From Flavobacteriales bacterium (lineage in GTDB: Bacteria; Bacteroidota; Bacteroidia; Flavobacteriales; BACL11), in the NCBI GenBank assembly GCA_014381465.1, contig JACNLP010000042.1:40-64039 (forward strand): a stretch of 64,000 nucleotides of DNA, given 5' to 3'. How positions within the stretch are numbered: position 1 is the first letter of the stretch; every line of letters starts with the position of its first letter. Positions 1 through 64,000 of the stretch are shown one piece after another. Position numbers and translations under genes: made by a program. The notes beneath the pieces were generated by a model. That model did not search any database. It saw only the letters and a list, made by a program, of their open reading frames with translations, and was not told the origin of the DNA.

Positions 1-1218
1 CACCGAAAACTAGGGAAAGAAATGGAGTTATTTACTTTTTCACAAAAGGTGGGTCAAGGTTTACCATTATGGTTACCTAAAGGAGCTCAACTCCGTGAAA
101 AACTAGAAAATTTCCTTAAAAAAGCACAAACACAAGCAGGATATTTACCAGTTATTACACCACATATTGGCCACAAAGATTTATATGTTTGTTCTGGTCA
201 TTACGAAAAATATGGGGAGGATTCTTTCCAACCTATCAAAACTCCTAATGAGGGAGAGGAATTTTTCTTAAAACCTATGAACTGCCCGCACCATTGTGAG
301 ATTTATAAATCAAAACAATATTCTTACCGTGATTTACCAGTTCGTTTTGCTGAGTTTGGTACCGTTTATCGTTACGAGCAATCAGGAGAATTACATGGAT
401 TAACTCGTGTTAGAGGGTTTACTCAAGATGATGCGCATTTATTTGTGCGTCCTGACCAAGTAAAACAAGAGTTTATATCTGTAATTGACTTGGTATTGTA
501 TGTATTTAACGCCTTAGGATTTAAAGATTTTAAAGCACAAATCTCTTTGCGTGACCCTGAAAATAAGGCAAAATACATTGGTTCTGACGAAAATTGGGAT
601 AAAGCAGAATCTGCAATTATTGAAGCAGCTGCCGAAAAAGGATTAGAAACAGTAGTAGAATATGGTGAAGCAGCCTTTTATGGTCCGAAACTAGATTTTA
701 TGGTAAAAGATGCCTTAGGTAGAGAATGGCAATTAGGAACTATTCAGGTGGACTACAATTTACCAGAACGATTTGAACTAGAGTACACAGGTGCTGACAA
801 TCAAAAACATAGACCTGTAATGATTCACAGAGCTCCATTCGGTTCTATGGAAAGATTTGTAGCTGTTTTAATCGAGCATTGTGGAGGGAATTTCCCCCTT
901 TGGCTAGCCCCTGATCAGTTTATTATATTGCCTATCAGTGAGAAATATCATGATTATGCAGAAAAAGTATCTCAATTATTAAAAAATTACGATATTTGCG
1001 GCCCAATTGACCATAGGGCTGAAACTACAGGAAGAAAGATTAGAGATGCAGAAGTTTCAAAAGTACCTTACATCATTATTGTTGGCGAAAGAGAGGAAAA
1101 TGAAGAAACAATCTCAGTTCGTAAGCATGGAGGTGAGGATTTAGGAGGCATTAAGGTTGATGGATTGATAAAAATAATAACAGAGGAAATAGATAATTTA
1201 ATCACTTTTAATAACTAA
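1..1218 (+). CDS. thrS: threonine--tRNA ligase, C-terminal part (5' end lies upstream of the window; frame is open from base 1)
   Basis: ORF 22..1218 plus in-frame HRKLGKE at bases 1-21. ThrRS/class II hallmarks: [49 protein letters not shown]. Followed by the usual infC-rpmI-rplT. Confidence 0.95.
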
Positions 1219-1227
1219 AACGGTACA

Positions 1228-1776
1228 ATAATCGCAAAAAGAAATTTTAGAAGAAGGGAGCCAGCAAGAAAGTTACACAAAACTAACCGAGAAATAACGG
1301 CTTCATTTGTAAGAATAGTAGGAGAGGGGGTAGAAGCAAAGATTGTTCCCTTAGAAGAAGCACTTAAAATTGCTAGGAATCTTAATTTAGATTTAGTAGA
1401 AATCTCTCCGAATGCCGAGCCGCCAGTTTGTAAAGTAATTGATTATAAAAAGTTTATTTACGACCAGAAGAAGAAGCAAAAAGCAATCAAAAGTAAAGCA
1501 CAAAAGGTTGTTATTAAGGAGTTAAGATTTGGTCCGAATACAGGAGAGCATGACTTTGATTTTAAATTAAAACATGCTAAAAAGTTTTTACAAGATGGAG
1601 CAAAAGTAAAAGCATTTGTATTTTTTAGAGGAAGAAGTATTATCTTTAAAGAAAATGGAGAAATTTTATTATTGAAATTGGCACAAGCCTTAGAAGAATA
1701 TGGAGTAGTAGAGAGTATGCCAAAATTAGAAGGGAAGAGAATGACAATGTTTATAGCACCAATTAAGAAAAAATAA
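1228..1776 (+). CDS. infC: translation initiation factor IF-3, non-ATG start (ATA 1228 or ATC 1231)
   Basis: The frame is open from the thrS stop (1216-1218) to TAA 1774-1776 with no ATG near the 5' end. It translates to [34 protein letters not shown]...[21 protein letters not shown]...[39 protein letters not shown], a full-length IF-3. The ATG-based ORF track missed it; minus ORF 1458..1820 is its antisense shadow. Confidence 0.85.
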
Positions 1777-1788
1777 AAAAATAAAAAA

Positions 1789-1983
1789 ATGCCAAAAATG
1801 AAAACAAAGGCTGGAGCCAAGAAAAGATTTAAACTTACTGGTTCTGGTAAATTAAAAAGAAAGCATGCTTTTAAATCTCACATCTTAACAAAGAAAGAGA
1901 CTAAGCAAAAGCACAACTTAACTAAGACTGGATATGTATCAAAAGCTGATACTAAGAGTATTAAACTTCAGTTAGGACTTTAA
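1789..1983 (+). CDS. rpmI: 50S ribosomal protein L35
   Basis: [36 protein letters not shown] is the L35 signature; position between infC and rplT. Confidence 0.95.
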
Positions 1984-2072
1984 ACAAAACAAATTAGGTT
2001 ATTAACCAGGTATATAGTTCAAACAAGGGCACAAAAATTAAAAGCCACTATACACCAAAAAACAATTAAATT

Positions 2073-2417
2073 ATGCCAAAATCAGTCAATTCAGTTGCTG
2101 CAAAAGCAAGAAGAAAGAAAATTTTAAAAGCTGCCAAAGGGTACTTTGGTAGAAGAAAAAATGTTCATACGGTTGCAAAAAATGCTGTTGAAAAAGCAAT
2201 GCAATATGCATACCGAGACAGAAAAAACAAAAAGAGAACTTTTCGTGCATTATGGATTCAAAGAATCAATGCAGGAACAAGACAATACGGAATGTCCTAT
2301 TCACAATTTATGGGTAAGATTCATGCAAATAAAATTGAGCTAAATAGAAAAGTTTTAGCCGATTTAGCCATGAATAATCCGCAAGCCTTTAAAGCGATTG
2401 TGGATAAAGTAAAATAA
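2073..2417 (+). CDS. rplT: 50S ribosomal protein L20
   Basis: [30 protein letters not shown]...[11 protein letters not shown] is typical L20. Confidence 0.95.
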
Positions 2418-2445
2418 ATTTTTTAGTTGGTGCTAAAAAAGAAAA

Positions 2446-2468
2446 GGCGAACATTGTTCGCCTTTTTT
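2446..2468. terminator. bidirectional rho-independent terminator-like hairpin between convergent rplT and the TPR gene
   Basis: GGCGAACA-T-TGTTCGCC (2446..2462), preceded by an A-run and followed by TTTTTT. Confidence 0.6.
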
Positions 2469-3492
2469 ATTTTCTAATTTGCTGATTATTAAAATACAAA
2501 ATTTTAAGAGCATCTTTTGCATCTTGATAATCAGGGTTGATTCGTAATGCTTCTTTGTAATCTAATTCTGCACGATATACATCTCCCAAGGTTTCAAAAC
2601 AATGCCCTCTTGAAAAATATGCTTCAAAAAAAGCAGGATTAAAGGAAATGGCTTGCGAAAAATCATTAGCGGCTATATCATAAAGTCCAAGCTTAATATG
2701 TACAAATCCAATATTATAATATCCATCAGCATAAGTAGGGTAAAGCTGTAAAAGATGAGTATAGGCTTTTATCGATTCATTCCATAACTTTACATCCTGA
2801 TAAAATTTTGCTAGATTATATAATGCTAATTTATTTTTAGGATTTATTCTAAGTGTATTTTTATAATAAATAACAGCAGTTGAATCATTATTTTTTTGAT
2901 AAATAAGTCCTAATTGTATATATGCATCCTCTAAATTTACATCAATATCAATTGCATTATGAAAAAACTGAATTGCTTTATCCTCCTCTCCTAATAAGGA
3001 ATAAATATATCCTTTTAATAAATGAGCTTTCGGAGAGTTATAATCCAATTCAATCACCTTATTTAATGGAGAAATAGACTCTTTTAGGTTACTCTCTATC
3101 AAGTGCAATTCACCTTTTAGTATCAGGGAAGGGATGTAATTTGGATTTAGTTTTAATGATTTTTCTGCATGAAAAAATGCCTTTTCAGGATATTGACGCT
3201 TTAATCTATCTATTTTAGCTATTTCAAAATAGAGAGATGCCAATTTAAAATGGTATTGCTCATTATTTGGTGCTAATCGTACACATTCTTTATAATCCAT
3301 CAAAGCTGCTTCAAGATTATCTTTAGCTTCAAAGTATATTGCTCTTTTTATAAAAACACTAGGATTATTGGGATTTTTAGTAATATCCTCAGATAATAAA
3401 GCAAGTTCTGATTTTGGTTTCAAATTTTTATCCTGCATTTGTTCATTGCAAGATAAAAGAACAATAAAGCTAATAAAGAATATCAATCTCAT
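2467..3492 (-). CDS. TPR-repeat lipoprotein
   Basis: Signal peptide ending LLSC (lipobox-like). Multiple 34-aa TPR-like units (A..Y...G.....A...F..A...P). Confidence 0.7.
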   Translation of the reverse strand: MRLIFFISFIVLLSCNEQMQDKNLKPKSELALLSEDITKNPNNPSVFIKRAIYFEAKDNLEAALMDYKECVRLAPNNEQYHFKLASLYFEIAKIDRLKRQYPEKAFFHAEKSLKLNPNYIPSLILKGELHLIESNLKESISPLNKVIELDYNSPKAHLLKGYIYSLLGEEDKAIQFFHNAIDIDVNLEDAYIQLGLIYQKNNDSTAVIYYKNTLRINPKNKLALYNLAKFYQDVKLWNESIKAYTHLLQLYPTYADGYYNIGFVHIKLGLYDIAANDFSQAISFNPAFFEAYFSRGHCFETLGDVYRAELDYKEALRINPDYQDAKDALKILYFNNQQIRK

Positions 3493-3506
3493 TGTGAAAT
3501 AAAAAT

Positions 3507-4502
3507 CTAAGCTAATTCTTCTTTAATTTTCACCTCTATTTCTTGGGAAAGCTCCGGATTATCTTCAAGCATTTTCTTTACTGCATCACGCCCTTGCCCC
3601 AATTTGGTGTCGTTATAAGAAAACCAGGAACCACTTTTCTTTATAATTTCATGATCTACTGCCAAATCCAAAATTTCCCCAGAACGAGAAATGCCTTTTC
3701 CAAACATAATATCGAACTCTGCCATGCGGAATGGTGGCGCAACTTTATTTTTTACTACCTTCACTCTAGTTCTATTTCCTATCACGCCATCAGCATCTTT
3801 GATAGCACCAATTCTTCTTATATCTAATCGAACAGAAGCGTAAAATTTAAGTGCATTTCCACCAGTTGTGGTTTCCGGATTTCCAAACATCACCCCAATT
3901 TTCATCCTTAGCTGATTGATAAACATACAAGTACAGCCAGTTTTACTGATTGTTGCAGTAAGCTTCCTTAGGGCTTGAGACATCAAACGAGCATGTAATC
4001 CCATTTTAGAATCACCCATTTCACCTTCAATTTCCGATTTTGGAGTAAGTGCCGCTACCGAATCAATTACAACCAAATCTACTGCACCAGAACTAATCAA
4101 ATGATCAGCAATTTCAAGGGCTTGCTCGCCATTATCTGGTTGTGAGATGAGTAAGTTATCTGTATCGACTCCTAATGAAGCTGCATAAGTAGCATCAAAA
4201 GCATGCTCGGCATCAATAAAAGCAGCAATACCACCTTGCTTTTGTACCTCTGCAATAGCATGAATAGTAAGTGTCGTTTTTCCAGAGGACTCTGGACCAT
4301 AGATTTCAATTACTCTGCCTCTTGGATAGCCGCCAACACCAAGTGCTAAATCTACCCCCATTGAGCCAGAAGGAATTGCATCAATCTTTTCAATTGATTT
4401 ATCTCCCAATTTCATTACTACTCCTTTCCCGTATGATTTTTCTAATTTTCCTAAAGTAATTTCAAGGGCTTTTAATTTTGCATCTTTTTCTTTATTTGCC
4501 AT
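3507..4502 (-). CDS. recA: recombinase RecA
   Basis: Walker [36 protein letters not shown]. Confidence 0.97.
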
Positions 4503-4581
4503 AGTATTTTGATTTTATACAAATTAGAGGAATATTCAAACAATAAAAAAATATTAATGCTGCTATTTTTCAACACCCCAT

Positions 4582-5208
4582 TTATTTACTAAAATATTTA
4601 CAAATTTTAGTGATGCCACAATTTATGCAATCTGGTTTTCTGGCTTTACAAATATATCTTCCATGTAAAATAAGCCAATGATGAGCTATATTTAATTTAT
4701 TTTTTGGGAAAATCTTTAGTAATTGTAATTCTGCTTGTAAAGGGTTTTTAGCGTTTGTAGTTAGCCCAATTCTTTCTGAAACACGAAAAACATGGGTATC
4801 TACTGGCATAGCTGGAATATCAAAATAAACAGAGCCAACTACATTGGCTGTTTTTCTACCAACTCCAGGTAATTTTTGTAAATCTTCTAAGTTAGCAGGA
4901 ATTTTTCCTTCAAAATCTTTCATTAGCATTCTTGCCATTGCGGATAAGTGCTTGGCTTTATTTCTTGGATAAGTGCAGGATTTTATAAAATCAAAAATAA
5001 CATCTACTGATGATACTGCCATCACCTCAGCAGTTGGTATTTCTTTAAATAATTTTTTGGTAATAATATTAACTCTTTTATCGGTACATTGTGCTGAAAG
5101 AATAACAGCAACCGTAAGCTCAAAAGCGTTAGAATAATCCAATTCCGTTTTGGCCTCTGGCATATTTTTGGAAAAATAAGTTATAAATTGTTTTACTCTT
5201 TCTTTCAT
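4582..5208 (-). CDS. nth: endonuclease III (DNA glycosylase/AP lyase)
   Basis: HhH motif LPGVGRKTANVV, catalytic PVDTHV, C-terminal 4Fe-4S cluster CKARKPDCINCGITKIC. Confidence 0.93.
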   Translation of the reverse strand: MKERVKQFITYFSKNMPEAKTELDYSNAFELTVAVILSAQCTDKRVNIITKKLFKEIPTAEVMAVSSVDVIFDFIKSCTYPRNKAKHLSAMARMLMKDFEGKIPANLEDLQKLPGVGRKTANVVGSVYFDIPAMPVDTHVFRVSERIGLTTNAKNPLQAELQLLKIFPKNKLNIAHHWLILHGRYICKARKPDCINCGITKICKYFSK

Positions 5209-5230
5209 ACTAGATGTTGATTTAATATAA

Positions 5231-6319
5231 TTATAAGTTATATTTTAATATTAAATCAGCCACCTTCTGAGATGCTCCTTTTTTACCTAATTTAACTTTT
5301 AATGCACTATAGTCCTTTTGTATTTCTTTTCTATTGGTGTTTTCCAAAATATCAGATAAAGAAGCGGAAAGATTTTTTGGATTTAATTCCGCTTGAATCA
5401 ATTCTTTTACCACCATTTTATCCATTATTATATTTACAAGAGATATGAATTTAGTTTTTACCAAGTGTTTTGCAATTTGATAGGAAAAGGAATTTGTTTT
5501 ATAGCAAACCACTTGCGGAATATTAAAAAGTGCTGTTTCCAAAGTAGCCGTGCCAGAAGTAACAAGGGCAGCTTCTGCATTTTTTAGTAGCCCATAAGTT
5601 TCGTTCTTAGCCAAAAGCACATTTCTATTTTGTATGATGTTTTTATAAAATTCTTCTTCAACAGCATTGGTAGTTGCTACTATAAATTGATAGTTAGAAA
5701 AATCATTTACTACCGATAACATTTGTGGTAAGATCTTACTAATTTCTTGCTTTCTGCTTCCAGGGAGCAGTGCAATTATTGGCTTTTCTGTATTTATGGA
5801 AAAAGTAAAATTATCCTTTGCTATTTCATCTAAAAGTGGGTGCCCTACAAAATCAACCTCAAAATTATTTGCTTTGTAATACTCTTTTTCAAATGGTAAT
5901 ATTACAAACATTTTATCTACATTTTTTCTGATTTGCTTTATTCTACTTTTTTTCCAAGCCCATATTTGAGGAGAAATATAATAGAAAACTTTTATTCCAT
6001 TTTGCTTTGCGAATTTGGCAATGCGAAAGTTAAATCCAGGATAATCTACTAATATAAGTGCATCTGGCTGAAAATCTAAAATATCTTTTTTGCAGAAATT
6101 TATATTTTTTAGAATGGTTGGTAAATTGACAATAACTTCCAAAAAACCCATAAAAGCTAAATTTTTGATGTGTTTTACAATGGTAGCTCCTTGCTGTTGT
6201 AATTTGTCGCCACCCCAAGCTCTAAATACTGATTTTTCATCTTTCTCTTTTATTACTGCCACCAAATTTGCAGCATGCATATCTCCTGATGCCTCCCCTG
6301 AAATAATATAATATTTCAT
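5231..6319 (-). CDS. lpxB: lipid-A-disaccharide synthase
   Basis: N-terminus MKYYIISGEASGDMHAANL, YYISPQIWAWKKSRI, SGTATLE are LpxB family motifs. Confidence 0.9.
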   Translation of the reverse strand: MKYYIISGEASGDMHAANLVAVIKEKDEKSVFRAWGGDKLQQQGATIVKHIKNLAFMGFLEVIVNLPTILKNINFCKKDILDFQPDALILVDYPGFNFRIAKFAKQNGIKVFYYISPQIWAWKKSRIKQIRKNVDKMFVILPFEKEYYKANNFEVDFVGHPLLDEIAKDNFTFSINTEKPIIALLPGSRKQEISKILPQMLSVVNDFSNYQFIVATTNAVEEEFYKNIIQNRNVLLAKNETYGLLKNAEAALVTSGTATLETALFNIPQVVCYKTNSFSYQIAKHLVKTKFISLVNIIMDKMVVKELIQAELNPKNLSASLSDILENTNRKEIQKDYSALKVKLGKKGASQKVADLILKYNL

Positions 6320-6603
6320 TAGAATAATTTTAACCCAAGAATAATAAAAGCATAAATAAAGGTAGCAAATAAAATTCCTTTTGCCATTACCTCCCGATTA
6401 GTTTTTAGATTCATAAAAAAGATAAGCAAGTTGATGAGTACGCTTAAACTAATTACATGCGTTAATTTATTTATTTTCACTAAGGAATTGAAGGTTTCAA
6501 ACACATCTGCTTCTAAGTAAAATGCAACATAAATTACAAATGCAACTATTGGTGCAGTAAGCCCAACAAAAAGCCCTTTTATTAATTGTTTATCCATTAT
6601 CAA
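6319..6603 (-). CDS. small integral membrane protein, unknown function
   Basis: 94 aa with three hydrophobic helices. Overlaps surE and lpxB ends, so it is operon-embedded. Confidence 0.5.
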   Translation of the reverse strand: MIMDKQLIKGLFVGLTAPIVAFVIYVAFYLEADVFETFNSLVKINKLTHVISLSVLINLLIFFMNLKTNREVMAKGILFATFIYAFIILGLKLF

Positions 6604-7366
6604 TCATATTATTTAAAGTAGAAATGGCATGATGTGCCGTTACATCATATTGTACAGGAACAACCGAAACAAAATGATTTTCCAATGCCCTTTCATCCGT
6701 ATCATCACCTTTGTCGTAATTTACAAACTTGCCTGTAAGCCAATAGTAAGTTCTACCATTTGGGTCTTTTCTTTCGTCAAATTCCTCCTCCCAATTTGCT
6801 TTAGCTTGTCGGCAAATTTTTATTCCTTTTATTTTTTCATTCTCCTTAGTTTTTGGAATATTTACATTTAGGCAAACCCCCTCTGGCAATTTATGCTCTA
6901 AAACGGATTGTGTAATTTTTCTAATATACTGCTCGCTTTCTGAAAAATCAGCATCATGTGAGAAATCCAAAAGTGAAAACCCTATGGAAGGAATTCCTTC
7001 TAAAGCACCCTCCACAGCAGCCGACATGGTGCCTGAATAAATGACATTGATGGAAGAATTGGAACCGTGATTAATACCTGAAACACATAAATCTGGCTTT
7101 CTATCCAAAATTTGATTTACCGCTAATTTCACACAATCCACAGGCGTACCGCTTACAGCATATTCTATTTGTGGCCCATCATCCATGGTTACTTTATCGC
7201 ACCTTAGGGTAGCATTAATGGTAATGGCATGTCCCATTCCCGATTGAGGACCTTCTGGTGCAACTACTACTACCTTACCAAAATCATTCATAATTTCAAT
7301 GAGTTTTCTAATTCCTGGAGCTGAAATTCCATCATCATTTATAACTAAAATTAAGGGCTTTTTCAT
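6590..7366 (-). CDS. surE: 5'/3'-nucleotidase SurE (start placed at MKKPLILV; ATG 7387 is possible)
   Basis: ILVINDDGISAPGI, GINHGSN, YSGTMSAA are SurE signatures. Confidence 0.92.
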   Translation of the reverse strand: MKKPLILVINDDGISAPGIRKLIEIMNDFGKVVVVAPEGPQSGMGHAITINATLRCDKVTMDDGPQIEYAVSGTPVDCVKLAVNQILDRKPDLCVSGINHGSNSSINVIYSGTMSAAVEGALEGIPSIGFSLLDFSHDADFSESEQYIRKITQSVLEHKLPEGVCLNVNIPKTKENEKIKGIKICRQAKANWEEEFDERKDPNGRTYYWLTGKFVNYDKGDDTDERALENHFVSVVPVQYDVTAHHAISTLNNMIDNG

Positions 7367-7427
7367 TTTTATTTTTTTGTACAACAAAACTAATATAATA
7401 TTGTTGTAATTGAAAGATGATTTTTCC

Positions 7428-7435
7428 TAATTTTG
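7428..7435 (+). promoter_or_regulatory. candidate Bacteroidota -7 promoter box (TAnnTTTG)
   Basis: TAATTTTG lies 24 nt upstream of ATG 7459. It sits inside the longer 7417 ORF, which argues for the 7459 start. Confidence 0.35.
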
Positions 7436-7458
7436 CACAAAACAAAAAACTAAAAAAT

Positions 7459-8133
7459 ATGATTTGGATAATAATGATTGGCTTCATGATAATTGGAGGG
7501 ATAGTAAGTAGCCGACTTAAAAGTAAAGTAAAAAAATATAGCCAAATTCCAACTGTTTCTGGTTTGAGCGGAAAAGAAATAGCAGAAAAAATGTTAAGTG
7601 ACAATGGAATTTCGGATGTAAAAGTAGTATCGGTTCCAGGTAAATTGACTGACCACTACAACCCAGTAGACAAAACCATAAACCTTAGCCCTGATGTATA
7701 TCAAGGAAGGCATGTAACAGCAGCTGCTATTGCTTCCCATGAATGCGGACATGCCGTTCAGCATGCTACTGCTTATCAGTGGCTTGAAATGCGTTCTCAA
7801 ATGGTACCAATTGTAAATTTCAGTAATAGCATGATGAGTACCGTTTTCATTATTGGATTAATTGGTGGAAGTGTTATTGGTATAGGGTGGAGTCAACTTT
7901 TAACAATATTTATTATTTTACAAGCTATTGTTACTGCATTTACATTAGTTACACTTCCTGTTGAATTTGATGCAAGCAGAAGAGCTCTTATTTGGCTAAA
8001 ATCTTCAAATATAACTAATGAGGAAGAAGTGTCTTTTGCAGAAGATGCACTAAAATGGGCGGCAAGCACTTATGTAGTTGCAGCATTAGCAGCAGTAACT
8101 TATCTACTTTATTATATGGCATTAAGGGACTAA
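7459..8133 (+). CDS. YugP-family membrane zinc metallopeptidase
   Basis: N-terminal TM helix, HExxH as SHECGHAVQH, C-terminal TM helices with EFDAS. Confidence 0.8.
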   Translation: MIWIIMIGFMIIGGIVSSRLKSKVKKYSQIPTVSGLSGKEIAEKMLSDNGISDVKVVSVPGKLTDHYNPVDKTINLSPDVYQGRHVTAAAIASHECGHAVQHATAYQWLEMRSQMVPIVNFSNSMMSTVFIIGLIGGSVIGIGWSQLLTIFIILQAIVTAFTLVTLPVEFDASRRALIWLKSSNITNEEEVSFAEDALKWAASTYVVAALAAVTYLLYYMALRD

Positions 8134-9986
8134 TGCGTACTCTATTTCTTCTGATTTTTCCACATTTACTTTTTGCACAAGGAAGTTTGGTTTTAGTTGG
8201 GGGTGGTGGAGAAAGCAATGGCGGATGGAGTGATGCTCCTTACACTTGGGGGCTTAATCAATCTCAAAACAGAAAAGTTGCAGTAATTTATTACAGCAGT
8301 TCTACTTCATGGATACCTGAATATTTTATGGATTTAGGGGCTTACGACACAGCTCGTTTTGATATTGATAACTTAACATTAGCAAACTCGCAAGCCACAT
8401 ACGATAGTTTGATGCAATTTGATGTGTTTTTCATAAAAGGTGGTAACCAATGGAATTACTACAATACTTGGAACAATACAAAAGTAGAAGATGCGATTAG
8501 AGATAAGTTTAATCAGGGAGGTGTGATAATGGGAACCTCTGCTGGAATGGCAATTCTCTCTGAGGTAATTTTTACTGCAGAAAACGGAAGTGTTTATCCT
8601 GATGAAGCTTTAACTAACCCTTATAATAATACTGATATTTCCTTAAAAGATGACTTTCTAAATATCTTCTCAGATTATATTTTTGATACACATTTTGTTG
8701 AAAGAGGAAGATTTGCACGCCTTTTAGTTTTTATGGCAAATTGGTATCAAAATGCAGCACAGCAAAGAAAAGATGGTGTTGGAGTGGATGATAGAACAGC
8801 AATCTGCATTGATAGCAACAATATTGGAGTGGTGATGGGCTCTGCTGCCGTTACCATTATTGAAAACAATGCTTGGCTCAATTCTCATGTTTCAAAAGAT
8901 GCAAAATACATACAACTTTTAAATGGAAATAAATATGATTTTAACTCTAAACAAATTGTAAGTGGAACGAATGCTATAAATATTTATCCCACCCCTATTA
9001 CAAACCCTATTTCATATAATAATTACATAAATACATTACTTATAAGTGGTAGTGATAGTTTGGAACACATGGATAAGTTTCTATGCGAATTAGATAGCTT
9101 GCACGGACAAATTCAAGACACTATTTATATTTATACTTGCAACACAAATAGAGCAGGTTTACTTGAAACAAAAATCAATAATCTTAATAACCCTAACACA
9201 ATTGTAGTGGATGTTACAAACGGAATAATACTGCCCTCTACTTATTTTTCTTCTGGAAAAAAGATATTGTTTTATGAAAATGATTGGGCTACTCTAAAAG
9301 ATTTTTTGAATAATACAACAAATGGAAACATCTTAAAATCTAAACTAAAAGATGGAGTAACCATCACTGCTTTTGCAGGGCAGAATTCCAAATTTGTGGG
9401 AACTACTTTTTGTAGTAATATACACGATAATATATATGGAGCTTATTATGGAGAATTAGAATTTGAAAAAGGATTAAATCTTATACAAAGAAGTGTTTTT
9501 ATACCAAATACTTTTGATAAATACACTTCCTCTTATTATGAAAATACTACTTCTGCAATTCCTTGGGCAATGGTAAAGGATACATTGGCTCACGGCTTTT
9601 ATCTTAGTTATGATTCCTATCTTTTAATCAAACAAACTGCCAATAAAAAAGCGGCATATCAAAGAGAAGGAAGAATTATTTTACTTACAAATGAAGGCAC
9701 TACTGCCGATACCGCTACTTCTTTTGTTTATCCTTCACAAAACTTTCTTAGACAAATAGTTGGGTTTGAGAATTTTAGAATTCAGTGTCTCAATGGAGAT
9801 TCCTTGCCAATTATAGAATGGAGCTCAATAACTAACCCAAACAACATAATAGAACAAACTACTGAAAAAGGAAAGCTCCTTAATATCACTAATATTTTAG
9901 GAGAAAGAACTAGATACAAAAAGAATTCTCCTCTAATTTATATCTATAATGATGGCACAATAGAAAAGAAAATAATTATTGAGTAA
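8133..9986 (+). CDS. secreted peptidase S51 / cyanophycinase-like protein with short C-terminal sorting-type tail
   Basis: The start overlaps the upstream stop (TAATG). Signal peptide MRTLFLLIFPHLLFAQ; LVLVGGGG, GTSAGMAI (nucleophile Ser), DTHFVERGRFARL. Tail ends PLIYIYNDGTIEKKIIIE. Confidence 0.7.
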   Translation: MRTLFLLIFPHLLFAQGSLVLVGGGGESNGGWSDAPYTWGLNQSQNRKVAVIYYSSSTSWIPEYFMDLGAYDTARFDIDNLTLANSQATYDSLMQFDVFFIKGGNQWNYYNTWNNTKVEDAIRDKFNQGGVIMGTSAGMAILSEVIFTAENGSVYPDEALTNPYNNTDISLKDDFLNIFSDYIFDTHFVERGRFARLLVFMANWYQNAAQQRKDGVGVDDRTAICIDSNNIGVVMGSAAVTIIENNAWLNSHVSKDAKYIQLLNGNKYDFNSKQIVSGTNAINIYPTPITNPISYNNYINTLLISGSDSLEHMDKFLCELDSLHGQIQDTIYIYTCNTNRAGLLETKINNLNNPNTIVVDVTNGIILPSTYFSSGKKILFYENDWATLKDFLNNTTNGNILKSKLKDGVTITAFAGQNSKFVGTTFCSNIHDNIYGAYYGELEFEKGLNLIQRSVFIPNTFDKYTSSYYENTTSAIPWAMVKDTLAHGFYLSYDSYLLIKQTANKKAAYQREGRIILLTNEGTTADTATSFVYPSQNFLRQIVGFENFRIQCLNGDSLPIIEWSSITNPNNIIEQTTEKGKLLNITNILGERTRYKKNSPLIYIYNDGTIEKKIIIE

Positions 9987-10012
9987 GGTTAACAAAAGTG
10001 CAGCAGTCTATG

Positions 10013-10096
10013 TTTACCCACCCCTTAATCCTCTTACTTTACACACCCCCAACCCCTTACTTCACATGCGTTCAGCACATGCTTATTAGAGGGGGG
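10013..10096. repeat. ORF-less copy of the terminus of the aroC cassette (two degenerate tandem units plus G-run)
   Basis: The 13-mer TTTACCCACCCCT at 10013..10025 is identical to 30328..30340. It is followed by TAATCCTCTTAC / TTTACACACCCCCAACCCCTTAC and closed by GAGGGGGG (10089..10096). Confidence 0.55.
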
Positions 10097-10150
10097 TTTT
10101 CTATATTTTTTCCTCCTGAATATAGCTTAGCAGGAATGCTTTACATAAAA

Positions 10151-10183
10151 AACTAACAACTAATAACTAGCAACTAAAAACTA
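10151..10183. repeat. heptamer microsatellite (AACTARN) x4.5
   Basis: AACTAAC AACTAAT AACTAGC AACTAAA AACTA read directly. Confidence 0.8.
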
Positions 10184-10276
10184 TTTTATATATTAGCCAA
10201 CCGAAATTAACAAAAAAGCGTGAAAAACTTTACAACAGGCATAAGTAGTGGCATAGCAGAATTTTCATTCTTCTTA

Positions 10277-10304
10277 AACACGCAACACGCAACACGCAAC
10301 ACGC
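10277..10304. repeat. perfect heptamer microsatellite (AACACGC) x4
   Basis: AACACGCAACACGCAACACGCAACACGC read directly. Confidence 0.9.
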
Positions 10305-10344
10305 TTACATAATTTAAACAATAGTTTTTTTATTGTTTTAAAAA

Positions 10345-10374
10345 GCAACTACCGAAAGGTAGTTGCTTTTTTTT
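10345..10374. terminator. strong hairpin plus T-run immediately upstream of the methyltransferase gene
   Basis: GCAACTACC-GAAA-GGTAGTTGC (9-bp perfect stem, GNRA-type loop) followed by TTTTTTTT and preceded by AAAAA. Confidence 0.6.
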
Positions 10375-10400
10375 ATGTCAATTTTTTAAAATTTAGTTAA

Positions 10401-11381
10401 ATGGCAAATAAAAACTTACACAAAGCAAAAACCAATAAGAAAGATGAGTTTTATACTCAACTTGCGGATATAGAAAGAGAAATGAAACATTATAAAAATC
10501 ACTTTAAAGGAAAGGTGGTGTATTGTAATTGTGATGACCCAAGAGTAAGTAACTTCTTTCATTATTTTTCTTACAACTTTGAGCATTTAGGATTGAAGAA
10601 GTTGATAGCTACTTGTTATAAAAGCCAAAATATGGATTTATTTAGTCAAAATGATAGTGAACAAGCTATCTATTTGGAATACACAGGAGATAAAAATGGA
10701 AATAATGTGCCAGACCCTTCTGAGATAGGAATAAAGCCACTTAAAGGAGATGGAGATTTTAGAAGTGCGGAGTGTATAGAACTATTGAAAGAAGCAGATA
10801 TTGTAGTGACTAACCCGCCATTTTCATTGTTTAGAGAGTATGTAGCACAATTAGTAGAGTACGATAAAAACTTTATAATAGTAGGGCACCAAAATGCAAT
10901 CTCTTATAAAGAGATATTTAAAATTATAAAGGAAAATAAAATGTGGTTAGGATATGGATTTAAAGGAGGTGCTGCCCATTTTATAAATACTCAATATGAA
11001 GATTATGCCAGTGCAGGTGATCATAAAGAAGGAATGATTAGAGTTTCTGGAGTAGTATGGTTTACCAATTTGGATATAAATAAAAGACATGACGATTTAG
11101 ATTTATTTAAAAAATATAACAAAGAGGAATTTCCAACATACACAAACTATGATGCAATAAATGTAGATAAAACAAAAGAAATACCTATTGATTATAAAGG
11201 TGTAATGGGTGTTCCAATCACATTCCTTAATAAATATAACCCAAAGCAATTTGAGATTATTGATATAAACCCACATTTCTTTACAATAGTTGAAAAGGGA
11301 CTACCAAAACCAAAACAATTAAAAATTGAAGGACAAAAAGACCCTTATGCAAGAATTTTAATTAAAAACAAAAGATTATGA
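10401..11381 (+). CDS. EcoRI-methylase-family N6-adenine DNA methyltransferase
   Basis: N-terminal KKDEFYTQLADIE, catalytic motif IV VVTNPPFSLFREY, C-terminal GVMGVPITFL. This layout is typical of the EcoRI_methylase family. Confidence 0.75.
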   Translation: MANKNLHKAKTNKKDEFYTQLADIEREMKHYKNHFKGKVVYCNCDDPRVSNFFHYFSYNFEHLGLKKLIATCYKSQNMDLFSQNDSEQAIYLEYTGDKNGNNVPDPSEIGIKPLKGDGDFRSAECIELLKEADIVVTNPPFSLFREYVAQLVEYDKNFIIVGHQNAISYKEIFKIIKENKMWLGYGFKGGAAHFINTQYEDYASAGDHKEGMIRVSGVVWFTNLDINKRHDDLDLFKKYNKEEFPTYTNYDAINVDKTKEIPIDYKGVMGVPITFLNKYNPKQFEIIDINPHFFTIVEKGLPKPKQLKIEGQKDPYARILIKNKRL

Positions 11382-12463
11382 AAATAGAGTTTAAAGAGAT
11401 AACTGTAAGAGAGTTGGTGGAAGGTTATGTAGATAATAAACAAGGTGGTGTGCTTGGTTTTGGTGGTAAATTAGATGTTAGGCCTCCTTTTCAGAGGGAG
11501 TTTGTTTACAATATTGATCAAAGTAAAGCGGTAATCAATACACTAAAAAAAGATTATCCATTAAATGTAATGTATTGGGCTGTAAGAGAAGATGGAACTT
11601 ATGAAATAATAGATGGACAACAAAGAACCATAAGTATTTGTCAATATGTGGGAAGAGATTTTTCTTTTGAAGGTATGTATTTTCATAATCTAACAGATGA
11701 TGAACAAAATCAAATATTAGATTATAAACTAATGGTTTATTTGTGTAGTGGTACTGATAAAGAAAAGTTAGAGTGGTTTGAAACTATCAATATTGCAGGT
11801 GCGGTACTTACTAAACAAGAACTTAGGAATGCAGTTTATTCAGGTAGTTGGGTTTCAGATGCAAAAAAGTATTTTAGTAAAAATGGATGTTATGCTTCAA
11901 ATATTGGTAGTGATTATTTAAATGGTTCTGCAATAAGACAAGATTATTTGGAAACAGCAATTAAATGGATTCATGAGGGTACTATTGAAGATTATATGGG
12001 TATTCATCAGAATGATGAAGATTCAGTAGAACTAAAAGATTACCTAACAGAAGTAATTGATTGGGTTGAGGCAACATTCCCAAACAAGAGAAAGAAATTT
12101 ATGAAAGGACAAGATTGGGGTACACTATATAATATTTACAAAGATGAAACTTATGATACAGTTAAGTTAGAAAAAGAAATAGTAAAACTAATACTTGATG
12201 ATGATGTTACCAAAAAGAGTGGTATTTATCCTTATGTTTTAACACGAGAAGAAAAACATCTATCTATTCGTGCTTTTACACCTTCTATGAAATTAAAGGT
12301 TTTTACTAAACAAAAAGGCAAGTGTAAAATCTGTAAAAAGACATTTAAGATAGAAGAAATGGAGGCAGACCATACAACACCATGGCATAGTGGGGGGAAA
12401 ACAAATGAAGCAAATTGCCAAATGTTATGCAAAAAAGATAACCGAGAGAAATCCGGCAAATAA
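11378..12463 (+). CDS. DUF262 (ParB/GmrS-like) domain protein with C-terminal HNH nuclease
   Basis: ATGA overlap with the methyltransferase stop. DUF262 core FQREFVY...IIDGQQRTISI. C-terminal His-Me finger CKICKKTF...EADHTTPWHSGGKTNEANCQMLCKKDNREK. Confidence 0.75.
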   Translation: MKIEFKEITVRELVEGYVDNKQGGVLGFGGKLDVRPPFQREFVYNIDQSKAVINTLKKDYPLNVMYWAVREDGTYEIIDGQQRTISICQYVGRDFSFEGMYFHNLTDDEQNQILDYKLMVYLCSGTDKEKLEWFETINIAGAVLTKQELRNAVYSGSWVSDAKKYFSKNGCYASNIGSDYLNGSAIRQDYLETAIKWIHEGTIEDYMGIHQNDEDSVELKDYLTEVIDWVEATFPNKRKKFMKGQDWGTLYNIYKDETYDTVKLEKEIVKLILDDDVTKKSGIYPYVLTREEKHLSIRAFTPSMKLKVFTKQKGKCKICKKTFKIEEMEADHTTPWHSGGKTNEANCQMLCKKDNREKSGK

Positions 12464-12493
12464 ATTGAATTATTAACCAATACATTTTATATT

Positions 12494-12817
12494 ATGAACT
12501 TAACAGACGCACAAAAACTGGCATTCGCAAGAGAAATGGCAGAGATTTTAACAAACAACCAAGCAGAGTTGGTAGCAGGGGGCTATGACCCTGCCGCAAA
12601 AATTACAGAATTTTGTACCCAAAGCACAGCTGCCGAAAATGCAGAAGCCGACCAACAACAAGCCCAAGCAGATGCAAAACAAGCCACTATGGATGCAAAT
12701 GATACCAGAGATACGGTTTACAACAATGCTTCTGCTACTGTGGAATTGATGGTAGGGGTGTTGGGTAAGGACAATTTGATCGTGCAAGAAATTAAAGCAA
12801 TAAGAGGGGAGATGTAA
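12494..12817 (+). CDS. hypothetical acidic Ala/Gln-rich protein (orphan)
   Basis: 107-aa ORF 30 nt after the nuclease gene. It looks richer in G+C than its neighbours. No recognisable motif. Confidence 0.45.
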   Translation: MNLTDAQKLAFAREMAEILTNNQAELVAGGYDPAAKITEFCTQSTAAENAEADQQQAQADAKQATMDANDTRDTVYNNASATVELMVGVLGKDNLIVQEIKAIRGEM

Positions 12818-12866
12818 TTGTTGTTTTTTGGGATAAAATCCTTAGCTGTTAAAGCGAAATCCAAAA

Positions 12867-12913
12867 GGGAGGTAGTCAGTTTTTATTTTTTGATACTGAT
12901 AGCCTCCTTTTTT
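12867..12913 (+). terminator. imperfect hairpin plus T-run after the orphan ORF
   Basis: GGGAGGTAGTCAGT ... ACTGATAGCCTCC followed by TTTTTT. Confidence 0.4.
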
Positions 12914-12921
12914 ATTGCCCA

Positions 12922-13069
12922 ATCCTTAGCTTTTTAGTTGCCAGCTTTGGCTTTTAGCATAAGTTGCCTTAGCTGATGGCTTACAATGCTTAGCTGTTTG
13001 GGTTTTATCCTTGGCTGCTGAGTGAAAATCCTTGGCTTTTATATTGGTGGCTTTGGCTTTTTACTCACC
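12922..13069. repeat. degenerate 21-bp-period tandem array (7 units) with core ATCCTTRGCT
   Basis: Core copies start at 12922, 12943, 12965, 12986, 13007, 13028 and 13049 (spacings 21, 22, 21, 21, 21, 21). An extra identical core ATCCTTAGCT lies at 12838..12847. Confidence 0.8.
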
Positions 13070-13083
13070 ATCTACTGACTTCT

Positions 13084-13109
13084 GTCTCCTGTCTTCAGTC
13101 TCCTGTCTT
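13084..13109. repeat. 12-bp direct repeat GTCTCCTGTCTT x2 abutting the lolA-like stop codon
   Basis: GTCTCCTGTCTT CA GTCTCCTGTCTT read directly. Confidence 0.8.
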
Positions 13110-13110
13110 T

Positions 13111-13758
13111 TTACCTCAAATCAATCACTTCCACACCAGGGTAATCCTCAGTGTTAAAAGTAAAAGGAGCAATATCTAAATTAGTTTTAAAACTCTTGAT
13201 ATTATAGGTGTAAACACCTCCATTTTTATCGTAAATCTCTAAAATATGGATTTGGCTTTTTAGGGCGTTAATGGTTAGTGTTATTTTCATAATTGGTTCA
13301 CTTTCTTTAGGAAAAAGGTCAATAATGTGCATTCTTTCTCCATCTACTGCTTTTGCTTCTACATAAGCGTTTTTGTAGTCCTCATTATAAATAGTAAAAA
13401 GTTTGTTGGGGCTTAGTGCGTCCTGATCTTCCTTGTCGTAATCCATAATACTAACTTCATTCATTTCTTTTAAATAAACCCAATGGGTAGTACCGTTATT
13501 TATAATGAGTTGCTTAGGCATATCAATCCTAAAATTATCACCTTTCAAATCCAATTTACCATTGCTTTTTTCATTTATTCCAGCGCTTTTATTGGTAAAT
13601 ATATGGTCAAATTCTATACTAATAGAGTTATAGCTTAAAGTTATTTCACTTAAATTTGCTAAAATAGAGGTGGCTAATTTATCTTGAGCTATAACAGTAG
13701 ATAAGTTAATAGAAGCTATTAAAAATAAAGCAGTTATGTTTTTTATTTTAAAATTCAT
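13111..13758 (-). CDS. LolA-like outer-membrane lipoprotein carrier protein
   Basis: Signal peptide; size and beta-rich composition. Sits immediately downstream of ftsK and overlaps it, a conserved Bacteroidota pairing. Confidence 0.65.
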   Translation of the reverse strand: MNFKIKNITALFLIASINLSTVIAQDKLATSILANLSEITLSYNSISIEFDHIFTNKSAGINEKSNGKLDLKGDNFRIDMPKQLIINNGTTHWVYLKEMNEVSIMDYDKEDQDALSPNKLFTIYNEDYKNAYVEAKAVDGERMHIIDLFPKESEPIMKITLTINALKSQIHILEIYDKNGGVYTYNIKSFKTNLDIAPFTFNTEDYPGVEVIDLR

Positions 13759-16108
13759 CTTTGTTATTTAATTGGTTTATAAGTTCTTCCAAGGCCATTT
13801 CATCTTTTACCAATACTTGCCTTGCCTTGCTTCCTTCAAAAGGACCAACAATTCCAGCTGCTTCCAACTCATCAATAATTCTTCCAGCCCTGTTGTATCC
13901 CAATTTTAATCTTCTTTGTATCATAGATGTAGAGCCAGATTGGTGCTTTACTACTACTTTTGCTGCATCTTCAAACATAGCATCTCTTTCATCTAAATTC
14001 ACATCTCCTGCTGCCGCTTCCGTATCTCCAACATATTCTGGTAACAGATGTGCATCAGGATAAGCTCTTTGCGAACCAATATAATCGCAAATAGCATCTA
14101 CCTCAGGTGTGTCAATAAAAGCACATTGTAATCGTGTTAAATCACTTCCTGTAGATATAAGCATATCGCCCATTCCAATGAGTTGCTCAGCTCCTTTGCT
14201 GTCCATAATGGTTCTGCTATCGGTAGATGAAGTTACTCTAAAAGCAACTCTTGCTGGGAAGTTGGCTTTTATCAGCCCTGTTATCACATTCACAGATGGT
14301 CTTTGTGTAGCTACAATCAAATGAATACCTATAGCTCTTGCCAATTGAGCAAGCCTTGCAATAGGGGTTTCAATCTCTTTTCCAGCAGTCATTATAAGGT
14401 CGGCAAACTCATCAATCACCAATACAATGTAAGGTAAATATCTATGCCCATCATTCGGGTTTAGTTTTCTGCTGATGAATTTCGCATTATATTCTATAAT
14501 ATTTCTGCAATGGGCATTCTTGCAAAGTTCGTACCTCTCATCCATTTCAGCACAAAGGGAATTGATTGTTTTTACCACCTTTTTAGTGTCGGTAATAATT
14601 GCGTCTTCTTCTCCTGGAAGTTTTGCCAAATAATGCCTTTCAATTTTATTAAATAGGGTAAGCTCTACTTTTTTAGGGTCTACAAGCACAAACTTCACTT
14701 GTGATGGATGTTTTTTATAAAGTAGAGATGCTAATATTGCATTTAGCCCTACTGATTTTCCTTGTCCTGTAGCACCTGCCATAAGTAAGTGAGGCATTTT
14801 TGCCAAATCCACTACATAGGTTTCATTTGAAATGGTTTTCCCAAAAGCAATAGGTAGTGCCATTTCGTTATTCTGGAACTTTTCTGATGAAATAACATCA
14901 TACATGGAAACGACATTCTTTTTCTTGTTGGGCACTTCAATTCCAATAGTTCCTTTTCCAGGGATTGGTGCAATAATCCTAATTCCTTCAGCTGCTAAAC
15001 TAAGGGCAATATCATTTTCCAGGTTTTTAATTTTAGAGATTCTAACTCCAGCTTCAGGAACAATTTCATAAAGGGTAATGGTAGGGCCAATGGTCGCTTT
15101 TATAGAAGCAATACCGATATTGTAATTCCCGAGAGTTTCTACAATTCTTAGTTTGTTTGCTTCTAATTCTTCTTTGTTTATCTCAATTTTGCTATCGCCA
15201 TAATCTTTTAATAGATCAATTCCTGGCATCTTAAATTGCGATAGTTCCAAAGTAGGGTCAAAGTCGCCTAGTTCCTCCAATTTTTTCTTTATTTCTCTTT
15301 CCGTTAAGGTTTCCTCATTTTCATTTTCAGTTACTTCAATATCCAAATCATCTATTTTATCTTTTGGCTCTTTTTCCTCATTAGTTGAGTCGGTTTTGGT
15401 TGGAGTTTCTATTTCTTCTACAGCTTTTAACTTTGGTGGAGTATCAATAATATTTTCTTGTTTTTCTTCCGTTTTTTCTGCTTCTTTTTCTTTTGGGACT
15501 GGTTTTAGTTTTAAAAGAAACTCTTTTATAAATGTGATATTTATTTTTATCGTTGGAAACCAAATTACAATTAGAGAAACAAAAAGCAGTAATTTTGTGC
15601 CAATTGTACCGAGCATTGCATTGAGCCAAATATTACACTCATAACCAATACCTCCTCCTAAAATTAAATTATTAGTAAAGAAATGACCAAAAAATAAGGA
15701 AAGCCAAACCATAGCAATAAGCCCATGCTTAATGGATTTTCTTATTGGTATCGTGTTTATTTTAATAGCTTTTAACCCTGTTAGTACCAATAAAGCAATT
15801 ACAATAAATGAGGCAATTCCAAACCCTTTAAAAATAAACCAATGTGCAAGCAATGCCCCTAACTTACCTAAACTATTTTCTACTAAAATATCAGAATTAC
15901 TGAGTACATCTTTCCAATTTCCACTTATTTTATCAAAATCGTTTTTCCAATTGGATAGAAACGAAATGCACGCAATAAGTAAATAAGCAGCAATAAGTAA
16001 AATGAAATATCCTACTTTTTTATGGTTCTTCTCATTTTTAAAAGGGGCAGTAATTCTAGAAAATCTGAAACTGCTTTTCTTTTTTTGTTTCTTAAATCGT
16101 ATATTCAT
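13748..16108 (-). CDS. ftsK: DNA translocase FtsK/SpoIIIE
   Basis: N-terminal TM helices, acidic linker, Walker A GATGQGKS, Walker B VIDEFADL, gamma winged-helix SGSTSMIQRRLKLGYNRAGRIIDELE. Confidence 0.95.
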   Translation of the reverse strand: MNIRFKKQKKKSSFRFSRITAPFKNEKNHKKVGYFILLIAAYLLIACISFLSNWKNDFDKISGNWKDVLSNSDILVENSLGKLGALLAHWFIFKGFGIASFIVIALLVLTGLKAIKINTIPIRKSIKHGLIAMVWLSLFFGHFFTNNLILGGGIGYECNIWLNAMLGTIGTKLLLFVSLIVIWFPTIKINITFIKEFLLKLKPVPKEKEAEKTEEKQENIIDTPPKLKAVEEIETPTKTDSTNEEKEPKDKIDDLDIEVTENENEETLTEREIKKKLEELGDFDPTLELSQFKMPGIDLLKDYGDSKIEINKEELEANKLRIVETLGNYNIGIASIKATIGPTITLYEIVPEAGVRISKIKNLENDIALSLAAEGIRIIAPIPGKGTIGIEVPNKKKNVVSMYDVISSEKFQNNEMALPIAFGKTISNETYVVDLAKMPHLLMAGATGQGKSVGLNAILASLLYKKHPSQVKFVLVDPKKVELTLFNKIERHYLAKLPGEEDAIITDTKKVVKTINSLCAEMDERYELCKNAHCRNIIEYNAKFISRKLNPNDGHRYLPYIVLVIDEFADLIMTAGKEIETPIARLAQLARAIGIHLIVATQRPSVNVITGLIKANFPARVAFRVTSSTDSRTIMDSKGAEQLIGMGDMLISTGSDLTRLQCAFIDTPEVDAICDYIGSQRAYPDAHLLPEYVGDTEAAAGDVNLDERDAMFEDAAKVVVKHQSGSTSMIQRRLKLGYNRAGRIIDELEAAGIVGPFEGSKARQVLVKDEMALEELINQLNNKDEF

Positions 16109-16253
16109 AGAATTTCAAAAATACAAATACTTAGTAGTAATGCTTAAAGTGTACAATTATTATATGAGCAATAAATTGTTAATAATTAAAGCTTAATATC
16201 CTACTATGAATTTTGGTAAAAAGCAGAATTAAAAAATTAAATTTGCAAGCGAA

Positions 16254-17171
16254 ATGATTAAGATAAATATACAAAATGAAACTGCAGCTTTAAAAGCTGT
16301 TATTGTAGGGGTTGCTGATGATTTTGTTGGTAAACCAACCATTGAAAAATGTTTTGATCCTAAATCAAAAGCGCATGTTATTGCAGGAACTTATCCTACT
16401 AATGAAGCTTGTGTAAAGGAAATGGATGCTTTAGTTGCAGTATTCAAAAAATATGATGTAAAAGTTTATCGTCCAATGAATATTAAGGGTTTAAATCAGA
16501 TTTTTAGTAGAGATATTGCTTTTGCAATTGAGGATAAGTTGGTTATTCCTAATATAATTGAAGACAGGAAAAAAGAGGCTGATGCTATTGCTGAGGTACT
16601 AAATCAAATTGATGCTGGTGATATAATTAAAATGCCAGCAAACGCTAGGGCAGAAGGTGGGGATGTAATGCCTTGGAATGAATATATTTTTGTTGGTTAT
16701 TCTGAAAAAGAAGATTTTAAAAACTATACAGTTGCTAGAACAAATAGAGCAGGACTTGACTTTTTAGCAACTGCTTTTCCTAATAAAATAGTTAAAGGTT
16801 TTGAACTCAATAAATCAGATGATGACCCAAGGGAAAATGCTTTGCATTTGGATTGTTGTTTTCAACCAATAGGCAAAGATATGGCTATTGTGTACAAGGG
16901 TGGTTTTAAGCATGCAACTGATGTTGAGTTTTTAGTAAATTACTTTGGTGCTGAAAATATAATTGAAGTAAGCCAAGAGGAAATGTACAATATGAATTCG
17001 AATGTATTTTCAATTTCAGAAGAAGTGATTGTATCAGAAAAAGGATTTACAAGATTAAATACTGAATTAAGGAAAAGAGGCTTTACAGTTGAGGAAGTTC
17101 CTTATGCAGAAATTGCAAAAATGGAAGGGCTTTTAAGATGTTCAACAATGCCATTGGAAAGAAGTAACTAG
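16254..17171 (+). CDS. dimethylarginine dimethylaminohydrolase / amidinotransferase-family (pentein) enzyme
   Basis: AEGGDV, ALHLDCCF, C-terminal catalytic Cys context LLRCSTMPL. Confidence 0.7.
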   Translation: MIKINIQNETAALKAVIVGVADDFVGKPTIEKCFDPKSKAHVIAGTYPTNEACVKEMDALVAVFKKYDVKVYRPMNIKGLNQIFSRDIAFAIEDKLVIPNIIEDRKKEADAIAEVLNQIDAGDIIKMPANARAEGGDVMPWNEYIFVGYSEKEDFKNYTVARTNRAGLDFLATAFPNKIVKGFELNKSDDDPRENALHLDCCFQPIGKDMAIVYKGGFKHATDVEFLVNYFGAENIIEVSQEEMYNMNSNVFSISEEVIVSEKGFTRLNTELRKRGFTVEEVPYAEIAKMEGLLRCSTMPLERSN

Positions 17172-17257
17172 TTAAGAAGTGACTAGGGAGTAGTAAAAGG
17201 TATGAAAAGTTTAATTGCTAGTGGCTAGTTACTTTTGCCTAAAAACTTAAAAAAAAT

Positions 17258-18193
17258 ATGAAACAGATTACAAATACAATAATGATGATAAAGCCTGTTG
17301 GCTTTAGGTATAATGAGCAAACGGCTGTCAATAATTATTATCAGCAGGTATTGGATAATTTAACTGCTGAACAAACTCAAGAAAATGCTTTAAATGAGTT
17401 CAATACTTTTGTAGATAAATTAAGGAATGTAGGTGTAAATGTGGTAGTGATTGAAGATACTAAAAATCCTGACACTCCTGATTCAATTTTCCCAAATAAC
17501 TGGGTGTCGTTCCATAGTGATGCTATGATAGGATTGTATCCTATGTGTGCTGAAAATAGAAGGGATGAAAGAAGAGAAGATATTTTTGATACTTTGGTAG
17601 ATGAGCATGGTTTTGCAATTGAGGGAATAAAGGATTTTACAGAGTTTGAAGATCATGATAAGTTTTTGGAAGGTACAGGAAGTATGGTGCTGGATAGAGA
17701 AAACAAGATTTGCTATGCTGCTATTTCTATTCGTACGGATGAGATTGCTGTAATGCAGTTTTGTGAAGAGTTTGGTTACAGACCAGTTTGCTTTACTGCA
17801 AACCAAGATGTTGAAGGGGAGCGTATGGCAATTTATCATACTAATGTAATGATGTGTGTGGCTGATACTTTTGCTGTCATTTGTTTGGACACAATTGATG
17901 ATGAAGCAGAAAGAGAACATGTACTTGAAACACTTACAGAGACAGGAAAAGAAATTATTGAAATAACCCAAGCACAAAAGCATAGATTTGCAGGAAATAT
18001 GTTGCAAGTAATGGGCGATAAACCTTACCTTGTGATGTCCAACTCGGCTTATAGTAGTTTAACGCAAGAACAAAAAACGGCTATTGAAAAACATTGTCCT
18101 ATTTTATATAGTTCATTGGATACAATTGAGGCTTGTGGAGGTGGTAGTGCAAGATGTATGATGGCAGAAATATTTTTACCAAAACAAAAGTAA
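17258..18193 (+). CDS. arginine-deiminase-related pentein enzyme (CtlX-like citrulline utilisation hydrolase)
   Basis: N-terminus IMMIKPVGFRYNEQTAVNNYYQ, YHTNVMM, C-terminal GGGSARCMMAEIF (catalytic Cys). Confidence 0.65.
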   Translation: MKQITNTIMMIKPVGFRYNEQTAVNNYYQQVLDNLTAEQTQENALNEFNTFVDKLRNVGVNVVVIEDTKNPDTPDSIFPNNWVSFHSDAMIGLYPMCAENRRDERREDIFDTLVDEHGFAIEGIKDFTEFEDHDKFLEGTGSMVLDRENKICYAAISIRTDEIAVMQFCEEFGYRPVCFTANQDVEGERMAIYHTNVMMCVADTFAVICLDTIDDEAEREHVLETLTETGKEIIEITQAQKHRFAGNMLQVMGDKPYLVMSNSAYSSLTQEQKTAIEKHCPILYSSLDTIEACGGGSARCMMAEIFLPKQK

Positions 18194-19962
18194 TGATTGA
18201 AGAAATTTTAAAACCAGCAATAGAAAAATGTTTAGATGAATTATATTCGGCAACTGATCAAAGTATTCAGTTTCAAAAAACTCGTAAGGATTTTGAAGGG
18301 GATATTACTTTAGTAGTTTTTCCATTGTTGAGAGTTTCAAAAAAAGGTGCAGAACAAACTGCTAATCAAATAGGGGAATACCTAAAAGAAAAGGTGGTTG
18401 AGGTATCTGGTTTCAATGTAGTAAAAGGTTTTTTAAATTTAGAAATTACACAACAATATTGGTATAATCAGTTTGTGAGTGCTTATAATACTGCTGATTA
18501 TGGAACAGTAAAGGCTGATGAAAATGCACCTACTTATTTGGTGGAATATTCATCCCCAAACACGAATAAACCTTTGCATTTAGGACATATTCGTAATAAC
18601 CTGTTAGGCTATTCAGTTGCTGAAATTATTAAGGCAAGTGGTAAGAATATGAAGAAGGTACAAATCATTAATGATAGAGGAATTCACATCTGTAAGTCAA
18701 TGGTGGCTTGGCAAGATTTTGGGAATAATGAAACTCCTGAAAGTAGTGGTTTGAAAGGTGATCATCTGGTAGGAAAATACTATGTAGAGTTTGACAAGTA
18801 TTATAAAAAAGAAATTGCTGATTTGGTTGCTGATGGAATAGAGCAGAAAGAAGCTGAAAAACAAGCACCTATTTTTAAGAAGGCACAGGATATGCTAAGA
18901 AGTTGGGAGGCAAAAGAACCAGCTGTAATTGCACTCTGGGAAAAAATGAATGCTTGGGTGTATGATGGTTTTGCAAGTACTTATAGTAGGCTTGGGGTTG
19001 ATTTTGACAAGAACTATTATGAAAGTGATACTTATCTGCTAGGGAAAAAAGTGGTAGAAATTGGTCTTGAAAAAGGAGTGTTTTATAAAAAAGAAGATGG
19101 TTCGGTATGGATAGATTTATCAGCTGAAGGCTTGGATGAAAAAATCATTTTACGCTCAGATGGTACTGCTGTTTATATGACCCAAGATATTGGTACGGCT
19201 ATACAAAGGCATGAAGATTTTTCATTCTCAAATATGGCGTACACGGTAGGGAATGAACAAGATTATCATTTTAAGGTATTGTTTTTAATCCTTGATAAAT
19301 TAGGATATGATTGGGCAAAAAGCTGTTATCATTTATCGTATGGGATGGTGGACTTGCCGAGTGGAAAAATGAAATCGCGTGAAGGAACTGTTGTGGATGC
19401 TGATGATTTAATGGAGGAAATGGTAAGCACTGCAAAAGGTATTGCTAAGGAATTAGGAAAGCTTGATGGGATGACGGATAAGCAGGCAAATACACTTTAT
19501 GAAACAGTTGGTATGGGAGCATTAAAGTACTTTATGCTAAAGGTTGATCCTAGAAAGCGTATGCTTTTTGACCCTGAGGAATCAATTGACTTTAATGGAA
19601 ATACTGGGCCGTTCATTCAATATACTTATGCTCGTATTCAATCTGTTTTACGAAAATATAATAAGAAACAAACTATATTTGCAGAAGTAGAAATGACTGA
19701 AAAAGAAAAGGAGATTATAAAGCATTTAACTGATTTTCCTACCATTATTCAGGAGGCAGCTGATGGGTATAGTCCAGCTATGATTGCAAATTATATATAT
19801 GATTTGGTAAAAGAATTTAATGGATATTATCAGAGTACACCTATATTAAATGCAGATTCTGATGAATTAATATCTTTTCGAATTGCTTTATCAGGTTTGG
19901 TGGCAAGAGTAATAAAAACAGGAATGAAGCTTCTTGGGGTTTCCGTTCCAAATAGAATGTAA
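18193..19962 (+). CDS. argS: arginine--tRNA ligase
   Basis: Start at MIEEILKP overlaps the upstream stop (TAATG). HIGH motif SSPNTNKPLHLGHIRN, KMSK-type GKMKSREG, anticodon-binding C-terminus ending VPNRM. Confidence 0.95.
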   Translation: MIEEILKPAIEKCLDELYSATDQSIQFQKTRKDFEGDITLVVFPLLRVSKKGAEQTANQIGEYLKEKVVEVSGFNVVKGFLNLEITQQYWYNQFVSAYNTADYGTVKADENAPTYLVEYSSPNTNKPLHLGHIRNNLLGYSVAEIIKASGKNMKKVQIINDRGIHICKSMVAWQDFGNNETPESSGLKGDHLVGKYYVEFDKYYKKEIADLVADGIEQKEAEKQAPIFKKAQDMLRSWEAKEPAVIALWEKMNAWVYDGFASTYSRLGVDFDKNYYESDTYLLGKKVVEIGLEKGVFYKKEDGSVWIDLSAEGLDEKIILRSDGTAVYMTQDIGTAIQRHEDFSFSNMAYTVGNEQDYHFKVLFLILDKLGYDWAKSCYHLSYGMVDLPSGKMKSREGTVVDADDLMEEMVSTAKGIAKELGKLDGMTDKQANTLYETVGMGALKYFMLKVDPRKRMLFDPEESIDFNGNTGPFIQYTYARIQSVLRKYNKKQTIFAEVEMTEKEKEIIKHLTDFPTIIQEAADGYSPAMIANYIYDLVKEFNGYYQSTPILNADSDELISFRIALSGLVARVIKTGMKLLGVSVPNRM

Positions 19963-19964
19963 TT

Positions 19965-21308
19965 ATGTTTGAAAATTTATCAGAAAAATTAGAAAAGGCG
20001 TTTAAAGTTTTAAAAGGGCAAGGGAGTATCTCCGAAATAAATGTTGCCCAAACAATGAAAGAAATCCGAAAGGCACTTTTAGCTGCTGATGTGGATTTCA
20101 AAACTGCTAAATCATTTACCGCTAAGGTTAAGGAGAAAGCAATGGGGCAAAAGGTGCTTACTGCTGTTAATCCTGGACAGCTCTTAACCAAAATAATGCA
20201 AGATGAACTAGCAGAATTGATGGGTAGTGAGCAATCTGAAATCAATTTGAAAGGTTCTCCAACAGTTATTCTTATTGCTGGCTTACAAGGTAGTGGTAAA
20301 ACAACTTTTGCAGGTAAATTGGCATTACTCCTGAAAAGCAAAAAAAATAAACGCCCACTTTTAGTGGCTTGTGATGTGTATCGTCCTGCTGCTATTGATC
20401 AAATTGGAGTGTTGGCTGAGCAAGTGGGAGTAGAAGTTTTTCAAGATAGAGAAAATAAAAATCCGGTAGAAATTGCAAAAAATGCAATAAAGCATGCAAA
20501 AGCAAATGGGCACAATGTGGTGATTATTGATACTGCTGGTCGTTTGGCAGTTGATGAGAAAATGATGACAGAGATTGCTGCTATCAAATCGGCTGTTAAT
20601 CCTCATGAGATTTTGTTTGTTGTGGATTCCATGACTGGGCAAGATGCGGTAAATACGGCAAAAGCCTTTAATGATAAATTAAATTTTGATGGAGTTGTAT
20701 TAACAAAACTAGATGGTGATACAAGAGGTGGGGCTGCATTAACTATTCGCTCAGTTGTGGATAAACCCATTAAATTTATTGGGACTTCTGAAAAAATGGA
20801 TGGCTTAGATATATTCCATCCAGACAGAATGGCAAGTCGTATTTTAGGAATGGGAGATGTTATTTCATTGGTGGAGCGTGCTCAGCAACAATTTGATGAA
20901 GAAGAAGCAAGAAAAGTGCAGAAGAAAATTGCTAAAAATCAATTTGGATTTGATGATTTCTTAAAGCAAATCAATCAAATTAAAAAGATGGGAAATATGA
21001 AGGATTTGGTGGGGATGATTCCAGGAATGGGAAAAACCATGAAGGATGTAGATATTGATGATGATGCATTTAAAGGTATAGAAGCGATTATTCATTCAAT
21101 GACAAAAGAGGAAAGGCAAAACCCAAAAGTGCTAAACGGTAGTAGAAAAAAGAGAATTGCAACAGGTAGCGGAACTTCAGTTGTTGAGGTAAATCAACTA
21201 ATAAAGCAATTTAGTCAAATGGGTAAAATGATGAAAATGATGCAAGGAGGTGGAGCAAAACAGATGATGCAGATGATGAAGGGTAGAGGTGGAATGCCAG
21301 GAATGTAA
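19965..21308 (+). CDS. ffh: signal recognition particle protein Ffh
   Basis: GLQGSGKTT, DTAGR, TKLDGDTRGG, Met-rich M domain and tail MMKMMQGGG. Confidence 0.97.
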   Translation: MFENLSEKLEKAFKVLKGQGSISEINVAQTMKEIRKALLAADVDFKTAKSFTAKVKEKAMGQKVLTAVNPGQLLTKIMQDELAELMGSEQSEINLKGSPTVILIAGLQGSGKTTFAGKLALLLKSKKNKRPLLVACDVYRPAAIDQIGVLAEQVGVEVFQDRENKNPVEIAKNAIKHAKANGHNVVIIDTAGRLAVDEKMMTEIAAIKSAVNPHEILFVVDSMTGQDAVNTAKAFNDKLNFDGVVLTKLDGDTRGGAALTIRSVVDKPIKFIGTSEKMDGLDIFHPDRMASRILGMGDVISLVERAQQQFDEEEARKVQKKIAKNQFGFDDFLKQINQIKKMGNMKDLVGMIPGMGKTMKDVDIDDDAFKGIEAIIHSMTKEERQNPKVLNGSRKKRIATGSGTSVVEVNQLIKQFSQMGKMMKMMQGGGAKQMMQMMKGRGGMPGM

Positions 21309-21413
21309 TAATGAACTAATTTGATGATTAACAATGGTTCAAGATAGTTTAAGGATATTTATGTCATAAACTATTGAAACAAATTAGTGTCTAAACCATT
21401 TTTTTACGGTTAT

Positions 21414-21887
21414 TTATTGTAAGTTGTTATATTCTTTTATTTTTTTCCAAGTTAAACCTATTGAGGTACAATCGTTAGGGATAATAGCTTCTGTTCCCTC
21501 ATACCATTTATACCCATCTTCATCTCTAACAGTCCATATAAATGAAGTTGCAGATGCATCTTCCCATTCCATTGTAAAGTGTACAGCATCAGGGTCAATG
21601 GGAAAACAATCAGGCATATTTATAAACCCTAAATTTGCTTTTAGTGTTCCTAGATAATCTCCATCAATATAAATATCTAAGAAATTTACATTTTGAGCAT
21701 CAAAATATAAAGCTCCTGCTAGGTCTAAGTAGAAAACCACATCTGATTGGTAAAAACAACTACCATCATCAAAATCAGCAAATTTCTCGTAATTAATTGC
21801 CTCATAATCAGTACAACCACCAGTTTCTACTTCACATGAAGTAAACCCTATCATGCAAATTATTAAAATGTAAATTAACTTATTCAT
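21414..21887 (-). CDS. hypothetical lipoprotein
   Basis: Lipobox GFTSC; GCTDYEAINYEKFADFDDGSC motif common in Bacteroidota secreted proteins. Confidence 0.55.
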   Translation of the reverse strand: MNKLIYILIICMIGFTSCEVETGGCTDYEAINYEKFADFDDGSCFYQSDVVFYLDLAGALYFDAQNVNFLDIYIDGDYLGTLKANLGFINMPDCFPIDPDAVHFTMEWEDASATSFIWTVRDEDGYKWYEGTEAIIPNDCTSIGLTWKKIKEYNNLQ

Positions 21888-21907
21888 TTTATATTGTTTT
21901 TGAATGA

Positions 21908-22408
21908 TTAATAAATATCACACCAATATCCTTCTACCCAAAAGAATCCATGTGGAGTTTCTTCCCAATTTCCTTCATGCCAATGGAAGCCATGTCTTTC
22001 TCTTTCCCAAAATCCATCTACCCAAATATAAGTATGCCCACTCCAACTCCAAAAGCCGCTAATCCACACATGTCCTCTCCTGTTTAAAATAGGTTTCTTG
22101 TAATATCTTGGTCTGTTTGGTCTTTTAATAATAATATTATTTCTGTTTGACCTTACAATAACTTTTCCATTTCCATTATGATGAGAATTATGGCTGTTAT
22201 GCGAATTTACATGATTAGAGCTATGCGAGTTATGTCGATTAGTTTTAACAATCACTTTTTTGTTATTGTTCTTTATTATTTTTACCTTTTTATTACGCCC
22301 ATTATTTGTTTTTATAACAGTTTGTGCATTTAAAGTTGATAAAGTTAAACAACAAATAAATAGTGTAAATAAAATTTTGATAGTTTTCATGATTATTTTT
22401 TTTGACAA
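21908..22408 (-). CDS. secreted His/Asn/Ser-rich protein with C-terminal WxxGxW-type repeats
   Basis: Signal peptide; HNSHSSNHVNSHNSHNSHHNG; HVWISGFWSW, YIWVDGFWE, HWHEGNWE, FFWVEGYW. Confidence 0.55.
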   Translation of the reverse strand: MSKKIIMKTIKILFTLFICCLTLSTLNAQTVIKTNNGRNKKVKIIKNNNKKVIVKTNRHNSHSSNHVNSHNSHNSHHNGNGKVIVRSNRNNIIIKRPNRPRYYKKPILNRRGHVWISGFWSWSGHTYIWVDGFWERERHGFHWHEGNWEETPHGFFWVEGYWCDIY

Positions 22409-22422
22409 AGATATAAAAGAAT

Positions 22423-24501
22423 ATGAATTATTGGAATCAGTTACCTCTTTTCCGCTTATTAATCCCCTTAATTTCTGGAGTGCTTTGCAGTATTTTCTTT
22501 TCTGTAAATAAAGAGATAATCGTTTTATTTTTAACGTTCTTTTTTCTGTTGTTTTCTCTTGTTTTTGTTCTTAAAAAATCAACCAATAAATACCGAAACA
22601 GATGGATGTTTGGCTTTTCGGTTTATCTTTTACTTTTTGCTTTTTCAATGTTTGTTACCTCTAATTATCAGAGTATTGATAAGGAAAATCACTTTGCACA
22701 AAAGCAAAGTAATTATTGCATTATTAAATTATTGGAAGATGCTATAAAAAAGGATAAATCGGTAAAAATTAAGGTGCAAATAATAGCAATAAATGATAGC
22801 AGTAGTTTTACTAATACAATAGGAAATGCCATTGTTTATTTAGAAAAAGACAGCAGTTCTTTAAAATTAAAATATGGCGATAAACTGATTGTAAAATCTG
22901 CCTGGAAAGAAATAGATAAACCCACAAATCCAGCACAATTTGATTACAAAAAATACTTGTCAAATTCTGATATTTTTCATCAACAATATCTTTCCAAATC
23001 GCATTGGAAAATGTTTGAAAAACAAAAAGGATTTTCTGTTAGGGCAACAGCTTTTTTGTGGCAAAAACACCTTTTAGATGTGCTGAAATCACATCAATTT
23101 AAACAACAAGAATTGGCGGTCTCATCTGCTCTTTTACTAGGGTATAAGGATATGTTGGATAGAGATACTATCCTTACTTATTCTAGCTCAGGAGCCATGC
23201 ATGTTTTGGCAGTATCTGGATTGCATGTTGGAATTATTTATTTGGTAATAAGTTCCTTATTGTTCTTTTTCGATAAAATAAAATACGGCAACTACATAAA
23301 AGCATTTTTGCTTATAATTGCCCTCTGGGCTTATGCCTTTCTTACGGGTTTATCGCCCTCTGTTTTGCGTGCAGCCACAATGTTTTCCTTTGTTACAATT
23401 GGTACATCCTTAAAAAGGCAAACTAATATCTATAATACTTTGGCGGCATCTGCTTTTGTTTTGATTTTATACAATCCGTATATTATCTTGAAAGTAGGTT
23501 TTCAGCTTTCTTATTTTGCCGTTTTGGGTATAGTGTATTTGCAACCCAAATTGTATAATTTGTATAGAACTTCCAATTGGCTACTAGATAAAATTTGGGC
23601 AATTACAACCGTTTCCATTGCGGCACAATTGGCTACTTTTCCTTTGGGGATGTACTATTTTCATCAGTTTCCAAATTACTTTTTGCTTTCAAATTTGTTT
23701 GTAATTCCATTGGCTACTTTTATTATTAATGGCGGTATTTTGCTCTTTCTTATAAGTGCCATTCCTATTATTCCCCAATATATTGCATGGGTGGTAAATA
23801 AGATGCTCCTTTTCTTGAATTTTTCTGTTGAATGGGTGGATTCCTTACCCTTTTCTTTAACGCTTGGCATCAGTATTTCTGCTCTGGAAACTTTGCTGAT
23901 TTATGGTATTATTTTACTGATGATTCCCTCTATCATTAATAGAAATTGGAAAGGAATTAAAGTGGCATTGTTACTTTCTGTTTTGCTTATAAGTTTTCAA
24001 ATTTATGAAAAAGTAACTTTACAAAATCAGCAATATTTTATAGTATATGATGTAAAAGGAGAACGAGCAATTGACTTTGTTGATGGTGATAAAAACTACT
24101 TTATTACATCTGAAAATTTAGCTAATGATCAAAGTAAAATGCGATTTCATATTATGCATTATAGATGGGAGAGGAGAGTGAAGAAATCAACTTTGATTCC
24201 TAAGATATTTGAAGCTAATAATTATTTTAGAGATGGAAATTTTGTTCAATATTTTGATAAGGAGATTTTGCTTTGGGATAAGGATTTTAGACAGCCAATT
24301 ACTCCTTTAGCATTTGACTATATTATTGTATCATCAAATGTAAATGTTGATTTTAAAAATATTAAGTGTAACCAACTTATTATTGATTCTTCAGTTTCTT
24401 ATTATAAAAAAGAGCAAATAAAAAAGGAATGCCTTAAATGGGACATTCCTTTTTATGATGTAAGTACAGAGGGTGCTTTTATTTTCTCTTTCTATCAATA
24501 A
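22423..24501 (+). CDS. comEC: ComEC/Rec2 family DNA internalisation channel protein
   Basis: Polytopic membrane protein with the competence-domain motif SSSGAMHVLAVSGLHVG. Confidence 0.85.
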   Translation: MNYWNQLPLFRLLIPLISGVLCSIFFSVNKEIIVLFLTFFFLLFSLVFVLKKSTNKYRNRWMFGFSVYLLLFAFSMFVTSNYQSIDKENHFAQKQSNYCIIKLLEDAIKKDKSVKIKVQIIAINDSSSFTNTIGNAIVYLEKDSSSLKLKYGDKLIVKSAWKEIDKPTNPAQFDYKKYLSNSDIFHQQYLSKSHWKMFEKQKGFSVRATAFLWQKHLLDVLKSHQFKQQELAVSSALLLGYKDMLDRDTILTYSSSGAMHVLAVSGLHVGIIYLVISSLLFFFDKIKYGNYIKAFLLIIALWAYAFLTGLSPSVLRAATMFSFVTIGTSLKRQTNIYNTLAASAFVLILYNPYIILKVGFQLSYFAVLGIVYLQPKLYNLYRTSNWLLDKIWAITTVSIAAQLATFPLGMYYFHQFPNYFLLSNLFVIPLATFIINGGILLFLISAIPIIPQYIAWVVNKMLLFLNFSVEWVDSLPFSLTLGISISALETLLIYGIILLMIPSIINRNWKGIKVALLLSVLLISFQIYEKVTLQNQQYFIVYDVKGERAIDFVDGDKNYFITSENLANDQSKMRFHIMHYRWERRVKKSTLIPKIFEANNYFRDGNFVQYFDKEILLWDKDFRQPITPLAFDYIIVSSNVNVDFKNIKCNQLIIDSSVSYYKKEQIKKECLKWDIPFYDVSTEGAFIFSFYQ
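24423..24443. repeat. 21-bp direct repeat, copy 1 (inside comEC 3' end)
   Basis: AAAGGAATGCCTTAAATGGGA is identical to 25131..25151. Here it forms AGGAATG-N12-CATTCCT followed by TTTTT. Confidence 0.85.
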
Positions 24502-25087
24502 ATGATTGAAAGAATAATTTACCACTATTCTGTATAAGTTTAGAGTTATTATCGTTTTCTGCTATAATATTACTTCTTTTCCATTTTATAGTTTCATTCC
24601 ATGTCTCGAAATAAACAGTATCATTATTTGTGTCCCAATAGTCAGTCATAGTGTCTTCTTCTGCTATATTTATTGTAAGATTTGAAGATGTTAATGATAT
24701 AATTGAAAAAATGTTGTTTGTGTCAATCGTTAGTGTATTTCCGTTCTTTTCCCAGATAGTAGTATCAATATCTGTATACCCATCAGTATCAACAAAAGTA
24801 CCTATTAATGTTTGATTTTCTTTAAAGTTCCAATTCAATGATTCAATTCCCCATGAAGTATCTCCAGGAGTAATTGTTTCACTTTCTGTATCAGTAATTA
24901 CTTTTGTTCCATTTGGATAGCCCCCAGCATAATATCCAGATGAAGCATTCCAAACAACCTCAGTGAGGTCCCAACTCCCTACAATTGAAGCTGAAGTGTT
25001 GTTGCCACTATTAGGGCTTTCATCCTCTTTCTTACAAGCAGCAAAAATAATAGAAACTGCTAATATTGTGTAAAACATTTTTTTCAT
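24479..25087 (-). CDS. lipocalin-like lipoprotein, unknown function
   Basis: Lipobox FAAC; SIVGSWDLTEV and GNTLTI are typical of small lipocalin-like Bacteroidota lipoproteins. Confidence 0.5.
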   Translation of the reverse strand: MKKMFYTILAVSIIFAACKKEDESPNSGNNTSASIVGSWDLTEVVWNASSGYYAGGYPNGTKVITDTESETITPGDTSWGIESLNWNFKENQTLIGTFVDTDGYTDIDTTIWEKNGNTLTIDTNNIFSIISLTSSNLTINIAEEDTMTDYWDTNNDTVYFETWNETIKWKRSNIIAENDNNSKLIQNSGKLFFQSFIDRKRK

Positions 25088-25130
25088 AATTAAATATGTA
25101 TTGGTTAATTATAGCAAATATATATAAAAT

Positions 25131-25151
25131 AAAGGAATGCCTTAAATGGGA
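25131..25151. repeat. 21-bp direct repeat, copy 2 (intergenic)
   Basis: AAAGGAATGCCTTAAATGGGA is identical to 24423..24443. Confidence 0.85.
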
Positions 25152-25183
25152 AGCATTAGGTAGTGTAGTATCAAAAAAATGCG

Positions 25184-26122
25184 TTAACTCTTTTTCCATT
25201 CTTTTTGCTCTTTTTCATCTAAGAAACTCCAAATTACAATCCTACTTATTTTGTTAGCTGTACCCATATTTACAGTTCTTACTTCAGTTGCTTCAACTTC
25301 TTGTAATTGTTTGTAAATTCCATCAAGGTTTTTCTTATTAGAAACCAAAGTAGTAAACCACATGCATTTACTTTTGTATTTTACACTTTCAGCAATCATA
25401 TTGTGTATGAACTGTTTCTCGCCACCAGCAAAAACCAATTCATTTGCAGCACCTGAAAAGTTAAGTTGAACTTTTTTACTCCTTTTTCCTGTAAGTCTTC
25501 TTACTTTTCGCATACTCCCTTTTAGTGCCTCTTTTTTAGAAGAGTGAAAAGGAGGGTTGCAGATAGAAACATCAATTTTATCTTTCGGTTTTATAACTGT
25601 TTTAAAGATGTTGTTAAGGTCCTTTTGTATTCTGAATTTTACTTTCCCTTTTAAGCTAGGATTAGATTTTACAATCTCTTTGGCAGTAGCAATTGAATCA
25701 ACATCAACATCAGATGCAATGAAATTCCAATTGTATTCACTTATCCCAAGTACAGGATAAATGCAATTAGCACCAACACCAATATCTAAACAAGTAATAT
25801 CTTCTTTATCTCCAAGTAGGTCAGCCATATAATGTATGTAATCTGCTCTTCCTGGTATTGGAGGACATAAGTTTGTGTCAGGAAAATCCCAATTTTCTAT
25901 CCCATAATAATGATGCAGTAATGCTTTGTTAAGTACTTTTACTGCAGCAGGATCAGAGAATTGTATAGAATCCTCTCCATATTTATTTGGCTTAATATGT
26001 TTCTCTAATTCAGGTCTAATTTTTATAAGTTCTGATAAATCATATTGCTCCCTGTTTTTATTATTTGGGTGCAAATTTGTTTTTATAGTACTTCTTACTT
26101 CTTGTTTTTCTTCTTTTTCCAT
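25184..26122 (-). CDS. rlmF: 23S rRNA (adenine1618-N6)-methyltransferase
   Basis: PPIPGRADYIHYMADLL, LDIGVGANCIYP, catalytic ICNPPFH. Confidence 0.85.
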   Translation of the reverse strand: MEKEEKQEVRSTIKTNLHPNNKNREQYDLSELIKIRPELEKHIKPNKYGEDSIQFSDPAAVKVLNKALLHHYYGIENWDFPDTNLCPPIPGRADYIHYMADLLGDKEDITCLDIGVGANCIYPVLGISEYNWNFIASDVDVDSIATAKEIVKSNPSLKGKVKFRIQKDLNNIFKTVIKPKDKIDVSICNPPFHSSKKEALKGSMRKVRRLTGKRSKKVQLNFSGAANELVFAGGEKQFIHNMIAESVKYKSKCMWFTTLVSNKKNLDGIYKQLQEVEATEVRTVNMGTANKISRIVIWSFLDEKEQKEWKKS

Positions 26123-26463
26123 TATGCTTTTCTTACAAATTCTGATTTTAATTGCATATTCCCAAATCCATCAATTTTACAGTTGATGTCATGTTCTCCT
26201 TCAGTTAGGCGAATATTCTTTACTTTAGTACCTGATTTAATTGGTTTTGGAGCACCTTTTACGGGTAAATTTTTGATAACAATAACGCTATCTCCAGTTT
26301 GTAAACGAGTACCATTGCTATCAAATACTTGTAATCCGCTTTCTAATGCTACTTCTTTTGGGTTCCATTCATGCGAACATTCTGGGCAAGTAAAGGCATC
26401 TTCTCCAGTAGAATATCCATAAGGACATTCGCAAACAGGACAAGCTTTCATTTCTTCTGACAT
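26122..26463 (-). CDS. phnA: zinc-ribbon protein PhnA/YjdM
   Basis: CPVCECPYGY...CPECSHEW zinc ribbon plus C-terminal KNLPVKG...IRL..GEHDI.CKIDG. Confidence 0.85.
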   Translation of the reverse strand: MSEEMKACPVCECPYGYSTGEDAFTCPECSHEWNPKEVALESGLQVFDSNGTRLQTGDSVIVIKNLPVKGAPKPIKSGTKVKNIRLTEGEHDINCKIDGFGNMQLKSEFVRKA

Positions 26464-26469
26464 AGTCTT

Positions 26470-28161
26470 TTATATTTTTGAATTCGTAATTTTCATAATT
26501 TCATCTTCTTGGGCACAAGCATCATCAACTAATTGTTCACCTCTTTCTAGTATATCGGCAACAAAGGCTTTATCCTCACAATCCCCACAATTAATTTTTA
26601 CATTAAGGAAAGCACCAATTACAGCAGTTCGAGCACACAATGCACCTACTCCAGCATCCGTTACTGAGTTAGGATTTCCAAAGTCCGCCATAGCTTTCAT
26701 TACTTCCATAGAATTATAAGCAGTCTCCATAACCTTGAAAGGAGTAAGGATAGCATATTTTGTAGCTTCTTGTATTGCATTATGTCTAATCGTTTTAGCC
26801 TCTTCACTATCTTTAGGTAAACGGAATGCATCCATAATTTTATTGAAGGCATTGGTATCTTCATCTACTAAATCCAGAAGTGTTCTTTGGTATTCCATTC
26901 CTTTTTCTGCCCAATTAGAAAATTCTTCCCATCTATCATCCCAACCTCTTTTATGTGCAGAAAGGTTAGCAACCATAACTCCTAATGAAACTCCCATAGT
27001 GCCACAATATGCTGATATAGAACCACCACCAGGAGCAGGACTTTCACTTGCTGTTTCATCTGCAAAATCAGTAAGTGTCATGTTTACTAAAGGTTTGTTT
27101 GCATCCGCCTCCAACATATATTCGATTATTCTTTCCTCAGGATTAAAAGGTGCTAACTCATCCAATCCTAAAGTTTTAATTGCAATTTTTATAATTTCAC
27201 TTTCGTGTATTCCTGTTGATCGTTCTTGTTTTTTAAGGAAATGTTTCCCTGCATCAATCAATACTTTTTTAGGAACTAAACCAACTAATTCTGATCCTGT
27301 AACACGCATTCCTCTTGCTATTGCTCTCTCACAAGTTTTATCGAATACCTCATGTAAAGGCGAAATATTGATGTTTGTTAGGTTGTAGGAAATTTGTGCT
27401 ACACCATATTCATCAATAAACCAACCAATTCCTTTTACGGCTTTAAATAATCCTGGCGTTTTTAGTGGGTTTCCATCTGCATCTTTCATTACCTTTCCTG
27501 ATAATGTATCGCCTTCTCTTTTTATTCTTCCAGCTTCACGAATGTCAAAAGCTACTGCATTTGCTCTTCTTGTTGAAGTAGTATTTAGGTTGATGTTGTA
27601 AGCTACTAAAAAGTCACGAGCTGAAATTCCTGTTGCTCCTGATTTTTCAACTGAGGCATTAAATTCAGCAGGGCCAAAATCTGGTTTCCAATCTGTATCC
27701 ACTAATTTTTTTGATAATCCTTCATATTCTCCTTGTCTGCAATTTGCAAGGTTTACTCTTTTTTCTTCCTTTGCAGCTGCTTCATAATGATAAACAGGAA
27801 TCCCAAGTTCATTTCCAACTCTTTCTCCTAATTTATGTGCCCAATCTGCACATTCTTCCATGCTTATATTTGCAATTGGTACAAGCGGACAAACATCAGT
27901 AGCACCCATTCTTGGATGTTCACCTGAGTGTTTGCTCATGTCAATTAGTTCCTGTGCTTTTTGTATCAGTAAAAATGCTGCATCAATTACTTGTTGTGGC
28001 TCTCCTACAAAGGTAATTACTGTTCGGTTAGTTGCTTTTCCAGGATCAACATTTAGGAGTTTCACTCCATCAATTTCCTCCACAATTTGTGAGATAATTC
28101 TTATTTTATCTTCATCTCGTCCTTCTGAAATGTTAGGTACACATTCTATTATTTGTTTCAT
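26470..28161 (-). CDS. ftcD: bifunctional glutamate formimidoyltransferase / formimidoyltetrahydrofolate cyclodeaminase
   Basis: N-terminus IECVPNISEGRD, HPRMGATDVCP; C-terminal cyclodeaminase part SESPAPGGGSISAYCG. Confidence 0.88.
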   Translation of the reverse strand: MKQIIECVPNISEGRDEDKIRIISQIVEEIDGVKLLNVDPGKATNRTVITFVGEPQQVIDAAFLLIQKAQELIDMSKHSGEHPRMGATDVCPLVPIANISMEECADWAHKLGERVGNELGIPVYHYEAAAKEEKRVNLANCRQGEYEGLSKKLVDTDWKPDFGPAEFNASVEKSGATGISARDFLVAYNINLNTTSTRRANAVAFDIREAGRIKREGDTLSGKVMKDADGNPLKTPGLFKAVKGIGWFIDEYGVAQISYNLTNINISPLHEVFDKTCERAIARGMRVTGSELVGLVPKKVLIDAGKHFLKKQERSTGIHESEIIKIAIKTLGLDELAPFNPEERIIEYMLEADANKPLVNMTLTDFADETASESPAPGGGSISAYCGTMGVSLGVMVANLSAHKRGWDDRWEEFSNWAEKGMEYQRTLLDLVDEDTNAFNKIMDAFRLPKDSEEAKTIRHNAIQEATKYAILTPFKVMETAYNSMEVMKAMADFGNPNSVTDAGVGALCARTAVIGAFLNVKINCGDCEDKAFVADILERGEQLVDDACAQEDEIMKITNSKI

Positions 28162-28182
28162 GTTTTAAGATTTTAAGTAGTT

Positions 28183-28225
28183 AGATATTAGTAATTAGAC
28201 CTATTTGTCTAATAATCTAATATCT
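28183..28225. repeat. long AT-rich imperfect inverted repeat between hutI and ftcD
   Basis: AGATATTAGTAATTAGAC-CTATTT-GTCTAATAATCTAATATCT. Confidence 0.6.
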
Positions 28226-28230
28226 CATAT

Positions 28231-29478
28231 CTAATTTTTTATTTTTCCGTTTATCATTACTTTTTTAATCACATTATGTCCAAAGCTATAAGGTAAATAT
28301 GCATAACTTGGAATCGGTTTTGTGATAAAAAGGTTGGCTTTTTTACCTATACAAATACTTCCTAATTCTTTCTCAATCCCCATAGCATAAGCGGTATTTA
28401 TTGTTGTTGCATTAATCACCTCTTCAGGAGTCATTTTCATCTGAATACAACCCAAAGATGCTACAAAATTCATGTTACCACTTGGGGTAGAGCCAGGGTT
28501 ATAATCGGTTGCTAAGGCAACTGGAAGTCCTCTTTTAATCATTTGTCTTGCAGGTCCATAAGGGATACCTAAAAAGAATGAACATGATGGTAAAATAGTT
28601 GGCATACAATTACTTCCTTTCAATGCTTCATAATCTTCTTCTGCCATTTCTTCTAAGTGGTCCACTGATAAAGCCCCTAAATCCACTGATGCTTTTACGC
28701 CACCAATTGCATTAAACTGATTTACATGTGTTTTTGCTTGCATTCCAAATTTATTGGCTGCTTTTAATAATCGAGTAGTGTCAGCAACAGTAAAATACCC
28801 TTCTTCACAAAAGATATCTACATAATCAGCTAATTTTTCTGCTGCAACTTTGGGTAACATTTTATTGATAACCAAATCCATATAGCCTTCTTTATTGTCT
28901 TTGTATTCTTTGGGTAGAGCATGAGTGCCTAGAAAAGTTGCTTTTATGGTTACATCTGTATTTTCTTTAATCCTTTTAATGACTCTTAGCATTTTTAGTT
29001 CGGATTCCAAAGTTAAACCATAACCACTTTTTATTTCAATGGCTCCCGTTCCCATTTTTACTAATTCATTTAAGCGAATTAGTGCATCTTCAAATAATTC
29101 ATCTTCACTAGCATTTTGTAGTTTTTCTGCTGAGTTAAGTATTCCTCCTCCTCTTTGAGCAATTTCTGCATAGCTTAATCCATTTATTCTGTCTACAAAT
29201 TCTCCCTCACGACTTGCTGCAAATACTAGGTGTGTATGGCTATCGCAAAAGGTAGGGAAAACCATTCCCCCTTCAGCATCAATTATTTCAGTATTATTCC
29301 AATCTTCAATGCCATTCCACTCATCCATACTTCCAAAAGAGGTAATGATTCCATTTTCAACTTCTACAAATGCATCTTTAATTGTAGATATGTTTGACAT
29401 GTCTTTTCCTGCTACCCATTTTCTAGGAGTTTTTTCTGTTTGTATAAGTTCTGCAATATTTTTGATTACTGTTTTCAT
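28231..29478 (-). CDS. hutI: imidazolonepropionase (start placed at [11 protein letters not shown])
   Basis: Metal ligands [25 protein letters not shown]. Confidence 0.9.
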
Positions 29479-29516
29479 ATTTGGCGAAAATACAAAATTC
29501 ACTTCAATCATTATTG

Positions 29517-29524
29517 TATATTTG
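29517..29524 (+). promoter_or_regulatory. candidate -7 promoter box (TAnnTTTG) for aroC
   Basis: TATATTTG ends 7 nt before ATG 29531, in the short divergent hutI/aroC spacer. Confidence 0.3.
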
Positions 29525-29530
29525 TCCGCT

Positions 29531-31162
29531 ATGGGAAATACTATAGGTAAAATATTTAAGCTGACTACTTTTGGGGAGTCTCATGGTGATGCTATTGGTG
29601 GTATTATTGATGGATGTCCTGCAGGATTAATAATTGATTTAGATTTCATTCAGCAGCAGTTAGATAGAAGAAAACCAGGGCAAAGCAAACTTACTACTCA
29701 AAGAAAAGAAAGTGATACTGTTCAGTTTTTATCTGGAATATTTGAAGGAGTAACTACTGGAACTCCTATTGGATTTATCATTAAAAATAAAGATGCTAAA
29801 AGCAAGGATTATTCTCATTTAAAAGATATTTATCGCCCTTCTCATGCTGATTTTACTTATGATAAAAAATATGGAATTCGAGATTATAGGGGAGGAGGAA
29901 GATCCTCAGCAAGAGAAACGGCTAATTGGGTTGTTGCTGGGGCTATCGCTCAACAAATACTTGCAACAGCTGGGGTGGAAGTGCGGGCTTATGTTTCTGC
30001 TGTTGGGAATGTTAAACTAAATAAGTGTCATAAGGATTTGGATTTAAGTTTAACGGATACTAATTTGGTTAGATGTCCTGATGTTGTAATTGCTCAGCAG
30101 ATGATTTTAGAAATTGAAAAAACAAAAAAAGAGGGTGATACTATTGGAGGAGAAATTACGGCTATTGCTTTTGGCGTTCCTGTAGGTTGGGGAGAACCCG
30201 TTTTTGATAAGCTCCATGCTGATATAGGAAAAGGAATGTTAAGTATTAATGCTGTGCACGGATTTAAATATGGCTTTGGAGGTGTGGATATATCCTCTAG
30301 TAAAGGAAGTGTAGTAAATGACGAGTTTTTACCCACCCCTAACCCCTCCATGGAGGGGAATGTTGGAGGTTCCCTCCAATATGAAGATAGTATTAGAAGA
30401 AAAATTATACCTTACAACCCAAAATTGAAAGAGTTTGCAAGTCAATTAAGAAAAAACATGACTTTTAGTGAAGTGTTACTTTGGGATGAAATTAAGCAAA
30501 ATAAATTAGGAGTAGATTTTGATAGGCAAAGACCAATGGATGAGTTTATAGTTGATTTTTATTGTAAAGATTTAATGTTGGCAATTGAAATTGATGGAAG
30601 TAGTCATGATTATAAATATTTGGAGGATTTAGACAGGCAAGATACTTTAGAAAAAATAGGCGTTACTTTTATTCGTTTTGATGATAAAGATGTAAAGCAA
30701 GATATGAATAATGTTTTAAATGCTTTAATTCAGAAAATAGAAGAGTTAAAGCAAAAGGGGCTAGTAGGTAGAGAACAGATTTCCGATAGTCCCCTCCTTG
30801 GAGGGGAGAAAGGGGTGGGTTCTGACAATTCCCCTCTAGGGATGGGAGTAAAGAGTGTTGAGGAATTCCCCTCCCAAGAGGAGAGTAAGAGGTGGGTTCC
30901 TACCAAAACCAACTTTTCTGGAGGAATACAAGGAGGAATAAGCAATGGAAATGATATATATTGTGAGGTAGCTTTTAAGCCAGTGGCAACTATTATGCAA
31001 AAGCAAAATACGATTGATGCAGCAGGAAAGAAAGTAGAAATTAAAGGAAAGGGCAGACATGATGCTTGTGTGGTGCCAAGGGCAGTTCCTATTGTTGAAA
31101 GTATGATGGCGCTTACTTTGGTAGATGCTTATTTGAGAAGTAGGACTGATAGGTTAATTTGA
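29531..31162 (+). CDS. aroC: chorismate synthase carrying a 189-codon in-frame insertion
   Basis: [42 protein letters not shown] before the insert; [31 protein letters not shown] after it. One continuous 543-aa ORF. The 29309 ORF-track start is an upstream extension. Confidence 0.9.
30331..30897 (+). mobile_element. inverted-repeat-bounded G+C-rich cassette encoding a DUF559 (Vsr-like endonuclease) domain, inserted in frame in aroC
   Basis: DUF559 motifs [53 protein letters not shown]. The left end ACCCACCCCTAACCCCTCCATGGAGGGG is the reverse complement of the right-end unit. Length 567 bp = 3n. No transposase. Confidence 0.7.
30790..30900. repeat. three tandem ~35-40-bp palindrome-containing units forming the right end of the cassette
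   Basis: TCCCCTCCTTGGAGGGGAGAAAGGGGTGGGTTCT / ..TTCCCCTCTAGGGATGGGAGTAAAGAGTGTTGAGG / AATTCCCCTCCCAAGAGGAGAGTAAGAGGTGGGTTCC. Confidence 0.8.
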
Positions 31163-31318
31163 TAATATGCTGATGAGAAAATATAATGTAGCAATTAAAC
31201 AATGTAGCTATTAAATAATATAACAATGAAAAATAGTTGTCATCCTGAATAAAATGAAGGATCTCGTTTTTGCAGTTATTTTTAAAATAAAACTAAATAT
31301 TAATTAGAATATAAGAAT

Positions 31319-32242
31319 ATGAAAAAAACACTACTTATATCACTTGTATTACCTATAATGTTGAATTCGTGTAGTAAAGATTCTTTAAAAGAATATAAAA
31401 CCGAGAATGTAATTATTATGGTGGTAGACGGACAAAGATATTCTGAGTCTTGGGGAGATTCTACACATCAATATATACCTCACTTTTCGACTGAAATAGC
31501 AGATTTTGGAATTGTTAATACAGCCTTTTATAATAATGGGCTAACTAGCACAGTACCTGGCTTCACAGCTATAACAACAGGAGTGTATCAAGAAATTAAT
31601 AATTCTGGACAAGAATCACCAATATATCCTTCCATTTTTCAGTATTTAATTGAGAAAGATTCTACTGCTCCTGCTTGGATAATTAATAGTAAAGATAAGT
31701 TAGCAGTATTGGGTAATTGTCAACAGACTAATTGGAGTAATAAGTATATGCCATTATTAGATTGTGGCATTGACGGACTTGGCTCTGGATATAGACATGA
31801 CACATTAACATTAGCAAGGTTTTTCAATGTAATGTCGGAGTATCATCCTAAACTTACTCTTCTTGGCTTTAGAGAGCCTGATTTTTCTGCTCACACAAAT
31901 TCTTGGGATGATTATATTGAAGGAATAATAAATACAGATGAGTATATTTATAGGGTTTGGAACTATATCCAGAATGACCCTCATTATTCAGGAAGGACAA
32001 CACTATTTATCACAAATGACCATGGAAGACATTTAGATAATATTGGTGATGGTTTTAAATCGCATGGTGATGGTTGTGATGGCTGTAGGCATATTAATTT
32101 TTTTGCATACGGACCTGATTTTAAAAAAGGAGTTATAAATCATAGTAGAGAATTGATTGATATTCCTGCTACAATTACTGAAATATTACAGCTTAATGCT
32201 GAATATGTTGAAGGAAAAATAATGTATGAACTATTTGAATAA
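31319..32242 (+). CDS. alkaline-phosphatase-superfamily lipoprotein (phosphodiesterase/pyrophosphatase-like)
   Basis: Lipobox LNSC, VVDGQRYSE, TNDHGRH...SHGDG metal-site-like motifs. Confidence 0.5.
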   Translation: MKKTLLISLVLPIMLNSCSKDSLKEYKTENVIIMVVDGQRYSESWGDSTHQYIPHFSTEIADFGIVNTAFYNNGLTSTVPGFTAITTGVYQEINNSGQESPIYPSIFQYLIEKDSTAPAWIINSKDKLAVLGNCQQTNWSNKYMPLLDCGIDGLGSGYRHDTLTLARFFNVMSEYHPKLTLLGFREPDFSAHTNSWDDYIEGIINTDEYIYRVWNYIQNDPHYSGRTTLFITNDHGRHLDNIGDGFKSHGDGCDGCRHINFFAYGPDFKKGVINHSRELIDIPATITEILQLNAEYVEGKIMYELFE

Positions 32243-32251
32243 ATTAAGAAA

Positions 32252-33709
32252 ATGAAAAAGATATTACTAATGTTTTTCCTCCCTTTTTGTGTTTTTGCAC
32301 AGAATCAAAACTTATCTGCTGGCTTAGTTTTTGATGGTGAGCCATATATAGCAATAAATCCTAATAATTCACAGCATATGGTTGTTGCTTGGATGGGGTA
32401 TAAGTGGCAAGAATACATTGTAATTAAAACAAAAGTAACTTTTGATGCTGGGCAAAATTGGAGTGTAACAAATTCAATTTCTCATGTAAACCCAGTATAT
32501 GGCTCTGCCGATCCATCATTAGAATTTGATAATAACGGAAATCTCTTTTTATGTTATATTGATTATAGTGCGGCACTTGATTCTGGAGCAGTTTATGTAG
32601 TAAAATCAACTGATGGAGGATTAAACTGGCTAAATCCTATTGAGGTAATAGATGCACATGCTGATGCAGGAAAATACCCAATTGATAGACCATGGATTTC
32701 TGTTGATAATTCTTCAGGCGTAAATGATGGAGTTATTTACATTACAACTATGAATCCAAATGTTTTTGGACCATTACCTCCCCCTTACAATCCGTATTTT
32801 ACATTTTCAAATGATGGAGGGAATTCTTTTAGTAATTGGAGGTATTTAGATACTATAAACTATCTTTCTGGCAGCTTAATATCACAACCAATGCCTACTC
32901 ATTGTGTGAGTAAAAATGGAACTTTTCATTCTATTTATCCCTCCTATGTTCCTTCACAAAGTTTGTACGCACAATATATTTTAGCATCTTCTACATCATT
33001 AGGAAGCTCTTTTAATTATAATGTAGTTTTGCAATCATCTACTGGACTTACAGATACTCTAATGAAAAAAGGTTATTTACTTATTGATAATCCTGCAAAT
33101 GAGAATCATTTAGTTTTTATTTTTCTATCTGTTATGTTTGGTGATGAAGATATAGTTATGAGTGAAAGTTTTGATGAGGGAATCAGTTGGACTTCCCCTA
33201 TTAGAATAAATGATGATATTTTAGGAAATGGTAAAATGCAGGATTTAGTCTGGGCAGATTTTGATTCTGATGGTGATTTAGTTATTACTTGGAGAGATAG
33301 AAGAAATAGTTCTGCAAATGGCTATCAGACTGAATCTGAAATTTGGGGAGCTGTTAGGTGGAAGGATTCAACTAATTTTTCCCCTAACTTTAGTATTACT
33401 TCTCAACAAGTGACTTATGATAGTGTACTTGCTGAAAGTGGTAACGATTTTATGTGTGTAGCTGTAGAGAACGACACCCTAAATGCAGTGTGGGGCGATA
33501 CAAGAAGCGGGAAGTTAAACATATATTTTCAGAGGATGAGTCTACAAAGTGGCTCAGTAACAAGTATTTCAAATATATCAGAAAATAAAGATAAAAAACT
33601 TTTGTTTATAGTTGATGAATTAGGGAGAGAAACTAATGGTACTTCTAACTTACCCCTATTTTACATCTTTGATGATGGAAGTGTAGAAAAGAAAATAATA
33701 ACTGAGTAA
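32252..33709 (+). CDS. secreted BNR/Asp-box repeat (sialidase-fold) protein with short C-terminal sorting-type tail
   Basis: Asp-boxes STDGGLNW, SNDGGNSF, SFDEGISW. Signal peptide. Tail ends PLFYIFDDGSVEKKIITE. Confidence 0.7.
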   Translation: MKKILLMFFLPFCVFAQNQNLSAGLVFDGEPYIAINPNNSQHMVVAWMGYKWQEYIVIKTKVTFDAGQNWSVTNSISHVNPVYGSADPSLEFDNNGNLFLCYIDYSAALDSGAVYVVKSTDGGLNWLNPIEVIDAHADAGKYPIDRPWISVDNSSGVNDGVIYITTMNPNVFGPLPPPYNPYFTFSNDGGNSFSNWRYLDTINYLSGSLISQPMPTHCVSKNGTFHSIYPSYVPSQSLYAQYILASSTSLGSSFNYNVVLQSSTGLTDTLMKKGYLLIDNPANENHLVFIFLSVMFGDEDIVMSESFDEGISWTSPIRINDDILGNGKMQDLVWADFDSDGDLVITWRDRRNSSANGYQTESEIWGAVRWKDSTNFSPNFSITSQQVTYDSVLAESGNDFMCVAVENDTLNAVWGDTRSGKLNIYFQRMSLQSGSVTSISNISENKDKKLLFIVDELGRETNGTSNLPLFYIFDDGSVEKKIITE

Positions 33710-33732
33710 TATAAAAATAATAACCATAAGTG

Positions 33733-33818
33733 AAATCCATTCTTTGGAGGAGATTGGAGTTAGTAAAAAATCAGAAACTATCTCTAGTTTCTTCAGAGGA
33801 GAGCTATTGGATTTTTTT
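33733..33818 (+). terminator. nested inverted repeats ending in a T-run (terminator or small structured RNA)
   Basis: Outer AAATCCA...TGGATTT followed by TTTT; inner perfect hairpin GAAACTA-TCTC-TAGTTTC (33774..33791). Confidence 0.4.
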
Positions 33819-33854
33819 CTAACAACTAAAAACAACTAACTAATCAACTAAAAC

Positions 33855-35144
33855 ATGAAAAAACTAGCACTACACTGGAAAATAATAATCGGAATGGTAT
33901 TGGGTGTCGTTTACGGCCTAATCGCTAATAAATTAGGTTGGGTAGACTTCACTTCTGATTGGATAAAACCATGGGGAGTTATCTTTGTAAACCTTTTAAA
34001 ACTAATTGCTGTACCTTTGGTTTTTGCATCTCTTATTAAAGGGGTCGCATCTCTCTCTGATATTTCAAAACTAAGCAGGATAGGAGGGAAAACAATTGCT
34101 ATTTATTTAATGTCAACTGTTATTGCGGTAACTATTGGTTTATTCTTGGTAAACATGGTAAATCCTGGAGCTGATTTTGATAGAGAATCCATACAGTTAT
34201 CTGATAATTCTCAATCAGGGGCAGATAAAAAAATTGCTGCAGCAGGAAATGTAAAAGAGGCAGGTCCTTTGCAGTTTGTGGTGGATATAGTTCCAACAAA
34301 TATCTTTTCTTCAGCAAGTAATAATTCTAATATGTTGCAAGTTATCTTCTTTGCCATTTTCTTTGGAATTGCAATGGTGATGTTGCCTAGTGAAAAAACG
34401 GTTTATGTAAAAGGTTTTTTTGATGGAGTGAATGACATTATCCTTCAGATTGTAGATTTAATTATGTTGGCAGCACCTTATGGTGTGTTTGCGCTTTTAG
34501 GTGGTTTGGTGGTTGATTTTGGGGCAAGTTCTACATTGTTTATTGCTTTAGGTAAATATTCCTTAACCGTAATTGCAGGTTTACTTTTGATGATTTTATT
34601 GGTTTACCCATTAATATTAAGAATCTTTACTAAGATTAAATATATTGATTTCTTTAAAGGAATATCTCCAGCACAAATGTTGGCATTTTCTACTAGTTCA
34701 AGTGCTGCAACTTTGCCAGTTACTATGGAAAGGTGTGAGGATCATTTAGGGGTTTCTGAAGAGGTTTCTTCTTTTGTATTGCCACTAGGTGCTACAATTA
34801 ATATGGATGGAACTTCCCTTTATCAGGCAGTAGCGGCAGTATTTATTGCTCAAGCTTTTGGTATTGAGCTAGATTTAGGGCAACAATTAACCATTGTGCT
34901 TACCGCAACTTTAGCTTCCATTGGTGCTGCTGCTGTTCCTGGAGCTGGTATGGTAATGCTAGTGATTGTTTTGGGTGCAATTAATGTACCGACTGAGGGA
35001 TTGGCTCTTATCTTTGGTGTGGATAGAATCTTAGATATGATGCGTACAGTTGTAAATGTGACCGGAGATGCTACTGTAGCTACAGTTGTTGCCTCTACTG
35101 AGGGTGAGCTTTCTCCTGTAACGGAAGAAGATTTAATGAGTTAA
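33855..35144 (+). CDS. dicarboxylate/amino acid:cation symporter (DAACS/GltP family)
   Basis: SSSAATLPVTME, GATINMDGT, VDRILDMMRTVVNVTGD. Confidence 0.9.
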   Translation: MKKLALHWKIIIGMVLGVVYGLIANKLGWVDFTSDWIKPWGVIFVNLLKLIAVPLVFASLIKGVASLSDISKLSRIGGKTIAIYLMSTVIAVTIGLFLVNMVNPGADFDRESIQLSDNSQSGADKKIAAAGNVKEAGPLQFVVDIVPTNIFSSASNNSNMLQVIFFAIFFGIAMVMLPSEKTVYVKGFFDGVNDIILQIVDLIMLAAPYGVFALLGGLVVDFGASSTLFIALGKYSLTVIAGLLLMILLVYPLILRIFTKIKYIDFFKGISPAQMLAFSTSSSAATLPVTMERCEDHLGVSEEVSSFVLPLGATINMDGTSLYQAVAAVFIAQAFGIELDLGQQLTIVLTATLASIGAAAVPGAGMVMLVIVLGAINVPTEGLALIFGVDRILDMMRTVVNVTGDATVATVVASTEGELSPVTEEDLMS

Positions 35145-35145
35145 A

Positions 35146-37065
35146 ATGCGAATAATTCTCCTCTTTTCTTTTTTCTTTTTTCTTCAATTCTCTTTTGCCC
35201 AAGATTGTACTCTTGTGGATGAGAAAACAAAACGGATGTGTAATCGTGCATCATCCCTTATTGAAAAAAATCAATTTTATAAAGCACAAAACCTACTAAA
35301 AAAAGTAAATAGAAATAAAGATATTCCAGAGGTAAGTCGATTGTTTTCTATTTTGTATTGGAAGCAAGGTGAAAATTTACAGGCAGAGGAATTTGCCTTA
35401 AAAACCATAGCAGTATGCCCAGAAAAAAATCCCTTAATTTATTATTTATTAGGTGAAATTAATTATGAGCGAAAAATGTATGTACATGCTAGTAAGTATT
35501 TGGAAAAAGCAATTAATTTAGGATTGAATGAAGCTGCTAATAAAAAAGCTGAAAAAATGTATAAGAAAGCAAAAGTAATTGCTGATATAATCAATAATCC
35601 GGTTCCATTTAGCCCACAAGTGGTAAAAGGAATATCTACCAAAGCGGATGAGTATTTGCCAATACTATCTCCCGATCAAGAAATTGTTTTTTACACTAGA
35701 AGAGGAGAAAAAAACGAGATTGGAAGTTTGACTAATACTATGACAGAGGAGTTTGTTTTTAGTAAGGAAGAAACAACAGATTTTAATACTGGGAATCCTA
35801 TGCCATTTCCCTTTAATAGGAATTCCAATGAGGGTGGGGCAAGCATAACAATTGATAACAAAACCTTGTATTTTACCACTTGTAGTAATTTGTCTTCTGG
35901 CTATAATAATTGTGATTTGTTCTATACTTTTAAGCAGAAAGATGGGGGGTGGTCGGAAATTATATCTTTTAAAAAGAAGATAAATAGCGTAAAGAGCTGG
36001 GAATCACAACCTAGTATTTCGGCAGATGGTAATACACTTATTTTTGCTAGTGATAGAAAAGGAGGTTTTGGTGGTGCTGATTTGTATCTTATCCAAAAAA
36101 ACGAGAAAGGGGAGTGGTCAGATCCAAAAAATCTGGGCGAGAATATCAATACAAAATACAATGAAAAATCTCCTTTTTTGCACACCGATAATGAGACAAT
36201 GTTTTTTGCTTCCAATCAGTTTCCTTCTGTTGGAGGTTATGATATTTTCTTTTGCAGAAAAGATAGTTTAGGAAATTGGCAAAAGCCAAAAAATATTGGC
36301 TACCCAATAAATACTATATCAGATGAATTAGGGCTTTTTGTAAGCACGGATGGGAAAAAGGCTTATTTCGCTTCCAATCAGCTTGACGGAGTAGGAGGAT
36401 GGGATTTGTATTCTTTTGATTTGTATGAGGGTGCAAAGCCGAAAAAGGTTTTGTTTTTAAAAGGGGAGTTAAGGGATGAAAACGGAGAAGTTCTAAGGCA
36501 TGCTACTATTGAGTTAAAAAACATCCAGAGTAAAGAAAAACATATTGTTCAAGTACAAAATGGGGAGTATGCTGCTGCTTATACTATTGAGGATGGGGAT
36601 GATGTTTTACTTACGATTAATAAAAAAGGATATGCTTTTAATTCCACTTATATTTCTTCTGATGATGCTGATTTTTCTTCTCCAAAGAAAATAGATTTTG
36701 AGGTAGAGAAACTAGGAGATGGTAAGGCTTTCCGATTAGATAATATTTATTTTGCAAGCAATTCGTTTGAACTTAATCCTATTTCAAAAGAAATACTCAT
36801 GGCTTTTGCAGATTATTTAATACTGAATAAAAACCTGAAAGTAGCCATACATGGACATACAGATAATATTGGTTCTGCTTCTGCTAATTTGCTACTTTCT
36901 AAAAACAGGGCAAAGGCAGTTTTTACTTTTTTACTAGATAATGGGATTGTAGCAGGGAAGTTAGACTATAAAGGGTTTGGTAAGCAAGAGCCAATAGCTT
37001 CTAACGATACTCAAAAGGGGAGAGCTCAAAACAGAAGAACAGAATTTGTAATTTTAGGACAATAA
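35146..37065 (+). CDS. TPR + PD40/TolB-like beta-propeller + OmpA-domain outer-membrane protein
   Basis: PD40-like units (ESQPSISADGNTLIFASDR, EKSPFLHTDNETMFFASN). OmpA C-terminus HGHTDNIGSASANLLLSKNRAKAV...NRRTEFVI. Confidence 0.8.
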   Translation: MRIILLFSFFFFLQFSFAQDCTLVDEKTKRMCNRASSLIEKNQFYKAQNLLKKVNRNKDIPEVSRLFSILYWKQGENLQAEEFALKTIAVCPEKNPLIYYLLGEINYERKMYVHASKYLEKAINLGLNEAANKKAEKMYKKAKVIADIINNPVPFSPQVVKGISTKADEYLPILSPDQEIVFYTRRGEKNEIGSLTNTMTEEFVFSKEETTDFNTGNPMPFPFNRNSNEGGASITIDNKTLYFTTCSNLSSGYNNCDLFYTFKQKDGGWSEIISFKKKINSVKSWESQPSISADGNTLIFASDRKGGFGGADLYLIQKNEKGEWSDPKNLGENINTKYNEKSPFLHTDNETMFFASNQFPSVGGYDIFFCRKDSLGNWQKPKNIGYPINTISDELGLFVSTDGKKAYFASNQLDGVGGWDLYSFDLYEGAKPKKVLFLKGELRDENGEVLRHATIELKNIQSKEKHIVQVQNGEYAAAYTIEDGDDVLLTINKKGYAFNSTYISSDDADFSSPKKIDFEVEKLGDGKAFRLDNIYFASNSFELNPISKEILMAFADYLILNKNLKVAIHGHTDNIGSASANLLLSKNRAKAVFTFLLDNGIVAGKLDYKGFGKQEPIASNDTQKGRAQNRRTEFVILGQ

Positions 37066-37090
37066 AAAACCCACTAAAAAGTGGGTTTTT
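37065..37090. terminator. bidirectional terminator hairpin between ompA-like gene and rplS
   Basis: AAAAACCCAC-TAAAAA-GTGGGTTTTT. Confidence 0.65.
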
Positions 37091-37112
37091 GCAATTTATT
37101 TTATGGCAATTG

Positions 37113-37460
37113 TTATTTTCTAATTTCTTTAATTCTTGCTTTTTTACCAGTTAATTCTCTTAAATAGAAAATCCTTGATCTCCTTACTTTTCCTCTTTTA
37201 TTTACTTCAATTTTTTCTAAAACAGGAGAGTTTACAGGGAAAATTCTTTCTACTCCAATTCCACCTGACATCTTTCTAATAGTGAAAGTTTCAGTAGTAC
37301 CACTTCCTTTTCTTTGTAAAACAACTCCTTTAAAATGCTGAGTTCTTTGTTTATCTCCCTCTTTAATTGCATAATAAACTGTAATGGTATCGCCAGATGA
37401 AAATTCTGGAAATTGATTCATTGTAGAAACCTCTTTTGATATGCTGTCGACTAAGTTCAT
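37113..37460 (-). CDS. rplS: 50S ribosomal protein L19
   Basis: GDTITVYYAIKEGDKQRTQHFKGVVL, GVERIFPVNSP. Confidence 0.95.
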   Translation of the reverse strand: MNLVDSISKEVSTMNQFPEFSSGDTITVYYAIKEGDKQRTQHFKGVVLQRKGSGTTETFTIRKMSGGIGVERIFPVNSPVLEKIEVNKRGKVRRSRIFYLRELTGKKARIKEIRK

Positions 37461-37542
37461 TTTCAGGTGATTTTTGTTTAAAAATTAGTTTGCAATATTA
37501 CAATTTATTTTTAGAAACAACTACACTCTTTTTAAGATAAAT

Positions 37543-38223
37543 TTATTTATTTCTCAAAATATCAGGTCTTCTGTTTTGAGTTCTAATTTCTGTTTGATTT
37601 TCTCGCCATTTTTCAATTTTTTTATCATCTCCTGAAAGTAAAATTTCGGGCACTTTCCATCCTTTGTAATTTGATGGACGAGTATAAATTGGGGGAGATA
37701 ATAAATTATCTTGAAAGCAATCGGTAAGAGCAGAGGTTTCATCTGAAAGCACACCAGGAATAAGCCGAATAATTGCATCTGTAAGAACGATTGCACCTAA
37801 CTCTCCACCAGTTAATACATAGTCGCCTATGCTTATTTCCCTTGTAATAAAATGATCTCTTATTCTTTGGTCAATACCTTTGTAATGTCCGCAAAGCAGA
37901 ATGATGTTTTTTAAAGTGGAAAGTTGATTGCAGATTCCTTGATTGAGAGCTTCTCCATCAGGAGTAAGGTAAATAACCTCATCATAATCTCTTTCGCTTT
38001 TTAATTTACTAATCAAATCATCAATGGGCTGAATAGTCATTACCATTCCAGCTCCGCCTCCATATTGGTAATCATCTACACTTTTTTGTTTCTGTGTGGA
38101 GTATTTTCTAATATCGTGAATATGAATTTCTGCAATATTTTTTTCTTGTGCAATTTTTAAAATAGAATGCTCAAAAGCACCATTAAAAAAATTGGGCAAT
38201 ATGCTTAGTATGTCAATTCTCAT
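37543..38223 (-). CDS. trmD: tRNA (guanine37-N1)-methyltransferase
   Basis: [45 protein letters not shown]. Confidence 0.95.
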
Positions 38224-38516
38224 TTTGCAAAACTACAAAAACAGAATTTCTTAATTTGGATTAATAATTCTTAATTTTTATACAAAATACATACATGACA
38301 GCTTGTCATAGAATGTTCATATATAGATTAAATTCAGCATAATAGGTGCTTTTAGGTAAAGATATAGAATAGGGTGTGTTTTTAAATAATATTTTTAGCT
38401 ATATTTTAAATACTTCAGAAAAATAGTAAAAAAGATATTTAAATTGTTGATAAAATATATTTTAATTTTAAAGAGAAACAATTAAAAAAAATACTTTTAC
38501 ACTTCTATTTATTACT

Positions 38517-39614
38517 ATGAAAAAACACATTAGTTTATTTATTTTTTGTTTGGGAATTTTCTCTTTTTGCTTTAGTCAAGATGTTGATTCTACATTGAAT
38601 AATAGCGAAATAAACTTTAGTGATTCTATAGCAAATTATAATCAGCAACAAAAACTTTTAAAATTATCTCGTGATGCTTATAATAATGGAATACAGTTTT
38701 TTGAGTTAAATAATTTTAAAGAAGCTATAAATAATTTTAATAAGGCAATTTCTGTGGATTCTTTTTTTATTGCTGCATATTTCAATAGAGGAATTAGTTT
38801 TTCTCAAATTTCAAATTACGATAAAGCTATTTCTGATTTTTCTACAACCCTTTTGCTAGATAGTACTCATATTTTATCTCTTTTTAAAAGAGCAGAGATT
38901 TATAGGAAAATTAATAAAGAGAATTTAGCTATAACAGATTACAAGCAGATTATTCAGCTAGATGAAAAAAACTATAAAGCATATTATGAGTTAGGTATTT
39001 TGTATTTTTTACAAAATAATACAGAGGGTGCAATCAAGCTGTATTCCCAATCGATTGATATAAAACCTACTGCAAATGCTTATAACGACAGGGCGAGCTG
39101 TTTTCGAAATCTGGAGCAATATGATAAAGCTATTTTAGATTACAATAATGCTATTTCACTAGATGACGCTTTAGCTTTTGTCTATAACAATTTGGCAGCA
39201 ATTTATCGGATAACAGACAATACTGAAAAGGCAATGAACAATTATAATATTGCAATTGCAAAGAATCCCGATTATGTTATTGCTTACAACAATAGAGGTA
39301 GATTATATTTTGAGAAAGAAAATTTTTCTGCTGCTGCAACTGATTTTGATAAAGCAATATCACTAAATTCAGATTATGCCCCTTCTTATAACAACAGAGG
39401 AGTTCTTTACCATAAAAATAAAGAGTATGCTTCTGCTATTGCTGATTTTGATAAGGCCATTTCCTTAGATAGTAATTACGCAAAAGCATATTTGAATAGA
39501 GGGATTTCAAAACAAATGCAAAGAGATGAAGCTGGAGCTTGTGCCGATTGGGAAAAAGCATCAGGATTGGGTATTAAACTCGCTAAAAAATATTTGATAA
39601 ATGATTGTTACTAG
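38517..39614 (+). CDS. TPR-repeat protein (secreted)
   Basis: Signal peptide; about 9 consecutive TPR units (AY.NRG......Y..AI.D..KAI.LD). Confidence 0.75.
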   Translation: MKKHISLFIFCLGIFSFCFSQDVDSTLNNSEINFSDSIANYNQQQKLLKLSRDAYNNGIQFFELNNFKEAINNFNKAISVDSFFIAAYFNRGISFSQISNYDKAISDFSTTLLLDSTHILSLFKRAEIYRKINKENLAITDYKQIIQLDEKNYKAYYELGILYFLQNNTEGAIKLYSQSIDIKPTANAYNDRASCFRNLEQYDKAILDYNNAISLDDALAFVYNNLAAIYRITDNTEKAMNNYNIAIAKNPDYVIAYNNRGRLYFEKENFSAAATDFDKAISLNSDYAPSYNNRGVLYHKNKEYASAIADFDKAISLDSNYAKAYLNRGISKQMQRDEAGACADWEKASGLGIKLAKKYLINDCY

Positions 39615-41706
39615 ATATAAAATTATAAGAATAATTTTACTGATATTATTTTCAGCAAAACAGATGTTTGCTCAAAATATCGATTTCAAAGCATCTAATT
39701 TTAAAGCGGATAAACAGGGGCTAAAACAAGCAGTAAAAAGTATCAAATTAGGAGATGAATACTTGGAAAAAGGAAATGAGGCAATTTTGGAGAGAATGGA
39801 TGCGGTTGCACTTTTTGAAAATGCTCTTTTTTATTATTTGCAAGCAGATGAGTTCAATCCTGATAATTTGGAACTTAATCTGAAAATTGGAAATGCTTAC
39901 CTTTATACCAATCAGAAATATCTAGCATTTCAATTTTTACAAACAGCTATAGATATGGATGCTAGTGAGCAAGATGCTACACCAAATATTCATTTTTATT
40001 ATGCAATGGGATTACAATTAGAGGGTATGTATGAAGATGCGATTTCTCAGTTTAGAATTTTTAAAAAAAGACAATCTGAAAAACGATTCAAACCACTTGC
40101 TGATTTTTACAAGAAATACATTCAAGAGTGTGAAAGTGCAATGGAATTGATAGAGAAACCTCAAAAAGTTTGGATAGATAATATTGCAATTAACTCTAAA
40201 AATGATGATTGGAGTCCTTGCCTTAGTGCAGATGGGGAACTTTTAATTTTTACTTCCAACAGAGAAAATGAACATTTGGCTGATGATTTTGGAAAATATG
40301 ATAATGAGATTTATTTCTCAACTCTTGAAAAAAGAAAATGGACTGCAATTGAACCAATTACTACTTTAAATACAAATGAAGATGATGTTTCTGGTGGACT
40401 TTCCTATGATGGGCAAAGGCTGTTAATTCATAAAGTAGAAAACGAAAATGCAGATATTTTTGAATCCAAATTAAATGGTACAAAATGGGAAGTAGCGAAA
40501 AGAAAAATGGGTAAAGAGGGGAATTCTGTAAATACAATAGATAATGAGACAGTTGCTTCTTATGACCCTAAGGATATTAAGGTTTATTATTTAACTGATG
40601 GAGGGTATAGCAAAAATTGGGATATTATGTTTTCAGGAGTGATGAACAGGGAAAGAAAAATCTGGGGAAAAGGGCAATCTGCTGGACATGAGGTGAATAC
40701 AAAGTACCATGAGGGGTCGGTTTATTTGCACCCAGATGGAAAGACCATGTATTTTTCTTCACAAGGACATAACTCTATGGGAGGGTATGATATTTTTGTT
40801 TCTTATATTGATGATTTGGGGCACTGGGGACCAGCTCAAAACTTGGGTTCACCTATCAATACTCCTTTTGATGATTTGTTTTATTCATCTACAGCAAGTG
40901 GGAAAGTTGCTTATATCGCATCCAATAGAAAAGGTGGAAAGGGAGGTTTGGATATTTACAAAGTTACTTATTGGGGGAGTGAGAAACCACAATCCTTAGA
41001 TTCTGAAGAACAACTTATAGCAAGTATTGCAAATCCTATAAAAGATAAATCTATTGCTCAGCCAATTATGATAGAAGAAAGAAATCTAACCGTTTTTAAA
41101 GGAAAGGTTTTAGATATGATTACAAAAGATGCGATTGCTGCCAATATTACAATAATGGATAATTCTAATGGGAAAGAATATATTCGTTTAAACTCAAATT
41201 CATCAAGTGGTAAGTTTCTTATTTCCTTACCTTCAGGAAAAAATTATGGCATTGCCGTAAGTGCAGAGGGTTATCTTTTTCATTCTGAGAATTTTGATAT
41301 ACCAAAAGGGGAGGCCTATAATTTGGTTGAAAAAAATATAGAACTAATGTATATTGATATTGGAAGTAAAATTGCACTCCGCAATGTGTTTTTTGATTTG
41401 GGAAAAGCTATTGTGAAGAAAGATTCTTATTCTGAATTGGATAGATTGGTTGATTTAATGAAGAAATTACCAAATCTAAAAGTAGAACTTTCAGGACATA
41501 CAGATAATACTGGATCAGAAGTACTCAACAATAGATTATCTCAAAAAAGAGCAGAAGCAGTAGTAGAATATCTTATTGCTAAAGGGATAGATAAAGAAAA
41601 ACTCACTGCAAAAGGATATGGATCGGCTACCCCAATTGACAGTAATGAAACCTTAGAAGGCAGGAAGAGAAATAGAAGAACAGAATTTGAAATTACTGGA
41701 AACTAA
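39601..41706 (+). CDS. TPR + PD40/TolB-like + OmpA-domain outer-membrane protein (paralogue of 35146..37065)
   Basis: DDWSPCLSADGELLIFTSNR, HEGSVYLHPDGKTMYFSS. OmpA C-terminus SGHTDNTGSEVLNNRLSQKRAEAV...NRRTEFEI. Confidence 0.8.
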   Translation: MIVTRYKIIRIILLILFSAKQMFAQNIDFKASNFKADKQGLKQAVKSIKLGDEYLEKGNEAILERMDAVALFENALFYYLQADEFNPDNLELNLKIGNAYLYTNQKYLAFQFLQTAIDMDASEQDATPNIHFYYAMGLQLEGMYEDAISQFRIFKKRQSEKRFKPLADFYKKYIQECESAMELIEKPQKVWIDNIAINSKNDDWSPCLSADGELLIFTSNRENEHLADDFGKYDNEIYFSTLEKRKWTAIEPITTLNTNEDDVSGGLSYDGQRLLIHKVENENADIFESKLNGTKWEVAKRKMGKEGNSVNTIDNETVASYDPKDIKVYYLTDGGYSKNWDIMFSGVMNRERKIWGKGQSAGHEVNTKYHEGSVYLHPDGKTMYFSSQGHNSMGGYDIFVSYIDDLGHWGPAQNLGSPINTPFDDLFYSSTASGKVAYIASNRKGGKGGLDIYKVTYWGSEKPQSLDSEEQLIASIANPIKDKSIAQPIMIEERNLTVFKGKVLDMITKDAIAANITIMDNSNGKEYIRLNSNSSSGKFLISLPSGKNYGIAVSAEGYLFHSENFDIPKGEAYNLVEKNIELMYIDIGSKIALRNVFFDLGKAIVKKDSYSELDRLVDLMKKLPNLKVELSGHTDNTGSEVLNNRLSQKRAEAVVEYLIAKGIDKEKLTAKGYGSATPIDSNETLEGRKRNRRTEFEITGN

Positions 41707-42515
41707 GGAAGAACAACCTTCTTTGTAATCGTTTTTCCATTTCTACTATCTTGCATATTTATCATGTAAATACCAGCAGATAGGAAATCAACATTTAAAA
41801 TTGTTGGCAACAAAATTTCATTTTCATTTAAAACTAGCTTTCCTGAAGCATCAAACATTTTAATTGATTTTATAGCAGCTTCATAAGTAGAGTTAATCAT
41901 AATATTATTTGAAGTAGGATTTACAAATACTGTAATATTATTCTGTTTTTCACTTACTGATGATGTAGCTTCAAAAAAAGAACGAGATGTAGTATAAATT
42001 TCATCTCCATTGTTGTTATTGTTCGCATTAGCTGCCACAGCAGCTACATAAAAAACAACTCCTCCATTTGCATTTGTAGGAGCAATCCAATCCATAGTCC
42101 ATATTTTCATATTTGTACCATTTATACCATTCATTGTATGTGTGATACTTGTGCTATTATTTGCAAATTGAGTATTAGTTTGATCGGTAAGCATAAATGT
42201 ACCTGCTTTAGCCATTGAAAAAGATCCTTCTTCACAAGTAATTTCAAACCCAAATCTATTTATATTTGATTGAGAAAGCTGTACAGTAATGGAATATTGT
42301 TGTCCTGCATTATAGCCTTGAGTAGGGATGTTTGTCATAACAGAAAGCATTCCATTTCCTGAATTTACAGTTGCGTTATGGCATGCAGTACAATTGTTCC
42401 CATCAATAGGAGAACCTGTTTTTGCTCCTGGAGAGCCTGCCATATTGCTAAATAAAGTAGGGGTTAAAAGCAAAAATATTACAATTGCAGATAAGAAGTG
42501 AATTGATTTTTTCAT
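41703..42515 (-). CDS. secreted protein with CXXCH motif and canonical T9SS type-A C-terminal domain
   Basis: Signal peptide; GSPGAKTGSPIDGNNCTACHN. C-terminus IKMFDASGKLV...LSAGIYMINMQDSRNGKTITKKVVLP. Confidence 0.65.
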   Translation of the reverse strand: MKKSIHFLSAIVIFLLLTPTLFSNMAGSPGAKTGSPIDGNNCTACHNATVNSGNGMLSVMTNIPTQGYNAGQQYSITVQLSQSNINRFGFEITCEEGSFSMAKAGTFMLTDQTNTQFANNSTSITHTMNGINGTNMKIWTMDWIAPTNANGGVVFYVAAVAANANNNNNGDEIYTTSRSFFEATSSVSEKQNNITVFVNPTSNNIMINSTYEAAIKSIKMFDASGKLVLNENEILLPTILNVDFLSAGIYMINMQDSRNGKTITKKVVLP

Positions 42516-42649
42516 TAGTTTTAGTTTTCGACAAAGTTAAATAAATATCTTATATATTTAATAAAAGAGCTAATAGCTTAGAGATGAGTTCTAATAATAG
42601 ACTTATTTATATTGTATCAAATTTCTTTATCCTGGGAGAATATAAATTG

Positions 42650-42988
42650 CTACCCTCCAACTCTTTTGTAGTTATATCCTTCTTTTTCTAGTATTTCCAT
42701 TACTTTATCTCTTACATTTCCTTGAATGATTATTTCACCATTCTTGGCGCTTCCACCTACACCGCATTTGGTTTTGAGCATTTTTCCTAGAGATTTTAAA
42801 TCATCAGTAGTGCCAATAAAATCTTTAATAATTACAGCAACTTTCCCTGCTCTATGTTTGTCAATACAAACTTTAAGATTTTGCTGATTATTTGTTAAGG
42901 TTTCCATTTCATCATTTTCATACTCAAATTCAAAATCAGGATTGGTTGAGTACATTACTCCCTTTCTGTTTTTCTTATTTTTCCCCAT
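42650..42988 (-). CDS. translation initiation factor SUI1/YciH family
   Basis: RAGKVAVIIKDF...LKTKCGVGGSAKNGEIIIQGNVRDKV. Confidence 0.85.
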   Translation of the reverse strand: MGKNKKNRKGVMYSTNPDFEFEYENDEMETLTNNQQNLKVCIDKHRAGKVAVIIKDFIGTTDDLKSLGKMLKTKCGVGGSAKNGEIIIQGNVRDKVMEILEKEGYNYKRVGG

Positions 42989-43841
42989 TTGGTATAAATA
43001 TTTTTAAAGATTTTGGTATTGATTTTATTTCTAGTGTTGTGCTAACTTCTGTTGGTTCCCCATCCAAATGAATTAGTTTTTCTTGGCTGGTAATTATCAT
43101 TTTATCAGTTTGAATTATACGAACAAATTTAGATAGATGTATTTTCCCTTTTGCAACAGTAAATAATAATTGAGGGATTTTCCACTTTGGTAACTCTTTT
43201 ACAATCACAAAGTCAATTAACCCATCATTGGTTTCTGCTTTTGGTGAAATACAAAAGTCATTTCCATATTGACTAGCATTTGCAAAAGCAATCAGATTTG
43301 CTGTTACTTTCTTACTCTTTCCGTTATAGTTTAAATGATATTCTTTTGCTTGGTATGTAAATACTTCATTTTTAATTAGCTTCAGATAGTTCAGAAATCC
43401 TCTTTCTTTTAAATTGGAAAATAAATGAGCTATATGAGCATCAAAGCCAATACCAGAAACATTAACAAAAGGCAATCCATTTGCCGTGCAACTATCAATT
43501 GTTTTAATACTAGCGTTTTTAAGTTGAATAATGGCCTTTTCAACATTGCTACTCATCCCATTATGAAAAGCAAAACCATTGCCTGAACCACAAGGAATTA
43601 CGCCCAAAGCAGTATTGCTGCCAATGAGTGCCTTTGCACATTCATTTACCGTACCATCACCGCCTACTGCAATTACTGCATCAAACTTTTGTTCCACAGC
43701 TTCTTTGCTTAGTGCAGTTGCTTCTCTTGCTTTTTGGGTGCGGACAATATCATAATTATTGAAATGCATAGCAATGTATTGTTCAATGCCTTTTTGCTTT
43801 CCTGTTCCTGATATCGGGTTGATGATAAACCTAATCTTCAT
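42975..43841 (-). CDS. diacylglycerol-kinase-family lipid kinase (YegS/BmrU type)
   Basis: IINPISGTGK, AVGGDGTVNE, IPCGSGNGFA. Confidence 0.85.
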   Translation of the reverse strand: MKIRFIINPISGTGKQKGIEQYIAMHFNNYDIVRTQKAREATALSKEAVEQKFDAVIAVGGDGTVNECAKALIGSNTALGVIPCGSGNGFAFHNGMSSNVEKAIIQLKNASIKTIDSCTANGLPFVNVSGIGFDAHIAHLFSNLKERGFLNYLKLIKNEVFTYQAKEYHLNYNGKSKKVTANLIAFANASQYGNDFCISPKAETNDGLIDFVIVKELPKWKIPQLLFTVAKGKIHLSKFVRIIQTDKMIITSQEKLIHLDGEPTEVSTTLEIKSIPKSLKIFIPNGEK

Positions 43842-45669
43842 CTGCTATGTTATTGGTTATCATTCTATAGTTATAGTCTTGTTTTATAGCTTTTAGCAAT
43901 AAAATATCTTTTTCTTTTACTGCTGTTTTTTTAGTAAAGTTCCAGTCCTGAAAAGCAGTGTATTCCTCACTTTTGTTGGTTAAAATTCCGTTTGGGGTAA
44001 TCAATCTGTATTGATTGTATAGTTTGCTGATAGCCCATTGTTCGCTACCAAGCATTGATTTGCCAAATGCTAAATAAGGCTTGTTGTAGCCAATAATCTC
44101 TAGAATAGTAGGCATAATATCTATTTGTTGCACAATATTATTATTTATTCCTTGTAGGCTGCTATCACCTTTAAATATAATTAAAGGAATGGAGTATCTG
44201 CCTATTTTATTTTTGTACTTTCTGAAGAAATTAACACCTGAGGTATGATCGGCTGTAATGACAAAAATAGTATTTTTGAACCATTCTTGTTTTTGTGCTT
44301 CATCAAAAAAAGTACGCATAGCATAATCAGTGTATTTTATGGTCTCCCTTATTCCTACATCTTTATTATCTTCTTGCACATAATGATTAGGCAATCTGTA
44401 AGGAGGGTGAGAAGATAGAGAGAAGAAGGTGCTGAAAAAAGGTTGTTGTTCTGTATTCAATTTAGCATTGAAAAAACGAAAAAATGGTGCATCATAAATT
44501 CCCCAACTACCATCAAAATCAGCATCATTATTGTATTCTTCCATGCCATAATAGCGGTTGAATCCCGCTTTTCTGCTGTAACTATAGAAGCCCATAGTAC
44601 CCCTTAATCCTCCATGAAAAAAAGAAGTACTGTATTGCTCATTATTCAATAGTGTTGCTAAACTTTCAAATTTATTTTGTGCGTATGTAGAGGTAATAAA
44701 AGGATTATTCATCAATGTAGGAATGGAAGCAGTAATAGCAGGTAGTGCTTCTATTGATTTTAACCCATTGGCAAAAGCACGATCAAAGACCAAACTAAAT
44801 TGCATTAAACTATCTAAAAAAGGAGTGTAGCCTTCACCTTGATTGTATCCACCAACAAACTCTTTAGAATAACTCTCCATAATGAGGATAATGATGTTGT
44901 ATTTTTCTGTTATTGCTTGCTTATTGTGGTGTATAGGGGAGTATGTGTTCTTAAGTTCTTGCTCGTTAAGATAATTATGTACAATTAATTGTTGCTTGTC
45001 GTACGAATGCAATATACAAAAAGGAGTATTGAGTATCAAACTACTGTTTTCTGAACCAAATAATTCCCCAGCATTTATAGCATTTATGGGTTTGAGTTGT
45101 GTGCCCCCTCTTGCACCTAGTATAACAAAACTACTTCCCAATACGAACATCAGTAGGGATAAAAGTATCGGGATTAATTTAGCAGTTATCCTAAAATTAG
45201 GTAACTTTTTTATTTTGAGCAATAGCCAGACCTGAATCAGTGTAAGCAATGTAATTGGCCAATAATCAAGAATATATTGTGGAATGATATTTTGCGCATC
45301 TTTTCCTAGTTGTAGCAAATCAAAAAAGTCAGTTGTGCTTCTTTTTTGGGTAAATTTAAAATATTCAATATCTACATTGTTGAGCATTATAAATGGAATA
45401 TTTAATCCATAAAATATAATATTGGCACACCTTTTGTAATGTTTGTTTGTTCTGAAATTATGAGGAATCAGAATAAGTAAGAATAACGGAATATTGATGT
45501 ATACAAGAGCAGAAATATCAAATCGTAATCCTTCAAGAAAATTCAGTGGATGTACATTATTAAAACTAATCATATTATTCCAATAAAAGAATAATCTACT
45601 GCTAGAATAAATAATCAATAAATAGAAGATTCTTTTAAAATAAGTGCTTAAATAAACTGCTGATTTCAT
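43831..45669 (-). CDS. LTA-synthase/phosphoglycerol-transferase-like membrane sulfatase-superfamily enzyme
   Basis: N-terminal TM helices. Extracytoplasmic domain with IILIMESYS, FFHGG, ITADHTS. Confidence 0.8.
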   Translation of the reverse strand: MKSAVYLSTYFKRIFYLLIIYSSSRLFFYWNNMISFNNVHPLNFLEGLRFDISALVYINIPLFLLILIPHNFRTNKHYKRCANIIFYGLNIPFIMLNNVDIEYFKFTQKRSTTDFFDLLQLGKDAQNIIPQYILDYWPITLLTLIQVWLLLKIKKLPNFRITAKLIPILLSLLMFVLGSSFVILGARGGTQLKPINAINAGELFGSENSSLILNTPFCILHSYDKQQLIVHNYLNEQELKNTYSPIHHNKQAITEKYNIIILIMESYSKEFVGGYNQGEGYTPFLDSLMQFSLVFDRAFANGLKSIEALPAITASIPTLMNNPFITSTYAQNKFESLATLLNNEQYSTSFFHGGLRGTMGFYSYSRKAGFNRYYGMEEYNNDADFDGSWGIYDAPFFRFFNAKLNTEQQPFFSTFFSLSSHPPYRLPNHYVQEDNKDVGIRETIKYTDYAMRTFFDEAQKQEWFKNTIFVITADHTSGVNFFRKYKNKIGRYSIPLIIFKGDSSLQGINNNIVQQIDIMPTILEIIGYNKPYLAFGKSMLGSEQWAISKLYNQYRLITPNGILTNKSEEYTAFQDWNFTKKTAVKEKDILLLKAIKQDYNYRMITNNIADED

Positions 45670-45789
45670 CTAACTACACCCACAATTTTTATCTCCACAA
45701 TTAGGGTCCTTTTTTCTGAATTTCTTGTACAGAAAATAAACAGCTGCTCCCAAAATTAACCCTACAAAAAAATCTTGCCAATTCATCAT
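45670..45789 (-). CDS. 39-aa FeoB-associated-type Cys-rich small membrane protein (below ORF-track cutoff)
   Basis: Manual translation: MMNWQDFFVGLILGAAVYFLYKKFRKKDPNCGDKNCGCS (one TM helix, basic patch, CxxxxCxC tail). Its TAG directly abuts the ATG of the downstream gene. Confidence 0.55.
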   Translation of the reverse strand: MMNWQDFFVGLILGAAVYFLYKKFRKKDPNCGDKNCGCS

Positions 45790-45822
45790 TTAAATTTTTA
45801 ACAAAGTAAAGAAAATATTAAG

Positions 45823-45830
45823 TAGTTTTG
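45823..45830 (+). promoter_or_regulatory. candidate -7 promoter box (TAnnTTTG) for the BCKDH E1 gene
   Basis: TAGTTTTG lies 21 nt upstream of ATG 45851. Confidence 0.35.
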
Positions 45831-45850
45831 GCACCAAATTAAAATGAAAG

Positions 45851-47827
45851 ATGCAATTTAATAGAAAATCTTTTTCAGATACTGAATTAATTGAATTGTA
45901 TAAATCAATAATAAAGCCAAGATTAGTTGAGGAGAAGATGATGATTCTCCTTAGGCAAGGTAAAATTTCTAAATGGTTTTCAGGGATAGGGCAAGAAGCA
46001 ATTTCAGTTGGAGTAACATCTGCACTGGATTTAGATGAATACATCTTGCCAATGCACAGGAATTTAGGTGTTTTTACTACTAAAAATGTGCCATTAAGCC
46101 GTTTGTTTTCTCAATTTCAAGGAAAAGCAAATGGCTTTACTAAAGGTAGAGATCGTTCTTTTCATTTTGGAACAAAAGAACATCATATTGTAGGAATGAT
46201 TTCTCATTTAGGACCTCAGCTAGGAGTTGCTGATGGAATTGCATTAGCTAATAAATTAAAAGATAATAAGAAAACTACAGCTGTTTTTACTGGTGATGGG
46301 GGTGCTAGTGAAGGTGATTTTCATGAAGCGTTAAATGTTGCGGCTGTATGGGATTTACCAGTAATTTTTGTTATTGAAAATAATGGCTATGGTCTTTCAA
46401 CACCAAGTTCTGAGCAATTTAGATGTAAGCAGTTTGCTGATAAAGGAATTGGTTATGGGATGGATGCTTATACGATTGATGGAAATAATATCTTGGAAGT
46501 TTATTCAGCTGTTAAGGATTTGAAAAAACAAATTGCTGAAACTCCAAAACCTATTATTTTGGAATGTATGAGTTTTAGGATGAGAGGGCATGAAGAGGCT
46601 TCAGGAACAAAATATGTACCAAAAGAGTTGATGGATTTGTGGGCTAAAAAAGATCCTGTTGAGAATTATGAAAACTTTTTGATACAAGAAAAATTAATTT
46701 CTCAAGAAGAAATTGATGTGCTAAAAAAAGAAATAAAAGCTGAAATAAATGCAGCTTGGGCTACTGCTGATAATGAACCTAGAATTGCATCAACTCCTGA
46801 AAAAGAAATTGCTGATATTTATAAAGATTTTAACCCTGAAATTATCAGTCCTTCAAAAAATAAAACTGAAAAAAGATTGATTGATGCCGTTTCTGATGGT
46901 TTAAGGCAGTCAATGCAAAAGCATGATAATCTGATTGTCATGGGGCAAGATATTGCTGATTATGGGGGTGTTTTTAAAATTACAGATGGGTTTATGAATG
47001 AGTTTGGAAAAGAACGAGTTCGTAATACTCCAATTTGTGAATCTGCAATTGTTAGTGCTGCACTTGGCTTGTCAATTAATGGATATAAGGCAGTAATGGA
47101 AATGCAATTTGCTGATTTTGTAACTTCAGGTTTTAATCCGATTATTAATAACTTGGCTAAAACCCATTACAGGTGGGGGGAGAATGCTGATGTAGTTGTC
47201 CGAATGCCAACTGGTGCCGGAGTTGGTGCTGGTCCATTTCACTCTCAATCCAATGAAGCTTGGTTTACGCATACTCCAGGTTTAAAAGTAGTTTATCCAG
47301 CATTTCCTGAGGATGCAAAAGGCTTATTAAATGCATCAATAAACGATCCAAATCCTGTAATGTATTTTGAGCATAAGGCACTCTACAGAAGTTTAAGCGG
47401 GAATGTTTGTGAGGATTATTTTACTACTGAAATAGGTAGGGCTAACCTTTTAAAAGACGGGAGTGATGTAAGTATTATTTCTTATGGAATGGGTGTGCAT
47501 TGGGCTTTGGAGGTGCTTAAAAATAATCCTGATATTTCTGCTGATTTAGTTGATTTAAGAACGCTTGTTCCTTTAGATAAAGAAATGGTTTTAAATTCTG
47601 TAAAAAAGACTGGAAAAGCAATTATATTGCATGAGGATTGTATGATTGGAGGATTTGGTGCAGATTTAGCTTCAATAATTTCTGATGAATGTTTTGAGTA
47701 TTTAGATGCTCCTGTAAGGCGCTCAGCATCAATGGATACGCCAGTTCCTTTTGCTTCAGATTTGGAAGATTCCTTCTTAGCGAAATCCCGTTTTGAATCA
47801 CAATTAAAAGAGCTTTTAGCGTACTAA
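45851..47827 (+). CDS. branched-chain 2-oxoacid dehydrogenase E1 component, fused alpha/beta subunits
   Basis: TPP motif GDGGASEGDFHEALNVAAVWDLPVIFVIENNGYG in the N-half. Beta-subunit half follows (GQDIADYGGVFKIT, RVRNTPICE). Confidence 0.9.
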   Translation: MQFNRKSFSDTELIELYKSIIKPRLVEEKMMILLRQGKISKWFSGIGQEAISVGVTSALDLDEYILPMHRNLGVFTTKNVPLSRLFSQFQGKANGFTKGRDRSFHFGTKEHHIVGMISHLGPQLGVADGIALANKLKDNKKTTAVFTGDGGASEGDFHEALNVAAVWDLPVIFVIENNGYGLSTPSSEQFRCKQFADKGIGYGMDAYTIDGNNILEVYSAVKDLKKQIAETPKPIILECMSFRMRGHEEASGTKYVPKELMDLWAKKDPVENYENFLIQEKLISQEEIDVLKKEIKAEINAAWATADNEPRIASTPEKEIADIYKDFNPEIISPSKNKTEKRLIDAVSDGLRQSMQKHDNLIVMGQDIADYGGVFKITDGFMNEFGKERVRNTPICESAIVSAALGLSINGYKAVMEMQFADFVTSGFNPIINNLAKTHYRWGENADVVVRMPTGAGVGAGPFHSQSNEAWFTHTPGLKVVYPAFPEDAKGLLNASINDPNPVMYFEHKALYRSLSGNVCEDYFTTEIGRANLLKDGSDVSIISYGMGVHWALEVLKNNPDISADLVDLRTLVPLDKEMVLNSVKKTGKAIILHEDCMIGGFGADLASIISDECFEYLDAPVRRSASMDTPVPFASDLEDSFLAKSRFESQLKELLAY

Positions 47828-50011
47828 TTCCTTCAGCTTGTTTATTTCAAGAGTGTTAGTTGGTAAAGATAACGAATTCTCAATTATTTCTTTCTCGTAA
47901 TCCATTAGTCGCCAGCTTAGCGATATTGTTTGATTCTTTTCTGCAGGAAGTGTAATGGTAATCACATCCAAAGGAGAATTCAGCCAATCTTTTGAATAAT
48001 TAATAAGCTTATCTCTCTCTAAATCTCTCATATTCCCCCAAGAACGATTAAAATCCAAAAAAGGGCTAATCAGAGAATGTAAGAAACTTTTTGATTCTTG
48101 CCGATTAATAACGGTAGTTCGCTCACCAGAACGAATTTGAAGCAAAATAATCCCACTAGTATTTTCCTTAATCCAATCCTTAAAGGTATGAATAAATTTA
48201 ATACTCAAATCTGTTCCTAAATTATCTTTTAGTCCTGCATCCATTACCTCAAGCATTGGATTGCTTGGTAAATACACAACTGGAGAAATGTAAGGAAAAG
48301 TAGCATTCATTCTAAGTGCAGATATAAATTTTAGATTCTCTGCATCTTGATTTTTAAAAAGTCGTGAAAATTCAATTCCATCATAATATTTACTATTAGT
48401 TTTGTGCGACATATATGCAATTGGCTGTGATGAAATATTTAGCATATGCCCATCATTTATAATTGTAGGCGAGATTATCATCATTGGAATTTTAGAGTTT
48501 TTTTCAGGAGTAGAGTAATCACTTATTTTTTTATTCAGCACAGAATCTGTATTTTGTTGTAAAATATATTCAAAAGCAAAACCTCTATCTTTAGTGTGAG
48601 TGTACTTTCCATCATTGAATTTTTGTAATCGCATTAGTACATCATTTACCGTAATGGTAAACGAAATCGGATTTAGCATATCTTTCGAGATATTCTGATA
48701 GTGAATTCTACTTATTGTATCGCCTAAAAGTAAAAGCTCCCTATAATAAGCTGCACCAATCATCCCTCCAGATGAGCCAGTGATTAATTGGGTTTTTTTG
48801 AAGAAATTACCGTTTGTTTCTTGATTTAAAAAATTTAAAGTATGAAAGGTAAGATAAGAAGCACGCATTCCCCCTCCACTACAATTTATAAAAATCATTT
48901 TTGGTTTTCCTTCCTTTTTAGTTGTATTCTTTTCTTTCCATTTTTCTAGAATTTCTAAAGTGTTTTGTATATCATTTTTTATATTTTTCTCAGAAGAAAT
49001 TTCTTGTAGTTTTTTAGTATTGTAAATTGCTTTTTCTGTGTTATAATTTAATCCGTAGGCATGATTTCTACTATTTAGTGGCTTAAAAGTAGTAAGAAAA
49101 TTGATAAAAAAAGTTAAAATCATAAACGCTACAATTGACCATCCTCTAAACCAAGAATGAATTGCACTAACAATCATAAGTATCATAGAAAATAAAAGCA
49201 TAATACTTGCAGCTGCAGGAATCATAAAAAAATCAGTATCTCTAAAAATTCCCAAAATAAGAATAATTGTAAAAATCCCTATTAAGTAAAATGCGGCATT
49301 GTGATGATGATGGTTTAAGACATCCATTATTGTTTCCAAACTGTAGTGAGATGATTTCCTGGCAAGTTTTATTTTGAAAGGATGATATAAATAACTTCTT
49401 ACTTCTGTTTGTCTTGGATGAATTCCTTTTTCTATTTTTTTATAAGAAATAGATGGGGAAAAAAGTTTTCTTAACGGATTTTTGATTTTGTCTTTCGGAA
49501 TTCCTAAAAACTTTTTAAAACTTTTATTGGTTCGATTAAAATAAAGTGCTGAGAAAACGATAAAAATACTATTTCCTAAAAGAAATGCTAAGAAATACAG
49601 AAATGTTGTGCCTATTGAAAAATGAGTATGATAATTGGCGCAAAATAGAAACAGTTTTATGCCAAAAACACTTAAAAAGATAACAGGAATAGTGCTGTTA
49701 TTTACACAAAACTTAAAAAAAGCAGAGGATAGAGTTGCGATAAAGCGAAATCGATAACCCATAATTATATAGCTAGCAATATGAAATGCCATAATAAAAA
49801 CTCCAACAGAAAGTCCCAATATAAAAAAGGATAAAAAACTAACTTTACCCATGTATTCAGGTGCTAAGAATAAATAAGGAATGCCATATTTCACGCCTAA
49901 ATACTCAGTTGTAAAGCCAAAAAGAACCGTCCAAAATATAATAAAAAGATAATTTCTTTTGATGTGATACAAAAGAAGTTGAGCTGGAAAAAAATAAAAT
50001 AACCTTTTCAT
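47816..50011 (-). CDS. patatin-like phospholipase with large polytopic N-terminal membrane domain
   Basis: About 330 aa of TM helices, then oxyanion GGGMRAS, lipase serine GSSGGMIGA and Asp motif MDAGLKDN. Confidence 0.75.
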   Translation of the reverse strand: MKRLFYFFPAQLLLYHIKRNYLFIIFWTVLFGFTTEYLGVKYGIPYLFLAPEYMGKVSFLSFFILGLSVGVFIMAFHIASYIIMGYRFRFIATLSSAFFKFCVNNSTIPVIFLSVFGIKLFLFCANYHTHFSIGTTFLYFLAFLLGNSIFIVFSALYFNRTNKSFKKFLGIPKDKIKNPLRKLFSPSISYKKIEKGIHPRQTEVRSYLYHPFKIKLARKSSHYSLETIMDVLNHHHHNAAFYLIGIFTIILILGIFRDTDFFMIPAAASIMLLFSMILMIVSAIHSWFRGWSIVAFMILTFFINFLTTFKPLNSRNHAYGLNYNTEKAIYNTKKLQEISSEKNIKNDIQNTLEILEKWKEKNTTKKEGKPKMIFINCSGGGMRASYLTFHTLNFLNQETNGNFFKKTQLITGSSGGMIGAAYYRELLLLGDTISRIHYQNISKDMLNPISFTITVNDVLMRLQKFNDGKYTHTKDRGFAFEYILQQNTDSVLNKKISDYSTPEKNSKIPMMIISPTIINDGHMLNISSQPIAYMSHKTNSKYYDGIEFSRLFKNQDAENLKFISALRMNATFPYISPVVYLPSNPMLEVMDAGLKDNLGTDLSIKFIHTFKDWIKENTSGIILLQIRSGERTTVINRQESKSFLHSLISPFLDFNRSWGNMRDLERDKLINYSKDWLNSPLDVITITLPAEKNQTISLSWRLMDYEKEIIENSLSLPTNTLEINKLKELVR

Positions 50012-50136
50012 AAATCTCTACCTTAGAGTGTCCTCAAATTTATACGAAAAAAACATAAAAAAGCTACTTATCTGATAAAGATTTTTATCTAAGAGTAAAT
50101 ATTACGATATTTGCAAACTTAATTAATACAAGAAGA

Positions 50137-51462
50137 ATGAGAATAACAATAGTGGGCACAGGATATGTTGGCTTAGTTACAGGAGCTTGTTTTGCCGAAA
50201 TGGGTAATAAAGTAATTTGTGTAGATAAGGATTTAAGTAAGATTGAGGGGTTAAAAAATGGTGAGATTCCTATCTATGAACCTGGATTAAAACCAATGGT
50301 TATAGAGAGTTATAAAAAAGGTGCACTCTCTTTTACTAACTCACTTTTTGATGCTTTATCAGAATCTGAAATTGTATTTATAGCAGTAGGCACTCCACAA
50401 GATGAAGATGGAAGTGCGGATTTATCACATGTAATAAATGTAGCAAACGAGATTGGAGAGAAAATGAAACAATCTATTATTGTGGTTGATAAATCTACTG
50501 TGCCAGTTGGTACTGCAGATAAAGTAAGAGCAACTATTCAGAATGCTTTAGATTCTAGAGGTGAAAAAATAGATTTTGATGTAGTTTCCAATCCTGAGTT
50601 TTTGAAAGAAGGTACTGCAATAAAGGATTTTATGCAGCCAGATAGGGTAGTAATTGGCTCTGAAAACCAGAATAGTATAAATGTTCTTAAAGAACTTTAT
50701 AGACCTTTTACAATCAATAGGGAGAGATTTATAAATATGGATATAAAAAGTGCCGAAATGACCAAATATGCAGCTAATGCTTTTTTGGCAACAAAAATCA
50801 GTTTTATGAATGAAATGTCTAATATTTGCGAAAGAGTAGGTGCAGATGTAAATATGGTAAGAATGGGGATAGGGTCTGATAACAGAATTGGGTATAAATT
50901 TATTTATCCTGGATGTGGTTATGGAGGAAGCTGCTTTCCAAAAGATGTAAAAGCATTAGAGAAAACGGCAGAAGATTTTGGTTATACTGCTAATATTTTG
51001 AAAGCAGTAGAAAAAGTAAATGCTAATCAGAAAAGAGTATTACTAAAAAAAATAAAGAATAAGTTTGGAGAAAATTTGACTGGAAAATGTTTTGCTATTT
51101 GGGGCTTAAGTTTTAAACCAGGAACGGATGATATGAGAGAAGCTGCTTCAATTGTAATAATTAATGGGCTTATTGAGAAAGGGGCAACTATAAAAGCCTA
51201 TGATCCAAAAGCCATGAAAGAGGCAAAAGAATATTATTTTAAAAATCAAAGCAATATATCGTATTGTGAAGATAAATATGATGCTTTAGCCCAGGCAGAT
51301 GCCCTTGTACTTATTACAGAATGGAAAGAGTTTAGAAGTCCTGATTTTAGTAGAATAAGCTCTCTTTTAAATCAATGTATTATCTTTGACGGAAGAAATC
51401 AGTACGATAAACAAATGTTAAAAAAATATGGATATGAATATTATCAGATTGGAGTTAAGTAA
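50137..51462 (+). CDS. ugd: UDP-glucose 6-dehydrogenase
   Basis: NAD fold GTGYVGLVTGACFA, catalytic GGSCFPKD, GLSFKPGTDD. Confidence 0.95.
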   Translation: MRITIVGTGYVGLVTGACFAEMGNKVICVDKDLSKIEGLKNGEIPIYEPGLKPMVIESYKKGALSFTNSLFDALSESEIVFIAVGTPQDEDGSADLSHVINVANEIGEKMKQSIIVVDKSTVPVGTADKVRATIQNALDSRGEKIDFDVVSNPEFLKEGTAIKDFMQPDRVVIGSENQNSINVLKELYRPFTINRERFINMDIKSAEMTKYAANAFLATKISFMNEMSNICERVGADVNMVRMGIGSDNRIGYKFIYPGCGYGGSCFPKDVKALEKTAEDFGYTANILKAVEKVNANQKRVLLKKIKNKFGENLTGKCFAIWGLSFKPGTDDMREAASIVIINGLIEKGATIKAYDPKAMKEAKEYYFKNQSNISYCEDKYDALAQADALVLITEWKEFRSPDFSRISSLLNQCIIFDGRNQYDKQMLKKYGYEYYQIGVK

Positions 51463-52210
51463 AATTATAAAATATATAGGTGCTTTTTACCTTGTTTGTA
51501 TTTTTTCTTCTTGTATTACTAACAAGGAATTAGAGTATTTTCGTACCCAAAGAGATGATGAATTGGTGGATTATAAGCAATACGATTATCGTTTGCAAAT
51601 TAATGATTTACTATCTATTCAAATTAGTAGTGTGTCGGAAGATAAGTATGATTTTTTTAATAAAGAACAAACTGCAAATTCTCAGTTAATGGTTTACAAT
51701 CCATACCTTTACGGTTACTTAATAGAAAAAGATAGTACGCTAGAACTCCCTATGATAGGAGAAGTTAATGCGGTAGGAAAAACTTTGCAGGAGCTTGAAG
51801 ATCTTATTCAAAATAGTGCAATTGTCTATTTTAAAGCTCCTGTTGTAAAAGTAAATATTCTAAATTTTGAATTAGATATTTTAGGAGAGGTGAAAAGTCC
51901 TAATAGATATAGAATTATTAATCCAAAGATAAATATTTTAGATGCCATTGCTACTGCTGGAGATATTACAGAAATTGGCAATAGAAAAAAAGTAAAAGTT
52001 ATTCGACTAACGGATAAGGATCCAAGAGTCTTTTATTTAGATTTAAGAGATAAGAATCTAGCATCAAATTCTGATTTCTTTCTCCAACCAAACGATATTG
52101 TGTATGTTCCACCCACTAACAAACGATTTTATGCTTTCAAGAACCTACCCTCTGTAATGTCGTTAGGGATTTCAGCATTTACTTTATATTTATTAATAAA
52201 TAAGGATTAA
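51428..52210 (+). CDS. wza: polysaccharide export outer-membrane lipoprotein (Wza family)
   Basis: Lipobox FSSC; Poly_export-like YRLQINDLLSIQI; SLBB-like LGEVKSPNRY...ILDAIATAGD. Confidence 0.8.
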   Translation: MDMNIIRLELSKIIKYIGAFYLVCIFSSCITNKELEYFRTQRDDELVDYKQYDYRLQINDLLSIQISSVSEDKYDFFNKEQTANSQLMVYNPYLYGYLIEKDSTLELPMIGEVNAVGKTLQELEDLIQNSAIVYFKAPVVKVNILNFELDILGEVKSPNRYRIINPKINILDAIATAGDITEIGNRKKVKVIRLTDKDPRVFYLDLRDKNLASNSDFFLQPNDIVYVPPTNKRFYAFKNLPSVMSLGISAFTLYLLINKD

Positions 52211-52216
52211 TTTTAT

Positions 52217-54583
52217 ATGTCAAAAAGAAAACAAGTAGATGAGATAATTGATGTTCGGTTTTTTGTATTTAAACTAATAAATAATTGGTTTTATTTTTTG
52301 ATTAGTATATTATTTGCTATTGCTATCGCTTTTGGTGTAAATAGGTACTCTAAAGAAATATTTTTAGCAGAAACTACCCTGCTGATACAAGAAAAAACAA
52401 GCATGGCATCTACGGCTGCCGAGATGCTTTATGATAGTGGTTTACAGCAAAGCAAAATGGGATTGAAAAATGAGGAGATTATCTTAAAATCCTCTCCATT
52501 AATTTATGAAACAGTAAAAAATCTTGGTTTTGATGTGTCGTATTTTTTAATTGGAAAGATTAAAACTTCCGAAACCTTTGAGGATTTGCCTTTTAAGGTT
52601 GTAAACAAGAATCAATCTTCAATTTTACATGGAGAAAAGTTTACAGTAAGCGTGATAGATAAAAACTCATTTAAAATTTATGATGGAAAAAATGTAAAGG
52701 AAGGAACTTATTTATTTGGAGAGGACATTTCAATAAAAAAACATACAATAAAGATTATTTCACAAGTTGAAAATATAAAAGAAGGTTTACCAAACTATGT
52801 TGTTAGATTTTTAGGATTGAAAAGTGTAGTTTCTCAATATCAAAACAAGTTGATTATCAGCCAGCCAGAAAGAGAATCCACTATTCTTACATTATCAGTT
52901 TTTGATGCCAATCAGTATAAAGGGATTGCTTTTTTAAATAAACTTACTGAAAACTATATCAAAAAAGAAATAGATGAGAAGAACACTGTTTCAAGAAATA
53001 CTATTGATTTTATTAATAATAAACTTACCGATATGAAGGATTCTTTATCGTTAATAGAATTATCCATCCAAGAATATAAAAATAAACATGAAATAACAGA
53101 TATTAGCTTAAAAGCACAAAGTTTTTATGATAAACTTGCAGAACTGGGAAATGAGCAAACAAAATATAAGTTAAAAGAACAATACTATAAATATTTAATT
53201 AGAACTATTAACGAAAAGCAAAACCTTGAGAAAATAATAAGTCCATCTATTTATGGAATTACTGATGCTTCATTAAATGAGCTTATCAATCAGTTAGTGT
53301 CTTTCCAAATTCAAAAAGAGGTGATAAAAGAAGAAGGTCAAGTAAAAAACCCTGCCGTTTCCAGGTTTACAAGCAATATCAATCAACTTATTCTAAAAAT
53401 TAAAGAGTCAGTTGATAATAATTTAGAAGCAAATAAATATTTGATAGAAGATGTAAATAAAAGAATTGCACTTATAGAAGCTTCTTTAAGTAATCTGCCT
53501 CAGGAAGAAAGAGAATTAATGAGTATCCAACGCCTACATGATATTAGCGAGAAAATGTATATGTTTTTATTGCAAAAAAGAGCAGAAGCAGGAATTTCAG
53601 AATCTTCCAATATTGCAGATAGTAGAGTAATTGAACCTGCAACTTTCAGAAATAGACCTCCTGTTTCTCCTAAAAAATCAAGAAACTACTTAATTGCTCT
53701 AATATCTGGTTTTCTACTTCCTTTAGTTATAATGTTTTTGATTGATTTATTTAATGATACAGTTGTATCTCGATTAGATTTAGAGAGAGTAACTGCTATT
53801 CCATTACTTGGAATAATTGGTAGGAATTATAGTGAAAACTCACTCATAAATAAACAAAACCCTAAATCAACTGTTACTGAGGGGTTTAGAGCTTTGCGTT
53901 CAAATATAGGTTTTTTAGATATAAAAAATGAGAAAAAAGTGTATTTAATAACTTCTTCTGTTGGTGGTGAAGGAAAAACATTTATAGCCTCTAATCTAGC
54001 TATTATTTTTGCTAATTCTGGCAAGAAAACTTTATTATTAGGTGCTGATTTAAGAAAACCTAAGATTTTTACAGATTTTTATAGTCCTAATGAAATAGGG
54101 GTAGTAAACTATCTAAAGGATGAAAAGCAAATTTCGGATATAATTATTAATACCGATATTGATAATTTAGATATAATAACTTCAGGTCCTATCCCTTCAA
54201 ATCCTGCAGAATTGTTAGTGAAAGAATCATTTGAGATATTGTTAAATGAGTTGAAAAAAATATATGATATAATAATTCTGGATTCTCCACCACTTGGATT
54301 GGTTGCTGATGCACTACTTCTTTCAAATCATGCTGATTTAACTTTATTTGTTGTACGGCAAAACTTTACAAAAAAAGGATTACTACCTTACATTGATGAG
54401 CTAAGTAGAAAAGATAGAGTGAAAAATGTGCAATTAGTATTTAATGATGTAAAAGCAGGAAGTGGAGTATATGGGTATAGTAATTATTCTTACGGTTATG
54501 GATACGGCTATGGCTATGGCTATGGATATGGTTATGGAGGAAATACTTCTGAAGATTATTTAGAGCAAGAATCATCTTCTTAA
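52217..54583 (+). CDS. wzc: polysaccharide co-polymerase / BY-type tyrosine autokinase (Wzc family)
   Basis: Wzz-type N-domain with two TM helices. Walker A SSVGGEGKTFIASNLA, A' ILDSPP, B DLTLFVV. Tyr-cluster tail. Confidence 0.9.
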   Translation: MSKRKQVDEIIDVRFFVFKLINNWFYFLISILFAIAIAFGVNRYSKEIFLAETTLLIQEKTSMASTAAEMLYDSGLQQSKMGLKNEEIILKSSPLIYETVKNLGFDVSYFLIGKIKTSETFEDLPFKVVNKNQSSILHGEKFTVSVIDKNSFKIYDGKNVKEGTYLFGEDISIKKHTIKIISQVENIKEGLPNYVVRFLGLKSVVSQYQNKLIISQPERESTILTLSVFDANQYKGIAFLNKLTENYIKKEIDEKNTVSRNTIDFINNKLTDMKDSLSLIELSIQEYKNKHEITDISLKAQSFYDKLAELGNEQTKYKLKEQYYKYLIRTINEKQNLEKIISPSIYGITDASLNELINQLVSFQIQKEVIKEEGQVKNPAVSRFTSNINQLILKIKESVDNNLEANKYLIEDVNKRIALIEASLSNLPQEERELMSIQRLHDISEKMYMFLLQKRAEAGISESSNIADSRVIEPATFRNRPPVSPKKSRNYLIALISGFLLPLVIMFLIDLFNDTVVSRLDLERVTAIPLLGIIGRNYSENSLINKQNPKSTVTEGFRALRSNIGFLDIKNEKKVYLITSSVGGEGKTFIASNLAIIFANSGKKTLLLGADLRKPKIFTDFYSPNEIGVVNYLKDEKQISDIIINTDIDNLDIITSGPIPSNPAELLVKESFEILLNELKKIYDIIILDSPPLGLVADALLLSNHADLTLFVVRQNFTKKGLLPYIDELSRKDRVKNVQLVFNDVKAGSGVYGYSNYSYGYGYGYGYGYGYGYGGNTSEDYLEQESSS
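54470..54535 (+). repeat. codon-level (TAY GGN) repeat encoding the Wzc tail YGYSNYSYGYGYGYGYGYGYGY
   Basis: tatgggtat...tacggttatggatacggctatggctatggctatggatatggttat read directly. Confidence 0.9.
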
Positions 54584-54628
54584 TCAATAAGCATTTAAAA
54601 CAAAAAATAAACCCCAAAAACAAAAATA

Positions 54629-55504
54629 ATGATAACAAATTACCAAAACCCAAATGTTGCTGCTGAAATATGTGGAAATCATATGGGAAGTTTAGAAATT
54701 GCAAAGCAAATGATTAAAGTTGCTGCTGAGGGAGGAATTACTGTAGCAAAGTTTCAAAAAAGAAACAATAAAGAGTTTCTGACAGAAGAACAATACAATG
54801 CTCCTCACCCAAATAAAATGCATTCATTTGGTGAGCCCTATGGAGAACATAGAGAATTTATAGAGTTCAGTATTCAAGAACATGGCGAATTAAAGGAATA
54901 TGCTGAGAGCTTAGGGATTATGTATTCCTCATCAACTTTTGATGTTACTTCTGCAAAAGAAATAATAACATTAAATCCTGAATACATTAAGGTGCCTTCA
55001 GCTTGTAATAATCATTTTGCAATGCTAAGAATATTAAGAGATGAGTATAGTGGAGGCGTGCATATATCATTTGGAATGACCACAAAACAGCAAGAAGAGG
55101 AAATTGTACAGTTTTTTGAAAAAACAAATCAAGCCAAAAGATTAGTGATTTATGCCTGTACATCTGGCTACCCTGTTCCTTTTAAGGATGTTTGTCTTTT
55201 AGAGATTGTTAGGTTAAGAGAAACTTTTAGTAATAGAGTAGATAAGATTGGTTTTTCAGGTCATCATCATGGTATTGCAGTAGATGTTGCAGCATATACT
55301 TTAGGGGCAGAATGGTTCGAAAGACATTTTACATTAGATAGAACTTGGAAGGGAACTGATCAAGTTTTTTCTTTAGAACCAACTGGAATGAGAAAGTTAG
55401 CTAGAGACTTAAGAGCTACTCAAACGGCATTAACCTTCAAAAAAGAGGATATTTTGGATATTGAGAAACCAAAAGGAGGTTATGAAAAATACAAATCAGA
55501 ATGA
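54629..55504 (+). CDS. NeuB-family nonulosonate(-9-phosphate) synthase, short form without C-terminal SAF domain
   Basis: VAAEICGNHMGSLEIAKQMIKVAAEGGITVAKFQKR, IKVPSACNN, GFSGHH, FSLEP. Only 291 aa. Confidence 0.7.
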   Translation: MITNYQNPNVAAEICGNHMGSLEIAKQMIKVAAEGGITVAKFQKRNNKEFLTEEQYNAPHPNKMHSFGEPYGEHREFIEFSIQEHGELKEYAESLGIMYSSSTFDVTSAKEIITLNPEYIKVPSACNNHFAMLRILRDEYSGGVHISFGMTTKQQEEEIVQFFEKTNQAKRLVIYACTSGYPVPFKDVCLLEIVRLRETFSNRVDKIGFSGHHHGIAVDVAAYTLGAEWFERHFTLDRTWKGTDQVFSLEPTGMRKLARDLRATQTALTFKKEDILDIEKPKGGYEKYKSE

Positions 55505-56649
55505 GTGTAATAGCGTTTATTCCTCTAAGAGGGGGTAGTAAATCTATCCCTGGAAAAAATATAAAGGTATTTTGTGGTAAACCATTAATCTATTGGAACT
55601 TAATAGCCCTTGAGAACACAAGTATGGTAGATCAAGTAGTGGTAGCAACTGATTGTGTTAACATTCGTAAAACGGTAGAATCTTTTAGGTTTTCTAAAGT
55701 AAAAGTATACATTAGGAGTGATGAAAATGCACAAGATTACTCCACTTCCGAATCTATAATGTTAGAGTACATTCATCATGCAGCCTTATCTCCCTCAGAT
55801 ATTTTTATGCTTGTACAAGCTACCTCTCCATTTACAAAGGCGAAAGATTTTAATAATGGACTAAAATTAATGAGTAAGCATGATACGGTTTTTTCTTGTG
55901 CTAAAATAAAACGCTTTATTTGGGAGAAAAACGGAACGCCTCTAAATTATAATCATAATGCACGCCCAAGAAGACAAGATTTTGAGGGTACTTTTATGGA
56001 AAATGGGGCTTTTTGTATTAGCTCTGTTGCCGATATTATTAAGCATAATAACAGGATCTCAGGAAATATTGGTATTTGCGAAATGCCAGAATATACTTTT
56101 GTTGAAATTGATGAAGTAGAAGATTGGATTATGGCAGAGCAATTGTTTTTAAAAAATAATATCAAAGAAAATGCAAATGATTTTAGTAAAATAAAAATTT
56201 TCTTGTCTGATGTAGATGGAGTTTTAACTGATGCAGGAATGTACTATTCTGAAAATGGAGATGAATTAAAAAAGTTTTGTACTTATGATGGAATGGGGTT
56301 TAATCTTTTGCAGAAATCAGATGTAAAAGTTGGCATTCTTACCACTGAAGATAGAGAATTGAACAGAAAACGAGCAAATAAGCTAAATTTAGATTTTGAT
56401 TTTCATGGAGCAAAAGATAAACTTCAAATTGTAAAGGACTTGTGCAAAAAGGAAAATGTAACTATAAATGAAGTTGCTTATGTTGGAGATGATGTGAATT
56501 GTTTTAGTTTGCTTTCAAATGTTGGGATTGCTGCTTGCCCAAATAATGCAGTAAGTAAAATAAAAGCTATTCCCAATATAATTCAATTACAAAAAGCAGG
56601 AGGTGAGGGAGCTGTACGGGAATTTGCTGAAATGATTTTAAAAATATGA
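55501..56649 (+). CDS. fusion of CMP-nonulosonate synthetase (NeuA-type cytidylyltransferase) and KdsC-type HAD phosphatase
   Basis: N-half AFIPLRGGSKSIPGKNIK. C-half LSDVDGVLTD (HAD motif I), KDK, YVGDDVNCF. Confidence 0.8.
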   Translation: MSVIAFIPLRGGSKSIPGKNIKVFCGKPLIYWNLIALENTSMVDQVVVATDCVNIRKTVESFRFSKVKVYIRSDENAQDYSTSESIMLEYIHHAALSPSDIFMLVQATSPFTKAKDFNNGLKLMSKHDTVFSCAKIKRFIWEKNGTPLNYNHNARPRRQDFEGTFMENGAFCISSVADIIKHNNRISGNIGICEMPEYTFVEIDEVEDWIMAEQLFLKNNIKENANDFSKIKIFLSDVDGVLTDAGMYYSENGDELKKFCTYDGMGFNLLQKSDVKVGILTTEDRELNRKRANKLNLDFDFHGAKDKLQIVKDLCKKENVTINEVAYVGDDVNCFSLLSNVGIAACPNNAVSKIKAIPNIIQLQKAGGEGAVREFAEMILKI

Positions 56650-57404
56650 AATGGTGGAGAAATATTAAGGATGTAATTCTTTCTTTTTATTATCCCTCAG
56701 GGCAATTTTTTTTAGTTTCTTATCCAAACTCAGGGCGTACTTGGCTTATGCACATGGTAAAAAAAATCCTAAAAGAAGTTGGTAAAGAAGATTTATATAT
56801 TGAAGATACGCATGATTGTAGCGAGATTATTATAGAAGATGGAACTCGGCAAGACCCACACTTAATTTTTAAATTTACAGATCGATTTCGCTATTCAAGG
56901 GCAAGAGTTATTTTTTTAGCTAGAGACCCTAGAGACATTGTGGTATCCAACTTTCATCAAGTTACAAAACGAGCAAAAAACCCTTTTAAATTTGCTTCCA
57001 AATCAGAATTTATTCAGCATAATGTTTATGGTTTTAACCGCATTATTCATTTCTTTAATTTATGGTTTGCTAATAAAAACAAACCAAAAAAGTTCTTACT
57101 TATTAAATATGAAAATTTACTAGATGGAACTAGAGACCTTAAACAAATGATAGAATTTCTGGATATTGAAATCTCAGATGAAATTATTGAAAGAATTTAT
57201 AATGAAAGTTCTGCAGAGAAAATGAGGAAAAAAGAACTGAAAAACCAATTAGAAGGATTTAGTAATTTTGGAAAAGATGCAAATCAATTAAAGGTTAGAA
57301 AGGCAAAAAAAGGTTCATATCTTACTGAGCTTTTAGCTGAAGATATTGCGTTTTGTAACAATCAGATGAAAAAATTAGAAAGGTATTTTGGCTATCAAAT
57401 ATGA
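56646..57404 (+). CDS. PAPS-dependent sulfotransferase (Sulfotransfer_1-like)
   Basis: 5'-PSB loop SYPNSGRTWL and 3'-PB motif LARDPRDIVVSNF. Confidence 0.75.
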   Translation: MKWWRNIKDVILSFYYPSGQFFLVSYPNSGRTWLMHMVKKILKEVGKEDLYIEDTHDCSEIIIEDGTRQDPHLIFKFTDRFRYSRARVIFLARDPRDIVVSNFHQVTKRAKNPFKFASKSEFIQHNVYGFNRIIHFFNLWFANKNKPKKFLLIKYENLLDGTRDLKQMIEFLDIEISDEIIERIYNESSAEKMRKKELKNQLEGFSNFGKDANQLKVRKAKKGSYLTELLAEDIAFCNNQMKKLERYFGYQI

Positions 57405-58546
57405 AAAAACTGTATTATTTTATAAACTCATTTTTCTTTTTTGTTAGGAATGTATTTATCAAAAATACATATCAAATTATATTTTATGCTCCTAGTCATT
57501 TTAATAGAACAGAAGGTGCAGAAAATCCTTTTTTTAATGGGCTATTAGAAATTTGTAATGACTGTAATATTAGTTATTTGTACTTTGAAGAACCAGATAT
57601 TTACACTAATCAAAAAAGATCAAGTTCAGCAATTCCTTTTGATTTTATTTATTATTTAATTATTTTCTTACGCAAGTTTATGGGCTCTGAGATGTCATTT
57701 GTTGAGAAAGATAAAAAGATAGGTAGATTTCTAAAAAAAATATTTTTTAGGAAATTAAGTTTTGAAAATTATATTACAATTTCTCAAAGTATGCTCAGTT
57801 TTTTTAATGGAGTTGATTCAAATGCAAAATTATTTGATTTACAACATGGAACAATTCATGCAGATAAGGAAAATTATCTTGTAGATGGAAAAGTTGCCGA
57901 AAATTTAAAAGAGAATAATTCGCACCTTTTATTAAGTGGAAATGCTTACAAAGAGCTACTAACGAAAAACGAAAATGGTAATTATTTTCAAAATCATATA
58001 GAAGTAATAGGCACATCAACATTTGCTGAAGTTAAAGAAAAATCAGTTAAAATAAATAAAAATGTTTTGGTTTCATTACAATTTACTCATGACCATTCTG
58101 ATATAGAAAATCAGCAAATTGCAGATAGTTTAGAGCAACTAATAAAAAAGGAAGATACCTTTCATTTTTATTTAAGAAATCACCCCAGATTTAATAATGA
58201 AATTGATTTAAATAGATTTCTATCTCTACCAAATGTTTCGTTAATTTCAGGGAAATTGCAAGAGAATTTTTCTAAATGTTCGCTCCACCTCACTTCATAT
58301 TCAACCACAGCTTTTGAAGCTGCACTGCAAGGAATCCCATCTTGTTTCTTACCCATAAAATCCAAGAAGTTTGATATTTTTAATTCACAATACAGTTATC
58401 CTTTTTATAATTTATCACTAACAGAGTTACATACTAATTATCCGGATTTTTATAATCAGGTAAAAAGCTGGGCAAACAATTTTTATCAACCACTAAATGA
58501 AAATAATTTTTTAGCATCTTTACAAAATGCAAAACAAGAAGACTAA
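57401..58546 (+). CDS. hypothetical GT-B-like transferase (candidate nonulosonic-acid transferase)
   Basis: No clear family. YLRNHPRF (an HP motif) followed by HLTSYSTTAFEAALQGIPSCF, resembling the C-half of bacterial sialyl/capsule transferases. Confidence 0.35.
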   Translation: MKKLYYFINSFFFFVRNVFIKNTYQIIFYAPSHFNRTEGAENPFFNGLLEICNDCNISYLYFEEPDIYTNQKRSSSAIPFDFIYYLIIFLRKFMGSEMSFVEKDKKIGRFLKKIFFRKLSFENYITISQSMLSFFNGVDSNAKLFDLQHGTIHADKENYLVDGKVAENLKENNSHLLLSGNAYKELLTKNENGNYFQNHIEVIGTSTFAEVKEKSVKINKNVLVSLQFTHDHSDIENQQIADSLEQLIKKEDTFHFYLRNHPRFNNEIDLNRFLSLPNVSLISGKLQENFSKCSLHLTSYSTTAFEAALQGIPSCFLPIKSKKFDIFNSQYSYPFYNLSLTELHTNYPDFYNQVKSWANNFYQPLNENNFLASLQNAKQED

Positions 58547-59558
58547 AATATTTCTAGGAGCTTACCTGAATTATACCAATGCTCAGAATTTGAATTGTTT
58601 GGCGCTTGCAAAAAATTTGAATAAAGAAAAATTTGAAGTGTATGCTCTTACATGTCATTTTGGCGATAAAATAGAAATTGATGTAAACTTATTTAATTGT
58701 TTTAAACCATTTATAATATCTCGAATTTTTGGTCTTATCTGGGGAATTTTTAAATGTGATGTTGCCTATTTACCTAATCATTATATTCCTAATTGGGTTT
58801 TGCGGTTGGCTAAAGTTTTAGGCAAAAAAACTTTTACCACTATAGAAGCAAATATGTGCGATAGATCTAAGAGAAATATCTTAGATTATCTGGGTGGTGA
58901 GCAGAGTTTTAAAAAACATTTTAATTTAATTCCTAATATATTTGGAATTACTAAGGATATTATTTCAAAAGCTAATTGTGGTGTACAATTAGAAAAAAAA
59001 CCACTTTATCTTGGTGTTGATTGCACTAATTTCACCCCAAAAGTAAAACAAAAATTAAATAATATAGTATATGTTGGTCGTTTAGTAAAAAGTAAAGATG
59101 TTATAGAAATTTTGTCTTTGGCGGATATTTTTTCTAATATAAACTTTCATCTTGTTGGACAGGGTAATTTAAGAACTGAACTATTAAAAAAGGCCACTAC
59201 TAATGTGAAGTTTTATGGCTTACTTAATCATAATGAATTAAATGATTTATTCTTAGAAATGGATTTACATTTTCTTCCTTCAAAATCAGAAGGGTTTCCT
59301 AAGGTTATTTTGGAAACTGCAGCAGCAGGAATTCCTTCAATAGTTTATGCTGATTATGGTGCAAAAGAGTGGATTTCTCATTCGAATAATGGATTTGTAA
59401 TAAATGAGTTTGAGCAAATAGTTGAGATAGTAAAAGAGTTGCAAAAAAACAAGAATTTACTTAAAGAAAACTCAAAAGCTGCCATACTATTATCTGAAAA
59501 ATTTGATTGGAGAATAATGATAAAAGATTGGGAAAATCAAATCTTGAATCTGAAATAA
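58527..59558 (+). CDS. glycosyltransferase family 4 (GT-B, Glycos_transf_1)
   Basis: PSKSEGFPKVILETAAAGIPSIV (E-x7-E region). Confidence 0.75.
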   Translation: MQNKKTKIFLGAYLNYTNAQNLNCLALAKNLNKEKFEVYALTCHFGDKIEIDVNLFNCFKPFIISRIFGLIWGIFKCDVAYLPNHYIPNWVLRLAKVLGKKTFTTIEANMCDRSKRNILDYLGGEQSFKKHFNLIPNIFGITKDIISKANCGVQLEKKPLYLGVDCTNFTPKVKQKLNNIVYVGRLVKSKDVIEILSLADIFSNINFHLVGQGNLRTELLKKATTNVKFYGLLNHNELNDLFLEMDLHFLPSKSEGFPKVILETAAAGIPSIVYADYGAKEWISHSNNGFVINEFEQIVEIVKELQKNKNLLKENSKAAILLSEKFDWRIMIKDWENQILNLK

Positions 59559-59561
59559 TAA

Positions 59562-60710
59562 ATGAGCGAACAAAAAAACACATATCTTGTTATTACACCA
59601 TTTTTTCCTTCTTACGAAAATCATAATGGGAGTTATGTTTTTGACCAGATAAAAGAAATAAAAAAACAAACTAGTTTTAATATAGAGATTATAAAAGTAG
59701 TTTCATTATTTTCCTCTGAAAAAGATTATGAATTTCAAGGGTTTCAAGTTAAGATATTTAAAACTTTTGATTTTCCTTTTTTTATTTTTCCGGGGGCTTT
59801 TAGTTTTATTAATAAAAAAAGAATTGTATCTTTTTTAAAATTTAAAACCATTAAAAATATTGCGTTTGTTCATGCACATGTTACTTATCCTTGTGCCTAT
59901 TTAGCAAATTCAATTAGTTCAAAGTTAAAAATTAAAACTTTTATTCAACATCATGGCTTAGATGTACTTCAATTATTAAATGGAAGAAATTATTTTTTAA
60001 GAAAAATATGGAAGAAATATTTTATTAGAAAGAGTATTTCTCAATTAAATAATATTGATGTAAATATTGGTGTTTCTAATAAAGTGCTTAATGAGTTACA
60101 ACAGTTTGATAGTTACAACCCTATATCAGAATATGTACTTTATAATGGAGTGGATATTTCAAAATTTTTTCCTAAAAAAAGGCAAGAAAGCAATAGTTTT
60201 AAAATTGGCTGTGTTGCAAATTTTTGGAAAATAAAAGATCATATTTTATTAATAAAAGCAGTAGAAATCTTAGCAGCAGAGGGTTTAGATATTAAGCTAA
60301 GATTGATAGGAACAGGACCTACCTTCTCTAAGTGCTTTAATTATGTGAAAAATAATAATTTACAGCAGAGTATTACTTTTGAAAAGGAAAGAAGCCATGA
60401 AGGATTAAATGATTTTTACAATGAGATTGATTTGTTTGTTTTACCATCTTATTATGAAGCTTTGGGCTGTGTTTATTTAGAATCTTGGGCTACTAATACC
60501 CCTTTTATTGCTGTGCAAGGGCAAGGGATTGCAGAATTAGCCCCTGATAAAAAGAATATGCTTTTTGAAAAGAAAAACCTCAATTCATTGATAGAAAAAA
60601 TTAAGTATTTTACAAAAAACAAGATTCAAATTAAGTTTGATGAGAATTTGAAAATAGAAAATACTATTAGTGATTTTCTAAAATTAGAACAGTTTAAAAG
60701 TAATGATTAG
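59562..60710 (+). CDS. glycosyltransferase family 4 (GT-B, Glycos_transf_1)
   Basis: LPSYYEALGCVYLESWATNTPFIAV. Confidence 0.75.
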   Translation: MSEQKNTYLVITPFFPSYENHNGSYVFDQIKEIKKQTSFNIEIIKVVSLFSSEKDYEFQGFQVKIFKTFDFPFFIFPGAFSFINKKRIVSFLKFKTIKNIAFVHAHVTYPCAYLANSISSKLKIKTFIQHHGLDVLQLLNGRNYFLRKIWKKYFIRKSISQLNNIDVNIGVSNKVLNELQQFDSYNPISEYVLYNGVDISKFFPKKRQESNSFKIGCVANFWKIKDHILLIKAVEILAAEGLDIKLRLIGTGPTFSKCFNYVKNNNLQQSITFEKERSHEGLNDFYNEIDLFVLPSYYEALGCVYLESWATNTPFIAVQGQGIAELAPDKKNMLFEKKNLNSLIEKIKYFTKNKIQIKFDENLKIENTISDFLKLEQFKSND

Positions 60711-61377
60711 AAATGTGATAAATAAAATAAAGGAAAGGAGATTTGCAAAATCACAAGCATTTTTACTTGATCAAGAGGGTAGTTTGCTTAACGCTTTTTA
60801 TAAATCAAAAACTATTTTTATTCATATTCCTAAAACGGCAGGAACTTCATTAGTAAAAGCAGTTTTTGGTAATGTTAAAGGTGGAGGGCATAGAAAATGT
60901 TCTTTTTACAAATATATTTTAGCCGAAAATTTTGATGAGTATTTTAAATTTTGCTTTGTTAGAAACCCTTATAATAGATTATTCTCATCTTATAAATTTT
61001 TAGAAAAAGGTGGAATGAATATTCATGATAAAAGAGCGTTAGAAATATATTTAAGAAAATATAAGGATTTTGAAGATTTTGTACTAAATGGGTTAAATAA
61101 AAAAATAATGTTTGAGATTATGCATTTTATTCCTCAAACAGAATTTATTTGTGATAAGAACGGTAAGCTGCTTGTCGATTTTGTAGGTAGATTTGAGAAT
61201 TTAGAAAAAGATATAGAAATTTTATCAGGTTTATTACAGAAAAAGATAGATTTACCACATCTAAATAAAAACAAAAACAAACAAATACAGGGTGTTTACA
61301 CCATGAAGATGAAAGAAAAAGTAAAAAAACTGTATGCAAAAGATTTTGAGATTTTAGATTATTCAAAAGAATGTTAA
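60703..61377 (+). CDS. sulfotransferase family 2 protein
   Basis: IFIHIPKTAGTSL (PAPS 5'-phosphosulfate loop of Sulfotransfer_2) and FVRNPYNRLFSSY. Confidence 0.7.
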   Translation: MIRNVINKIKERRFAKSQAFLLDQEGSLLNAFYKSKTIFIHIPKTAGTSLVKAVFGNVKGGGHRKCSFYKYILAENFDEYFKFCFVRNPYNRLFSSYKFLEKGGMNIHDKRALEIYLRKYKDFEDFVLNGLNKKIMFEIMHFIPQTEFICDKNGKLLVDFVGRFENLEKDIEILSGLLQKKIDLPHLNKNKNKQIQGVYTMKMKEKVKKLYAKDFEILDYSKEC

Positions 61378-62828
61378 AGCTAATTATAAAACAAACTAAT
61401 TGGGGGATTGCAGGAGCAGTTTTCGGCTTTTCTATTGGCTTTTTTGTAAAGATATATCTGATTGATATTGTAGGGCTTTCGGCTTGGGGAAAGTATGTTT
61501 CTGCTCATACTTTTGCAACAGCTGCTGATGCTTTTCTATCTATAGGAATACCTTTTGTTTTAATTAAGTTTATTCCAAATTATCTAGAATCTAATAAAGA
61601 AAAGGCAAATCAGCTTATTAGAAAATGTTTGCGATATGCTACTAAAATATCAATTACTTTTCTTATTTTAATGTATTTTCTAGCTCCTTTTTTTGACAAC
61701 TATATTTATAAAGAAATAGATAGTTTTTCTTTAATTTTATTATTGGTGTCAATTCACGCTCCAATTTCTATTTTTACAGGGATAATCACTTCTTTATATC
61801 GCTCGGTTTTTAAAATAAAAGAAATAATAATTTATAGCACTTTTGTGGCTGTACCAATAAGGGCTTTGCTTACTTTTTTTATTTTCAAATACACAAATAA
61901 CATTATATATTTTGTAGGAATTGAATTATTTACAACAAGTTTAACAATGTTTTTGTTGTATTATTTCTTCAGTAAAAATGAAATGAATTTCACCTTAATA
62001 AAGTCAGAAGAAAAACAGAAAACAGAAGATAATGTAATCCAGTACGGAAAAAATATATATGCAAACTCAGTAGTGGTTTTTTTCGCAACACAATCATTGA
62101 GTTTGATATTAAGCATTATGCTTCCACCCAAACAAATAGGTATATATAGTATTTTATTAACTATTACAGGAATATCAATGTTTTTAATCATGAATCTTAA
62201 TAAAATATTTGCTCCTGCTATTGCTAAACTGTATGAAGAAAATAATATATCTGAGCTTAATGTTCTTTACAAAAAAACAACTTTTATTGTTAACTTACTT
62301 ACCGTTCCATTCTCCATTCTTATCATTATTTTTGCTAAGGATATTTTAAGTTTGTATGATAAAAGTGGAGAATTAGATAATTATGTAGTGTATTTATATG
62401 TGTTAATGGGTGCTAGAATTATTTCTCTATTAGCCGGTAGTTCTGGTACATTTATGATTATGGCTGGCCTAGAGAAAAGAGAACTGCAGATACAAAGTGT
62501 AAAGGCAATTCTAATTACTGTTTTGGCTTTGCTTTTTACTAATAAATTCGGATTGTCAGCAATAGTGTCCTTATTTATTTTTTTTATGTTTTTTGTTAAT
62601 GTGCTACAGCTTATTTTTATTAAAAAACATATAAACATTAGCCCCTTTAGTAATGATTTATATTTACTTATTTTAATATCAATTCCATTAGGGTATTTTG
62701 CAATTTCTTACAATTTTGACTTTCGTCTTTATCATTATTTTTTAATTCCCATTTTTGTGTATTTGCTTTATGGAGTTGTGTTTATAAAGCAAATAATAGC
62801 TGCTTATAAAGAAAATAAAAATGATTAA
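61371..62828 (+). CDS. wzx: Wzx-type oligosaccharide flippase (MOP superfamily)
   Basis: About 12-14 TM helices, size and position in the polysaccharide locus. Confidence 0.7.
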   Translation: MLKLIIKQTNWGIAGAVFGFSIGFFVKIYLIDIVGLSAWGKYVSAHTFATAADAFLSIGIPFVLIKFIPNYLESNKEKANQLIRKCLRYATKISITFLILMYFLAPFFDNYIYKEIDSFSLILLLVSIHAPISIFTGIITSLYRSVFKIKEIIIYSTFVAVPIRALLTFFIFKYTNNIIYFVGIELFTTSLTMFLLYYFFSKNEMNFTLIKSEEKQKTEDNVIQYGKNIYANSVVVFFATQSLSLILSIMLPPKQIGIYSILLTITGISMFLIMNLNKIFAPAIAKLYEENNISELNVLYKKTTFIVNLLTVPFSILIIIFAKDILSLYDKSGELDNYVVYLYVLMGARIISLLAGSSGTFMIMAGLEKRELQIQSVKAILITVLALLFTNKFGLSAIVSLFIFFMFFVNVLQLIFIKKHINISPFSNDLYLLILISIPLGYFAISYNFDFRLYHYFLIPIFVYLLYGVVFIKQIIAAYKENKND

Positions 62829-63960
62829 GTGGTTATTCAAATATGGTGTTGTTATTTACTTGTTAAATACAATATTATTATCTATCCAATTAACTTTTAG
62901 TATTGGGTATAATATTTTTTTGGGGATAATGGGGATATATATTATTCTACTTTTGATAAATCCAAAGCAAGTAAAATTGGTATTGCTAAATAAATCTTTT
63001 AATTTTTTATTATTTTTAACTGTTTTAAATTTTTTGTATTGGATTTTATTTGATGATATTACAAATGTCGAATCCTTAAAATATTTATTTGCTAGGGCTA
63101 TTCAATTTTCTATTATTCCACTATCTATTTATCATAATTTTGAGTATTATAAAGATAAGTTTTTTACCCATCTTATTTATATCGTATTTTTCATAATAGT
63201 TGCCGGATTATTTATAAATCCTTATCTTTTTGCTGGAAGATATGGAGGGCTTATTTGGAATCCAAATATGTTAGCTTCATTTACTACAATCGGCTTTGCA
63301 ATGCTATTTCTAAAAAGTGAAGAAAAAACAAACTTTGAATATTTTTTACTCTTTTTGTTTTTATTGATTTCATTAGCAACAGGGTCTAGAGGTGTTTTAG
63401 TAGGGATTTCTTTAGTTTTTGTATTAAGGTATGGTTTCTCAAGTCGAAATGTGATTTATGCTATTTTAAGTATAATCTTATACTTTTTAGTAATTAACTT
63501 AAATTTTGATACGAGTTTAAATCGTTTTAGTACTCAAAACTTAATGAATGATAGAACCTTGCAATATTATTATGCGTTTGAGACCTTTTTGCAAAAACCA
63601 TTCTCTGGATGGGGGCTTGATAAATATGCTTTTATTGATAAAAACTTAGTGCCTCATCATTTAAAAGGATATATTATTTCTGCTCATAATGGATATTTGG
63701 CAGTAATTGTTCAGTATGGCTTGATTTTTTCTGCTCTATTCTTTTTTATAGTTTTTAATAAAGCATCCTCAGTATTGTATTATTTTAGGAAACCAAAAGT
63801 AGGATATACTGTCATTTACTCTTTTTTGATAATTTATACATTATTAGCTTCAATTTACGAAACGCTTATGACGGGTATAAATGATTTTCACACTATAATG
63901 TTTTGGTTTGCTTTGGCTGTTCTTTCTTATTCAAAAATATCATCATCTAATGCAAATTAA
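62821..63960 (+). CDS. wzy: Wzy-type polymerase / O-antigen-ligase-like membrane protein
   Basis: Polytopic; Wzy_C-like SLATGSRGVLVGISL and a periplasmic loop with GWGLDKY. Confidence 0.65.
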   Translation: MIKWLFKYGVVIYLLNTILLSIQLTFSIGYNIFLGIMGIYIILLLINPKQVKLVLLNKSFNFLLFLTVLNFLYWILFDDITNVESLKYLFARAIQFSIIPLSIYHNFEYYKDKFFTHLIYIVFFIIVAGLFINPYLFAGRYGGLIWNPNMLASFTTIGFAMLFLKSEEKTNFEYFLLFLFLLISLATGSRGVLVGISLVFVLRYGFSSRNVIYAILSIILYFLVINLNFDTSLNRFSTQNLMNDRTLQYYYAFETFLQKPFSGWGLDKYAFIDKNLVPHHLKGYIISAHNGYLAVIVQYGLIFSALFFFIVFNKASSVLYYFRKPKVGYTVIYSFLIIYTLLASIYETLMTGINDFHTIMFWFALAVLSYSKISSSNAN

Positions 63961-64000
63961 TGTTATTAAAAATATCAATGACTTTAATGCTATAAAACCC
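63950..64000 (+). CDS. 5' end of a further locus gene (truncated by window edge)
   Basis: ATG 63950 overlaps the wzy-like 3' end and reads MQINVIKNINDFNAIKP with no stop before base 64000. Too short to assign. Confidence 0.3.
   Translation, partial: MQINVIKNINDFNAIKP

Follow-up and report, generated by a model that had tools for sequence, protein, structure and literature searches.

Sequence-specific restriction enzymes such as KpnI, Hpy99I and PacI cut with a beta-beta-alpha-Me/HNH site that includes a structural zinc, protection being provided by a cognate methylase; to our knowledge, no enzyme of this kind carries a ParB-like nucleotide-binding domain. The EcoRI system, of type II and frequently carried on plasmids, consists of two genes, which encode a 277-aa PD-(D/E)XK nuclease (R.EcoRI) and a 326-aa methylase (M.EcoRI) in the order R then M. 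In the literature, the characterised DUF262 nucleases—GmrSD, BrxU and SspE—are all triggered by modified DNA, and share an N-terminal ParB/Srx-fold DUF262 domain with an (I/V)(I/V)DGQQR motif, beyond which lie helices and, at the C-terminus, a His-Me-finger nuclease. DGQQR has been proposed as the NTP-binding/hydrolysis motif of GmrS, and DUF1524, the nuclease domain of these proteins, is itself of the His-Me/HNH type (PMC4619093).

A further precedent comes from Prevotella intermedia ATCC 25611F, a Bacteroidota host, for which REBASE holds the putative pair M.Pin25611FORF1345P and Pin25611FORF1345P, with GAATTC as the predicted target (PMC5608340). An EcoRI-homologous methylase gene (51% identity, 972 nt) is there followed immediately by a 1104-nt restriction endonuclease gene within a 2.6-kb strain-variable locus; no GAATTC methylation was detected in the P. 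intermedia methylome and the pair was reported as inactive (PMC5608340). Judging by genus and by size and gene order, which match those of the Bacteroidales members found here, Pin25611FORF1345P probably belongs to the family of DUF262-HNH nucleases described here. Full-text literature searches yielded this pair as the sole match and brought up no DUF262-HNH type II enzyme that has been characterised.

Here, we analysed a 64,000-nt stretch of contig JACNLP010000042.1 from a Flavobacteriales bacterium (hereafter, the window), in which the ORF list places a methylase gene (M; 10401..11381, plus strand, 326 aa) directly before a nuclease gene (R; 11378..12463, plus strand, 361 aa). The pair is bounded by a peptidase_S51 gene (ending at 9986) and by LolA (13111-13758, minus strand), no integrase-like ORF lies between these two, and its neighbours are an orphan ORF and housekeeping genes. 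The original prediction had described such an integrase-free segment between housekeeping genes, together with an ATGA start/stop overlap of the two genes, and both descriptions were borne out: direct reading of the junction at 11378..11381 on the plus strand gave ...AGA TTA TGA / ATG AAA, with M before R. We interpret the pair as a classical two-gene type II restriction-modification cassette, with a probability of roughly 80%, and this interpretation is supported by its gene anatomy, family membership, linkage, mobility and fold.

The product of M is an EcoRI-family N6-adenine DNA methyltransferase: PF13651 (EcoRI_methylase) covers it from end to end (E 4.1e-138), the PADLOC MTase_II model PDLC03297 also matches (E 2.7e-124), and the NPPF catalytic motif is intact at residues 138-141 (nt 10812-10823). 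Over its full length it shares 53.5% identity with the M.EcoRI encoded on an E. coli EcoRI plasmid, an enzyme of the same length that also matches PDLC03297. M.EcoRI in fact nests among the methylases partnered with DUF262-HNH nucleases, 19 of 44 of which lie further from the window enzyme than M.EcoRI does. In contrast, the window nuclease is unrelated to R.EcoRI: it lacks a PD-(D/E)XK signature and matches PDLC03418, whereas R.EcoRI matches PDLC03551, and the order of the genes is M then R, with an overlap, rather than R then M.

PADLOC, Pfam and an AlphaFold2 (AF2) model agree that R encodes a DUF262(ParB/Srx-like)-helical-HNH nuclease (11378..12463). Residues 1-361 align with positions 1-372 of the 372-position PADLOC model REase_II PDLC03418 (E 3.7e-121), the label of which, ‘Type II restriction enzyme’, is no proof that any seed sequence was tested; nucleases of a second subfamily match the same model. 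In Pfam, the protein matches PF03235 (GmrSD_N; E 4.9e-18) and, at the C-terminus, PF01844 (HNH; E 4.3e-11), with no match to DUF1524 (PF07510), and it carries FQREFVY, IIDGQQR and CKIC...EADHTTPWHSGGKTNEANCQMLCKKDNREK. The predicted fusion of a DUF262 core to a C-terminal HNH finger was thus found, as was the EcoRI-family methylase with its NPPF motif, all three Pfam profiles proposed as a check (PF13651, PF03235 and PF01844) giving matches. These motifs, like all nucleotide-pocket and catalytic residues, are invariant across 58 homologues from the two subfamilies (those of the HNH finger at least nearly so), and all are present in the window copy.

The N-terminal DUF262/ParB-Srx-fold domain, identified by PF03235 and Foldseek, spans approximately residues 30-165 (11465..11872, plus strand); within it, QREF (residues 39-42) and DGQQR (residues 79-83, nt 11612-11626) are invariant. 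Foldseek matched this domain to the CTP-binding ParB/Noc N-domains 7ol9, 7nfu and 7bnr (probability ~0.9) and to the sulfiredoxin 6ky4. A middle all-helical region follows at approximately residues 166-300 (11873..12277, plus strand; AF2 helices H172-289), for which Foldseek found no convincing match in the PDB; it is partly covered by a PADLOC match to NsnA and is a candidate DNA sequence-recognition module. The protein ends in an HNH (beta-beta-alpha-Me) finger (12278..12460, plus strand; PF01844), with a CxxC...CxxxC zinc site formed by C316, C319, C347 and C351 and with D331-H332...N346...N355. This finger, which alone found a match when the PDB was searched with a sequence profile of the nuclease, corresponds to 4h9d by sequence and by fold (probability 1.0, rmsd 2.0 A). 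The AF2 model, comprising the ParB/Srx-like N-domain and the HNH finger, reached a pLDDT of 86.7 when the second subfamily was included in the alignment and 47.7 with a shallow alignment.

This architecture places the nuclease close to GmrSD, BrxU and SspE, with which it shares the DUF262 domain, the DGQQR motif (here IIDGQQR), the order of helices and His-Me finger and, likely, a nucleotide-gated nuclease logic. It was correctly noted in the original prediction that DUF262 usually pairs with DUF1524, but the His-Me/HNH character of DUF1524 brings the architecture nearer to GmrSD than was implied there. The window nuclease differs from the three in its classical zinc-finger HNH domain, in being ~200 aa shorter and in its whole-protein Foldseek similarity, which is weak for BrxU (probability 0.44) and SspE (probability 0.10). 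Enzymes of this type also differ in always being coupled to a methylase, which implies that cleavage is blocked by modification rather than dependent on it. Similarity to KpnI, Hpy99I and PacI is undetectable outside the ~50-aa HNH finger. The N-terminal DUF262 region further matches PADLOC models for NsnA of the Menshen system (E 7e-26, residues 30-232) and for PD-T4-2_A (E 8e-11), but neither Menshen NsnA nor PD-T4-2 protein A has an HNH domain, and both act together with different partners (in Menshen, an OLD-family nuclease), none of which occurs near the window pair.

In 49 of 52 nuclease loci, drawn from more than ten phyla, the gene immediately upstream encodes an EcoRI-family methylase and is read from the same strand; as the remaining three loci are truncated by contig ends, this amounts to 49 of 49 testable loci, which answers the proposed check of co-occurrence across genomes. 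The two genes overlap by 4, 1 or 11 nt, or are separated by a gap of at most 25 nt, at 29 of 44 measured loci, and the identical 4-nt overlap recurs in a Flavobacterium phage and in plasmids of Arthrobacter and Pseudarthrobacter. There is also a natural fusion protein of 688 aa with the arrangement EcoRI_methylase-GmrSD_N-HNH. The strict M-to-R linkage, the conserved overlaps, this fusion and the full-length match to a Type II REase model lead us to regard the nuclease as the restriction partner of the methylase. The family is very large (811 clusters at 50% identity, E<=1e-30), and the pair is among the commoner two-gene restriction-modification cassettes in metagenomes. This kind of pair is therefore not novel: it is a widespread, already catalogued family that PADLOC models as a type II restriction endonuclease. 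The original prediction had called the arrangement non-canonical and not well characterised; both descriptions overstate the novelty of a common arrangement with a PADLOC model and, apparently, a REBASE entry, although it is right that we found no biochemical characterisation.

The pair is also mobile. It occurs on plasmids of Bacteroidota, Proteobacteria, Firmicutes and Actinobacteria—often small ones, and sometimes beside toxin-antitoxin genes—and in the Flavobacterium phage laban6-1; one plasmid has the resistance gene optrA lying between M and R. In the nearest relative (locus L058), the nuclease is 82% identical to that of the window and the neighbourhood is unrelated; DNA homology runs only from the M start codon to the R stop codon, which indicates that the pair moves as a unit. 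Nucleases that are 99% and 94% identical adjoin methylases that are at most 68% identical, a pattern to be expected of a methylase that serves as an exchangeable guard with a fixed specificity. The locus is strain-variable, no further component or sensor is conserved with the pair across the related loci, and one Chryseobacterium plasmid combines an intact nuclease with an adjoining methylase bearing two frameshifts (possibly a sequencing error). Neither window ORF is truncated, both retain all invariant residues, and identical copies of the cassette were found in at least five independent metagenome assemblies; the window copy is an ordinary, intact and recently acquired member of the family.

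The precedents of modification-triggered DUF262 enzymes, the unmethylated GAATTC of P. intermedia, the frameshifted Chryseobacterium methylase and the lack of clear site avoidance (see below) all run counter to a type II assignment, and several other explanations deserve weighing. The nuclease might be a GmrSD-like type IV enzyme, directed at foreign DNA that carries a modification (such as hmC or glucosyl-hmC) and merely co-transferred with an adenine methylase whose own job lies elsewhere, be it anti-restriction, regulation or guarding against another enzyme. A DUF262 domain with DGQQR joined to a His-Me nuclease is indeed the GmrSD/BrxU/SspE architecture; NCBI labels relatives ‘GmrSD restriction endonuclease domain-containing protein’, DUF262 is viewed in the literature as a sensor of modified DNA, and the modification sensed need not be the m6A made by the methylase. 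We nevertheless judge this explanation unlikely, for it leaves unexplained the unbroken linkage, the fixed gene order, the overlaps and the fusion across more than ten phyla, and characterised type IV enzymes are solitary. The missing DUF1524 and the weak whole-protein similarity to BrxU and SspE also count against it, and the best profile is the full-length Type II REase model, whereas the NsnA and PD-T4-2 matches cover the N-terminal part only. The view put forward in the original prediction—that a modification-dependent nuclease coupled to a methylase would be self-defeating, so that a type II-like system was to be preferred—gains support from the linkage, overlaps, fusion and PDLC03418 match.

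Carriage on small plasmids, the occasional toxin-antitoxin neighbours, the nested optrA and the movement of a minimal two-gene unit at a strain-variable locus would suit a selfish addiction module (post-segregational killing) or a methylase-guarded suicide module, the main effect of which would be stabilisation of a plasmid or island, or killing of infected cells upon inhibition of the methylase, with little restriction of incoming DNA. Yet addiction is a consequence of any type II restriction-modification system rather than a different mechanism, carriage by a phage fits restriction or superinfection exclusion just as well, and the pair lacks a conserved sensor or extra component; we consider such a role quite improbable, and the methylase-guarded abortive system offered earlier as an alternative received no specific support. 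Less probable still is loss of activity in the window cassette, leaving a relic in which the methylase, the nuclease or both are silent, after the manner of the ‘inactive’ Prevotella pair. Besides the lack of GAATTC methylation in P. intermedia, with its likely homologue, and the lack of avoidance of AATT-type sites in the window, this idea draws on a strong terminator-like hairpin (10340..10371, plus strand) that has a 14-bp stem and a T-run and precedes the M start codon by 30 nt, and on a sigma-70 scan in which no convincing promoter was found. But the sigma-70 model does not apply to Bacteroidota, and the full-length ORFs, the intact invariant residues and the identical copies in independent assemblies all argue against it. 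The hairpin is not kept in L058 and so belongs to the local context, outside the cassette.

Within a type II cassette, we infer methylation-blocked cleavage, a target sequence and nucleotide gating as follows. The methylase would modify the N6 position of an adenine within a short site, which is most likely either GAATTC or one containing AATT at its core; the nesting of M.EcoRI within these methylases makes such a target likely, and REBASE's prediction for the Prevotella pair also favours GAATTC. The DUF262-helical-HNH protein would then cut at or near unmethylated copies of the target, using a zinc-stabilised HNH active site of His332, Asn346 and Asn355. The ATGA overlap would couple translation, so that synthesis of the nuclease would depend on prior synthesis of the methylase and scale with it. 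Gating of the nuclease probably involves a nucleotide bound and hydrolysed in the DGQQR pocket, in the manner of GmrSD, BrxU and SspE, with the difference that the switch would here respond to sites lacking methylation rather than to modified DNA. Elsewhere, ParB/GmrS-type NTP switches are known only from nucleases that depend on modification or sense PT, and it is a tentative, rather doubtful proposal that in this nucleotide-gated type II enzyme the switch has been rewired, so that the HNH domain is licensed at unmethylated GAATTC or AATT-core sites.

Site frequencies showed no clear avoidance of the candidate target. The window strongly avoids ACGT, GATC and GATATC, and AATT-type sites are not avoided there. 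In 430 kb of carrier flanks, the observed/expected ratio of GAATTC was 0.71 (rank 20 of 64), typical of G...C palindromes, and AATT was not clearly avoided in carriers. In the promoter regions of M genes, RAATTY was marginally enriched (22 against 14.2 +/- 3.7 expected), with GAATTC at 2 against 1.5 expected.

These assignments bear on annotation: thousands of proteins described as ‘DUF262 domain-containing’ or ‘GmrSD restriction endonuclease domain-containing’ would, by context, be type II restriction subunits of EcoRI-type methylases and, although the ‘GmrSD’ label implies type IV, should be treated as type II in defence-system and methylome surveys. The family also provides a natural test of whether a DUF262/ParB-like NTPase module can gate a nuclease on the absence of modification, the opposite of its use in GmrSD, BrxU and SspE. 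If the target proves to be GAATTC, two nuclease folds without any relationship would clearly be served by a single methylase lineage; if the nucleotide-gated proposal holds, the nuclease would be an EcoRI isoschizomer (or near-isoschizomer) with a completely unrelated fold, and the M.EcoRI lineage would have been swapped between two unrelated nuclease partners.

The variable segment containing the pair runs from ~9991 to ~13067. Its pyrimidine-rich left flank (9991..10400) contains heptamer tandems—AACTAAC x4.7 at 10151-10183 and AACACGC x4 at 10277-10304—and homology to the syntenic relative L070/L071 ends right after the S51 stop codon. A clean empty site was not found: the contigs of relatives syntenic on the S51 side break ~117 nt past S51, and other genes are present in relatives whose synteny lies on the LolA side, homology to which ends near 13067. 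A transposon, integrase or RNA-element origin of the flanks was rejected, given that they contain no transposon-type direct or inverted repeats, no integrase and no match to an Rfam family. Downstream of R, the ORF list includes a G+C-richer orphan of 107 aa (ORF3; 12494..12817, plus strand), which has no Pfam, NCBIfam or PHROG match and was found only in contigs of the same organism; missing from all 52 related loci and from L058, it was rejected as a third component. In the right flank, copies of a degenerate motif with a ~21-nt period, AATCCTTRGCT..., are clustered locally (12837..13061) and account for five of its ten matches in the window. The unusual flanking repeats reported in the original prediction are thus only partly borne out: short heptamer tandems and this motif are present, but one of the repeats is the TCTCCTG heptamer tract just 3' of LolA (13071..13108), which is kept after the LolA stop codon in L072, L074, L076 and L077, all of which lack the pair, and is therefore ancestral host DNA rather than part of the island.

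The first gene of the pair (10401..11381, + strand) encodes a 326-aa protein that the Pfam EcoRI_methylase model covers in its entirety (E 4.1e-138), with the NPPF motif at residues 138–141. The second (11378..12463, + strand) encodes a 361-aa protein that matches GmrSD_N (DUF262; E 4.9e-18) and HNH (E 4.3e-11) and carries the motifs FQREFVY, IIDGQQR and CKIC...DH...N...N...C. Direct reading of the junction (AGA TTA TGA / ATG AAA) places an ATGA at 11378–11381 that is common to the methylase stop and the nuclease start. The original prediction had described both open reading frames at these coordinates, the ATGA overlap, an NPPF-bearing EcoRI-type methylase and a DUF262 core joined to a C-terminal HNH finger, all of which were borne out.

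The pair functions like a type II restriction–modification (R-M) system and agrees with that class in every testable feature of membership. Residues 1–361 of the nuclease align with positions 1–372 of 372 in the PADLOC-DB ‘Type II restriction enzyme’ model PDLC03418 (E 3.7e-121), while the methylase matches the MTase_II model PDLC03297 (E 2.7e-124), which is centred on M.EcoRI (itself scoring 569 bits). R.EcoRI matches a separate restriction enzyme model, PDLC03551, which places the nuclease of the pair in a catalogued type II family distinct from that of the EcoRI nuclease. Word-indexed searches returned at least 8000 candidates for the window’s 361-aa subfamily and at least 8000 for a 387-aa subfamily ~40% identical to it; an exhaustive profile search yielded 811 representatives of 50%-identity clusters (E ≤ 1e-30). 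Recent overviews of DUF262 in defence name GmrSD, BrxU, SspE, Menshen, Dazbog and PD-T4-2, with no methylase-coupled type II family among them; this family therefore seems to have PADLOC and REBASE entries but no description in the searchable literature.

Linkage of the two genes was assessed in a sample of one genome per species, which provided 52 loci encoding relatives (48–67% identity) from Alpha- and Gammaproteobacteria, Neisseria, Chloroflexota, Saccharibacteria, Clostridia, Bacteroidales, Spirochaetia, Elusimicrobia, Armatimonadota and Pelagibacteraceae. Of the 52, 49 have an EcoRI-family methylase immediately upstream in the same orientation; in each of the remaining three, a contig end lies ≤351 nt from the nuclease start. 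Of the 44 loci with measured spacing, 29 show the two genes either sharing 4, 1 or 11 nt or lying ≤25 nt apart; wider gaps contain mixed inserts (a further methylase in tandem, a HicB-like gene accompanied by part of a nuclease, unrelated ORFs). One representative protein, of 688 aa, fuses EcoRI_methylase, GmrSD_N and HNH.

Several individual loci depart from the simple arrangement. Locus L004 (3977–6000) has two tandem EcoRI-family methylase genes 5′ of a single nuclease, and in L034 (3678–6000) methylase and nuclease are separated by a HicB-like antitoxin gene and a 63-aa piece of a second nuclease copy. On the Enterococcus dispar plasmid pK205-4b-C (L084, 61–4699), the oxazolidinone/phenicol resistance gene optrA lies between methylase and DUF262-HNH nuclease, both intact. 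A Chryseobacterium taklimakanense plasmid (L083, 1559–3586) encodes an intact nuclease, 67% identical to the window’s, downstream of a methylase that is twice frameshifted and split across three reading frames, a pattern explained either by a sequencing error or by persistence of the nuclease with no cis methylase. Lactiplantibacillus plantarum plasmid p9 (L082, 2180–4282) encodes an EcoRI-family adenine-methylase domain within a 700-aa protein annotated as a Dcm cytosine-5 methyltransferase, which may be a dual-specificity fusion methylase; no DUF262-HNH gene was found in its vicinity.

AlphaFold modelling of the nuclease with 30 close homologues gave a pLDDT of 47.7, rising to 86.7 (pTM 0.71) when the second subfamily was added. 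In Foldseek searches of the PDB, the N-terminal domain of this predicted model matched ParB/Noc CTP-binding N-domains (7ol9, 7nfu, 7bnr; probability ~0.9) and also sulfiredoxin, and the C-terminus matched the Gme HNH nuclease (4h9d; probability 1.0, rmsd 2.0 Å). The whole protein weakly matched BrxU (7p9k, probability 0.44), McrA and SspE, with no global match at E<1e-3. Invariant in both subfamilies are Q39-R40, D79-G80-Q81-Q82-R83 and the HNH residues C316, D331, H332, N346, C347 and N355; C319 and C351 are nearly so. [quoted passage not shown]

For target specificity, we compared the window methylase with genuine M.EcoRI (encoded 3′ of R.EcoRI on an E. coli plasmid), to which it is 53.5% identical over its full length. 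DUF262-HNH-partnered methylases share 38–98% identity with one another (median 52%) and a median of 50% with M.EcoRI (maximum 58%); 19 of 44 are more distant from the window methylase than M.EcoRI is. The three methylases with EcoRI-type nuclease partners form a clade nested among them in a neighbour-joining tree. Methylase and nuclease trees agree only loosely (Mantel r 0.31, p 0.0005; Spearman 0.07; the same nearest neighbour in 12 of 43 cases), and partners have been swapped: nucleases 99% and 94% identical adjoin methylases ≤68% identical, so diverged methylases can protect against the same nuclease. Taken together, M.EcoRI identity, nesting and swaps favour one conserved GAATTC-related specificity. 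Family membership by itself is not decisive, since methylases of the EcoRI family can recognise other sites, and nesting alone cannot separate GAATTC from AATT or RAATTY, as methylases of the latter two also protect against EcoRI.

A published putative system in Prevotella intermedia fits the DUF262-HNH family in size, order and host: the 972-nt M.Pin25611FORF1345P gene, 51% identical to M.EcoRI and predicted by REBASE to recognise GAATTC, is followed directly by a 1104-nt restriction enzyme gene in a strain-specific 2.6-kb locus (PMC5608340). SMRT sequencing revealed no GAATTC methylation and its authors deemed the system inactive (PMC5608340). In pooled carrier flanks, GAATTC has an O/E of 0.71 (rank 20 of 64), against 0.84–0.94 for other NAATTN words; RAATTY is marginally enriched upstream of methylase genes (22 versus 14.2 ± 3.7 expected). 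Within the window, ACGT, GATC and GATATC are avoided and AATT-type words are not.

We propose that the pair acts as an orthodox type II system: coupled translation would ensure that the methylase is made first and the HNH finger would cut unmethylated target DNA, steps that rest on context and conserved catalytic residues. By analogy with GmrSD, BrxU and SspE, we infer that site and methylation state would be read by the helical middle region, perhaps together with the ParB-like domain, and that the DGQQR pocket would bind a nucleotide gating the nuclease. Against this proposal, all characterised DUF262 nucleases follow the opposite, modification-triggered logic, the Prevotella methylome is negative and the Chryseobacterium plasmid retains an intact nuclease beside a broken methylase. 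The pair departs from the type IV GmrSD family in two of its defining traits, being without DUF1524 and having a nuclease that is never solitary; it differs from the EcoRI system proper in nuclease fold and gene order. The enzyme would thus combine a putative ParB-type nucleotide switch with blocking by methylation, and it might be an EcoRI isoschizomer of unrelated fold.

The cassette is also found on plasmids of Chryseobacterium, Sulfitobacter, Macrococcoides, Aeromonas, Gordonia, Variovorax, Enterococcus, Ligilactobacillus, Arthrobacter and Pseudarthrobacter, and in Flavobacterium phage laban6-1. Its closest relative (82% nuclease and 79% methylase identity) also shows the ATGA overlap, amid wholly different neighbours, with DNA similarity running from methylase start codon to nuclease stop codon. 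A relative sharing LpxB-SurE-Zn-peptidase-S51 synteny loses similarity to the window just past the S51 stop, near 9990, and LolA-FtsK relatives share ~45 nt past the LolA stop, including a GACAG/TCTCCTG heptamer tract, before diverging near 13067, which delimits a variable segment of ~9991–13066. No integrase, terminal repeats or Rfam family was found in this segment, nor any true empty site among relatives syntenic on the S51 or LolA side. Contigs from a relative with 80% identity (L070/L071 and similar), assembled in several independent metagenomes, all break ~117 nt past the S51 gene, which suggests that the pair’s position, at ~9990, is a strain-variable hotspot.

The variable segment also contains a heptamer tandem (10151–10183), an exact (AACACGC)x4 tandem ~100 nt upstream of the methylase (10277–10304), a terminator-like hairpin with a 14-bp stem 30 nt before the methylase ATG (10340–10371) and a local ~21-nt periodic motif (12837–13061). 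An orphan 107-aa ORF (12494–12817, + strand), which among public assemblies is called as a gene in those of this organism alone, is Q- and A-rich, has a G+C of ~0.41 (0.30 locally) and no family match, and lies between a promoter-like site 5′ and a hairpin 3′ (~12862–12905).

Across the whole window (1–64000), ACGT occurs once (42.7 expected), GATC 48 times (186 expected) and GATATC twice (21 expected), with GGCC, CCGG and CGCG also scarce; this avoidance suggests that the lineage has long been exposed to R-M systems directed at these sequences, and is unrelated to the AATT-type prediction for the pair. The S51/cyanophycinase-like gene (8055–9986) has its longest ORF from 8055 (643 aa), but a start at 8133 (617 aa), which overlaps the stop of the preceding Zn-peptidase gene, is favoured both by public gene calls and by homologues. 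In Neisseria dentiae (L005), a (CCGCA)x4 pentanucleotide tandem ~60–80 nt upstream of the methylase gene resembles the simple-sequence repeats driving phase variation in Neisseria and, with the window’s heptamer tandem, hints at repeat-mediated expression switching of the cassette.

Follow-up and report, generated by a model that had tools for sequence, protein, structure and literature searches.

The chorismate synthase gene and its insert

The open reading frame at 29531..31162 on the forward strand of the 64-kb stretch of DNA analyzed here (hereafter the window) encodes a 543-aa chorismate synthase. The protein is annotated at NCBI plainly as 'chorismate synthase' and scores 417 bits with the NCBIfam aroC equivalog model (cutoff 212). 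In a Pfam profile search the chorismate synthase family (Chorismate_synt, PF01264) matches the frame in two stretches (E = 3.5e-132) with the signature motifs intact, in agreement with a preliminary description that recognized chorismate synthase on both sides of an insert. The 5' part of aroC (29531..30322, forward strand) comprises aa 1-264 and ends in ...GSVVND; the first PF01264 stretch spans aa 9-280. It retains FGESHG and a second conserved 11-residue motif, is 84-85% identical in amino acid sequence to orthologues that lack the insert (empty alleles) and has a dN/dS of 0.11-0.15. The 3' part, including the stop codon (30902..31162, forward strand), holds the second PF01264 stretch and has a dN/dS of 0.08-0.13. 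The insert lies in frame, in the AroC loop immediately upstream of a conserved 11-residue motif. Just 3' of it the DNA is ~85% identical between AroC lineages, compared with ~65% overall. Conserved sites are typical targets of homing endonucleases.

The preliminary description counted 189 in-frame extra codons between the two parts. This holds for the segment 30332..30898, which is free of stops in the host frame, but not for the frame that begins at 30331, which contains 28 stops. The center of the segment is a DUF559 nuclease core of the Vsr-like PD-(D/E)XK type (30395..30772, forward strand, aa 289-414) without a start codon of its own. The DUF559 profile (PF04480) matches aa 298-403 (30422..30739) of the 543-aa frame with E = 3.3e-26 and a bit score of 91.7-94.4, where the curated cutoff is 20.6; DUF559 and MTES_1575 are the only domains that Pfam finds in the insert. 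Based on a 28-sequence alignment of the family, all 35 of 35 invariant columns are kept, including E-x-D-G..H, and the conserved core and catalytic-type residues comprise E-x-D-G..H, R-Q, E and R-F. The core also matches the sequence of PDB entry 3hrl (E = 3e-13). The domain is intact, as first described.

Short repeats bound the core. The left terminal unit, U (30331..30361, forward strand), has the sequence ACCCACCCCTAACCCCTCCATGGAGGGGAAT, can be written as ACCCACCCCTAA-CCCCTCC-AT-GGAGGGG-AAT and is translated as a 10-aa peptide. Its inverted partner, the first copy of the right terminal unit U' (30790..30820, forward strand; TCCCCTCCTTGGAGGGGAGAAAGGGGTGGGT), is built as TCCCCTCC-TT-GGAGGGG-AGAAA-GGGGTGGGT. 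The two form inverted repeats of 25 nt with 84% complementarity, rising to 100% over the outer 10 nt, so that the inverse complementarity reported for the cassette ends stands. For the unit core CCCCTCCWWGGAGGGG, two occurrences are counted over the whole window, where chance would give 0.02. Three right-hand units are indeed arrayed in tandem, but the second and third (30830-30857 and 30867-30897, forward strand) are degenerate, with 75% and 79% identity to the first; the last seven bases of the outermost copy, GGTGGGT, can pair with ACCCACC at 30331. Among the aroC alleles that carry the insert (filled alleles), the terminal inverted repeats measure 25-33 nt and are near perfect in L002, and the minimal alleles L002 and L003 are without the two further degenerate copies. 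The left linker (30360..30394, forward strand) contains a small secondary palindrome (ATGTTGGAGG/CCTCCAATAT), has a predicted pLDDT below 50 and differs from that of L001 by a 15-nt in-frame indel. The G+C content peaks locally at the ends of the cassette (0.52-0.55), compared with 31.8% for the window as a whole, bearing out the description of G+C-rich ends in an AT-rich gene.

Predicted structure and the question of splicing

In the AlphaFold model the nuclease domain has a pLDDT of 81-96, the linkers are below 50, and the AroC core is recognizable. Foldseek relates the AroC core to the solved chorismate synthases 7rca and 1um0 (E = 1e-22) and the insert to 3hrl (TM 0.88, rmsd 2.0); the match of the insert to the homing endonuclease I-Bth0305I (3r3p_B; TM 0.71, E = 0.026) is at the level of the fold only. 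As modeled, the insert would fold independently on disordered linkers, as had been anticipated.

Could the insert be removed before the mature enzyme is formed? Its in-frame position resembles that of an intein, and the terminal repeats can pair both ends of the segment in RNA (predicted MFE z-score of -8.1 in L002). If the segment were an intein or an intron, or were skipped by translational bypass, mature AroC would lack it. We consider this highly improbable. The 543-aa frame has no Hint or intein match in Pfam at E up to 0.1, and the junctions read FL|PTPNPS on the left and GVGS|I or RWV|P on the right (in general L|P ... S/V|I/P) instead of the Cys/Ser ... His-Asn|Cys/Ser/Thr pattern of inteins. 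No intron or other RNA family from Rfam matches positions 30250-30950 at E up to 1, and indels in the linkers preserve the frame, which argues that the segment is translated. Nor does the insert encode a recognized transposase of the DDE, HUH, serine or tyrosine type. With no such signature in Pfam, Rfam or the junction residues, the earlier statement that the architecture is not that of an intein, a group I/II intron or any recognized IS/transposase element is upheld.

The window comes from a metagenome-assembled genome, which raises the possibility of an assembly chimera or a pseudogene. We give this account practically no credence. The identical 543-aa protein occurs on 4 contigs from three sources (NCBI, ENA and Logan), and the three other filled clusters, which all show the same synteny, were assembled independently; one of them has 7 members from several assemblies. 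In addition, the frame is intact and its AroC parts are under purifying selection.

Filled and empty alleles

The insert is present in 4 of ~230 AroC clusters (10 proteins), at the same codon position in all; more than 200 clusters are empty. The filled clusters fall in two AroC lineages, with a protein identity of ~60-68% and conserved synteny. In 214 of 214 empty AroC proteins the loop has a fixed length of 12 or 13 residues, and none of them contains an insertion footprint. Longer AroC matches were inspected for alleles that retain a footprint or just the small palindromic element, but they proved to be artefacts of start or end calling. Alignment with empty orthologues places ~194 aa (EFL...RWVP) where these have a loop of 8 aa, which makes the filled protein 186 aa longer and is consistent with the few loop residues that had been predicted at this position.

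Filled and empty sites, both of which were expected, coexist within one species. The filled allele L003 and the empty alleles L222 and L223 are 98.4% identical over 7 kb, and 462 nt in the former replace 24 nt in the latter. The codons at the junction read L-EGGKTSS in the empty allele and L-[cassette]-ITKT in the filled one. SNP density between L003 and L222 stays at the background level even directly beside the junction, and no elevated divergence that would mark a recombination tract is seen around it. Because the flanks are homogenized, the direction of the polymorphism (gain or loss) is unreadable from this pair. The empty loops are not derivable from the filled allele by deletion, because their codons differ.

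At the left junction, the codons for E-F-L (30323..30331, forward strand) are host-like but differ from the loop of the empty alleles of the same lineage (ND-I/V-I/L-ID...). On the right (30898..30901, forward strand), the last base of the V456 codon and the P457 codon form the junction, after which the host sequence T-K-T-N resumes. The sequence x-F-L precedes PTPNPS in four of four filled alleles. The left-hand F-L is native only to lineage-2 AroC (xFLEGGKTSSN) and is foreign in lineage 1, whereas the right-hand TKTN is native to lineage 1 and foreign in lineage 2. This mixture of native and foreign flanks fits co-conversion from a donor allele, and the E-F-L codons, judged by sequence, probably travelled with the cassette as a piece of co-converted flank. 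Compared with the empty allele that is nearly identical to it, the filled allele has different codons at the junctions, and these look like those of the other AroC lineage; any such tract is shorter than ~30 nt, and no donor allele was found.

Selection and phylogeny of the insert

The nuclease core is under purifying selection, with a dN/dS of 0.10 compared with 0.08-0.12 for the host AroC parts. The linkers encoded by the repeats evolve almost neutrally (pN/pS ~0.72) while keeping the frame, as all 3 linker indels are multiples of 3. At synonymous sites the insert is younger than the host gene (pS of 0.34 in the core and 0.52 in the host, at equal GC3; bootstrap P = 0.012), a difference measured in one allele pair over 126 codons, the synonymous sites of lineage 2 being saturated. 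The insert and AroC trees (distance method, 100 bootstraps) disagree. P0121 and P0122 have inserts that group as sisters in 100 of 100 bootstraps, but AroC parts that do so in 1 of 100; in the AroC tree, P0122 pairs with the empty P0227 in 83 of 100. The four inserts form one clade in 63 of 100 bootstraps only.

These patterns bear on whether the insert is an old fusion that benefits the host, for example a nuclease for repair or defence that is anchored to AroC, inherited vertically and repeatedly lost in most lineages. Such a history would be in keeping with the strong purifying selection on the core, with the GC3 of the insert, which is fully matched to the host, and with the similar divergence of insert and host between lineages; free-standing DUF559 genes are also very common (17,346 clusters). 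It is nevertheless quite improbable, given that the few filled clusters are scattered over the host tree, that filled and empty alleles occur within one species, and that the empty loops are uniform, with codons unlike those of the filled allele, and so are not deletion products. Moreover, the one pair of alleles that is informative shows an insert younger than the host gene, and cassettes of the same type occur in unrelated proteins. The segment is not a universally conserved AroC domain, the case that would have spoken against the preliminary description: filled clusters are far outnumbered by empty ones, and the terminal unit recurs in other genomes.

Terminal units and DUF559 genes in other genomes

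The terminal unit is found at at least 120 loci of several phyla, its range including Cyanobacteria, Bacteroidota, Planctomycetota and Verrucomicrobiota, and on 15 viral contigs. Units of types A-E are ~31 nt long and have the shape of a hairpin plus a third arm. They occur as singles, as tandem copies, as pairs of the form U-spacer-U' or U'-spacer-U and as alternating arrays, and one Verrucomicrobia genome has two near-identical 86-nt U-spacer-U' copies (L097, L101). The suggestion that the unit would recur was correct, both for MITE-like unit-spacer-unit pairs and for units flanking free-standing DUF559 genes. Many units are present in other genomes. The window contains no unit, and no DUF559, beyond the aroC cassette. 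The unit is a dispersed REP/BIME-like repeat, that is, one of the short palindromic repeats scattered between genes. No Rfam family was found for it on seven unit-rich loci, where the only match is an unrelated SAM riboswitch, and neither the unit sequence nor the translated unit peptides were found in the literature searched. The small dispersed repeats of cyanobacteria (Elhai et al. 2008) are confined to Nostocaceae according to a paper that cites that work.

The association between unit and nuclease is not limited to aroC, as units flank free-standing DUF559 genes of many phyla. A DUF559 gene is present in 6 of 120 unit loci, always adjoining the unit. At about 36 of 80 free-standing DUF559 loci the units have a fixed arrangement around the DUF559 match, with U' lying ~54 nt before it and U ~25 nt after it, and flanking inverted repeats of at least 16 nt are found at 49 of 71. 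The type of unit tracks the DUF559 clade, with the same type in 47 of 54 nearest neighbours compared with 23.5 expected. In aroC the order (U-gene-U', without a start codon) is reversed relative to that in the free-standing module. Related DUF559 domains occur in frame with IspG, a Mur ligase, iPGM, ThiE and restriction-modification proteins, and a pair of units lies in frame inside UvrA (L076). Mobility is described in no DUF559 paper that we searched, and none of the papers searched describes a repeat-bounded in-frame nuclease cassette. The aroC cassette is one of a widespread family of repeat-bounded nuclease cassettes that, it seems, has not been described before.

Further candidates were rejected. 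A fusion of HsdR and DUF559 (P0077/L006) was considered as a second tolerated in-frame host, but its frame, on a 1-kb contig, stops directly after the right-hand unit and so looks like a disruption. Matches to a plasmid or phage vehicle are all below 40% identity. Those from PADLOC, which would indicate membership in a defence system, are weak and concern generic restriction-endonuclease folds.

The dispersed units, together with the short unit pairs, raise the question of a repeat-dependent mechanism, as well as or instead of homing. DUF559 would then mobilize the ~31-nt units, as RAYT does for REP/REPIN or a transposase for MITEs, and the aroC copy would be a single event, kept after a chance in-frame landing in a tolerant loop. 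The spread of singles, tandems and pairs over many genomes and phyla, the near-identical copies in one Verrucomicrobia genome and the unit pair in UvrA all speak for this explanation, as do the co-variation of unit type with DUF559 clade and the inverted units around free-standing DUF559 genes, which flank them as REPs flank RAYT genes. We still regard it as rather unlikely for aroC. There is no target-site duplication at aroC, where 24 nt of the host loop are replaced instead of interrupted, and the four filled alleles have the same site, frame and foreign flank codons, which independent events would not yield. The inverted order of the aroC module and the lack of any other unit in the window also count against it, and we know of no stand-alone transposase with a Vsr fold.

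Proposed explanation

We lean towards reading the insert as a non-splicing, homing-type selfish cassette that moves between aroC alleles by gene conversion. The cassette consists of a DUF559 nuclease frame bounded by inverted ~31-nt G+C-rich units and occupies a variable loop of AroC, probably at the surface. It would be kept at both the RNA and the protein level, with the ribosome reading through; that translation occurs without splicing is inferred from the conservation of the frame. The peptides encoded by the units may serve as floppy linkers, from which the nuclease would hang as a separately folded domain on an otherwise intact and functional chorismate synthase. Horizontal transfer between aroC alleles would proceed through gene conversion and would take along a few flanking codons, and the most likely trigger would be the cutting of the uninterrupted loop region by the cassette's own nuclease (homing). 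The terminal units are probably the DNA recognized by this nuclease family. DUF559 itself is not known to have homing activity, and terminal inverted repeats are absent from homing elements of the classical kind.

A broader reading, possible but put forward only tentatively, is that DUF559 and its units of types A-E constitute an unrecognized class of mobile elements in several phyla, in which a Vsr-fold nuclease with its own REP/BIME-like sites has spread between genes and colonized protein loops and termini. If this is true, the colonized hosts include AroC, IspG, a Mur ligase, iPGM, ThiE, UvrA and restriction-modification subunits, and the element represents a translated, non-splicing, 'protein-embedded' selfish domain, with the lifestyle of an intein but without splicing. 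It would also provide the first functional hypothesis for >17,000 DUF559 clusters.

For aroC, the homing-type cassette that we favor would add to introns and inteins a third mode in which a selfish nuclease gene can reside inside an essential gene, as an extra translated domain on repeat-encoded linkers. Before it, just one unusual phage insertion, ShiLan, had pointed in this direction. The cassette suggests a role that can be tested for the very large DUF559 family, which has no assigned function, with the ~31-nt unit as the likely substrate. It also has consequences for annotation, as hidden inserts like that of aroC are present in IspG, a Mur ligase and iPGM, and for protein engineering, as the insertion sites mark enzyme loops that apparently tolerate a domain of 150-190 aa.

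Comparison with known systems

Rickettsia palindromic elements (RPEs) are palindromic repeats that are inserted in frame and translated, contain no enzyme and are known from one genus. The unit pair in UvrA (L076) behaves just like them. The terminal unit differs from RPEs in being G+C-rich, in occurring in several phyla and in being tied to a nuclease gene.

Inteins, like the aroC cassette, are in-frame selfish inserts next to conserved active-site motifs of essential enzymes, often bear a homing endonuclease and occur in filled and empty alleles. The aroC cassette, which is without a Hint domain or splice-junction residues, presumably stays in the mature protein.

The arrangement of the units as short dispersed palindromes in singles, inverted pairs and alternating arrays is that of REP/BIME sequences with RAYT genes (REPINs; Bertels & Rainey 2011, PMC3116915), in which a single-domain nuclease gene likewise lies between inverted copies of its repeat. 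The two differ in the enzyme, an HUH/Y1 single-strand transposase in the case of RAYT and a protein of the Vsr/PD-(D/E)XK fold in that of DUF559, and in location, REPs being extragenic and the DUF559-linked units and cassettes occurring within coding sequence too.

Vsr, DUF559 and DUF2726 have been placed in one fold superfamily (PMC3424549), which the aroC insert has in common with the Vsr-like ('EDxHD') homing endonucleases such as I-Bth0305I (Dassa et al. 2009, PMC2677866; Taylor et al. 2011, PMC3239194). EDxHD enzymes invade conserved genes at conserved sites and also form stand-alone gene-breaking inserts; they are located in group I introns, between the halves of split inteins or in separate gene-fracturing ORFs (PMC2677866, PMC3239194). 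These enzymes contain additional domains for DNA binding and are not bounded by terminal inverted repeats, whereas the aroC cassette is a bare ~125-aa DUF559 without a start codon, read in the host frame and bounded by repeats.

The ShiLan insertion in actinophage DNA methylases (PMC11855218) is homing-like, has no intein or intron features and leaves the host frame open, as in aroC, and is presumably translated as a loop of the host protein (Arsenault, Gosselin & Gogarten 2025, PMC11855218). Its HNH nuclease is hidden in an alternative frame and its host is a phage. The aroC cassette, in contrast, encodes a nuclease of a different fold in the host frame itself, is bounded by terminal inverted repeats and resides in a bacterial housekeeping enzyme.

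The interrupted chorismate synthase gene

The aroC gene of the window is an ORF of 543 aa (29531..31162, + strand), in whose product the Pfam family Chorismate_synt matches in two stretches (E = 3.5e-132) and DUF559 is complete at aa 298-403 (E = 3.3e-26), with a sub-threshold match to the DUF559-related family REase_MTES_1575. The protein also passes the NCBIfam aroC equivalog models. The preliminary description, which placed chorismate synthase on both sides of an intact DUF559 domain, is borne out. Orthologue alignment supports 29531 (MGNTIGK) as the probable start. A mechanically called ORF reaches an upstream ATG at 29309 (617 aa); this version, with its extra stretch at 29309-29530, overlaps the end of a divergent amidohydrolase gene (28231..29511, - strand).

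The extra segment comprises 189 codons in the host frame (30332..30898, + strand). Its length agrees with the preliminary description but the coordinates there were one base off, as the frame of 30331 has 28 stops. The left terminal unit, ACCCACCCCTAACCCCTCCATGGAGGGGAAT (30331-30361, + strand), is an inverted repeat of the first right-hand unit (30790-30820, + strand). Inverted ends and three right-hand units had been described; the inverted repeats were confirmed, but two of the three right-hand copies are degenerate (75-79% identity). Within the window (G+C 31.8%) we count two palindromic cores, versus 0.02 expected by chance, and no additional unit or DUF559 copies were found within the 64 kb.

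Filled and empty alleles

In a whole-protein search, the identical 543-aa protein was found on 4 contigs, annotated 'MAG: chorismate synthase [Flavobacteriales bacterium]', along with three other AroC+DUF559 clusters (P0122, 83% identical; P0123 and P0124, about 60%) and more than 100 insert-free orthologues of 357 aa (75-85% identity). The loop is of fixed length in 214 of 224 collected AroC proteins; the filled ones (with the cassette) are 10 proteins in 4 clusters. Reading the filled allele as an artefact is unlikely, and an assembly artefact as its origin is excluded because the 7 members of one filled cluster stem from several assemblies.

It had been anticipated that orthologues would have a short loop at the insert site, and a search of relatives for filled and empty sites had been proposed. 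Empty proteins have an 8-aa loop at this position, and both kinds of site were found, with unchanged synteny. No footprint was detected in any of the 214 empty loops. All four filled alleles share one site, ND-x-FL^PTPNPS...GVGS^x-T-K/Q-T-N (^, junction). A second search yielded an empty allele, P0241, that is 98% identical to the filled P0124. Their loci have 98.4% DNA identity over 3.8 kb and 3.2 kb flanking the insert site, between which 462 nt in the filled locus stand in place of 24 nt in the empty one. The empty junction reads ...ACTTTT^CTCGAAGGAGGAAAAACAAGCTCT^AACCTATCT... and the filled junctions ...ACTTTT^TTA-CCCACCCC...GGGGTGGGT-TCTATTACTAAAACA^AACCTATCT... There is no target-site duplication at the P0124 insert relative to P0241; host loop DNA is replaced, and SNP density is at background level as far as both junctions.

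Filled alleles occur in two AroC lineages. The left junction codons F-L are native to lineage 2 (x-F-L-E-G-G-K-T-S-S-N) and foreign to lineage 1, whose empty alleles read ND-I-I-I-D-E-S-G-K-T-K-T-N, and the right T-K-T-N shows the reverse, being native to lineage 1 but foreign to lineage 2. These foreign codons on the left and right suggest that the cassette moves together with a few host-like codons, a pattern that gene conversion from a donor aroC allele would produce.

The account best supported by our results, which we favor with moderate confidence, is a non-splicing, homing-type selfish cassette. In its main rival, the units are mobilized by DUF559 itself, in the manner of REP/RAYT or MITEs, and aroC is one lucky landing. 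This accounts well for the family-level data described below, but not for the site and foreign flanks common to the filled alleles or for the replaced loop, and we consider it rather improbable. Homing and unit mobilization are compatible; by recognizing the unit core, the nuclease could operate in both.

Predicted structure, selection and history

Structure prediction had been proposed as a check on the insert. In an AlphaFold model of filled AroC (86-row alignment, mean pLDDT 69.8) the AroC core is mostly confident and the DUF559 domain (289-412) has a pLDDT of 81-96; segments 251-288 and 413-473, with pLDDT <50, are probably disordered linkers. Based on Foldseek, the core matches the solved chorismate synthases 7rca and 1um0 (E about 1e-22). 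The insert's best match is the DUF559 structure 3hrl (TM 0.88), followed by the catalytic domain of the homing endonuclease I-Bth0305I (3r3p_B, TM 0.71, E = 0.026). All 35 invariant columns of the DUF559-subfamily alignment are retained in the window sequence. Splicing of the insert, with AroC made from the joined flanks, is unlikely.

Substitutions between the window allele and L001, another filled aroC locus, were compared by Nei-Gojobori counts. The dN/dS is 0.10 in the nuclease core and 0.08-0.12 in the AroC parts, with dS of 0.46 and about 0.9, respectively. For the core, AroC parts and linkers, pS is 0.34, 0.52 and 0.30, and pN/pS is 0.13, 0.17 and 0.72. The difference in pS between host and core is 0.18 (codon bootstrap, 95% interval 0.03-0.32, P = 0.012), and GC3 is identical in both (0.21). 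The repeat-encoded linkers appear to evolve near-neutrally; their three indels (15, 3 and 3 nt) preserve the reading frame.

In neighbor-joining trees (100 bootstraps), P0121 and P0122 come out as sisters in 100/100 replicates by their inserts but in only 1/100 by their AroC parts; in the AroC tree 83/100 replicates pair P0122 with an empty allele. Among 36 free-standing DUF559 relatives, the four aroC inserts group as a single clade in 63/100. Together, the selection values and the tree discordance indicate that the nuclease is probably functional at the protein level, that AroC probably remains functional and that insert transfer between aroC lineages would postdate their split. Domesticated fusion, the insert being a settled part of its host protein, is unlikely.

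The terminal unit as a dispersed repeat

We searched with the pattern CCCACCCCTNNCCCCTCNNNNGAGGGG (21 fixed bases; we estimate about 0.3 chance matches in 596 Gb). It recurs in 15 viral contigs and, as the preliminary description had suggested looking for in relatives, in at least 120 loci of species-representative genomes from several phyla. Hosts among the matches listed are Okeania, Moorena, Trichodesmium, Nostoc and Pontibacter, and, at higher rank, Bacteroidales, Verrucomicrobiota, Planctomycetota and Calditrichales. The terminal unit is a repeat scattered across phyla. Among the matches listed, units are single in 81 of 135 loci, and a DUF559 gene, always adjoining the unit, is present in 6 of 120. 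Other arrangements are tandem copies, U-spacer-U' and U'-spacer-U pairs (U, left unit; U', its inverted copy) no longer than 120 nt, and alternating arrays, an organization resembling REP/BIME.

Cyanobacterial units sit in heptamer tandem repeats. These are long in Okeania, Moorena, Trichodesmium and Anabaena (GGGAATC, GGAGACA, GGGAGTA, GAGGGAGAT) and the family varies by locus (loci include L030, L031, L038, L049, L055, L098, L106, L116 and L124). A BIME-like U'-U-U'-U-U' array (L054:110-368, Bacteroidia MAG JBGSKC010000028.1; spacings 51 and 78 nt) lies at the 5' end of an extended ORF that, judged from sequence, resembles a restriction-modification (N6-adenine) methylase.

Free-standing modules and other host proteins

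Among 80 metagenomic loci of the aroC-insert DUF559 subfamily (L142-L221), about 36 have the unit in fixed geometry: [palindrome]-TTA-GGGGTGGGTT and about 25 nt on the 5' side, ATG...gene in the middle, and AACCCACCCC-TAA-[palindrome] on the 3' side. Inverted repeats of at least 16 nt flank the gene in 49 of 71 loci with enough flank. The units fall into at least five types of common build, in which the G-rich half of a hairpin recurs as a third arm (for example, TTCCCCCTTTGAAGGGGG-TTA-GGGGGATG and GATTCCCTCCCTCGGGAGGG-GCA-GGGAGGGG). Unit type goes with DUF559 clade: nearest neighbors have it in common in 47 of 54 cases versus about 23.5 expected, to which host phylogeny may contribute partly. 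The aroC cassette has the inverse order (outer arm, palindrome, gene, palindrome, outer arm) and its nuclease gene has no start codon. A SAM riboswitch (RF00162, 74.8 bits; L145:792-904) about 2 kb upstream of one free-standing module is probably unrelated to it.

An exhaustive profile search retrieved 17,346 DUF559 clusters (E <=0.001); about 20 of the best 150 exceed 250 aa. IspG (GcpE) is joined in frame at its N-terminus to DUF559 plus tandem units in four loci (L149:61-2130, L159:1917-2708, L175:2980-5160 and L085:1088-4291), the last, from a Bacteroidales genome, with 19 tandem 63-nt repeats between the two. Neither L149 nor L159 has an ATG, GTG or TTG in frame between the nuclease and the conserved N-terminus of IspG. 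About 70 nt downstream, the native IspG codons for GGTHP, ACCCACCCC, resemble the unit's outer arm.

In a related DUF559 subfamily (P0423, P0469, P0466, P0483, P0399, P0447, P0477, P0359, P0381), Pfam places the domain inside a Mur ligase (P0423), cofactor-independent phosphoglycerate mutase (iPGM, P0469), a type ISP enzyme, Eco57I-like methylases and HsdS subunits, and terminally on ThiE and class II aldolase. The domain is flanked by the peptides KGWQ..DGVV (upstream) and TPP.EGN (downstream). In several proteins (for example, P0423 and P0447) the downstream end is a peptide of the ...TPPxEGN type, which resembles the unit-encoded PSxEGN, and we infer that the underlying DNA may bear the same palindromic core.

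RPEs are in-frame, translated palindromes without an enzyme. A UvrA-like ORF, identified from motifs only (L076:3441-6479, Bacterium UASB14 scaffold DF820456.1), contains an in-frame U'-spacer-U pair without a gene (...ELPSWEGLGVGSEERRFLNAQPTPSPSQEGNVRD...), which suggests that units alone can sit translated within an essential protein, like Rickettsia RPEs.

An HsdR+DUF559 ORF (L006), considered as a tolerated insert, looks like a disruption instead. A different inverted repeat, GTCATTCTGAACGGAGCGCAGCGAAGTGAAGAA ... TTCTTCGCTGCGCTCAGAATGAC, lies downstream (L006:940-1079), and the locus may be a hotspot of nested repeat elements.

Relation to known systems

In the literature searched, we found no mention of the unit, whether as DNA or as translated peptide, and no report linking DUF559 to mobility. 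It is a real, though less than even, possibility that DUF559 and its units as a whole constitute a mobile-element class so far undescribed. REP/RAYT offers an analogy for the pairing of repeat and nuclease, but its enzyme class differs from DUF559. The Vsr/DUF559 clade already holds proven and predicted homing endonucleases, which reside in introns, split-intein 'fractured genes' or separate ORFs (PMC2677866, PMC3239194, PMC3424549), settings unlike that of the aroC cassette. Nearest in lifestyle is ShiLan, a phage methylase insertion that keeps the host frame open and hides an out-of-frame HNH inside (PMC11855218). Against these systems, we regard the cassette as a probable homing-type selfish nuclease element whose architecture and host relationship are new.
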